Shown: in pieces, positions 1 to 64,000 of the stretch | Position numbering within the stretch: position 1 is the stretch's first letter | Layout: each line of letters starts with the position of its first letter | Source: Hyaloraphidium curvatum SAG 235-1 | Lineage: Eukaryota > Fungi > Monoblepharomycota | Length of the DNA: 64,000 nt | NCBI GenBank assembly: GCA_025558095.1 | Contig: JAIVFI010000008.1 | Span: 744,001-808,000, forward strand | Direction: 5' to 3' | Notes under the pieces: generated by a model | Told to the model about the DNA's origin: nothing | The model's input: the letters and a program-made list of their open reading frames with translations, nothing else | The model's database searches: none | Translations under genes and position numbers: made by a program

Positions 1-182
1 GCTCGTGCAGCGGAGGCTGCCCGGGCTGCCCGGCGTCCGGAAATGAGTCCATCTTCTGCGAAAGACCACGAGGCTGTCGACGCGATTCATCACTTCCTTC
101 TCGCTCTGAAGCAGACCTCTAGTCAGAAGATGTTCAGTACAGATCAGCACAGATCAGCAAGTCCATTCAGTGCCAAGCAGCG

Positions 183-2745
183 CTACGTGTCGCCCGTAGC
201 GCGGAAAGAGATGCCCGCGCCGTCGTAGCGCTCGGCCTCGTACCGGCTCCCCGAGTCAATCGACGCCGCCTTCTGCAGCCCAATCTCGTCCTTTTCGACG
301 CTGTCGTCCACCGGCAGCTCAACGGCCGCCGTCGGTGTGATCGGCGTCTCCGATCCGAGCCCTTCCTCCAGGGTCCGCTCGCGCTTCTTCAAGCCCAGCC
401 GCCGGCCGACAGAGTCGAAGTTCAGCGCCACGACGACAACGAAGAGCACGACGTTGAGCACACCCAGCACCGCCGTCCAGATGATCCACGAGGTGGTCCA
501 GATGCAGATCGGAATCGTCACCGCGGCCACCAACAGCTGGAGGGGGCCCCCGAAGACGATGTAGTCGTAGAACCGGTAGCCGCCGGGCGACCAGACCATC
601 AGGTTCGTCTGATACCCGATCGGCGTCGCAAAGTCGGCGCTGCCGGCCATGCAAAGCGCGAGCACGAAGGGGATCGGGTCGTAGCCCGTCGTGCGGATCG
701 CAGAATCGATGATCGGCCACACAACGGCGACAGCGGCTGTTCCGAAGACGGAAATGAGCTTGGAAACGACACCAGAAGTACCAAAATACCATTGTTCGTA
801 AGGATGGAATTCAGCACCACGGTGACGAAGTAGGTGGCCACCAGCAGCCCCGCCGAGTTCCTGGTGATGCTCGTGAGCCCGTTGGCGATCCACTGCGCCG
901 CGCCGCTCTTCTGCATCGCCGTGCCGAGCGCGAACGACATGGCGATGAGGATGTAGACCTCCCACGAGAGCGACTGCCTGGCCTCGCGCGGGGTGATGCA
1001 GCCGGCGATGAGGACGACGCAGGCGCCGAGCCACAGGCAGGTGTTGAAATCGAGCGTGCCCTGGTTGCCGACGACGGGGATGTCGAGGTTGGAGAGAATG
1101 ATGGGGACGAGCAGGGCCAGGGCCGCGATGACGGCCTGCCAAAGCTTCCTCCGCGGAGGCACCTGGTTCAGCCGGCGGACGACGGAAAAGTTGTTGTGGT
1201 CGTGGAAGTGCTTCTCCTCGAACTCGTGGCCGCCGATGAGGAGCACGATGTCGTGTGCCTGGAGCTTGATCTCGCCGATTGGCTCGTTGATGCGCTCGCC
1301 CTGCCTGTGCACTGCGATGATGGCCGCGCCGAACTTGGTCCGGAACTCGAGCTCCTTGACCGAGACCGAGTGCGAAATGTACGACGAGTGCGGGGAGATG
1401 ACAGCCTCGTAGATCACGTTCTCCTCGCCGAGCCGGTTCAGATCCACGTCGCGTTCTGCGCCCTCCTTGACAACGAGCCCGTGCTCGCGGAGCAGGACGA
1501 ACTTCTCGGCTGAGCCGGCAAAGTAGAGCGTGTCGCCCTCGCGCAAAATCTCGGTCGACGGGGGCGCCGGGAGGATCTTGGCGGGGCTACCGTCCTCGTA
1601 GTTACGGACGATCTGGACCAGGAAGAGCTCCTTAAGGTGGCGGAGCTTGACCAACGTCTGGCCGATGAGGGGATGTCCTTTCGGGATCACGGTCGTGACC
1701 TGGGAAAGTAATGTCAGACACAGCTTGCGAAGAACCCAACGCACAGCAGCCCACGATGTACTCCCGCGTGCTCTCGATGGTAATGCTGGGCGCTATCCGT
1801 TTCGGCAGCATCTTGGTCGGTCCCAGGAGCGTGACATAGAGGACGCCGGCGAGGAAGGTCGGCACGCCGACGATGGCAAGGGCAAAGAGGCCGAAGGTGT
1901 CGTCGTTGATCTGCTCCGGCATCGAGCGGTTGGCGAGGGAGTAGACGACGAGGTTGGTCGACGTGCCGATCTTCGTGACTGCGCGGCGGGAGGTCAGCGC
2001 TATGAAGCCTCCAAAATCAGGTCTACTCACTCGTGCCGCCAAGAATGGTAAAGTAGGAGAGCGGAATCATTAGCTTCGACGGCGACATGCCCGCGACCTT
2101 GGCGAAATCGGCCAGCACGGGGATGAACATGGCAACGATCGGCGTGTTGTTGAGGAAGGCGGAAAGCAGGCCGATCGGGACCCCGAGCTTGAAGTAAAAG
2201 AGAATGAGGCTCCTGCAATCGGCGACAGGGAGCGGAGCGAGGTGGGGAACGAGGGAGGTCAGACACGTCAGCGACGACAGCGTTCGAACGCCCACGAGAG
2301 GCTCTCCCCGCCCTCTGGCTTCATCCCGAGCTTCAGAATCTTAACGATGACGTCCAAGCCGCCAGTCTTTTCAATGGCAAAGGCGATAACGAAGAGGATC
2401 ATGACCGTCGCGAGGCCGCTGTTCGCGAGACCAGCTAGCACGTCCGCCGGCGTGATAATCCCCAACGGCACAAGAACCACGACCGACATGAACATCACAA
2501 AGTCTAGTTTTCGTGGAAAACGACGTGAAAAGAGGGAGAAGGGGGGGGGGGGGGGGGAGCTGAGCGAGGAGACGCGGGGCACGAAACGCCAGCTCACACA
2601 CCTGCGGGGCCCTTCTCGAAACCCTGCGGGAAGCGCGGCCGCCGTTAAAGAATCCCCGAGGCTGACAAGCGGCGAGCCTAACCATGACGCCGAGAGCGAC
2701 CGCCAGGTCGACGAGGACGACGATTCCTTGCCATTTGAGGGACAT
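183..2745 (-). CDS. SLC13/DASS-family sodium:sulfate/dicarboxylate-type transporter with TrkA-C domains (SLT-like), copy 1, multi-exon
   Basis: Spliced ORFs give MSLKWQGIVVLVDLAVALGVM..., SAFLNNTPIVAMFIP, IGTSTNLVV, TrkA-C segments (FRTKFGAAIIAVHRQGERINEPIGEIKLQAHD) and MAGSADFATPIGYQTNLMVWSPGGYRFYDY. ATG 2745, TAG 183-185. Confidence 0.9.
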
Positions 2746-3152
2746 CGTGGCGGTTTGGACTCCTCGGGGCGCGTGGGGAAGTCGGAGGGGAGGACAGAGA
2801 TGCCCGGACACCACGGTCCAATCGCGACCCCGGCGAAGCCAGCGACGCGCCAAAGGCCCCCGACAGGTGGCAGAGGTCGTCGGAGCGCGTTGCGTCAACG
2901 CGTGGGGCGACCGGAAGGGTCGCAGCCGTGTATGTTTGCCGGCCGCAATCGCGCCATCAGCCGCCGTAACGGCAACAACAAAGCCAAGATGATCAGAAAC
3001 CTTCTTCCGTTCCCTCGCGGCGCGATACATAAGACGCCGCCTCCCATGTCGTCCGTAGTAGTGTTCAGGCCCAACGCCAATCCAATCTGTAGACCCTGCG
3101 AGGCAGCTTCCGGCCAGTCCCCTTTTTCCGAAGATCCGACCCGTGATCCCCT

Positions 3153-5714
3153 TCACGTGTCGCCGTTGTTGCGGATCGAGATTCCGTAAGCGTCGTAGGG
3201 CTCCGAGTAGTTGTTGGAGCTGTAGTCGGCGTTGTCCTTCCGCTCCTCTTTCTGCAGCTCCAGGCTGGTCTTCTTGACGTCCGTGACGTCGATCGTGGAC
3301 ACCGACGTCTCGGCAGCAAGATCCGAATCCAGACCTGCCTCCAGCGCGGCAGCATCCACCGGCTTATTCTTGTACAGGCCCAGCTTCCGTCCGAAAGGCT
3401 CGTAGTTGAGCCCGATCACGACGACGAGGAGGATGAGGTCTGCCACGGCAAAGACGACAGTCCAGATGATCCAGGTGTTCTCCCAGATGCAGATGGGGAT
3501 GGTGATGGCGGCCACAAGGAGTTGCAGCGGACCTCCGATGACGGTGTAGTCGTAGAAGCGGTACCCGCCCGGGGCCCACACCTGCAGCGCCGAGATCAGC
3601 ACCGCTCGAGCGAGAAGAACGCGGCTGCTCTCACCATGAGGTTGGTCTGGTATCCGATCGGGGTGGCAAAGTCGGCGCTGCCCGCCATGCAGAGAGCGAG
3701 GACGAAGGGGATGGGGTTGTAGCCGGTGGTCTTGAGGGCGGCGTCGACGATGGGCCAAACGACGGCGACGGCTCTGCGGAAGGACAAAATGAGCTCTGCG
3801 TCGGAGAAAGGACGAAACGACTACAAACGCGTTGTTCGTAAGGATCGCGTTGAGTAGGACGCAAACGAAGTAGGTGACGACCTGATGCCGCCCGTTAATG
3901 TGGAAGACGGAATCACTTCACAGACGCAACCCACAAGCAAGCTGGCCTGGCTTGAGGCGACGTTCGTGAGACCGCCAGCAATCCACTTGGCAGCGCCGCT
4001 CTTCTCCATCGCGGTGCCGAGCGCGAACGACATGGCGACCAGAAGGTAGACTTCCCAGGAGAGCGAACCGCGAGCCTCGCGAGGGGTGATGCAGCGCGTG
4101 ATGAGCACGACGCAGGCGCCAAGCCATAGCCACGACACAAAGTCCATGTTCCTCGAGTTGCCAACGACAGGGATGTCAAACTGTGGGAGCATCCGTCAGG
4201 TCGCGATCTCCATCAGCAATCGACGATCGACTCACGTTCGAGAGGATGATCGGGACAAAGAGGGAAAGAGCGGAGACGATGGCCTTCCAGAGCCGGCGAC
4301 GGGGCGGAACCTGGTTCAAACGGCGCACGACGGAGAAGTTCTGGTGGTCGTGGAAGTGCTTCTCCTCGAACTCGTGGCTGCCGATGAGCAAGACGATGTC
4401 GTGCGCCTGGAGCTTGATCTCGCCGATGGGCTCGTTGATGCGCTCGCCCTGCCTGTGCACTGCGATGATGGCCGCGCCGAACTTGGTGCGGAACTCGAGC
4501 TCCTTGACCGAAACCGAGTGCGAGATGTAGGCGGAGTGCGGGGAAATGACGGCCTCGAACAAGACGTTCTCCTCCCCCAGCCGGTTCAGATCCACGTCTC
4601 GCTCGGCACCTTCCTTGACAACGAGACCGTGTTCGCGAAGCAGGATGAACTTCTCGGCGGCACCGGCAAAGTAGAGTGTGTCGCCCTCTCGGAGGATCTC
4701 GGTCGAGGGGGGGGCCGGAAGGATCTTGGCGGGGCTGCCGTCCTCGTAGTTGCGCACGATCTGGACCAGGAAGAGGTCCTTGAGGTGACGGAGCTTGGAG
4801 AGCGTCTGGCCGATCAGCGGGTGACCCTTGGGAATTACCGTGGTGACCTGAATAGCCCCGTCAGTGGTGCATCTTCCACAGCACAGTACGTCGGCGAACT
4901 CACAATGTACTCCCTCGTGCTCTCGACGGCGATGCTGGGAGCAATGCGGTTGGGCAGCATCTTGGTGGGCCCCAGCAGGGACATGTAAAGAAGGCCGCCG
5001 AGGAAAGTAGGGAGACCGACGACGGCGAGCCGGAAGAGGCCGAAGGTGTCGTCGTTGACCAAGGTCGGGAACGAACGGTTCGCGAGCGAGTAGGCGACCA
5101 AGTTGGTGGACGTGCCGATCTTGGTGACTGCCAGATCACCGTCACAAAGCCTGATCCGCTAAGGAAGGAGCCGCCACTCACTTGTTCCGCCAAGAATGGT
5201 GAAGTAGGAAAGCGGGATCATGAGCTTGGACGGCGAGATGCCCGAAGACTTGGCAAAGTCGGCCATCACGGGGATGAACATGGCCACGATGGGCGTGTTG
5301 TTGAGGAAGGCGGAAAGAATGCCGATCGGGACCCCGAGCTTGAAGAAGAGGAAGACAAGGCTCTGGAACTCCGAGGCGCCGGCCCCCGTCTTCTGGCCGA
5401 GCTTGAGGACCTTGACGACGACGTCGAGGGCACCGGTCTTCTCGATGGCGAACGCAAGGACGAAGAGGATCATGACCGTTGCCAAGCCGTTATTGGAAAA
5501 GCCGGCGAGAACGTCGGCGGGGGTGATAATGCCGAGGGGCACAAGAACCACGACCGACATGAACATCACCAGGTCTGGCGGGCGGTGCTCGGTGAGCGTC
5601 GTAACGTCAAAGCGCTGCTAATCGCATACCTGCTGGTCCAAGCTCGAAGCCCATGACGCCGAGGGCGAGGACGAGGTCCACCAGGACCACGATACCCTGC
5701 CAAGGCAGCGACAT
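3153..5714 (-). CDS. SLC13/TrkA-C transporter, tandem paralog (copy 2), multi-exon
   Basis: MSLPWQGIVVLVDLVLALGVM... with the same motifs as copy 1 and a near-identical TrkA-C region. ATG 5714, TGA 3153-3155. Confidence 0.9.
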
Positions 5715-6682
5715 GGTTGCGGCGGCGGGGGAGCGGGAAGCTCGACGGAGGAGGTCTTGGTACGCTTCGGAGCGTCAACAGGGACCAGGGAAGGCCGAAA
5801 TGCCTCGCTCAGACGGCACGATGGAGTTCGCGAATGTCTTTTGTTTCCCAGGGCCGTCTGCGCGGGTTTCAAATGACCCTTAAACCGGGAACCGCATCGC
5901 GCCATTTGTCGATGCACCATGCGGACCCGCGGACAAAAGCGTCAGAGTGCACGTGACGCCGCGGGAATGCATAAGACGGATCATTCGGTATGTTATAAAA
6001 GGGGCAGGGGCGCTATAGTTGCCTGTCGCTCGAGGAATGCCTTTCCCGGCGAGGTTTGGAACTCGGACCCATTGTGCCATCGCCCGCCGCAGCGGACCGC
6101 AGGTGACCAGCCCGGCCGGTGCCGGGAGAACCCAGTCCCTGCGAATCCCGGTTCCCGGTCGAGGTTCCCGGTTGCCACAGAAGATGGTCCGCTTCCGCCG
6201 AACCCGAACTGGCCATCGCGGCTTCTTGGCAGGCGCCGACCTGTAGGGAGTCCGGTTCACACAGCCTTCGCTGGGTATCAATCGACTGCAGCAGCGCAGT
6301 TTGCCCGGGCTCTGTCGGCTCCCGGGCGACATCAAGTGTGTCACGCGGAAAACGGCAGCATCGAATGAATCGCGAACCAAAGGAGTCGCACCAGGGGAGG
6401 TTCACCAATTCTTAGTATTCCGCGTTGGAGACGGACCTCGTTTGAGCCCTCCAACGAGCTGTGCTCGACCAAACCGTGGAAGTGCACCCTGAGTGTGTGG
6501 ATGTTTGTGATCGATGACTGGCCTGTCGTGCGCGCGATCGGGTGCCGCAAGGGTCCGTGCATTGCCTGCACCGCTGCATCGATCGATCGACCGTTCCATG
6601 GAAGCACCTCCGCGCGGCACGGACGGCCTCCACATCCAGGAAACCGTCCTTCCTGGCCGGGTCACACTTCCGTCAAGTCAAC

Positions 6683-7775
6683 ATGAAGAACGCCGCGCGC
6701 TCCGCTCTCGTGGCCCTCCTCCTCCTCGCCGCCCTCTTTGCCGCCAATGCGGCCGCGTCCCTCATCGAGCACGACGGCGAGGCGCCCGCCATCGACCTCG
6801 AGGAGCGGGCCGCTATCCCCTTCGACCAGATCTCGATCGAGGCACGCGACGCGGGTGGCGCCGCCGCTCCTCCTGACCCCATCGCCGGCAGTCGGTCGAC
6901 TACGGGGGCTCCGGGTGCCCGGGCGGCAGCGCCGCCGTCACCATCTCCGAAGATCGCCAGACGATGACAGTGATCGTGAGTAAGCGCTGCCGCGGTGCTC
7001 CGGGAGAGCCTCCGCTCACCGTGCCGCCCTTTAGTACGATTCGTTCATTGCGCAGACCGGACCCGGCTTCACCTACAAGGACAACAGGCGGTTTTGCCAG
7101 CTCTCGTGCGTGGCCTCTTCTCGTCATCCGGTGGCTCCGGATGCTGACCTGCCTTCCCCGCCAGCGTCAAGATCAAGTTCCCCCAGGGTCTCACCTTCAC
7201 GATCTCCGAGCTCGTCGCCCGCGGGTTCGCCAACCTGGATTCGGGGGTCAAGGGCAAGTCGGTCGCGACGTTCTACTTCAGGTGTGTGGACTTCGGCTTG
7301 CCTTCTCGATCTCGGACCTTATTCCCCTTCCGTCCTCGACAGCGGTGAAAGGCGAGCTACATCGGGACCGCGACGTTCCCGATCGGCCTGACCACCGTCC
7401 CGCGCAGCCGGCAGGCCAACCTGAATATCAACTTCCCGAACGGCCCCATCCAGAAGAACTACGTCATGCGGGTGCCTTGGCCCGTGGTTCGTGGACGCAG
7501 CCGCTGATCCGTCATCCATTCCGCCGCGCAGGACCGCCGCCCTCGCCGACGCCGAGCTCGTTTGGTGCCCCTGCGGCGCGAACAGGAACCTCCAGGTGGG
7601 CTTCCCTCGCTCGTCGCCCGAGAAGCCAACCTCTGACCGTCGATGCCATCAGATCAAGCAGGCGATCCAGGTCACCAACTACGGCCACCCGGACAAGAGC
7701 GGTCTGCTCACGGTGGACAGCCACGACCTCAAGGTGAAGACCATCTTCCACCTGCAGTGGAAGTGGTGCCGCTAG
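6683..7775 (+). CDS. Secreted DUF4360-family protein, multi-exon
   Basis: Signal peptide MKNAARSALVALLLLAALFAANAAA; after splicing SVDYGGSGCPGGSAAVTISEDRQTMTVI, FPQGLTFTISELVARGFANLDSGVKG and C-terminal LTVDSHDLKVKTIFHLQWKWCR, resembling DUF4360. Confidence 0.75.
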
Positions 7776-7866
7776 GCGGCCATGTAGGGCTTCTCTTTGG
7801 TCTTTTGACGCTGCCGTCAGCTGCTGGACACTGTTGCATCGAATACACCGTTCTCTCAAGATCGTT

Positions 7867-8793
7867 CTAGTCCCGCGCTCCGGCGCTCCTGAGCAGCTCG
7901 TCAAAGTCGTCGTAGACGTCCACCCCCCACGCCGCGGACCCCGGCATCCTCCCGCGGAACGCGACGTCGACCCTGCCGACCACGATCACGGGATCGTCGA
8001 CCGCCAGCACCGTGCTTTCCCCCGCAGCGAGGTCGGCATGCGCGTGCAGCTTCTCCAGCATCATCGACGTCGACCCGCCCGGGACCAAAGCCTCGAGGAA
8101 GTGCAGCGCCGAGGCCTTCCTGGTCGGTCCGACGAAGGGCGCGGCGAGGAATCGGAGCTCGTGCACGACGCTGCGCGATTTGGCCACCAGATCGCCGATT
8201 TCGAGGTTGTGCGAGGGGACTTGGGGGAAGAGGGACGCCAGCGAGGCGAACAGCTGGCGGAGATGGGGATCGGCGGAGCGGTGGAAGCGGAGAGTCGGGA
8301 GCAGCGCATCGTCCTCCTTGGAGAGTTCGCCAAAGCCGCTGGCGGTGTCGCTGCGCTCTTCTTTGGGCTGCTCGCCCGATTCTTGGGCCCGGGAAGGGAC
8401 GCGCGGCGGGAGGCACAGATCGAGCCAGAGCCTGCCCGTGCTCTGCACGGCAAAGCGCTGCAGCGTGAGCCTGGTCTCGTCGTTCGCGCAGTCCTCCGCC
8501 CTGTAGATGCCCCAGCTCTCGGAGACGCCCGGGTCCTCGGTGCGCAGCAGCTTGGACACCTTGCCCGTGTCGATCGCCCGCGCAAACTCCTTGGACGACG
8601 TCGAAAACAGCGAATCCGGCTCGTCCACGTTCCGGTGCGGCGCGTCCGCCGTGAAGGCGGGGGGGAGGCGGTGCAGGAGCAGCGCGGGGACAAATGGGAT
8701 GGGCTCGACGGGCGAGGCGGCCGAGGGCACGGGCGGGGCGGCGATGACGCTCTGGAACCAGAGGTCGGAGGAGCTCTGCGGCGGAGTCTCCAT
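7867..8793 (-). CDS. Hypothetical protein (308 aa, single exon)
   Basis: ATG-started ORF with protein-like composition filling the gap between neighbours; no recognisable domain. Confidence 0.55.
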   Translation of the reverse strand: METPPQSSSDLWFQSVIAAPPVPSAASPVEPIPFVPALLLHRLPPAFTADAPHRNVDEPDSLFSTSSKEFARAIDTGKVSKLLRTEDPGVSESWGIYRAEDCANDETRLTLQRFAVQSTGRLWLDLCLPPRVPSRAQESGEQPKEERSDTASGFGELSKEDDALLPTLRFHRSADPHLRQLFASLASLFPQVPSHNLEIGDLVAKSRSVVHELRFLAAPFVGPTRKASALHFLEALVPGGSTSMMLEKLHAHADLAAGESTVLAVDDPVIVVGRVDVAFRGRMPGSAAWGVDVYDDFDELLRSAGARD

Positions 8794-8975
8794 GGCTTTG
8801 ATGGGGGGGAAGGATGGTGTGTGTGTGTATGTGGCGCCGGGAGACAGACCGAGTCACCCTTCCAAGGCAAAAGAGAAGTGCAGATCAGCAGATCAGGGAG
8901 GACGACAAAAGAGAATCCGGCTGGGCTCGGCTCTATGCATGGCACACTCTATCCAATTGCCGACTCTATCGTTTG

Positions 8976-9010
8976 ATAATGCCAATCACAGCCATAATGC
9001 CAATCACAGC
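8976..9010. repeat. Tandem duplication with 18-bp period (ataatgccaatcacagc x2) overlapping the acyl-CoA synthetase stop codon
   Basis: Read directly at 8976-8992 and 8994-9010. Confidence 0.85.
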
Positions 9011-11540
9011 TTCGCCTTGCCCCTCGCGTTCACGGCCTTGTACAGCTTCTTCCACGTCTCCTTGTGGTACGCCGCCATTTCCGCCCTCTTCATCTTCATC
9101 GTGGGCGTCAGCAGCTCCGCCGGGATCTCGCTCTCCAGCTGTATCTCCCTGACCCGCTCGAACCCGCGCAGCCCGTACTGCTCCGCCGTCCTCTCCAGCT
9201 CCTCGAGGATCTTTTTCCGCAGCGCGGGGTGCTGCGCGAGCTCGGCGGGGGTGCCGGTGATGCCCTGCGCCGAGAGGAAGGGCCGGGCGAGGTCGAAGTC
9301 GGGGACGACGACGGCGACGAGCTCGTTCTCGGTCATCTCGCCGTAGACGTAGATCTGCGGGCCATTCAGCCCGTCGTCACAGCGAGCAGCGCGGGGGCGA
9401 CATACCTGCGCGATCCACAGCGACCGCAGGTACACGGCCTCGATCTTTTCCGGGGCCACGTACTCGCCCTGGCTCAGCTTGAACACGTGCTTCTTCCGAT
9501 CAAACACCCACAGCCGGCCGCGCTCGTCGATCTGGCCGATGTCGCCCGTGTGGATGAAGCCGTCGTCGTCGATCGTCTCGGCGGTCTGCTTCCGCGTCAG
9601 CCGCCAACCAAGTCCCACGAGCGACGACATGGTTCACCTTGGCAGGCTCCTTGAGGTACCCCTGCATCACGCCGTTCCCCCGGATGCAGATCTCCCCCCT
9701 CGGGTACGGCTTGTCCGTGACCCTGTAGTTCATCTCGTCCACGTCGCACAGCCGGATCTCGAGGGCCAGCGAGGGGCCGCCGACGGAGCCGATGCCGTAG
9801 TCGCCGATCGAGGTGGTGCAGCCGCCGCCCGTGGATTCTGTCATGCCGTCTGGAGGGCCGGGGGGTCAGCGGATCCGGAAGCGGGGCGCGGGGAGCGACG
9901 CACAGGCTTCGATGACCTCGGTCTGGGGCGCAAAAGGGGGTCAGCCGGCGGCACGCCGTTTCGGGCCCGGACGACGCACCTTGAACACGGTACGGAAGAA
10001 CCCGAGCACCTCGGGCGCGATCGGCGCCGCCCCGACCATCATGAACTCCACCCTGCCCCCCAGCATCTTCCTCGCCCCGTCCAGCACCGCCCAGTCCCAC
10101 AGCGGGCTCTCGAGGTCCCACTCGCCCTCGATCCTGGCGACCTTGCTGTCCACCGCCATCCTGAACAGCCGCCCGCGCACGCCCGAGAGCGAGTTCATCA
10201 CGGTCTGGTAGATCCTGTTCATCAGCCTGGGTACCATGGGGAAGTGCGTCGGGCGCAGGGCCTGCACGTCGGCGAGGAGCTCCGGGGTAGAGCCGTGGAA
10301 GTAGCCCACGGAGCCGCCGTGGAAGAGCTGCGCGGTGAGGAGGTTGCGCTCGTAGATGTGTGCGAGGGGGAGGAAGGAGATGTGCACTGACTCGGTGCTG
10401 AAGGGCACGTGCAGCGAGAAGTAGCGCAGCGAGGCCGCCAAATTGAGGTGGCTCAAAACGACTCCTTTAGGGTTGCCGGTGGTGCCCTGCCGGCGCGGGA
10501 TCACCAACGTCAGACCCCGAAGCGAGGCGCGAACCGGCCCCCCCCCCCCCCTCCCCCCCGTCGAAACCCACCGAGGTGTACATGACCGTCATGATATCTT
10601 CCGGCTTGGGCGGCTTGTGCTCCCTCTTGTTCTCGATCCCCAACTTCTCCACCTCCCCGAACGGCACGACCTCGATCCCCTTGTCCCTGCCCCACGCGCG
10701 CACCGCCCTGCCCTCCCCCGAGTCCAGGGGATCCATGCTCACGATACACTTCAGGCCGGGCACGGCGGAGGCCACGGAGAGCAGCCCGGCGATCTTGTCG
10801 AGGCCCGCGACGACGATCGGGAGCTCCGAGTGCTGCACGATGTACGCGCCGGCGTCGGGGCCGAGGGTGTCGTACAGCGCGACGGGGTAGAGGGAGTAGG
10901 CGTACAGCGCGTGCTGGCATCGGCGTCAGATCGACGGTTGCGGCGGAGGTGCGTGCGGCGGGGTACCGACCTCGGCGATGGTCCACTCGGGCCGGTTGAT
11001 CCCGTAGACCCCCACGCCCCACTGCTTGGCCAGCGGATCCGGACCCACGTGCTTGGCATACAGCGCAAGGAGGCCGCTCCCGAACGCCGTGATCCTCTCC
11101 CCGACCTGCCTGTAGGTTTGGAACCTGTACGGCCCCCACGACTTTTCCACCTTCCCGTCCTTCACGCCCACAATTTCCTCCCGGGTGCCGAGGCACGGTC
11201 CGTCGGGGTTGATCCTGTGCCCGCCGTTCCAGAAGCCCTCGTAGATCGTGCGCTTGTCCGGGAACCCCTTCACGAGCGGCGCGCCGGGCGCCAGCATCGC
11301 GTTGCGGTAGACCGCCGTGCACCCGGGTTTCTCGGTGCCGGGGACGGGGAGCGCGTACGGCGGGCGGCGGCGGAAGTGCGCGCGGAGGAGCGCGAGGGGG
11401 ATCGGGTCCGAGGGGTACTCGGAGCTGACCGAGGCGAGGAGGGGGAACTCGGCGTCGGGGCCACGCGGGGGCCCGTGGCTGTGGCTATGAGAGTGCCCGC
11501 CGTGGTCGTGATCATGATCGTGGTCGCGGGAGTGCGGCAT
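9004..11540 (-). CDS. Long-chain fatty acyl-CoA synthetase (AMP-binding), multi-exon, His-rich N-terminus
   Basis: Motifs YTS|GTTGNPKG, SFLPLAHIYER, GMTE, PRGEICIRG, GFIHTGDIG, DRKKHVFKLSQGEYVAPEKIE, LLTPTMKMKR; C-terminus AKL. Confidence 0.93.
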
Positions 11541-11695
11541 CGCGGCGATTCGGAGCGGCAGACGCGTGGGACGGGGCGGGAGACGAAGCGGGAGTTTGTA
11601 GCTTCGGTCCGACTTCGCGCCGCGTTCGGACCGCCGGCACACCACGCCACGACAGATAAGGAAAAGGACGCGATGGCGGGCAAAGACCGCGGATT

Positions 11696-12758
11696 TCAAA
11701 AGAGCTTCAGGCCCCTGCACACCTCGTCCACCGCGGCGCCGCGCGCGGGTCCGATCGCCGCGACCGTCCTCGACCCCGCGGCGATCTGCGTCCTGCCCGC
11801 GTCCAGGATGCTCTGCCGCCGGCACGCCCGTTAGCTCCTTCCCGATCCGATCCAGAAGTGAGCGCGTGCCGCCCACCTTGGCCACAACCCCCCTCCGCTG
11901 CGCCTCGGCCATCCGCGCCAGCATCTCCGCCTCGGAATCCACCTTGAGCACGATCTTGGGGCTCCCTTCGTCCTCCCACTCTTCGAGCAGCGCGGGGTCG
12001 CTGCGGAGGAGCGACTTGTACGCCGCCAGCGCGGCGTGCGAGCACTGCGGACGCGGGATCAGCAGGCGAAGGAGCGGCGGGGGCGAGAAGGGCACCTGCG
12101 CGGCAGCCTTGCCCTTGCCCATGCCCAAGTCGGTCCGCACGATCAGCGCCATCTTGTACCCGTGCGTCTCTGCGGCCTGCTCGGCCGGTGCCGCGCCGGC
12201 CCCGGGAGCGGGATCGCCACCGGGCTCCACCCCGCTCAGTTCCACCCCTTCACCCGCAGCACCAACATTCCCGGGCTCTTTAGGCTTCCGCCTGCCCTTT
12301 TTGCCGGCGGCCTGGTTGGCCCGCGGGTCCAGGGCGCGCCGCACGGCGTCGGGGTCCGGGTCGGCCGACCGCGCGTCGCGGTACGCGATGCCGTCCGCGG
12401 CCGGGGTTGCGGCGGGGTCGGCCCGCGCATCGTCCAATTTGCGCGTGTTTGCGGGACTGGCAGGTCCGACGATCGCCTGGTGGGCGCCCCGTTCCGCCGG
12501 GTCCAGCGGCGGCAGGCCCCGCCCCGCCCACGCGACCCGCGCGTCCTCGGCCCGCTCCGCCGCCCACCGCGCCGCCCTGCCCACCAGCCGCCATGCGCGC
12601 ATGCGGCCGAGGAGGAACGCCGCGAGGAGCGCGAGCAGCGGGGACGCCGACCGCGGGCGGGCGCCGCGGGCCAGGACGGAAACAAGGAGCAGCGCGAGGG
12701 GGAGCAGGAGGGGGAATTGCGGCGGCGATGGGCGCGACGTGGGGGCGGGAGGGGGCAT
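11696..12758 (-). CDS. PTH2: Peptidyl-tRNA hydrolase 2 with N-terminal hydrophobic segments
   Basis: YKMALIVRTDLGMGKGKAAAQ|CSHAALAAY, EGSPKIVLKV, last exon SILDAGRTQIAAGSRTVAAIGP...KLF; TGA 11696-11698. Confidence 0.9.
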
Positions 12759-12908
12759 GGGGACGCGTCCGGGACGCGTCCGAATGGGAGAAGTGGTGGA
12801 GGAGCTGTGGCGAGGTGAACGGCGAACGGCAGAGGGCAGTCATCGAAGGGCCATGAATGTGCACCCGCAGCATGTTCTCGACACTTCCATCAATCTATCC
12901 ATGCTCCG

Positions 12909-14816
12909 CTAAGACATCTGCTCGACCCGCGCCGGACGCCCCGGCGCCAGGTCCCAGTACCGCCACACGGCCTCGTCAAAGTCCTCCAGCTCCAACACCG
13001 CCGTCATCGCCGTGACCCGCATCCACGCGAGCTCCAGCTCCCCCGCCGGCCCGCCGTCCACAGAATCCGCAGCATCCGTAGCCTGCCCCATCGGAGCGCC
13101 GTCCTCCTGCAACGGCGCAGGCTCGGAAGGAGGCCGATCGTGCGGCAGCAACCCGCCGCCCGAGTCCGACGTCAGCACGTCGCCGTCCGACGCAAAAGAG
13201 CCGTTGTCCCGCAGCGACGGCACCTCCGACGGCGGCGCATCGTCCTCCGCCAGCGGCTGGAACGCCGCGTCCCCGTCCTCCGCCACCGCCTCCGCATCGG
13301 CAAGCGCGGCAAGCACCTCCGCCGCCGTCGCCCCGGCGCGCCGCTCGTGCACCACCACGCCCTTGTACCCGCCCCCTTTGGGCGGGGATCGCTCCCTCGC
13401 TTCCTCCACCGCGAGCCTCCGCACGGGTTCCCTCCAAGCGTTGACCTTGTACGTCCTCTTCCCGTCCTTCCTCGTGCAGCACTCGCGGTGCTCTCCCTCC
13501 AGCCTCCCGCGGAACGCCGTCTCCGAAGGAACATCGTGCCAGAGGAACGAGTATAAATCCCACAGCGCCTCCAGGGGCAGGATGGTGCACGGCCGGACGA
13601 GCCCGTGCAGCCGGTCGCGGAAGCTCGGGAACGACGCGAGCTCCGAAGCTGCGCGGCGCATGCCGAGGAGGGTGATCGGCGGGCCACCGGGGGCGCCGCG
13701 GACGTCGGCGGTGAGGAGGGGGATGCCGTGCCGCCGGGAGATGTGGCGCGCGGCGGCCTGAAGGCTGGGGTCGGGGAGGTGCTCGAGGAGCCTGGGGCGG
13801 GCGTCGTACCCCTGCTGCGCACTGAAGGCGCCGAAGACATCCGAGGCGCGGATGAAGAGGTGCTCCGAGACGAGCTTGGCGAGGCCGAGGGCGATCGCGC
13901 GGATGTCCTCGTCCGCGGCCGGGTCGAGGCCCGATTCCGGCGGCGGAGGGCTCGGCTCGCGGCGCGACGGCGGCGTGGGTGTCCGTTCGCGCCGGCGGTC
14001 CCTGCCCGGGGGCGTCCGTTCCCTTCGGCGTTCCCTCTCGGGGGGCGTCCGTTCCCGCGCGCGCTCCGCGCTCGGCGCGCCCTCCCGCCGTCCGTCGGCG
14101 ATCCGCGGCTCCGGGGCCGGCAGCGCAACGCGCAGCCCGCCGGGATTGATCAGCCATTCCGCAGCGCCGCCGACGTCCTTCCACCGGCAGCACGACGAGT
14201 GCTCCCTGCCCATCGCTTCCCCGAACGCGGCGACGCCGGGGAACGACCCCGGGAAGAAGTGCGCGTGCAGTTCGTAGAGAGCCGCGGTGGTCAGGACCGT
14301 TTTGGGGTAGGTCAGGAGGTGCACCTGGTCCCGGAACGACGAGACGGCGGCCTCCTCCGGGCGCACGGGCCGCGTGATGAACACGTCGTCCGGGTCGTTG
14401 CTACAGCCCCCCAGGTGCAGCATCCTGACACCGCCGGGGAACGTGCGCTCCAGCACCAGCAGAAAGTCGTTGAGCATGTGCTTGTGCTGGCGCCCGACGC
14501 CCGAGACGGCGCCCCGGAAGTCGAGCAGGCCGTACCGCGCCTTGTAGACGCCCAGCACGTTGCGCAGCTTGAGCGCCAGGTGGTCGGAAAGCAGCGAGAG
14601 CAGGTTGTCGTGCATCTCCCTGAGGTGCGCGGCGCCCCGCGGGGGCACGGACGGCCTGCTCCGGGGGTCGTCGCCGCGCCGGCGGTCCCGCGGGGTCGGC
14701 GAGCGCGAGCGCGAGGCGGAGCGCGGGCGCTTGCCGGAATGCCGGCGCGCGGGTGCGGGAGAGGGCGAGCGCGATCGCCTGCGCGGCGGAGGCGTCGGGT
14801 CCGGCGGTCCCGACAT
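12909..14816 (-). CDS. Uncharacterised protein with two LOTUS/OST-HTH-like + HxxCC modules and RS/RP-rich linkers
   Basis: Intronless frame from MSGPPDPTPPP; internal duplication (FRDQVH...EHSSCC and FRDRLH...EHRECC); homologous to 17598-19284 and 19449-22140. Confidence 0.75.
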   Translation of the reverse strand: MSGPPDPTPPPRRRSRSPSPAPARRHSGKRPRSASRSRSPTPRDRRRGDDPRSRPSVPPRGAAHLREMHDNLLSLLSDHLALKLRNVLGVYKARYGLLDFRGAVSGVGRQHKHMLNDFLLVLERTFPGGVRMLHLGGCSNDPDDVFITRPVRPEEAAVSSFRDQVHLLTYPKTVLTTAALYELHAHFFPGSFPGVAAFGEAMGREHSSCCRWKDVGGAAEWLINPGGLRVALPAPEPRIADGRREGAPSAERARERTPPERERRRERTPPGRDRRRERTPTPPSRREPSPPPPESGLDPAADEDIRAIALGLAKLVSEHLFIRASDVFGAFSAQQGYDARPRLLEHLPDPSLQAAARHISRRHGIPLLTADVRGAPGGPPITLLGMRRAASELASFPSFRDRLHGLVRPCTILPLEALWDLYSFLWHDVPSETAFRGRLEGEHRECCTRKDGKRTYKVNAWREPVRRLAVEEARERSPPKGGGYKGVVVHERRAGATAAEVLAALADAEAVAEDGDAAFQPLAEDDAPPSEVPSLRDNGSFASDGDVLTSDSGGGLLPHDRPPSEPAPLQEDGAPMGQATDAADSVDGGPAGELELAWMRVTAMTAVLELEDFDEAVWRYWDLAPGRPARVEQMS

Positions 14817-15540
14817 GCCTGCCGGGTGCCGAAAGGAAAGGTCGGAGCTCGGGCCACCCACGCCTCCCGCCCTTAAGAGCGGGCCCTCAAGGCGCTGCAG
14901 GTGCGGAAGGCGGCGGCAGGGCATTTTCCCGATCAGCCCGGGCCTAACATCGCGGCCTGGCGCGGCTGCGGCTCCTCCGGGTGCTGAATCCGTCGCGACG
15001 AGCTGGCGGTCCGGTCCCTTTCCGGACGTCCGAATCAGAGCCGCACGGCCCGGAAAAAGGATGAATGGCACAGCGACGTTGGAAGCAAGACCGGTAGGAC
15101 GGCTCTCAGCCCGCCTTGTCGGTTTGCGGAGTTGTGGAGTTTGGCGATGGGCGCCGCAAAGGCTGCTGCATCCCGCGGAACACGCCCATACGGCTTGGCA
15201 CCGAGGCTGGCGGCAACCATCTCTCGGATCGTCGGACCTTCGAATTTGCGGATGCATGCAACGGTATCTTGAGCTGCTGCCTTTTGGCCGCTGCCGGCTC
15301 ACCCACTGGCCCACGAGCATGTTGCCCCTCAGTCAACGGCGCCTGCGTAGCACGAATCCATCCCGTCCCGGCCATCATCGGTCACTTTACCTACCATGGC
15401 TCAGTGAAGCCTCTGTAGATGCTGGGTGGAGCTCCTTCCTCTTCACCTCGCATCCGGGTGGTCTTCGGCGGCAAACTGAAGTGCCGCGGTGCCGCATAGG
15501 ACCGCCGACCGCAAAAGCGTCTCCCCCCATCCCCGCCGAA

Positions 15541-17215
15541 ATGCGGCGCCGCAGCGTGGTCCCACCGCCGCCATCGGACCTGACCGGGGACATGGAGCTC
15601 ATCGCGGCGCCCCGCCCGTCGGCGGCGTCGCTGCAGGGCGAGCCGGCGGACTCGAGCGACTCGGACTCGACCCACGCTCCCGGCGCGGATCCGGCCGATG
15701 TGGACGCCGTCGGAGGGGGGAAAGATGGGAAGGATGTGGCGGCTGCCGGTTTTTCCGAGGACGTGGCGGTGGAAGACGAGGGAGAGGCCACAGGGCCGGC
15801 AAATCCCACCGTCTCTGCCGCCTTTGACCCGGGACCGCCGCCAGACGGTAAATGGCTGCCTTCTCGAACGATTTTATGATGTGCTTATCTATCTTCCCTC
15901 TCTTTCTCTTTCCTCATGGGCACCAGGCGGATACGGATGGGTCATCGTCGCCGGAGCCTTCGCTATCCACCTCTTTGTCTTTGCTCCACAATACGCGTAC
16001 GGGGTCTACTCGCGCTACTATTACGAGTCGCAGATGTACCCGGGCGTCTCCCTGACGACCATCACCTTTGTCGGCGCCGTCGCGGCGGCCGGGTGCCCCG
16101 CCTTCGGCCCCATCTCGGGCCGGCTGTCGGACCTGTACGGCCCGCGGCCCGTGTGCTTCGTGGGGGGTTGCATCGTCGGGATCGCGTTCATCCTGGCCTC
16201 GTTTTCGACCCAGATTTGGATGCTGTTCCTGACCCAGGGTTTCCTGTACGGACTCGGCCAGAGCTTGGCCTACTTTCCATATATAGGCACCCTTCCGACG
16301 TGGTTCGGTGCCAAACGTGGCCTGGCCGTCGGGCTGGCGGTTTCCGGGACCGGGATCGGAGGATTTGCCTTCGGACCGCTTACCAACCTCATGATCACCA
16401 ACCTGTCGGTGCAGTGGTCCCTGCGGATCACGGGGATGATCATCTTTGCCATGGTTTCGATCTCGGCGTTCGTGCTGCGCTCGAGGTACAAGCCGATTCG
16501 GCGCAAGAGCGTCATGGCGGGGGCAACAAAGGCGACCAAGCCCAAGCTGATCGATTTCAGCTTCTTCAAGAACCGGCACTTCAGCATGATGTGGGCCGTG
16601 AGTACTGCGGCCGTCCTGCAGGCGATGCGATCGAGTTGGCTCACCCGTCGCGTCCAGGTCCAACTCACCGGCTTCTTCGGCTTCTTCTCCCCCTACCTCT
16701 TCCTCAGCACCTACGCCGCGTCCGTGGGCCTGTCCCAGTCGCAGGGTGCGCTCATCGTCGGCCTCACCAACTTGGGCTCCACCCTCGGCCGGGTCATCGT
16801 CGGCTTCGGCTCGGATCGCCTGGGGCCCTTCAACTCCTTCAGCCTCTGTATCTTCCTCTCGGGCCTGTCGATGATGCTGATCTGGCCCTTTTCTCGGAGC
16901 CTGGGAGCCCTCATCTTCTTCGGAATGTTCTACGCGTTTTTCAGCGGCGGCTTCGTCTCGCTGCAGCCCTCGTGCCTTTCGGCGATCATCGGCCTCCAGG
17001 CCATGGCCTCCGCGATCGGCCTGCTGTACTTTGCCGGGACCGCGGCCAACCTCGCCGGGCCGCCGCTGTCGGGCGCGCTCATCACGAACCCCAATGAGCC
17101 CTCGGGCTATATTCCAATGATGATGTTCGGGGGCGCGTTCATGCTGCTGTCGGGCTCGATCATGCTCTTTCTGAGGATGGAACGGGCAAAGTGGAAGATG
17201 TGGGTTCGCGTGTAG
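15541..17215 (+). CDS. MFS monocarboxylate-permease (MCT/Mch) family transporter
   Basis: PPPD|GGYGWVIV motif after splicing (intron ~15848-15926), GRLSDLYGPRPV, WFGAKRGLAVGLAVSGTGIGG, ~12 hydrophobic segments. Start could instead be ~15592. Confidence 0.9.
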
Positions 17216-17597
17216 GCTGCGAGCCGAAGGAAGGAAGCATCCATATCCGATTTCATCGAGACCGTGACTGAACCCGCCAGGTTACCCGTTTGGGGACCTG
17301 CTGATGCTACCGCGTAAACAACAACAACTCCGCGGCGAGGGGGCCTCTAAACCGGTCCACTGAGCTTCCTTCCATCATCGTTGCGTCCATACGTTCATTT
17401 GCTGGGCCGGCCAGCTCCGTCGATCTCCGATTCGGTCGTTCCACGACCCCCGCATCTGTTCGCACCCGAAGGACATATAGCCGGCAGTGCGCGACGCAAT
17501 TGCCCCTGGGCTCAGTGCTTCATTGCTTTGCGGACGTGCTCCGGCTAACATCGCCCAATGGACCGCTTTGGAGGGCGGTAGCAGCGGTGGTTCGACC

Positions 17598-19284
17598 AAC
17601 CTCCTGGGCGTGTACAAGAAGCGCTTCGGCCTGCTCGACTTCCGCGCGGCCGTCGCCGGCGAGAAGCGTCGGCACAAGCACCTGCTCGCCAACTTTTTCC
17701 TGCTACTGGAACGCACCTTTCCCGGCGGCGTGAGGTTGTTGTACCTGCGGGGCTGCAGCGAGGACGCGGACGACGTCTTGGTGACGCGCCCCCTGCGCCC
17801 TGAGGAGACCACCGTCACCTCTTTCCGGGACCAGATGCACCTATTGATCTACCCGAAAACGGTGCTGACCACACCCGCTCTTTACGAACTGCACGCGCAC
17901 TTCTTCCCGGGGTCTTTTCCCGGCGTCGCCGCGTTTGGGGAGGCCATGGGGAGGGATCATGCGTCGTGCTGTCGGTGGCAGGATGTCGGCGGCGCTACGG
18001 AATGGCTGATCAATCATGGCTCTCTGCGCGCGACTGTGCCTGCCGCGGAGTCACGGATCGCGGAGGGACGACGGGACGATGCCGAGCCGTGCAGCGAACT
18101 CGCGGGAACGGACGCCCCCGCCGGGGGAGCGTGGGCGGGAGCGAACGCCCCCCAAAAGAGAGCGCCGGCGGGAACAGTCGCTGCTCCCGCGCAAGGAGCG
18201 CCGGCGGGAAGGGACACCGACGCCGCGTTCGCGCCTTGGGGAAGGCCTCCCGACCTTGGAAAGATCCGTGGGTGCGTCCGCGGACGAGGACATCCGGCTC
18301 ATCGGCTTAGGCCTTGTCTCGCTCGTCACGGAGTTCCTATTCATCCGGGCCTCGGACGTCTTCGGCGCGTTTGGCGCCCTGCAGAGATACGACCCCCGCC
18401 CAATCCTCCTCCGGCGCCTTCCCGACGCGGGCGTGCACACCGTCGCCCGCCACTTTTCCGAGCGGTATGGTCTCCCCCTTGTCACCGCCGACGTCCGCGG
18501 CCCCGATAAGGGCGAGCCGCTCACCTTCCTCGCGATGCGACGCCAGCCAGAGGAACTGGCCTCGTTCCCGAGCTTCCGCGATAGGCTGCACGCCCTCGTG
18601 CGGCCATGCACCATCCTGGCGCTGGAGACGCTGTGGGACCTGTATTCCGTCTTGTGGCACGACGTGCCCTCCGAGGCCGCGTTCCGAGAAAGGCTGGACG
18701 GGGAGCACCGCGGATGCTGCACAAGAAAGGCGGGGAAGAGCACGTACAAGGTCAACTCCCGTAGGGAGCCCGTTCGGAGACTCGCGGCGGAGGAAGCTAG
18801 GGAGCGGTCCCCGCCGAGGAGAGGTGGTTACAAGGGTGTTGTTGTGCATGAGCGGCAGGACGGAGCGTCCGCGATGGCGGTGCTCGTTGCGGGTGCCGAC
18901 TTGGACGTGGGGCCTGCGGCGCCGCAGAACCAGGACACGCTTCTGAAGGAGGATGTGCTTTCGTTGGAGATGCCCTCGCTAGGGGACAACGACTCTTTCG
19001 CATCGGAGGGTGATGGGCAGATGTCGGAGTCGGGCGGCGGCTCAGCGTCGGACGATCGCCCGCCTCCCGAGCCTGTGCCATTGCAGGAGGACGACGTTTT
19101 CTTCGAATCGGATGCCGCTGCAACGGATGGTGTGGACGGCGGGCTGTCGGCCGAGCTGGAGCTCGCGTGGCTGCGGGTCAGGGCGATGCCGGGGGCGCTG
19201 GTCCTCGAGGACTTTAACGAGGCCGTTTGGAGATACTGGGACCTGGCGCCGGGGGATGCGGTACTGGTCCAGCAGAGGATTTAG
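17598..19284 (+). pseudogene. 5'-truncated, frameshifted inverted paralog of the 12909-14816 gene
   Basis: Homology starts abruptly at NLLGVYKKRFGLLDF with no in-frame ATG upstream; one extra nt relative to the paralog near 18075-18100 splits it into ORFs 17487..18509 and 18016..19284. Confidence 0.65.
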
Positions 19285-19448
19285 CGCTCCATCGACGGAT
19301 TGATCGAACTAGCGAGAACAATGCTCGCCTGCATACTCGTGGTCGGCCGTGCTTCCAGATCATGCATTTGAACCATTGAGGGTGCCGAAGATGGCACGAA
19401 AAAGCTACTACAACGTGCTGTCAAACAGACCATGCCCATGCCAAAGAC

Positions 19449-22140
19449 CTACAATCCATGCAACAATTGTTCAAATTCCTCCAGGTGAACAGCCGGCCCC
19501 GTGATGTGGGCCAAAAGCCACATCCTCCCCAGGTCCATGGCATGTGCGCTCGACGTGTCCGGCGGGGCGGTCCAGCCGCACGGCGTCAGCAAGTACGGCG
19601 GCACAGCCTCGATCAGGTCCACCTCCACGACCGGCGAGAGCGAGCCGGCCCCCATGACCAGGGTCGGAGACGCTTCTCTTGGGCCCTGCGGGGGCGGCGA
19701 TCGCACGGCCTGCAGGGTGATCGCCGAGCCCGAATGCGTGCTCTCCTGCCCCGGCGACATGCCGCCGGGAGGGCCCATGATCCCGTTCTCGCGCGAGATG
19801 GTGCCGCTCCCAGCCCGTTCTTGCACCGAGATCCGCGCCCGCTCGTGTACTGTGATCTGGCTGCGTTCGTGCACCGAGATCTTCTGCTGGCCGACCGGGG
19901 ACAGCTCGCGCGACCGAGCCGAGGAATCTCTCCGCGGAGGCGATTGCCGCGGGGGGGAGTGCCGCGGCGGGGAATGGTTCGGCGTCGCTGCAGCGCTCTC
20001 CCGCCGGCGAGGCGGTGCTGCCGCTGCCCTGGGCGGGGGGGAATCCCGCGGCGTCGACACCCTCGACGAGTTGCGTTCATGCCGACCAGCAGCTGCTGCC
20101 GAGCTCCGATCCAAAGAGTCGCGCGACGGGGCCGGGGCGACCCGCACTAGCGCGCGTCGCGGAACTGGGCCCTCCGGGCCGTCGAGGTAGCTCTTCCAGT
20201 CCTTGCCCCGGATCCTCATCTCCCGCTTCGAGGCAAGGCAGCAATCCCTGTGCTCGCGCTCGAGAGCCGCGAGGAAGCGCGGTTCGTCCTCTTCCTCCAG
20301 CTCCTTCGGCCACAGCTGCTTGTAGAGCCGCATGATAACCGTAAGCGGCATTGTCGTGCCGCGCGGCAGGATGCGGTGGATCCTCTCGATGGGCGACAAG
20401 CCGGGGTCCACGGGGCCCTCGCCGTAGATTCGGCGAACCAAGACGTGGTGCTTCTGCACCTCGCCTTTGGGAGGGACGAAGACGACGGATATCTTGCCGG
20501 GGTGGCGCAGGCTGAGCTGCTTCAGGTACGACATGGGGTACTTGACGGAAATGTCAAAGACGTCCAGGTCGAGCGGTTCTGCCGGGCAACAAAATGTTAG
20601 CCGCAAGCACCAGGCGGCGAAAGGTAACTCGTGACGACGCACCGCCAAGCTCCTGCTCGTAGACGTCCTTGAAGCTGTCCTCGTCCAGGAAGTAGGTCTG
20701 GTCAAAAAGCTTGAGGACGTTCTGGAGCCGCAGCAGCACTTCGGCCTCCGAGATGCGGAACTTCGGAAGACGCGGGTCCAGCGCCTTCTCCAGCATTACC
20801 TTCCTCTCCGACTCGAGCGTGCTCTCGGCGGCCATGGCGGTTACGCCCGTGTCCACGACGATCTCCTTCTCGCGGCCTTCGACGTTGACGAGCCACGTCT
20901 TGCCCTCGTTCACGAGCCTGCAGCACCGGCTGTGTTCCTGCTCCATTTGCCAACGAAAGTCCGAGATGCCGCCCTTGATCTGATTCTGCCACAGCCTGCA
21001 GTAAAGCTCCCAGAGGCTCTCGACCGTAGCGTCCGTCCGCGGCGGCACGAGCGCGTGGACCTGGTCCACAAAGGTGGCCAGGTCGATCTCCTGGGTTGTG
21101 AAGTCCCGACCAACAAAGGAGATCACGGCGCCGTTTGCCACGTTTCGGGGGGCTCTCGGATCGTTCGTTACCGTGACGACCTTGATGCCGCCCGGGAACG
21201 TCGCGCCGAAGTGCTCCATCAAATTGCCAAGGTGCGGGTTCGGCATGAACGACAGCATCGACTTGTAGTCCAGGAAGCCGAAGTGCCTCTTGTACACCGG
21301 TAGGAGGTCCTTCAGCTTCAGAAAACAGTATCGGGCCATGATGGCCCAGACGTTGTCGTAGACCTTGCGGAGTTCCGGGCTGCGGCAGACTTCGGGCCGG
21401 GGTTGGAAAAGCGGAGGCGAGCGTGATCGAGAGCGCATCCGCTTCGGTGGTGCTCGGTCCCGCGATTCAGAGCGGCTACCCGGAGGGGACCTGGAGCGCC
21501 TCCGCTTGCGAACGGTCTGCTCCGGCTCCTCTCCTCGCTGATCCCGCTGAGGTCCGTAAGCATAGCCACCTGGTGCCGCGCTGCTGTAGTCCCAAGTATG
21601 CAAGGGCGGCGATCGCTCCCTTTCGGCTTGGAGGGAAAGATTGACCTTCCACGAGTCGTTCCCGGCACGTTGGCAGCACTTCGCATGCCAGCGATTCATC
21701 CGGTCCGCAAAGTAGCCCGCGTCGCGCTTGTCTTCAGGAAAAGCTTCCTCGTACAGGTCTTGCAACGTATCCAACGTGATGAGCGTTCCGGGAGGTAAGA
21801 GAACGTGCAGCCGCTCCTGGAAATTCTCTAGAGCGCGCTCCTCGCGATAGGGACCCCGCCCCAGAAACGTCCGACTGCCATTATTCTGGCCTCTAACGGT
21901 GACAAGACGCAAACCGCCGGGAAAATTGGCCGTGTACTTCTGGAAATGGCTCAGGAGGTTGGAGAGCGTCGCCCTGTTGTACACTCCTTCGAGGAGCCTA
22001 GGAATGTCCAGCGGGCCGAACTTGTCGCGATAGATGGGAACCACGGCCTCGACAGACAAGAAAACATGGTCCTTCAGCATCCTGAGGAGATTTGCGTTTA
22101 CCTCCACCATTGTAGGCGCCCGGGTCGACAGTTGAGCCAT
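19449..22140 (-). CDS. Uncharacterised protein with three LOTUS/OST-HTH-like + HxxCC modules (one intron ~20580-20642)
   Basis: ORFs 20554..22152 and 19449..20705 join at YEQELG|EPLDLDV; modules end in HAKCC, EHSRCC and EHRDCC; RSRS/SPPR-rich linkers. Confidence 0.8.
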
Positions 22141-22141
22141 G

Positions 22142-22323
22142 TCGAGCTCCAACCGCCGTTGCGCGACACCGACAGAGCTCAGGTGACGGCCAGACGAGCT
22201 CCGGCGTGAAAAGAATCGGGAGCGCCCCGCAATCGAGCTCCGACCGCCGTTGCACGACTCCGACCGAGCTCAGGTGACCAAGAGACGCGGTCCGCCGTGA
22301 GTTAAATCAGGAGGGCCCCGCAA
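22142..22323. repeat. Imperfect ~91-bp direct tandem repeat (2 copies) immediately upstream of the ATG at 22140
   Basis: tcgagctcc(a/g)accgccgttgc...gagctcaggtgac...gccccgcaa at ~22142-22232 and ~22233-22323. Confidence 0.85.
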
Positions 22324-22664
22324 CACACGACTGGACGCGTGAAACGCGGTCGACAGGCGGGACGCGGGGTGCGCAACGGGACGGTTGTCAATGCGCGGCT
22401 TCCGCCGGCGGGCGCGGCGGCAGCGGCCCCGCAGTCATCGGCAAATTCATGCAGATCGCATTCCCGCGGCCCAGAAGGTGTCGTGTCCTCCGCCCGGATC
22501 CGGCCGACGGACCTATCGGCTGCGGTTCGCGGTGGAGGCTGGAGAGCCGCTCACTCGGGGGCTCGCGGCGACGCCTGCGCCGCACGATCAAACTAGGCAA
22601 CCGTTCTCCGCCCGATTCATTCGCCCCTCGTGAACCGGGAGGCCGATTCCGTGCCCTCGGCACG

Positions 22665-36200: not shown

Positions 36201-36923
36201 CAGCGGCCGCGAACCCACGCCGAGGTGGACTTGCATGTCCGCGTCGACGGCATCAGCTCCCTGATCGCGGCGCCTCCGCTCTGCTCCCCATCGAACGCAG
36301 CCTCGACACGCTCGCGCATCAGGACGAGCTCCTTCTTGTTCACCTTGCACGCCTGCGGCTTCTTTTTGGTGGCCTTGCCGCACTTGCCCTTCGCGTTCGC
36401 GCCGACGGAGACGGAGGAAATCTTGATCACATCGCCGTCGCCCTCGCACGATATGGCGAACCCCCCGGCGGATATGCATGCAATGGCTTCGAGGATCTTT
36501 GGATGTTTTCGTGCTGTACGTGGTGGTTGGCGGCGTTCGCGGTCGGCAGCGGAAGAACCTGCCTTTTGGCTTCGGCATGGGCTTCAATGCGACCTTGAGA
36601 TGGACTGCGTTTAGCTTTGAAGCGGCTTTCGTCTTTGCTGGGGCAGCCATTACCTTGCCCTTGCCCTTGGGCTTCGGTGGAGGCTCCTCGTCCTCCTCGT
36701 CGTCCTCCCCGTCGTCGTCATCTTCCTCCTCGTCTTGCTCGATCACCGGTTGCGTCTTCTTGGCGGCGCGAGGGAAAAGCGACAGCGCGTCGTTCCGCGC
36801 CGAGGACACGGAGCGCCCTTCCGGCAAGGGTCGCGCCACGCTCCCCGCAAAACGGGGCACGGCCGCAGCCACCGAGGCCAGCAGCAGTACCAGCAGGCAC
36901 AGCAAAACTGGATCTCGATTCAT
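33234..36923 (-). CDS. Secreted protein with two SUEL/Gal-lectin-like domains, two beta-rich repeats, a MACPF (perforin-like) domain and a C-terminal extension; five exons
   Basis: Signal MNRDPVLLCLLVLLLASVAAA; lectin-like CPEDDSYEIDIDCGTRMILVERATLG...AACQGKRTC...LRLWYRC; MACPF-like LNPAFLADV...KWGIIFPRRVVLGAK, IMGGD, WRASV...WQ|VIEVKDVVPIDELLP. Splice junctions keep the frame. Confidence 0.8.
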
Positions 36924-37504
36924 GTCGGCCCGGGGGTTAGAATGGGCCCGCGTTGGGTCTGACTTGGCGGCGCCCTGATCGCGGGTCCAGTTGGGCGGGG
37001 AGTCAGAGCCCCGAGACCTCGCTGACATCGAAACGAGTTGCCGCGGTCCGCAGAGGCAAACGCTACGCAATTCACCAATTCATCCATCGGACTCCCGCTC
37101 TACATTCCGGCCACGACTCGCGTAGTGCGAGCACTCGACGCCCGAGCAAGTCCAGGTGTTCCCGGGAAACCGATTCCTAAAGTCTCCGCGAGGCCGCGCA
37201 CAGCTTTGCGACAGCATCCGATCTGAGTTCCGCATTTGTAGGCCGAATTGTCGTCTTAGCGTTCGGAGGATGCTGTTGTCGTCCGAGGTCCTCGCGCTCA
37301 CAGACTAGCAGGAGTCGTCGAGCGACTCCGAATCAAGGAGGTGAGGTCGAGTACGAGGCTGCAACTATAGAGAGGGATTGGAGGGACAGAAGATGTGGCA
37401 CTCGGATGCAGATGGATGAGCATTGACCGTGCTGCGCTCGGGAGTCGTCGCGAAGTGCGCCTCGATCGCCGTGCTGCCATCAAGCGAACGCGCTCAAACC
37501 AGAC

Positions 37505-38640
37505 ATGGCCGACCGCGCCCCGGACCCCAACCCCGCCGCCGCAGAGCCAGCCGATGGAGCCGTCGAAAGCCGGCGCGGGAAAGCACGCCCGCGCCGCTTC
37601 GCGCGCCGCGCCCTGCCGTCGCACGAAGCCTCCGCACTCGACCCCGATGCCCCGCGCCTCCCCTCGGAGCTCGTCCTCGAAATCATGGAGCTCGTGGCCA
37701 AGGACGCGAAAAGGGAAGGAGCACGCTGGCGGCCATGGCGCGCGGCTGCCGGCTCTTTGCCGCGCTCGCGCGACCGATGATCTGGAGCGAGGTGCACTTC
37801 GGCTGCGACGAGCCCTCACCAGCCAACGGGCGCCGGCGACCGCGGAAGCAGCACCTGCGTCTGGAGCTCATTCAGGTTCTCGGAGTCTGGCAGGACGGAC
37901 CGTGGTCGGGACTGTCGACGTCGGAACTCGTCCGTTCGTGCGAAGGCCTCGTCGCGTTGCAACTGGGTGATCTCGTGGAGCTCCGCAAAGGAACCGATCT
38001 CCTTCAAGCGATTACAGGCCACAAGCAGCTCCGTGAGCTCCTCCTCGACTTCTGCCACGTCGTGCCGAACCGTCTGCCGAGTTCGCTCGAGGTCCTCGAC
38101 GTTCAGATTGGTTTCGCCGAGCTGGAGAATCTTCTTCGCGTCCTTGAACTTCACGATGCTCCGAATCTTCGAGAGCTGAGGCTCGTCATCTACGGTCGCC
38201 ATGTTCCGATGTCCCGCCAGCGGATGCTCCTCTCCAAGGTCAAGAGCTTCCCAAAAGCAGTCAGTCTGATCAAGGAACTTTGCTGGATTCGGTGGCGATG
38301 GACCGAGAATCTTCAGGCTCTGTTCGAAGTCGGCGGCTTTGCTCCCAGGATGATATCCGTCGCCACGTTCGTAAACTACATGGCGCTTCCGAGCATCGAG
38401 GAGCTTGAGATAACCTACGACACCGAGAACTTCTGGGAACGCAACTTGCCCCCCAACCTGAAGGTTCTGAGGCTTTCGTCACCTCCCTACCTGCCGCTTC
38501 AGTTCCCCGATGCAATGCTGAACGCCTGGTTCCTGACTCATCCGGACTTGGAAGTGCTCATTCGCGACCACGGTGGATTAGATTTGCGGTTCTGGGAGCA
38601 GTTCGAACGCGTGCGGCTGATCCGATGGGCGGCGTGGTAG
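37505..38640 (+). pseudogene. F-box-like/LRR-like protein gene with an apparent frameshift near 37710
   Basis: PRLPSELVLEIMELVA (frame of ORF 37505) continues as RSTLAAMARGCRLFAALARPMIWSEV in another frame at the purine run gcgaaaagggaagg, with no intron signals there. Confidence 0.55.
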
Positions 38641-38893
38641 ACCGTGCTTGCAAAGAGAAGCCTGCGGATCGAAGGACCTCTGCGGTGGCTGCGAGCAGGT
38701 CGAGTGTATCGCACGAGAGTATTGAAAAGACAGCCGCCGTTCAGACTTTCCTTGCTCATCCGGGTCCTGGACGGAAGAACGGATTCGGCGGCTGGCCGGT
38801 GGCGCAGGCGGGGCGAGCGCAAGGGCGAGCGGAAACCACCCGACCACCCCCAACAAACTCATTCCCCTTCATCACCGCCGACACGCATTCAGA

Positions 38894-39733
38894 ATGACAG
38901 ATTCGGAGCCTCTCGTCCTCTACGACATCTCCTCGCCGAGGGTGCCGCGTTCCTACGCGCCCAACCCCTCGAAAGCGCGGCTCGCGCTGAGCTTCAAGCG
39001 CGTCCCCTTCAAGACGACCTGGGTGGACATTCTGGACATTCCCAAGGTCCGCCAGGGCCTCCACTGCCCCGCCGTTCGGAAGCTCGACGACGGCTCAGAG
39101 TATTACACGCTTCCAATGCTGAGGGACCCCGCTTCCGGCAAAGTCGTCGGTGACTCGTACGACATTGCCGAGTACCTCGAGGAGAACTTTCCCGATTCCG
39201 GCGGCTGCCTCTTTCCTGCTGACTCGACGGGCACGGGGATGGACTACGAGAGCCCGCACAAGGACACGTTCTTCTACGCCCCGCTGTCGGACCGGCAGAA
39301 GGAGTCCAAGCACAAGGAATACGCGCGCTTCAACGTCCACGTGGACGCGACCTTCTCCGGCGGGATGGGTGCGTTCGGCTACTATTTGCCCTTCAATCCG
39401 GAGACTGCCGAGGCCGTCAAGAAGCTTTTTGCCAAGCGCGCGCACCTGGACTCGTGGGAGCAGCTCCGCGTAGAGGGCGAGGCCAGGAAGCCGATGGTCG
39501 AAGCGTTCAAGACCGCACTCGAGTCTCTGGGCGAGCTCTTCAAGATCCACGACGATGGGCCGTACCTCGAGGGCGCCAAGGCCAACTACGCGGACCTCAT
39601 CGTCGGAGGATGGGTGAACATGATGTCGATCGTCATGCCCGAAGAGGACTGGAAGGACTTCAAGACCTGGCACGGCGGAGTGTTTGGCCGGCTGCACGAC
39701 GCGCTGCAGGCAAACTACTTCGAACTCAAGTAG
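38894..39733 (+). CDS. Glutathione S-transferase-like protein (GST_N_3 type), intronless
   Basis: SYAPNPSKARLALSFKRVPFKTTWV, YTLPML, VGDSYDIAEYLE, PYLEG...NYADLIVGG. Confidence 0.88.
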   Translation: MTDSEPLVLYDISSPRVPRSYAPNPSKARLALSFKRVPFKTTWVDILDIPKVRQGLHCPAVRKLDDGSEYYTLPMLRDPASGKVVGDSYDIAEYLEENFPDSGGCLFPADSTGTGMDYESPHKDTFFYAPLSDRQKESKHKEYARFNVHVDATFSGGMGAFGYYLPFNPETAEAVKKLFAKRAHLDSWEQLRVEGEARKPMVEAFKTALESLGELFKIHDDGPYLEGAKANYADLIVGGWVNMMSIVMPEEDWKDFKTWHGGVFGRLHDALQANYFELK

Positions 39734-39874
39734 AATTCACCATTGGACGATACTCGGACCTGAAAACCCCGACGCTCTGTCGACAAAGTGTATCATACGG
39801 GTAGTATAGAGAGATATCCCTGACAATCACTTGTTATCTACAATGACGGGGGTCTGGAAGGTGAATGGATGAAG

Positions 39875-41481
39875 TTACATAGGCTCCATCTGAATGACCT
39901 CCGTGCCGGGTGCCGCGGGGATCTTTGACATCGCCCTCGCTGCAGCGGTCGCGTCCGGCAGCTCCTGGTACTCGCCCTCGGGGTCCTTGTGGGCAAAGAT
40001 GCTGTTCCGCTTGGCGTGCGGCACCGGCGGATGTTCCTGGCCGACCGCGGCGCGACGGCGGTGGTACAGCACGACGCCGAGAGCAGCGAGGAGAAGCGCG
40101 CCGATTACGCCGAGGGAGATCCAGAGCGCCGTGTAGTTGATGGATGAGGAGGATTGGGAGCCGGCAGAGCCGGGGTCCACAGCGACGGCAGAGGGAAGAG
40201 CCGCCATGGCCTCGGGGATGGAGCCGGGACTGCTCATCCTGGCCGCGGCATCGGGCGCAATCGCCTGCCCCGTTGTGCTCTCGCGACCAGAGCCGACCTC
40301 GACGACGAAGCGGGGGGCGATCATGACCTTGTCGACAGCACCGACGTCGGCGGGCAACGTGCCGACGGGCTCCGCAGCCGATTGCACGAAGACGGCGTAC
40401 TTGCCAGCGGCTCCAAACTGGACGGCTGCGACGAGCTTGGATCCAAAAGGCCGAGGCGGCGCGGGAGGATGATGCGCATGCCCGTGGTCGTTCCCTGAGC
40501 ACGCATCCGGGAGGCCGTCGGCGGTTATGTTGTACCCCTGCACGGCGAGCGGCGTCCCTTCGACCGCCGGGAAGGGCATGCCGTGCGTGTGACTGGCGTG
40601 CGTAAAGTTCTCGTGCACGACCATCAGATGCGACGTCGCGTTCAGCAGCGGCGTGAGGTTGTCCGCCGGGATCCACCGGTCGCCCGAAGCCGAAAAGAAC
40701 TCGATGACCGCCGTCGCACACGAGTTGGGCATGATGACAGCGGGATAGGTGCGCATGGTGGCGAGGAAGGTCTGGTTGAGGAGCGCCGTCGTGCGCGGCG
40801 TGGCGGGCGAGGCGAGGCCGAGGTCGTTGACGTCGATGGGATAAACCCAGCGGTCCTCCTCGGGCCCCGGGGCGAGAATGATTCCGCGCACACGCGAGAC
40901 GCCCGAGACGGAGGGCACCGGGGCCGGCGCTTTGAGGGCCAAGAACGGGTCGGCCGGAGCCGGAGAGCCAGCGAGAGGTGGAAGCACGTCAAAGGTGGCG
41001 CGGCCTTCGAACAGAGTCTTGCCCAAGGAGCCGTGGCGCTTCTGCAGTCGACGGCGGAAAGGCGCTTCGTCCTCGACGAGGGAGTATTCGACGACGGCGA
41101 CCCATTTGCCGGGCTTGCTGAAGGGCTGTTTGGCGCATGTCAGTAGATGAGCGAGCCAGTAACTCCAGCAGCGGAACCCACGACTTCGACGGTCCAACTG
41201 TTTGTCATGTCGGCCGAGCTGCCCTTCGCGGCGAGCCAGTTCCACTCCTCAAAATCCTCCGGGTGCACGTGAACCACCGTCGAGAGGTCCGAGTGGGCGA
41301 ATGCGAGGTGCACGCGGCGCGACTGGGAGACCTCCAGTTCGTTCCACCGCAGGGCGGAGAGCTTGAAGGCCTGGTTGAAGACCGAAACATTGAAGAGCTG
41401 CGCGCCGCCGGCAAAGACGCGCTGCTCCGTGGCATTGACCGTGCTCCAAGGAGTCAACGTGAAAAATGGATTGCGAATCAT
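39875..41481 (-). CDS. Single-pass membrane protein with two His-rich beta-domains resembling bacterial heavy-metal-associated secreted proteins; 5' end uncertain
   Basis: Repeat 1 VHLAFAHSDLSTVVHVHPEDF...FSKPGKWVAVVEY; repeat 2 LTPLLNATSHLMVVHENFTHASHTHG...FGAAGKYAVFVQ; TM ALWISLGVIGALLLAALGVVLY followed by HRRR. Confidence 0.65.
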
Positions 41482-41930
41482 TCTGTTCGCACAGGAGGCA
41501 GAAGGGTGTTTGATTCGGTGTGTTTTCCGGATGCGGTGCGGAAGGAACCGGCCGCTTGGTCAGCGGGGTCCCCTTCGGATTGACTCACTTGTAGCACGAC
41601 CCCTCCGAATTGAGGCGGCAATGGATGGCGCAAATGCCTCGCTCCAAACACGAGCAGCTCCTGCGCCACTGACCACGACTTGTTCGCGTCCCTCTTTTGC
41701 TCCCCTTCGTACCTCACGATAGACAGGTTCAGCGGAGCCAATCCCAGATAAATCCATCACCGACGCCAACTCTATTTGTACTAAGCACGGTTTCTTGATC
41801 ACCACGGCCAGTTGCTGCCCCTTGTTGTTGCGCGTCCGCCGGGAGACGTCCGCTTGGCCGCCGCGCCGGCCCCACCACTGTCACCCATTACCGCCCGAGC
41901 GCCCTGCACACGCATCGCCGTTCAATCTCG

Positions 41931-43772
41931 ATGGAATCTACGGACGTGCTCATTGTCGGCGGCGGCGGCGCGGGCCTCGTCGCGTCGCAAATCCTCTCGA
42001 CGCTCGCCACGCCGCACATCCTCGTCTGCAATCAGAAGACCACCTCGTTGCTGCCCAAAGCCCACGTCCTCTCGCCCAAGACAATGGAGATATTCGGCGA
42101 AACGGGCTGCGCGGACGAGGTCTACGCGAGGGGACCGCCGCCCGAGAATCAAGGTCATGCCGGCTGGTACGCCGGGATCCGAGGCGGGCCGAGTCCGCAC
42201 GTCGGCAAAAGGCTCGGGCCGCTGTTGGAATGCTGGGGAGGGGGCGGCAACGACCAGGCGTACAACGACGCGAGCGGGTACAGGATGAGCAACCTGCCCC
42301 AGATTCGGCTCGAGCCGGTCCTGAAGCAGCATGCCGAAAAACTCGCCGGACCGGACCACAAGAGGATGATTAGGTTCGAGCATGAACTGGTCGATCTGAA
42401 GCAGGACTCCAACGGGGTCGTCTCGACGATCCGCGAGATGGCGACCGGAAGCACGTACACTATCCGGAGCAAGTTCGTCGTTGCGGCCGACGGCGGGCGC
42501 ACCGTGTCCAAACTCGTCGGAATCAATGTATCGACGCTTGTTCCCATGCGCGGGCGCATCCAGGCGTCATTGCATCTCACCTACGACTTCTCGCCGTACC
42601 TGACCGATGAGTCGGTGCTGCTGCGCTGGATCCGCAACCCGGAGGGCCCTCTCACGTGCACACTGCTGCCGATGGGCCCAAATCGGTGGGGTACCAAGTC
42701 GGAGGAGTGGGTGCTCCATCTGAACTACGAAGGGAATGATTCCGAGGCGTGGGACGACGAAAAGGTCAAGGCCAAGGCGGCCCGGGCGGTGGGGATACCC
42801 GATTTCGCGGACAAGGCCATCATCCACGCCATTTCCCGGTGGAAGATGGAGGGCATCCTGGCGGACAGGTTCCGCGAGGGCCGCGTGTTCCTCGTCGGCG
42901 ACGCGGCACACCGGCACCCGCCCACGGGTGGACTCGGCCTGAATTCGGGGATCAACGACGTCTACAATCTGTGCTGGAAGCTCAAGCTTGCCCTCGAAGG
43001 AAAGGCCGGGGAGTCGCTGCTCGACAGCTACGAAGCCGAACGCCGGCCGACGACTCGCAACAACGTCATCGGTGCCTGCGCAATGGCTTCGAACCACGGC
43101 ACCGTCGCCTCGGACATTGGCTTGAAGTTCAATGACCCTCCCGAAAGGAACTGGGAGCGCGTCAGACCCCTTTTCGAGGACCTGCCCGGTTCGGCGGAGC
43201 TGCGCATGAAGCTGAACCGCGCGATCGCCTCGCAGACCCTGGAGTTCCATCACATCAACCTGGACTTTGGATTTCGGTACGAGGATCCCAAGGCGGCGGT
43301 CGTCCACGAAACGGGTTCTGCTTACGTGCCCGTCGACCAGTATCGGGTCTACGAACCCGACACCAGGCCCGGTTGCACCGTGCCGCACGCCTGGATCAGT
43401 CAGGACGGGTTAAAGAGGATCCCGCTCTCTTCGCTGGTCCACGGCGGTCGGTTTCTCCTCATCGCATCGAACGAGGGCACGGCGTGGCTCGAAGCCGGCC
43501 GCAAGGCCGCCGCCAGGCTCGGGATAGAGCTCGAAACGGTGATGCTCGGCGGCAATCGCAAGGATGAGTGGCAGGACGTGCAGATGGCGTGGACGGCCAA
43601 GCGCAAGGTCGGGCCGGAGGGCTGCGTGCTGGTCAGGCCGGATCGGTTCGTCTGCTGGAGAGCGGTGGGGAAGTCGAGTGCAGATCCGGAAGGGGAGGTG
43701 CTGGGAGCTCTGGAAAAGGTGCTCGGCATCCGGGAAAGGGGATCAAGGCTGATAATAGGATCACGACTGTAA
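41931..43772 (+). CDS. FAD-dependent aromatic monooxygenase (phenol/2,4-dichlorophenol hydroxylase, TfdB-like), intronless
   Basis: VLIVGGGGAG, NLPQIRLEPVL, VAADGGRTV, GDAAHRHPPTGGLGLNSG, LLDSYEAERRP, RPGCTVPHAW, LVRPDRFVCWR. Confidence 0.92.
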   Translation: MESTDVLIVGGGGAGLVASQILSTLATPHILVCNQKTTSLLPKAHVLSPKTMEIFGETGCADEVYARGPPPENQGHAGWYAGIRGGPSPHVGKRLGPLLECWGGGGNDQAYNDASGYRMSNLPQIRLEPVLKQHAEKLAGPDHKRMIRFEHELVDLKQDSNGVVSTIREMATGSTYTIRSKFVVAADGGRTVSKLVGINVSTLVPMRGRIQASLHLTYDFSPYLTDESVLLRWIRNPEGPLTCTLLPMGPNRWGTKSEEWVLHLNYEGNDSEAWDDEKVKAKAARAVGIPDFADKAIIHAISRWKMEGILADRFREGRVFLVGDAAHRHPPTGGLGLNSGINDVYNLCWKLKLALEGKAGESLLDSYEAERRPTTRNNVIGACAMASNHGTVASDIGLKFNDPPERNWERVRPLFEDLPGSAELRMKLNRAIASQTLEFHHINLDFGFRYEDPKAAVVHETGSAYVPVDQYRVYEPDTRPGCTVPHAWISQDGLKRIPLSSLVHGGRFLLIASNEGTAWLEAGRKAAARLGIELETVMLGGNRKDEWQDVQMAWTAKRKVGPEGCVLVRPDRFVCWRAVGKSSADPEGEVLGALEKVLGIRERGSRLIIGSRL

Positions 43773-44033
43773 TTTGAAAATGAAGGCTCACAAAGGTGAT
43801 CTTCTTTTGGGCGATTTTTCTCCGGTCGAACGGGACTTCCTGCCGCTTGAGAAGAGCCTTCTCCGCATCCTCCTTCCTGGGCTGTCGCTGTCGGCCATAT
43901 GGTCCTTTTCGGTAGCCATCACGTCACATTCCGAGTTGAAGGAAGAGGTGAGTCGGAACGAGGATGAGGTGGTGTTTGTTGGCCGCCCGCGGGAAGCCGC
44001 GTCTCGCACAGTCATCGGTCAAACAGCATCTCA

Positions 44034-45245
44034 ATGGCGGACAACGCCGGCCCGGTCGCGGAGCTGGAAGAGCCGGAAGTGACTTGCACTTTCCCTCCCG
44101 AAGTTCTCGGGCTCGTCGCATGGGACCTAGACTTTGACACCCTGAAGGAGTTCGCCCTCGCAAACAAGACATGCCTCCAGCTTGCTCTCCCTAGGCTATA
44201 CCTCTTCGCGCCTCCGATTGACTCCGAGAGCTACGTCGTAAGCCAAAAGGCTTGCAGGTTGCTGCTGGAAGATCCTCTGGACACGGGCAAGCTCCGGTAC
44301 CTCAAGTTCCTCAAGCTGAACGCCACGGGCTACGTTGCCCCGCAGGAGTCCTTGGAGCCGAAGCTGCTGGAAGCGGTTGTCCCGAATCTGGTGCTCATGA
44401 ACATCGACGTCTCTTGCAGCTCGCTGTCGCAGGCTTGCTTGACCTTGCTCGAGCGGGCGCCCAAGCTGCTCAACCTCATGATCCGCGTGTTCCCCCCGGA
44501 CGAACCCGACTCGTGGACCAATCTGTCATTTGTGCTTCCCTCTGGTATCAGCAGCGTTCATTTGGAGTTTCAGGAGGAGGTTCAGGCTCCCACCGTGCGC
44601 TCCGTCTGGAGGTCGCTCAGCGAAGCTCATTCTTTGGACGATCTCACCCTTGAATGGGTGGTGGACTGCAGAATACCGGAGCTAAATCTGATGCCGACGT
44701 CGGCCGTCCAAGTTCTGAGGCGCTTGTCTGTGGACATTCGCGATCTCTCCTTCTTCCTTACCCTGGAGCCCCCCAAGCTGGTGGTGCTTACCTTGAATCT
44801 GGGGGCAACAGCGGGCGCGGAAGAAATGCTCCACGAGTCATGGCCGGCTATGTGTTCGCTGAAGAGCCTTCGTGCGCTGCAACTGGACAACGCCTCGACC
44901 CGCGAGTGGTTCTTCCGCGGGCTCTGGGATAGTCTGGAAATCCTCTTGCTCAAATACCCAACCCCGGGCCTCGGGGAAGAAGGAGTCGATACCGTGGTCA
45001 GCAACATCAGGCAGGGCTTGACGAAGCTCAAGTTTGCGCTGGTGAAAGCAGATCCGGACGAATGGATGATCGACGAAGCCGACTCGGAGCTGGAAATGTG
45101 GACCGAACTCGGTGCGATCGCTTTTGAGGAGGAAGATGAAGGTAGCGAAGATAACGCGAGTGTGGAAGGAGGCGAGGAAGACGCGAACGGTGGGGCTGGG
45201 GAAGGCGACGGCACGGGCGTGAGCGGCGCGGGGGAAGGCAGCTAG
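44034..45245 (+). CDS. F-box-like + LRR-like protein with acidic tail, intronless
   Basis: FPPEVLGLVAWDLDFDTLKEFALANKTCLQLALPRLY, leucine-rich repeats; clear paralog at 52693-53871. Confidence 0.8.
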   Translation: MADNAGPVAELEEPEVTCTFPPEVLGLVAWDLDFDTLKEFALANKTCLQLALPRLYLFAPPIDSESYVVSQKACRLLLEDPLDTGKLRYLKFLKLNATGYVAPQESLEPKLLEAVVPNLVLMNIDVSCSSLSQACLTLLERAPKLLNLMIRVFPPDEPDSWTNLSFVLPSGISSVHLEFQEEVQAPTVRSVWRSLSEAHSLDDLTLEWVVDCRIPELNLMPTSAVQVLRRLSVDIRDLSFFLTLEPPKLVVLTLNLGATAGAEEMLHESWPAMCSLKSLRALQLDNASTREWFFRGLWDSLEILLLKYPTPGLGEEGVDTVVSNIRQGLTKLKFALVKADPDEWMIDEADSELEMWTELGAIAFEEEDEGSEDNASVEGGEEDANGGAGEGDGTGVSGAGEGS

Positions 45246-45290
45246 ACATTTCACTTCTTCCATCTTCTTGAATCTACACTCGATCCACGA

Positions 45291-47742
45291 CTACTTGCTC
45301 CCGTCCCACCCCGCCGCACCGCCATCCAGCCCCCGCGGATCCCCGGCCCCCGATATCTTCCTCCCGACCTTCTGCACCGCGCTCACGACCGCCAGATGCT
45401 GCTCCGGCGGCAGCACCTGCACCTCGTGCCCCACCAGCCTCAAATAATCCGCCAGCGCCGGCGCCGAATGCGGCTCCAGCATCGCCTTGTTGGGGTACAG
45501 CTGGTGGTGCACCCGGGGGCGGAGCACGGCGTCCTTGGCGGGGATGTTGCGGTCCAGGACATCCAGGAGGACCTGCGCGACGGCGGTGGTGATCCGCGAG
45601 CCGCCGGCGCCGCCGATGGCGAGGTACACGTCGTGCGGGCGGCCGTGGCGGTCGAGGAGCTCGACGATCGCGGGCGCCGAGGCGGAGAGGGGGCGCTTGC
45701 CGGGTTCGATGTAGTTGGCGGGCGAGGGCGGCAGGCCCGATTGCGAGCCGTTGTTGACGACGCCGGGGAATGAGAAATCGTCCATCTCGTCTGGAAAAGG
45801 AGCATCGCGGTCAGCACGGAAACGGTGGGGGCATGCGGCGCGCCCGAGGCCCACTGTTGAAGATCACCCCCGTCTACGACAACAATAAAGTAAGAACACA
45901 CCGCAACAGTCCTTACGAGCAACCCACCGTCGGCTCCACCATCCTGTTCCCCCACAGCAGGTTCACCGTGCTGGTCATGGCCACCGCCCATCCCTCGCGG
46001 TCGATGATGCTGAAGTGCGTCGTGCCGGGCATCTCCTTGGGGTCGAATTTGGGGTGGTAGTAGTCGGGCTCGTGGGTCTCGGTCTGCGGAATGGTCAGGC
46101 GGCAGGCGCGAAGCGGGATGGAAGGGACGCACGTCGCTGATTTTGCTCTTGATCTTCCCGGCCCGCTTCTTGTCCGTGGCCTCGTCCAATATGTCCCGGA
46201 TGTTGGGAATCTGCGCCGGGCGGCCATCAGCCCCGAACACCCAATGAACCGGAGAAAGAGCCCACAAACTCGTAATCGGGCGCCTTGCCCGGGTCCCCGA
46301 GCAGCCCCCTCCACGCGTAGCTCCACTTGAACCCCTCCACCACCCTCTGCCACTCCTTCCCCATCGTCTCCTTGTCCGGCTCCCCCTGCAGCGGCGGAAA
46401 CTCGGCCAGGATCGACAGGATCGACAGCAGCACGGGCCCGCTCGCCGGCGGCGGCGCGGTATGCACCCTGAACCCGCCCCTGAAGTCGTACGCCATGCTC
46501 TCCTGCAGCTCGGCCTCGAACGAGGCCCAGTCCTCGGCGCGGTGGCCGCCGCCCGCGGAGTTGAGGTAGTCCACCATGGCCCGCGTGAGCTCGGAGCGGT
46601 AGAAGGCGTCGGGGCCCTCGGCGGCGATGCGCTCCAGGAGGCGGCCGTATTCGGGGCGGCGCACCGTGTCGCCGGGGCCGAGGACCTTGCCCTCGGGGGC
46701 GAAGATGCGGGCGAGGTCGGACTGCAGGACGGCGTCGCCGAAGTAGTTGAGGAAGAGGGAGAGCTGCGGCGTGACGGGGAAGCCGGCGGTGCTCAGGTTG
46801 GCGGAGGGGAGGAGGAGAGAGGACCAGGGGAGGCGGCCGTGCAGGGTGTGCGCCTTGTGGAGGCCGGCAAACTCGCCGCTGCGGACAGATCAGCAAGAGC
46901 AAACTGCTGCTGGAAGACGAGGGGGACCAACGGAATGCCCGCGGCCTTGCCGCCCAGCTGCGCCTCCTTCTCGTGGCCATTGAACATGTCCCGCGTCGCC
47001 GAGCTCGGCGCCGCCTCGCGGAAGTTGATCGTCTGGGACTTGCCCGACGGCGTGCGGATCGTCATGAACCCTCCCCTGGTCCGGAATGTCAGCCACGACC
47101 AACGTGCGGACACCGATAGAGTGTACACACCCGCCGGCGCCGGAAAAGAAGCTCCCCGTCACGCCCAGGCACGTCGCCACCGCCACCCCCGCGTCGACCG
47201 CGTTCCCGCCGTCCTTGAGCACCCCCGCGCCCATCTCGGAGCAAATCTTGGACTCGGAGACGACGACCCCGTGCGACGCCTCGACCACGTCTCCCGAAAT
47301 GATGCCGGGTGCGGGGGAGGAGGGCGGGCGGAAGGGCAGCCGCCAGTGCGTCGACGGGAGGCCGGAGAGGTCGGCGGGGGGCGGGGAGAAGGACGAGGCG
47401 GAGGAGGCGGTAGATGTGCCTTGGGAGCTTCCCGGCGGCGGGAAAGCGAGCGCTGAATCGCGGTTCGGGAGACGGGAAGGCCGTTCAGATTCGTGGACAG
47501 AGCCGGGGGACACGCGACGGCCCACCGAGCGCAAACACGCCGCCGGCGAGCAGCAGCAGCCCCACGCCAAACGAGAGCTTCCACTTGCTCTCGTCCTCCA
47601 GCCGCCACACGCCCTTGGTGCGGCTCGGCGACGGCGGCGGCGGCCGCGCGTCGGGCGAAATGAGCGACTCGTCGTCGCCGCCGACGTACACCGACGCGTC
47701 GTCGGCGGGCGCCGGGAACGGGGAGGACGGCGACGGCGCCAT
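45291..47742 (-). CDS. Gamma-glutamyltranspeptidase (type II membrane), multi-exon
   Basis: N-terminal TM, GVLKDGGNAVDAGVA, INFREAAP, TAPPPASG, LGDP, TTHFSIIDREGWAVAMTSTVN, EMDDFS, PGKRPLS, GAGGSRI, PRVHHQL, GDPR. Confidence 0.93.
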
Positions 47743-48348
47743 CGCGGAGAGGGGGAGCTGGGCCGCGATGCGCTCGGGGAGGCTCGTGGGACGGGCAGAC
47801 GGAGCGGAGTCTGGCAGCCGCAACAGCCGAAAGCGATCTCCTGGTTCCCCATGCAGCACGCCTCAAACTCCAACAGATCGAAGCGAAAAATGTCATGAAT
47901 CGTACTCCGATGTTCAGAAGCTTTGCTGCAGCACGATGCTTGCCCCTGCAGGTGGATTTGCGTCGTCAAGAGGCCAACAGGGGCAAGATACTTCTGCGAA
48001 TCGCGATTCCTCGGTAACTTGGCCTCTACTGTTTTCCAGAGAACCACCTGGATCACGATGGCCATGTTCTCGGAAGAGACCGTCCTCAGTGAGTGAGGAT
48101 GAGCAATCGTTGAGTGGTCGCGAAGTGCCGGGGCCGGTACGGGCCCGACGCGCCCAACAAGGCAAGCTCCACCTGGATCGTGGCATTCGAGGGATGGATG
48201 CCGTTTGCTAGCCCTCTGATTGGCATCCGACCTCCGATGGCTGTGACGTATCGCTAGGGACCTTCAAAACCAGGGGACTCCGAAAGTCCCTATAGAGGAC
48301 GCCGCACGATTCCCAACCAGGGAACACACCAATCGCGCCTCCGACACG

Positions 48349-51300
48349 ATGAGGCGACCGCGATTCGCAGCCATCGCGCTGATCCTCGCGCTTGCGCCGT
48401 CGCCCGGCCCGGCGCACGCGCTGCCCGGCCTCCGCCGCCGGCAGGTCGAGTACGACGATGCCGCGGCGGCCGGCGCGCGGCCCCTCGGCGGATGGGGCGG
48501 CGCCGCGCCGTGGGATGTTTCGAACGCCGCGGCCGCAAGGAAAGCCGCGGGCGCCGCGTCGGACAAGGCCATCCGCGCGGCGCTCTCGTCCGGCGACCTC
48601 GACTGCCCCGCCTTCGTCCTCGGCGGCGGCAAGAACAAGGAGGACCCGATGCTGCCGTTCCTCGACGGAGAAGACTGCGACGGCAAGCGGCTCGCGCGGC
48701 TGCACTTCGCCAACGGCTCGGCGATCGTGCCCGGCCTGGTCGGCGCGTGCAGGTCCGAGCCCGGGTTCGACGTGCTGTCGGACGAGGGCAGGTGGCTCGC
48801 GGCGCCGGCGACCGAGATCCTGGACGTGCCCGCCGGCGTGCGCGACCCCAAGCTGACGATGGACTTCTACGTGTCCCGGAAGGGGGTCGATGGCCTGCGA
48901 AGGAGCAACTGCGAAAGCTCCGACCGCGCGGGCGAGGCGCCCGAGTGGTACACCGCCTGGCTGCAGGGCAAGCTGCTGCGCCTTTCGGTCTCGTGCGACG
49001 ACGGCGGCGTCGAGGGCTACCTGTACTTCGTCTGGTCGCGCCCGCAGACCGAAGGCACAACCGACGAGGGCAACCAAATAACGGCCTTCAAGTGCAAGGG
49101 CGGCAGGGCCGTCGCCGTCTCGAGCATCGGCGGCGGCAACGACGACGAGGAAAGCGGCGAGGAGGACGGCGGGGACGGCAGCGGGACCGACGACGAGGCG
49201 GAGGAGCCGACAAAGACCAAGCCCGCCGTGCCCGTCGACCCCTACACCCCCGGGCCAGAGGCCGAGGCGATGCCGGCCGTGATGCCCACGGATGCGGGTG
49301 CCCCGACGGATGTCTCGACCGACACCCCGATCGTGCTCCTTGCCACCCCTATGCCCCTCGGCAGCGGGCCCGCCGACTCGGGGGCGGCGCCGGAAGACGA
49401 GGACGACGACAGCAGCCCCTCCGACGGCGCGAAGCCCCTGGCGATCCCCGTGGTCGCCGGCAGCGGCGATGGGGACGGAACCGACACCTCCCAGGCCGCG
49501 CCCAAGGTCGGCCAAGGCGACGACCCCAGCGTGCCGACCCCCACCGCGATCGAGGACTCCACGGGCGACCCGGTCCCCGTGGCCGCACCCGCGGGCGCCG
49601 ACCACCCGCCGTGCCCGACCCTCCCGGTGACCACGAACGGCCGCTGCGGGGAGGACTACGGGGCGCGGTGCCCCGACGGGTTCTGCTGCTCCGCCTGGGG
49701 ATGGTGCGTCGCGCTTGCCCTGCCGTTCGCGCATCCGCTGACCTCCTTGCGCCGTTGCTTTCAGGTGTCAGGACGACGGCGGCGAGGACAGCGCGGACTG
49801 GTGCGGCCCCGGCTGCCAGATCGGCTTCGGAAAGTGCTTCTACCAGGGCCCCGTGGCGGACGTCTGCCGCTCCGCGCGCGAGTTCACCATGACCTCGGTG
49901 TCGGCGAGCACCACCGTGTACGCGGCGTGCACGACGATGCCCGAGAGCAAGGACGGGAGGTGCGGGCGCAATGCGGGGACGAGGTGCGCGGACGGGACGT
50001 GCTGCAGCCAGTGGGGGTGGTGCCAGAACAACGGCGAGAACGACGGCCAGGCGTGGTGCGGCGACGGATGCCAGGTGCGTTCCCTGCCTTCCCTTGATGG
50101 ATTGATGGCTGACTTCCTCCCCGCGCAAGGTGGGCTACGGCAAATGCTTCATGGGCCACGGCGTTCCCCCGCGCGACTTCGTCTGCCCCACCGGGCTCGA
50201 GCCCACGCCGACCGAGTACTCCCTCACCTGGGTTTCCAAGTCGACGCCGGTGTACATGGCGTGCACGGGGGTGCCGCTGAGCGGCGACGGCCGGTGCGGG
50301 AAGAACACTGGGACGAGGTGCAGGGAGGGGACGTGCTGTTCCGAGTGGGGATACTGCCAAGGTGCGCGGCACGATACGAAAGATCGATGCATGTGCTGAC
50401 GCCGTACTTCATGGGCAGACGACGGCGGCGATTCGGGCGAGTCCTGGTGCGGCACCGGATGCCAGCTCGGCTTCGGCAAATGCTTCGTTGGGACCGCACC
50501 TCTCCGCACGGACTTTGCCTGCCCCTCCTCGGCCCCCGCGGAGCCGACCTCCGGGGACTGGGCGCCCACGCGCATCTCGCGCGCGACGCCGGTGTACCAG
50601 GCCTGCCCGACCATCCCCGTCAGCGAGGACGGCCGGTGCGGGAAGGAGTTCGGGACGAGGTGCCCGGCGGGGATATGCTGCAGCCAGTGGTAGGATTCGC
50701 GCGCCGTGCTCTTGGACGTTGTGACGCTGACTCTGGGGATCGCAGGGGCTGGTGTCAGGATGACGGCGGCGATTCCGGGGTCTCGTGGTGCGGAGCTGGT
50801 TGCCAGGTGCGTCAATCCCCGTTGAATGCGCAAGCGGAGCTCACACGCGTGCACAATTAAGCTCGGGTACGGCAAGTGCTTCGTCGGGAAGGCGCCGCTG
50901 TCTACCGCTTGGTGCGGGGCGACGGCGGCATCGGAGCCGACGGCGCCTGCCCAGGGGACGACCGCCGCTGCTCCCGAGACCACGGCCGCTGCGCTCGGGA
51001 CAACTGCTGCAGCTCAGTTCACCACCGCTGCTCCCGTCGTCGTCGAAGTGACGACCACCGCGGTTCCCACGACGACGAGCACGACGACGCGGACGCGCAC
51101 GACCGTCACCACCACGGCGACGCCTTCGTCCCTGGTCCCCATGCTGCTCTCGGCCGACGGCCGCTCAGCCAAAGAGCGCGCCGTCACGGTCGCCGGCCCC
51201 GAAGTGCGGCTGGTCGGCCTCGCGCAGCCCGTGTCGTCGGCCAACAAGGTGGTAATCTACCAGCAGCGCGACGGGGAGCAGGAGAGGCAGCAGGTCTCGG

Positions 51301-52634
51301 TGCTTCAGAGCACGGCCGGTACGGGCAACTTTACCTTCGATACCAAGCTGGAGGACGGGACCTACGCATTCTGGTTCGAGTCTTTCGTGGGCACGTCCGA
51401 AGCCTACAAGATCGTCGTGGACTCGACGGTGCCCGAGGACCCCGTGCTCAAGAGCGTCAATGGACAGGATCCCGGCTCGTTCGAAAAGAGCGACACGGCC
51501 GTGCTCACCTTCGAGGGCACCGGTGGACGCGGCTCCACCATCCACGTCTACGCCGACGACGGAAGCTCCAAGGTCAAGGTCGGATCCGGGCCGTGCGAAG
51601 GCGAGTTCAAGGTCACCACCGAATCGGTTGACGACGGCGAGTACGTCTACACGGTCCGCGCGGAGTCACCCGGCGGCAAGGAGTCGGAGGGGTCCGCCTC
51701 GGTCCTCGGCGGCAAGCCCGTGCGCATTTCCAAGCCCGAGGCCGGGCCTTCCAAGGGCTGCACGCTGTTCGAGGAGAGCTTCGCCGGCGCCTCGCTCGAG
51801 GGCCCGCAGTTCATCGCCCTCGGGGATGCCTGCCTCAGCGGGATGGAGTCGAGGACCAGGGATCCCTACGCCGAGAACAACGTGGTCGGATGCAACCGCG
51901 ACTACCCCGTGGCGCCCAAGGGCTTCTTGCAGCTCACGTCGGCGGCCAACTGGCAGACGGGGGCGATCCTGCTGAACGACGCCATCCGCGGAGGGGACGG
52001 ATTCGAGGTCACGGTCGACCTGTACCAGTACGGCGGCAACGGCGCGGACGGGATCGCCTTCTTCCTCGTGGACGGCGAGGCGACCCTGACGGAAGCCGGC
52101 GGATTCGGGGGCTCACTCGGCTACGCTCAGTACAACAACGGCCGCCTGCGCAACGGCGTCAGCAAAGGCTACATCGGCGTCGGCTTCGACGCCTTTGGCA
52201 ACTTTGCAAAGGACACCGAGGGCCGCGGCTCGGCCACCAAGGGCGGCAACTGCCTCCCGTCCAACCGCACGGACCAGTACTCGCCCAACTCCATCACCAT
52301 CCGCGGGCCGGGAGACGGCACGCTGGGCTACTGCTGGCTCGGGACGAACGTGCTCCCGCAGTCGGGCACAAACCAGCGCTTCCTCCGCGCCGGCTCGGTC
52401 GAGAAGGGGCGGCGGACGGCGCGCATCACCCTGACCCCCGCGGAAGGAGGTGCGGCCAAGTTCCGCGTCGAGATGGACTACGGCGACGGTGCGGGGTACC
52501 GCACGGAGCACGAGCTGGCAGCTCCGACGCCGATCCCGAGCTCTTTCAAGATCGGCCTGACGAGCGGGACGGGAGCGCAGAACGACATGCATTTGGTCAG
52601 CAACCTGGTCGTGCGGAGCAGGAAATCATGTTAA
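48349..52634 (+). CDS. Large secreted protein: unknown N-domain, acidic/Pro linker, four CBM18 (hevein) chitin-binding domains, Thr-rich linker, Ig-like domains, C-terminal L-type lectin-like domain
   Basis: Signal MRRPRFAAIALILALA; four GRCG...C...CCSxWGxC...WCGxGCQxGxGKC repeats (~49610-50885); LEDGTYAF and VDDGEYVYTVRAE Ig-like motifs; LQLTSAANWQTG...GGNGADGIAFFLVD...GYIGVGFDAFGNF...FKIGLTSGTG. Confidence 0.85.
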
Positions 52635-52692
52635 GAGGGACTGGTGCACGTAGAATGCTGCAAGAAGATAGATGATATCAAGCACGTTCTGG

Positions 52693-53871
52693 TCAATCTG
52701 CCCCGTCGCCGACAGCGGACCCATTTTCCAGATCCGTCCCTTCATGGTCGTCATCGTCTTCGTCGATCTCAAACTCGATGGCGTCGAGCCTCGTCCACAT
52801 CATGAGCTCCATCTCCGCCTCGTCCGTCAACCATTCCATCGGGTCAGCCCCCTTCACGAAAACCTTGGATCGCCGCGACGGATGGCCAAGGTGGTTGAAG
52901 ACGGCCTCGATGTCTTCCGAAGGCAGACCGGGAAGGGCGCGGGAAAGCAAGACGCCTTCAAGGTAATCAGGGAGCTCCATCAGGATGCGTGTTGAGGTCC
53001 GCGCGTCACCGATCTCCAGCGTACGAAGGCTCTTCATCGCGCGCAGCACAGGCCATGCTTCGAGCAACATGTCGTCTGCGTCCGTCGCCTGGCCGAGATC
53101 AATTCCGAGATGAGAAAGCTCCAGGGTCTCGAACGAAACCAAGAGCCGGAGATCGCGTACGTCGAGCACCAAGCTGCGGAGCCGACTGACAACGGACGGG
53201 GGTACTTTGTCCAGCTCCGGGATTTGACAGCCTGCGGTCCACGAGAGACTCCAATTGCTCAGATTGGTAGCCTTGCTCAACGAGCTCCACAGAGAAAGCA
53301 CTGCAGCTTCTCCAACGTCCGTCTGAAAGCGAGACAGGAGCGTCGAAAGGCCTGGAGGGAACCAAAAGACCAGGCTGGTCGACGCGTCCTCCTGCTCAGA
53401 CGCTACAACGGCGAATTGGAAGATCACGTGGTCCGACGCAGAGCGCGCAACCTCGTCCAAGCATGACTGGCCGAGCGGATTGCTGCAAATCATGAGCCTC
53501 ACAAGAGATAGCTTAGGGGCAACGGCTCGCAGGAAAGCAGGCTCCAACGACCCTTGAGGCTGCGAGTCGGAGGCATCGAGTTTGACCGCAGACACGAAAC
53601 GAAGCTTCCCTGTGTCCAAAGGGTCATCCAGCAGCAGCTCGTAGTCCTTCTGTGAGCAAAGGTCCTCCCGAGAGTCGATAGGGGGAACGAAAAGGTAGAG
53701 CAAAGGCAAGGCGAGCTGCAAGCACGTCTTGCTCGCGAGCGAGAACTCCTTGAGCGTTCCACGGTCCAAGCGCTGGGCGACCAGGCCCAGGATTTCGGGA
53801 GGGACGACAGAGGGAGCTTCAGAGTCGTCTCGCTCCGCCGCCGGCGCAGGGCGCGGGCCGGGTTCGGCCAT
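52693..53871 (-). CDS. F-box-like + LRR-like protein, paralog of 44034-45245
   Basis: VPPEILGLVAQRLDRGTLKEFSLASKTCLQLALPLLY; shares LLL(E/D)DPLDTGKLR and ADP.EW..DEA..EL.MWT.L.AI.FE with the paralog. Confidence 0.8.
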   Translation of the reverse strand: MAEPGPRPAPAAERDDSEAPSVVPPEILGLVAQRLDRGTLKEFSLASKTCLQLALPLLYLFVPPIDSREDLCSQKDYELLLDDPLDTGKLRFVSAVKLDASDSQPQGSLEPAFLRAVAPKLSLVRLMICSNPLGQSCLDEVARSASDHVIFQFAVVASEQEDASTSLVFWFPPGLSTLLSRFQTDVGEAAVLSLWSSLSKATNLSNWSLSWTAGCQIPELDKVPPSVVSRLRSLVLDVRDLRLLVSFETLELSHLGIDLGQATDADDMLLEAWPVLRAMKSLRTLEIGDARTSTRILMELPDYLEGVLLSRALPGLPSEDIEAVFNHLGHPSRRSKVFVKGADPMEWLTDEAEMELMMWTRLDAIEFEIDEDDDDHEGTDLENGSAVGDGAD

Positions 53872-54442
53872 GTTGGAGGTACGTCCACCGATGACTGGGC
53901 GCATCGGGGTTGGTGCCCAAACGAATCGTCGCTGTGTGTCAAAATCAGAGTTCACGCACGATATTGAAAGGCGCGAGTCTCGGAAGCGCACTCGCGGCTC
54001 AAGTACTCCCGAGCCGGGCGCAAGGTTGGCTTCTCGGCCGGGCTGGTCGCGGAGCCGCAAGGTGGCTTTCGCCAACGGCAACGGCGCAGCGAATAGCTGT
54101 GCATCCCGCCGATCCGATCCGATCCACCATACGGTCGTGCTAATTTGACATGGCCCTTCACATCCTGTGGCTAGGACTCCTTGAGTAATCCACCTTTGGA
54201 CGGCCAGAGTGGCCCCAGGATGAGGGCCATCCACGTGCAGCGAGCTGGATTGATCAAAAGAAGCCATTTACAGCCATCGTGCTTCAATAGATACAATCAA
54301 TAGTCGCTGGAAAATGCCGCAAAAGAAGAGCGCGGCAGGCCGGAGGGGATCCATCGGACTTCGATTCGGGCTCGCCGGCGGCACCCGGGAGACAATCTTC
54401 TGAGCTCTACATCCGGCCCCTCTCTGCCGCCGCCGGATCACG

Positions 54443-55625
54443 ATGACGCCTCCTCCGTCGCGCGGCCGGCGTCTCTTGAACCATTCGAATGGCGCCGGAC
54501 GCGTCTGCTTCATCACGGGAGCGTCATCGCCGCTGGGAATGGGCCACGCTTCCGCGGTGCTCCTCGCACGTGAAGGCGCGCGCGTCGTGGTCTCGGATCT
54601 CCCCAAATTGGAGGAACAGGGGCGAAAAGTCGTCGAAGAAATCGAGAAGGAGGGGGGAAAGGCCATTTGGGTGCCACTGGACGTTGCGGAAGAGTCCCAG
54701 TGGCCCGGAGCCATAGCGGCCGCGGAACAGGCGTTCGGGCCCCTGGACGTCATGGTCGCGAACGCGGGCATTGCGATGGAGTACGAGTCCTACACCGTCA
54801 ATGAGGGCGACAGCCTCATGGACCATCCCACGGCGGATTGGCGGAAGATTCTCGCCGTGAACCAGGTTGGTCGCCCGGATCCTCAACTTCTGTGCTGTCG
54901 CTCAGGAATCCACTCAATCAGGACGGAGTCTACTTTGCGATCAAGTACGGTGGCAAGTCGATGCTCAAGAACCCGGTCAAGGAGGGCAAATCCATAATCG
55001 TGATCTCCTCGACCGCCGGCTTCACCGGGCAGTTCGGCTTCGCGTGTGAGCTCGAATTCTGCGAAGAAGTCTTGCACTCTCTCAACCGGTTTCCGATGCC
55101 AGACACGGCCTCCAAGTTTGCTGTTCGGGGAATGACGAAGCGTGAGGATGCAGCAATGGACTACCTCGCGTTTGCTCATTGACCCGTGCTCAGACGCCGC
55201 AGCGTACATGGCGAGACATAACATTCGCGTCAACAGCGTTCACGTTGAGTCCGTTCTCCGTCGGCTTGGTTCCACAGGCTGACGCCTCCCCCCCCCCCTT
55301 AGCCCAACTTCATCCGCACCTCGATCCCCGCCCCCTTCTTCCTTCGCGGCGGTCGCAAACCGACACGCGAGGAGATCCAGAAGGTCGTCACCAACCTCCA
55401 GAACGGGAGCCCGCAGCGCCGGTGGGGAACGCCCGAGGAGGTGGCCTACCTCATTGCGTACCTCGCGAGCGACGAGAGCAGCTTCACTACTGGTGCGTTC
55501 GCCCGCCCTTCGAGGCATGTACAGTAGCTGATGCGCGTGCAGGGACCGAGCACGTGTTGGATGGCGGCTTTTTGACGGTCGCGGGGTACGGCGAGAACCC
55601 GTTCAAGGTCGAGAGCAAGCTCTGA
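54443..55625 (+). CDS. Classical short-chain dehydrogenase/reductase, multi-exon
   Basis: ITGASSPLGMG, LDV, VANAGI, SSTAG, intron-split YxxxK region (TASKFAVRGMTK), IRVNSVH, GTPEEVAY, VLDGG. Confidence 0.87.
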
Positions 55626-55816
55626 GTATGATTACCTAGATGTTGTTGCAGCGTCATTCTAGTCTGCTAGTACATAGTGGAGCGATGACTCGGAGATGAG
55701 ATCCGGTTGCTCGCTCGGCATTGTTTACCGACGCGTCCAAGATCCAGCGCGCGATTGCTTCAATCTCCGACCCTATTCGAGCAGCCTGACGCTGGAATCG
55801 AACACATCGTATCGAC

Positions 55817-56836
55817 ATGACTGCCCTATCCGTGTCGGCGGCCCCGGAGAAGCTCCGTCGCCTCCTCCGAGCCTCGCTCCTCTCCCTTCCGCCGACACGC
55901 GCGGTGCTCCTCTCGGGCGGCCTCGACACCTCGGCCCTCGTAACTCTTGTAATGGACGACCCCGAGCTGCGCGCTCTCCATCCCTTGGAGGACGCGGTGA
56001 CCATCGGGACGGCGGACTGCAGGGATATCCCCGCCGCGGCAAAGATTGCCGCGAGGTACGGGCTGCGTCACCACGTGATACCGCTCGACGCGGAGGAAGT
56101 GCTCTCTTCCGAAGAGGAATCGCCGCTGCACGTCGCCGTGCGCGCCCTGCGGACATTCGACCCCATGGAGCTCCGGAATGCGGCTTGTGTGGCCGCGTGC
56201 CTACTCCGGGCAAAGGAGCTCGGTATCCCGCGTGTGATCACGGGGGATGGAGCCGACGAGCTTTTCGCGGGATATTCTTTCCTACTCGGCATGGAACCGG
56301 ACCGGATGCGGGCATACATGGAGCGGATGTGGAAGACGATGCGATTCTCGGCCAAGGACCTCGGCGAGGCCATCGGGGTTGGGGTTCTGCAGCCTTTCCT
56401 GCATCCGGACGTGCTGCAATTTGCGAGGACGTTGGAGCACAAGGACCTCGTGGGGACAGGTCCGGACGGGGAGAGGACGGGGAAGATGGCGCTCCGCCTC
56501 GCCGTCCTGACTTGCGACTCGGCCTGGAGGAAGAAGGAGCCCGTCGAAGGGGGAAGCGGGATGACCCAGGAATCGCAAGCCTTGTTCGCGTCCCGCGCGC
56601 TCGCAGAGGAGGATGTGCGAGAAGCGAAGGAGCGGCACGGCGTGGTGATCAGGGACGTGGAGCACCTGGCCTACTTCCGCGCCTTCGTCGCGGCGTTTGC
56701 CCGGTCGGACGGGACGATCGAACTGCCTGGGATCCCACGGCATGGCAGCGATCCGTGCAAGGACTGCGGGTGGCAGCTGCAGGCCCCGACACAGGACTTT
56801 TGCGTGGTGTGCGGATCGTTTCCGGGCAGGGCTTGA
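55817..56836 (+). CDS. Asparagine synthase C-terminal (synthetase-only) domain protein with C-terminal Cys4 zinc ribbon, intronless
   Basis: LLSGGLDTS PP-loop, TGDGADELFAGY, QPFLHP, GKMALR, WRKKEPVEGGSG; CKDCG...CVVCG at the end; no Ntn glutaminase domain. Confidence 0.85.
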   Translation: MTALSVSAAPEKLRRLLRASLLSLPPTRAVLLSGGLDTSALVTLVMDDPELRALHPLEDAVTIGTADCRDIPAAAKIAARYGLRHHVIPLDAEEVLSSEEESPLHVAVRALRTFDPMELRNAACVAACLLRAKELGIPRVITGDGADELFAGYSFLLGMEPDRMRAYMERMWKTMRFSAKDLGEAIGVGVLQPFLHPDVLQFARTLEHKDLVGTGPDGERTGKMALRLAVLTCDSAWRKKEPVEGGSGMTQESQALFASRALAEEDVREAKERHGVVIRDVEHLAYFRAFVAAFARSDGTIELPGIPRHGSDPCKDCGWQLQAPTQDFCVVCGSFPGRA

Positions 56837-56856
56837 GGGTTGCGCATCAATTCAAA

Positions 56857-57654
56857 TCACTTTGCCTTCGCACGCTTCCTGCTTGATTGCTGGCGGCTCT
56901 GGGCGAAACTGGGATCCGCCACGTCCGCATCGGCCGCCGTTTCCGCTTCCTCCATATGGACTTCCTCAAGTCCGACGACAGGGTCGTCCAGCTTTCCGAA
57001 AGCGTCCAAACCCAGCCTGCCAAACGATTCTTCAACGGCCGCCTTCAGCTTGGCCATCTCGGGCCCGATCGTCCCGCTTGCACCGAGCGCCGCCTCGAGC
57101 TCCACGATCTTGGCCACAACTCCCGCGGCAATCCCCCTGGCGGGACCGTACGCCACCCTCGCCGCGTACCGGAGGGCAGCGCGGACGTCGCTGCTCCCCA
57201 GGGGGTCCGCGGGGTTGAACTTTTCCTTGCCGGCCCAGATGCGCGAAAAGACCGCCATCGCGCGTTCGTCCGGCTTCCCGAGGCGGTACCACGACCCGGT
57301 CGCTGTCTTGATGAGGTTGCCCCTGGCGTCCGCGACCTCGGAGGTCGTCAGACCGCTTCTTTCCCCGCCCGTGATGCGGATCCGCTGGTCGTTCGTAAGC
57401 ACCCAGCCGTCCCCGAGGTCCGTGACCTGCTCCCCGCCGGGCGGCAGCTCCATCGACCGCGTCGATGGCGGCGTGAGCATCTCCTCGCGGTCGGCGGCGA
57501 GGCCCCATTCCAGCTCGCCCGTGTTGAGGCAGTTCGGGATGGTGCGGACGCGTTTGGTGCCGCCCAGCCGAGCGCGCCGCGCGGGTTTCCCGGCGGGGGA
57601 AGCGGAGGCGGATTTGAGAATGCCGCGGGGGCGTCGTCTGGGGGAGTCGGCCAT
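56857..57654 (-). CDS. Hypothetical protein with a SANTA/DUF6634-like beta segment and basic termini
   Basis: Open frame from MADSPRRRPRGILK; segment DGWVLTNDQRIRITGG...TTSEV...LIKTATGSWYRLGKP. Confidence 0.6.
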   Translation of the reverse strand: MADSPRRRPRGILKSASASPAGKPARRARLGGTKRVRTIPNCLNTGELEWGLAADREEMLTPPSTRSMELPPGGEQVTDLGDGWVLTNDQRIRITGGERSGLTTSEVADARGNLIKTATGSWYRLGKPDERAMAVFSRIWAGKEKFNPADPLGSSDVRAALRYAARVAYGPARGIAAGVVAKIVELEAALGASGTIGPEMAKLKAAVEESFGRLGLDAFGKLDDPVVGLEEVHMEEAETAADADVADPSFAQSRQQSSRKRAKAK

Positions 57655-58471
57655 GTTCGGCTGCGATTCGGCCGGTGATGCGGAGGGGACGTTGAGAGTG
57701 GCGCTGACGCGTGGCGCGCGCGCTGGGCTCACAGTTCACGACGAATCCCGCCGGAAACGTGTGGCAAACTGGAGCGAAGATGATTTCGCAGTGATCCACT
57801 GCCCACAGGCGGGACTATATGCCTGGATCTGCCGGGGCGGTGCCGTCGGGGCTTCGGTCGGGTGTTCGCTATGTCAGTCGGGGCTTGTCCACGCGGTCGA
57901 GACGGTGCGGCGATCGAGCCCAAGCAGGTGGTGCTCTCGTCATTTCGAATACAGCAATCTCAGACTGTCTCTGGTGTTGTTCGACCTCCGCCTGTCGCTA
58001 CTTCCATCGTTTGTTTCTTTACCCGAGTCCGACGCGGCTTGACTTCCTTGCCCCTACTGCATTGGCCAATCCTGCCCCACATCGCGCCTCTGGATAATGT
58101 CGTCCGACGCTGAAACGATCGCGAAAAAGTACCCTCCTCACTTTCGGCGGCTATTCACGGCGGGTCTCGCCGAGCCGGGGCACGGCTCCGCGGCCAACCT
58201 GCACACCGCGTCGGCCGGTTTCGCGCTCTCGGACGCGCCGCTGCTCGCCGATTTGGCATGCGAAATCACTTTGGAACACGGTGACCCGCGGAAACCGGCG
58301 TCGGCGGCCACGATACACGCGCTGCATCATCGAGGGCGGTTTGCCCCTGCACGATCAAACATCACGGCCGGCCAGCAACGCTTGACGCCGAGCCTCCGAT
58401 GTCGAGCTAAACTGTCGCAGGATCGATGGCCGCGAGCGTGATGGCCGCCGTACATCAGGGGGACTCCGAGC

Positions 58472-64000: not shown

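Follow-up and report, generated by a model that had tools for sequence, protein, structure and literature searches.

What kind of protein is encoded by three adjacent genes of the freshwater fungus Hyaloraphidium curvatum that are built from copies of one module joined by arginine- and serine-rich linkers? We addressed this question in a window of 64,000 nucleotides (the whole stretch of DNA that was analysed), in which genes A, B and C extend from the stop codon of gene A at 12909 to the ATG of gene C at 22140. All-against-all BLASTP of five ORFs of the window revealed the same module repeating within and between ORFs (A against C, E 7e-36 and 3e-26; B1 against C, 5e-18; the C2 ORF against C1, 2e-6), and non-paralogous modules pair at E 1e-13 to 7e-36. 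An earlier interpretation made without database searches (the sequence-only reading) had counted seven copies of a module of ~150 aa, distributed 2, 2 and 3 over the three genes; the repeats are confirmed in these numbers, but the first copy in gene B is truncated and followed by a frameshift, and the module measures ~165 aa. The motif that it had discerned in the second half of the module, F-x-[DE]-[RQ]-h-H-x-L-x-x-P-x-T...L-Y...H-x-x-C-C...W-x-V-N, forms the conserved core in alignments A1 and A2.

Gene C, on the minus strand, has an intact frame and consists of two exons whose spliced model equals the database protein P0001 (875 aa). Exon 1 (20643..22140, from the ORF and sequence) encodes module 1 (21628-22110, by alignment), an RS linker, module 2 (20869-21378, by alignment) and the initial part of module 3, which is split by the intron (20644-20778 + 20193-20576, by alignment). 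The 64-nt intron (20579..20642, GT..CTAAC..AG) is absent from a contig of run X1, which joins 20578/20643, and exon 2 (19449..20578; ORF, P0001 and alignments) supplies the rest of module 3, an RS/SPPR-rich tail containing two I-x-V-H-E-R motifs, and the C-terminal motif. Gene C is thus expressed and spliced. Gene A, likewise on the minus strand and with an intact frame, has a probable CDS of 635 aa (12909..14816) whose start codon we place at 14816 from the beginning of the RS region; the open frame extends upstream to 15320, and this extension looks non-coding. Its product comprises an N-terminal RS region, module 1 (14136-14633, aligned to the other modules), a RERTPP-rich linker, module 2 (13425..13925), an acidic tail and, in the C-terminal 50 residues (12912..13061, alignment A5), the C-terminal motif (..ELELAW..LELEDFDEAV..). 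Module 1 divides into a LOTUS-like subdomain (14364..14633; alignments A2 and A3, the fold being taken from the gene C module models) and a winged-helix subdomain with an H...HxxCC tetrad (14136..14363; alignments A2 and A4), and alignments divide module 2 in the same way (LOTUS-like 13650-13925, winged helix 13425-13649).

Gene B, on the plus strand (17574-19284), is a paralogue of gene A (63-73% identical) and is read in two overlapping ORFs, 17487-18509 and 18016-19284. Its first module is a remnant (17574..18023) that lacks the first ~20 residues, comprising the first helix; similarity to A starts abruptly near 17597, and there is no in-frame ATG upstream of the module. Between module 1 and the linker lies a frameshift relative to gene A (18075..18090, from the sequence and the overlapping ORFs), which is unchanged, with no indel, in the RNA-derived contig of run X1. 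The downstream ORF of 422 aa, with an ATG at 18016 (18016..19284; ORF, BLASTP and alignments), encodes the linker, an intact module 2 (18271-18771, by alignment), the tail and the C-terminal motif (19132-19281, alignment of 12 family proteins). The dN/dS of B versus A is 0.28 both in the module 1 remnant and in module 2, showing that the A and B modules are under purifying selection. We conclude that gene B arose as a copy of A and has partly decayed, with the downstream single-module ORF alone looking intact.

The fold of the module was predicted with AF2 for module 2 of gene C (170 residues). The whole module (pLDDT 88.9, pTM 0.83) was predicted as a-b-a-a-a-b-b followed by a-b-a-a-b-b, and the N-terminal half modelled alone (pLDDT 90.8) as a1, b1, a2, a short insert helix, a3, b2 and b3 (H2-14, E19-21, H22-33, H38-42, H50-60, E65-71, E85-91), a winged helix-turn-helix topology. 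When residues 1-93 (21100..21378, minus strand) were compared with 48,161 PDB representatives by VIA-align, the best superposition was on TDRD7 (3rco_A; Z 10.1, rmsd 1.6 A, 73/76 residues), followed by TDRD5 (3s93_B, Z 9.5), Tejas (8wxs_B, 9.1) and Oskar (5cd8_A, 8.0), and these four LOTUS domains were the only matches at Z>=8 in the entire set. The LOTUS domain of MARF1 reached Z 7.7, non-LOTUS chains at most 7.9 and typical winged helices 6-7.3; the LOTUS superpositions span 68-73 residues at 1.6-2.0 A. The same residues match an ESM-Atlas cluster that is 100% PF12872 (row TM 0.54), and the Foldseek E-values for module matches are not significant. The proposed LOTUS/OST-HTH resemblance of the module's first half is therefore supported by a predicted winged helix of LOTUS type. 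A shared fold does not establish a function; winged helices bind DNA and proteins too.

OST-HTH domains are described as unique among winged helices in having a helical insert that separates helix 2 from helix 3; its helix is given 'at least two turns', and the insert carries a conserved G-h-x-p-h motif (PMC2848206). The module has an insert of 16 residues (34-49), in which both AF2 models place a helix at 38-41/42 that amounts to about one turn by DSSP. The glycine of the motif (G34) is found in 24 of 33 modules and the aspartate three residues on (D37) in 18 of 33, typically as G-F-L-D-Y, G-P-L-D-F or G-L-L-D-F; module 2 of both A and B, like several other modules, lacks the motif. The PF12872 profile found no match in the five ORFs at E<=1, in the 33 modules at E<=10 or in the genome translated in six frames at E<=10, the last of which also means that the genome holds no Pfam-detectable OST-HTH domain. 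No Pfam family matches the 33 modules, with a lone chance-level RRM_10 match (E 0.15) in one of them, and profile searches of PDB sequences returned nothing below E 0.3. Since the PF12872 profile finds no match, we assign LOTUS membership by structure and one short motif, and no further than to the fold or superfamily.

The second half of the module (residues ~99-170; 20869..21099, minus strand, from AF2 and conservation) had been described as helical; AF2 instead predicts a canonical winged helix with both helices and strands. It carries the residues H108, H149, C152 and C153, the first histidine in helix 1 and the His-x-x-Cys-Cys ending helix 3, and of 33 modules, drawn from at least three organisms, 32 retain this tetrad, while the sole exception, P0019, has lost all four residues together. 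The H...HxxCC tetrad is probably a structural zinc site.

When 1.84 billion proteins were searched exhaustively by profile, 22 family matches were returned, from H. curvatum, two relatives (known from read-archive assemblies only) and one metagenome, each protein with 1-4 module copies. The cluster is half of the family in the H. curvatum genome, which has three further loci on contigs C36, C1 and C13; the one on C36, gene D, is interrupted within HxxCC by an in-frame TGA and also changes frame. A lineage-specific family had been surmised, and the search agrees. A local expansion had been surmised too: the A/B duplication and the tandem family genes that a relative likewise has speak for it, but gene C did not arise by recent local copying, as it has a syntenic orthologue in a relative where neighbouring genes are 53-67% identical. 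A winged-helix fold is predicted, no described family is matched and gene C is expressed, and on these three points the sequence-only reading of an unrecognised family stands. We regard as real a divergent, lineage-restricted family, LOTUS by predicted fold, with a new composite module.

Arg makes up 22-28% of the linkers, Ser 13-18% and Pro 16-26%, and each linker contains 10-12 RS/SR dipeptides, which upholds their earlier description as RS/RSPP-rich; they are very basic and, like the tails, also rich in Ser/Thr-Pro sites. In the tails, occurrences of the motif h-x-V-H-E-R number 14, compared with an expectation of 0.57 in shuffled sequences, and a terminal motif, D-L...L-x-D-F-D, aligns across 12 family proteins (alignment A5), as had been claimed for the C-terminal motif. 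A Pfam scan of the window's proteins found neither an RRM nor another classical RNA-binding domain, and module pI ranges from 5 to 9.8 across the family. Given the prediction of a LOTUS-type unit, a second winged helix and RS linkers, a role as RNA-particle scaffolds is the most likely one, and we put at about 0.5 the probability that these lineage-restricted modular proteins are multivalent scaffolds of ribonucleoprotein assemblies. In such a scaffold, a rigid unit of ~165 residues would consist of a divergent LOTUS/OST-HTH winged helix with a canonical winged helix packed on it, the four near-invariant His/Cys residues would hold a structural zinc ion, and disordered, SR-protein-like linkers rich in Arg, Ser and Pro would join the units. 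The partner of the LOTUS units would be RNA (G-rich or structured), an RNA helicase or both. The RS linkers, which can be phosphorylated, would together with the tail motifs provide additional contacts and probably direct the proteins to the nucleus. We infer RNA or helicase binding, scaffolding and localisation from these features and from the behaviour of known LOTUS domains, which bind G-rich and G4 RNA (PMC7498356).

The proteins could instead bind DNA or chromatin, with DNA contacted by the canonical winged helix (a fold found in linker histone, forkhead and Fur) and by basic Ser-Pro-Arg tracts acting like histone H1 or protamine tails; this reading is unlikely. Most matches of the second subdomain are indeed to winged helices that bind DNA (Fur, MecI, histone H5, FoxP3, SAMD1), and the very basic linkers would suit such a role, but these matches are generic, their Z of ~6 being the background level for the winged-helix fold. 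The strongest conservation, moreover, lies in the buried-looking His/Cys tetrad and not in a basic recognition helix, and in the gene C modules the second half has an acidic pI of 5.1-5.3. RS and RERTPP tracts, for their part, are typical of RNA-processing factors.

Adaptors that recruit a helicase, concentrating it in a granule or speckle, are a distinctly doubtful alternative. The four LOTUS domains that superpose best are all of the eLOTUS class and rank above the mLOTUS domain of MARF1, and eLOTUS domains bind Vasa, the contact being made with the C-terminal RecA domain of the DEAD-box helicase (PMC5458760). Vasa binding, however, requires a C-terminal extension helix (a5) and a narrow set of interface residues (PMC5458760). 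In the AF2 model strand 3 is followed by a short helix (95-98) and then by helix 103-110 of the second winged helix, either of which may occupy the a5 position. Vasa proper, besides, is an animal germline protein.

We give little credence to protein-protein adaptors of tandem winged helices devoid of a nucleic-acid role, after the manner of MAGE-NSE1, ESCRT-II and the cullin WHB. MAGE-G1/NSE1, the tandem winged-helix domain of Rpc5 and ESCRT-II do head the whole-module Foldseek rows, but weakly (E 0.016-0.1, TM 0.28-0.36, rmsd 9-16 A); VIA-align matches at most 78 of the module's 170 residues to any solved chain, and neither the genes nor the DNA beside them encode a RING, cullin or ESCRT partner domain. 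That the cluster is evolutionary debris, decaying duplicates with no present function, is highly improbable: the losses in gene B module 1 and the lesions of gene D fit it, but the intact frames of A and C, the splicing, expression and syntenic orthologue of C, the dN/dS and the near-invariant tetrad confine decay to B module 1 and possibly D.

A more specific form of the ribonucleoprotein-scaffold reading, which we offer only tentatively, makes the family a putative counterpart, in fungi, of the LOTUS scaffolds of animals (Oskar, TDRD5/7 and MIP-1/2). A new composite RNA-binding unit on SR-like linkers, in which a LOTUS domain would be joined to a winged helix stapled by zinc, would organise an RNA granule in the nucleus or cytoplasm, or else deal with G-rich or G-quadruplex-prone transcripts; the G+C content of the genome here is ~65%. 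If this is true, LOTUS-based granule assembly extends beyond animals and a new domain is defined. More generally, a LOTUS-type fold has here diverged past the reach of sequence profiles and is always joined to a tetrad winged helix. Should the module bind RNA or a helicase, multivalent LOTUS scaffolds arose outside animals, and the family would offer a new composite domain for annotating orphan proteins and a small, well-folded unit with which to test LOTUS recognition of G-rich RNA; should it bind neither, the family remains a clear case of one that structure prediction alone can place.

Among known systems, the tandem winged-helix modules of the MAGE homology domain, ESCRT-II subunits and Rpc5 also pack two winged helices as one unit, but they differ in mutual orientation, as the TM and rmsd values above indicate, and the family's first winged helix is of LOTUS type. 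SR and SR-related proteins share the linkers and tails rich in RS/SR dipeptides and Ser/Thr-Pro sites; RS tracts are phosphorylated by SR-protein kinases and target proteins to nuclear speckles. In the family, however, the RS tracts sit between folded modules and not at one end, and as the one or two N-terminal RRMs of SR proteins are missing, the family does not, strictly speaking, consist of SR proteins. Egalitarian also carries several LOTUS-like winged helices on flexible linkers, its ED1-ED3 domains binding the stem-loops of localising mRNAs (PMC13186709), and residues ~92-167 of the Egl chain 9rvy_D align with both module halves at Z 5.9-6.5, the generic winged-helix range; it differs in its exonuclease-homology domain, its BicD partner and the lack of a His/Cys tetrad. 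By architecture, the family resembles Caenorhabditis elegans MIP-1/MIP-2 and LOTR-1, paralogous genes encoding a few LOTUS domains with disordered regions between them, of which MIP-1 and MIP-2 are portrayed as germ-granule hubs of two LOTUS domains and disordered regions (in the account of PMC8331183) and serve as the model of a multivalent scaffold; these proteins recruit GLH-1, a Vasa homologue, in the germ granules of animals and have no second winged helix, His/Cys tetrad or RS linkers.

The PF12872 domains of TDRD7, TDRD5, Tejas, Oskar and MARF1 share with the module the predicted fold of residues 1-93, the insert and the G-h-x-p-h motif, and they too occur as tandem arrays in proteins with long disordered regions. 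LOTUS domains are familiar chiefly from animal germline granule proteins and NYN-nuclease proteins. In contrast to these, the family has no detectable sequence similarity to PF12872 and no Tudor, OSK, NYN or RRM partner domain, and it adds to each LOTUS-like unit an H...HxxCC winged helix and RS-rich linkers, in a fungal host rather than in the animal germline.

Hyaloraphidium curvatum is a freshwater, non-flagellate relative of the monoblepharid chytrids, and its assembly, which includes the window, comprises 31.9 Mb in 55 contigs. Within the window (G+C ~65%), the ORF listing shows five long ORFs between 12909 and 22152 that constitute three genes: A (ORF 12909-15320, minus strand), B (two overlapping frames, 17487-18509 and 18016-19284, plus strand) and C (20554-22152 plus 19449-20705, minus strand). 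An MFS transporter gene unrelated to the family (15698-17215, plus strand) separates A from B, a PQQ-dehydrogenase/NPCBM gene (22449-25678) is the next gene beyond C, and neither Rfam nor a tRNA scan gave any match in the window. The frame of gene A is intact, and from the sequence we placed its likely start at the methionine at 14816, the onset of the RS region. The open frame continues for 168 codons upstream of this position with no family similarity, probably because a frame can stay open by chance in DNA of 70% G+C, and the same probably applies to the numerous long ORFs that overlap on the two strands near gene A.

All-against-all BLASTP matched A to C (E 7e-36 and 3e-26) and B to C (5e-18) and returned internal matches inside each of the three proteins. 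We placed the seven copies of one module that the sequence-only reading had counted as two in A, two in B and three in C (module 3 of C was analysed as two exon pieces and through the stored protein P0001). A and B are paralogues with 63-73% identity. The motifs written out in that reading form the conserved core of the module alignment, and its RS-rich linkers and common C-terminal motif were likewise recovered: each linker carries 10-12 RS/SR dipeptides, with Arg, Ser and Pro making up 22-28%, 13-18% and 16-26% of the residues, and the motif, approximately D-L-x3-h-x2-h-x2-L-P-x2-h-x-L-x-D-F-D-x-h-h, aligns in 12 family proteins. A second motif, h-x-V-(H/V)-E-R (for example, VVVHER and ISVHER), occurs one to four times per disordered tail after the last module, with 14 occurrences in tails compared to 0.57 expected from shuffles; it is found in the window at 19449-19800, 13350-13420 and 18830-18850, and in the tails of the database proteins P0002, P0003, P0004, P0013 and P0020. 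Complex prediction for the last 65 residues of gene C against its three modules gave no answer (score 0.00) and counts neither for nor against contact between them.

AlphaFold2 modeling of gene C module 2 with a nine-sequence alignment (pLDDT 88.9, pTM 0.83) predicted two subdomains, the first of which (residues 1-93) runs helix, strand, helix, short helix, helix, strand, strand. In a structure search of 48,161 PDB representatives all matches covering these residues were LOTUS domains. The N-terminal half folded alone from 33 sequences (pLDDT 90.8) gave just four matches at Z≥8, each a LOTUS domain: TDRD7 (Z 10.1, 1.6 Å over 73 of 76 residues), TDRD5 (9.5), Tejas (9.1) and Oskar (8.0). The LOTUS domain of MARF1 came next (7.7), whereas ordinary winged helices scored 7.3 or less. 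Residues 1-93 are matched as well by an ESM-Atlas cluster whose members are 100% PF12872, and the N-terminal half has two hallmarks of the OST-HTH domain described by Anantharaman et al., an insert helix between helices 2 and 3 and a G-h-x-p-h motif carried within this insert (PMC2848206).

Profile searches did not recover this relationship. The Pfam scan assigned no family to the five ORFs and nothing recurrent to the 33 modules, and PF12872 searched against all six frames of the 31.9-Mb assembly had no match at E≤10, implying that any LOTUS domains of H. curvatum are of the divergent kind found in this family. Profiles of either half against PDB sequences gave only chance-level rows (best E 0.36), language-model look-alike searches with both halves stayed at 0.76-0.87, below the meaningful level, and Foldseek against the PDB with the whole module and the N-terminal half returned none at E≤0.001. 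Archaeal RNA polymerase subunit H shares a short HxLVPxH stretch (E 0.6), a resemblance that we attribute to chance. Because Foldseek E-values were never significant, we file the N-terminal half as LOTUS by fold and motif rather than by sequence profile; the earlier description of it as LOTUS/OST-HTH-like thus holds for the predicted fold and the G-h-x-p-h motif, but not for the PF12872 profile or Foldseek significance.

The second subdomain (residues 99-170) is predicted as helix, strand, helix, helix, strand, strand, which in the model is a canonical three-helix winged helix, with generic structural matches at Z ~6 (Fur, MecI, cullin WHB, histone H5 and forkhead). The best overlap of the module with any solved chain was 78 of 170 residues, so the whole two-subdomain unit is without a solved counterpart among the PDB representatives. 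Mean column identity in the 33-module alignment is 23%, and only H108, L110, H149, C152 and C153 are near-invariant. All four of H108, H149, C152 and C153 are present in 32 of the 33 modules, and the sole exception, P0019, has all four swapped at once for R, G, K and K. This all-or-none pattern, the four classical ligands and their positions, on the final turn of helix 1 and where helix 3 ends and leads into strand 2, suggest that the His/Cys tetrad is a structural zinc site.

A 64-nt intron (20579-20642, minus strand), bounded by GT and AG and containing the branch site CTAAC, connects the two frames of gene C, and the spliced model is identical to the stored 875-aa database protein P0001. 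X1, the sole public sequencing run containing window DNA, is stored as contigs, and one of 7.7 kb omits exactly the 64 intron bases, indicating that X1 includes spliced RNA and that gene C is expressed. This single contig spans the convergent genes B and C (17883-22300 and beyond), whose 3' ends are 165 nt apart, and continues into the PQQ-dehydrogenase/NPCBM gene; transcripts therefore bridge the 3' ends, and transcription units lie very close together.

In the stretch 17216-18100, gene B proves to be a copy of A with a truncated 5' end and a frameshift; RNA-derived contigs still cover it. Similarity to A sets in abruptly near 17597, module 1 lacks the first helix and is preceded by no in-frame ATG, and the frame shifts relative to A near 18075-18090. 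Across the damage the X1 contigs follow the genome with no indel and no splice, and the damage is therefore not an assembly error. We also looked for an exon farther upstream, or another frame, that could supply the missing N-terminus and rejected both, since no protein or DNA homology exists upstream of ~17597 and the RNA-derived contig stays colinear with the genome in this stretch. With dN/dS for B versus A at 0.28 in both modules (dS ~0.5-0.7), the damage looks recent relative to the A/B duplication. The downstream ORF (ATG 18016) still encodes a linker, one intact module, the tail and the C-terminal motif, and judging by this frame gene B may still make a single-module protein.

An exhaustive search of 1.84 billion representative proteins with a nine-module profile (E≤0.001) matched 22 proteins. 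These include P0001 (gene C) and P0008 (a fragment of A) from the window, P0009 (KAI9034446.1, H. curvatum), which is encoded with 100% identity on contig C1, P0002 and P0004 from the read-archive assembly SRR23967301, P0003, P0010, P0011 and P0020 from SRR26194948, and P0013 of metagenome origin. The profile also located further members in the H. curvatum assembly, the two-module genes D (contig C36) and E (P0009) and the single-module gene F (contig C13). In SRR23967301 (56% G+C), P0002 is the orthologue of gene C and adjoins the same PQQ-dehydrogenase/NPCBM and MFS genes, which share 53-67% protein identity with their window counterparts (locus L024); their order and orientation are rearranged in that assembly. 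Gene C is thus old, and the local expansion proposed from the sequence narrows to the A/B duplication. Tandem duplication of the family recurs in other lineages: SRR26194948 has three head-to-tail genes on one 9.5-kb contig (L029:1559-6796), at least two of which (P0011 and P0015) are single-module members. We rejected a transposon or viral origin, given the syntenic orthologues and ordinary host neighbors. Gene D contains an in-frame TGA inside H-x-x-C-C (H-stop-G-C-C; L007:1540-1542, contig C36, minus strand), past which conserved sequence resumes, and a 35-nt GT..AG stretch that shifts the frame in module 2 (L007:1148-1182, minus strand). The gene could be decaying, carry a very short intron or undergo stop read-through; selenocysteine seems unlikely, the position being variable.

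Family proteins string one to four LOTUS-plus-winged-helix units along RS linkers and carry short conserved motifs in the tail; RS tracts are a mark of RNA-processing factors. In our analysis a multivalent RNP scaffold would best fit these rigid units, linkers and tail motifs, at a probability of about one half. A DNA or chromatin binder, histone H5 and forkhead being among the C-half matches, is a doubtful alternative. Somewhat less probable is a helicase adaptor, which is compatible with the scaffold reading; the extended LOTUS subclass binds the helicase Vasa and also stimulates it (PMC5458760). An adaptor solely for proteins, of the tandem winged-helix type, is improbable, and evolutionary debris, which applies only to a portion of B and possibly to D, is very improbable for the family.

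The LOTUS- and organism-directed literature yielded no paper on the family, the fusion, the RS-linker architecture or the tail motifs. Pfam has no entry for the family, this architecture, the tail motifs or the obligatory fusion to a winged helix with the His/Cys tetrad; the fold of the N-terminal half is already known. For the multivalent scaffold, known systems offer two points of comparison: proteins with a few LOTUS domains and disordered regions that act as granule hubs (PMC8331183), and the LOTUS-like arrays of Egalitarian, which read localizing RNAs (PMC13186709).
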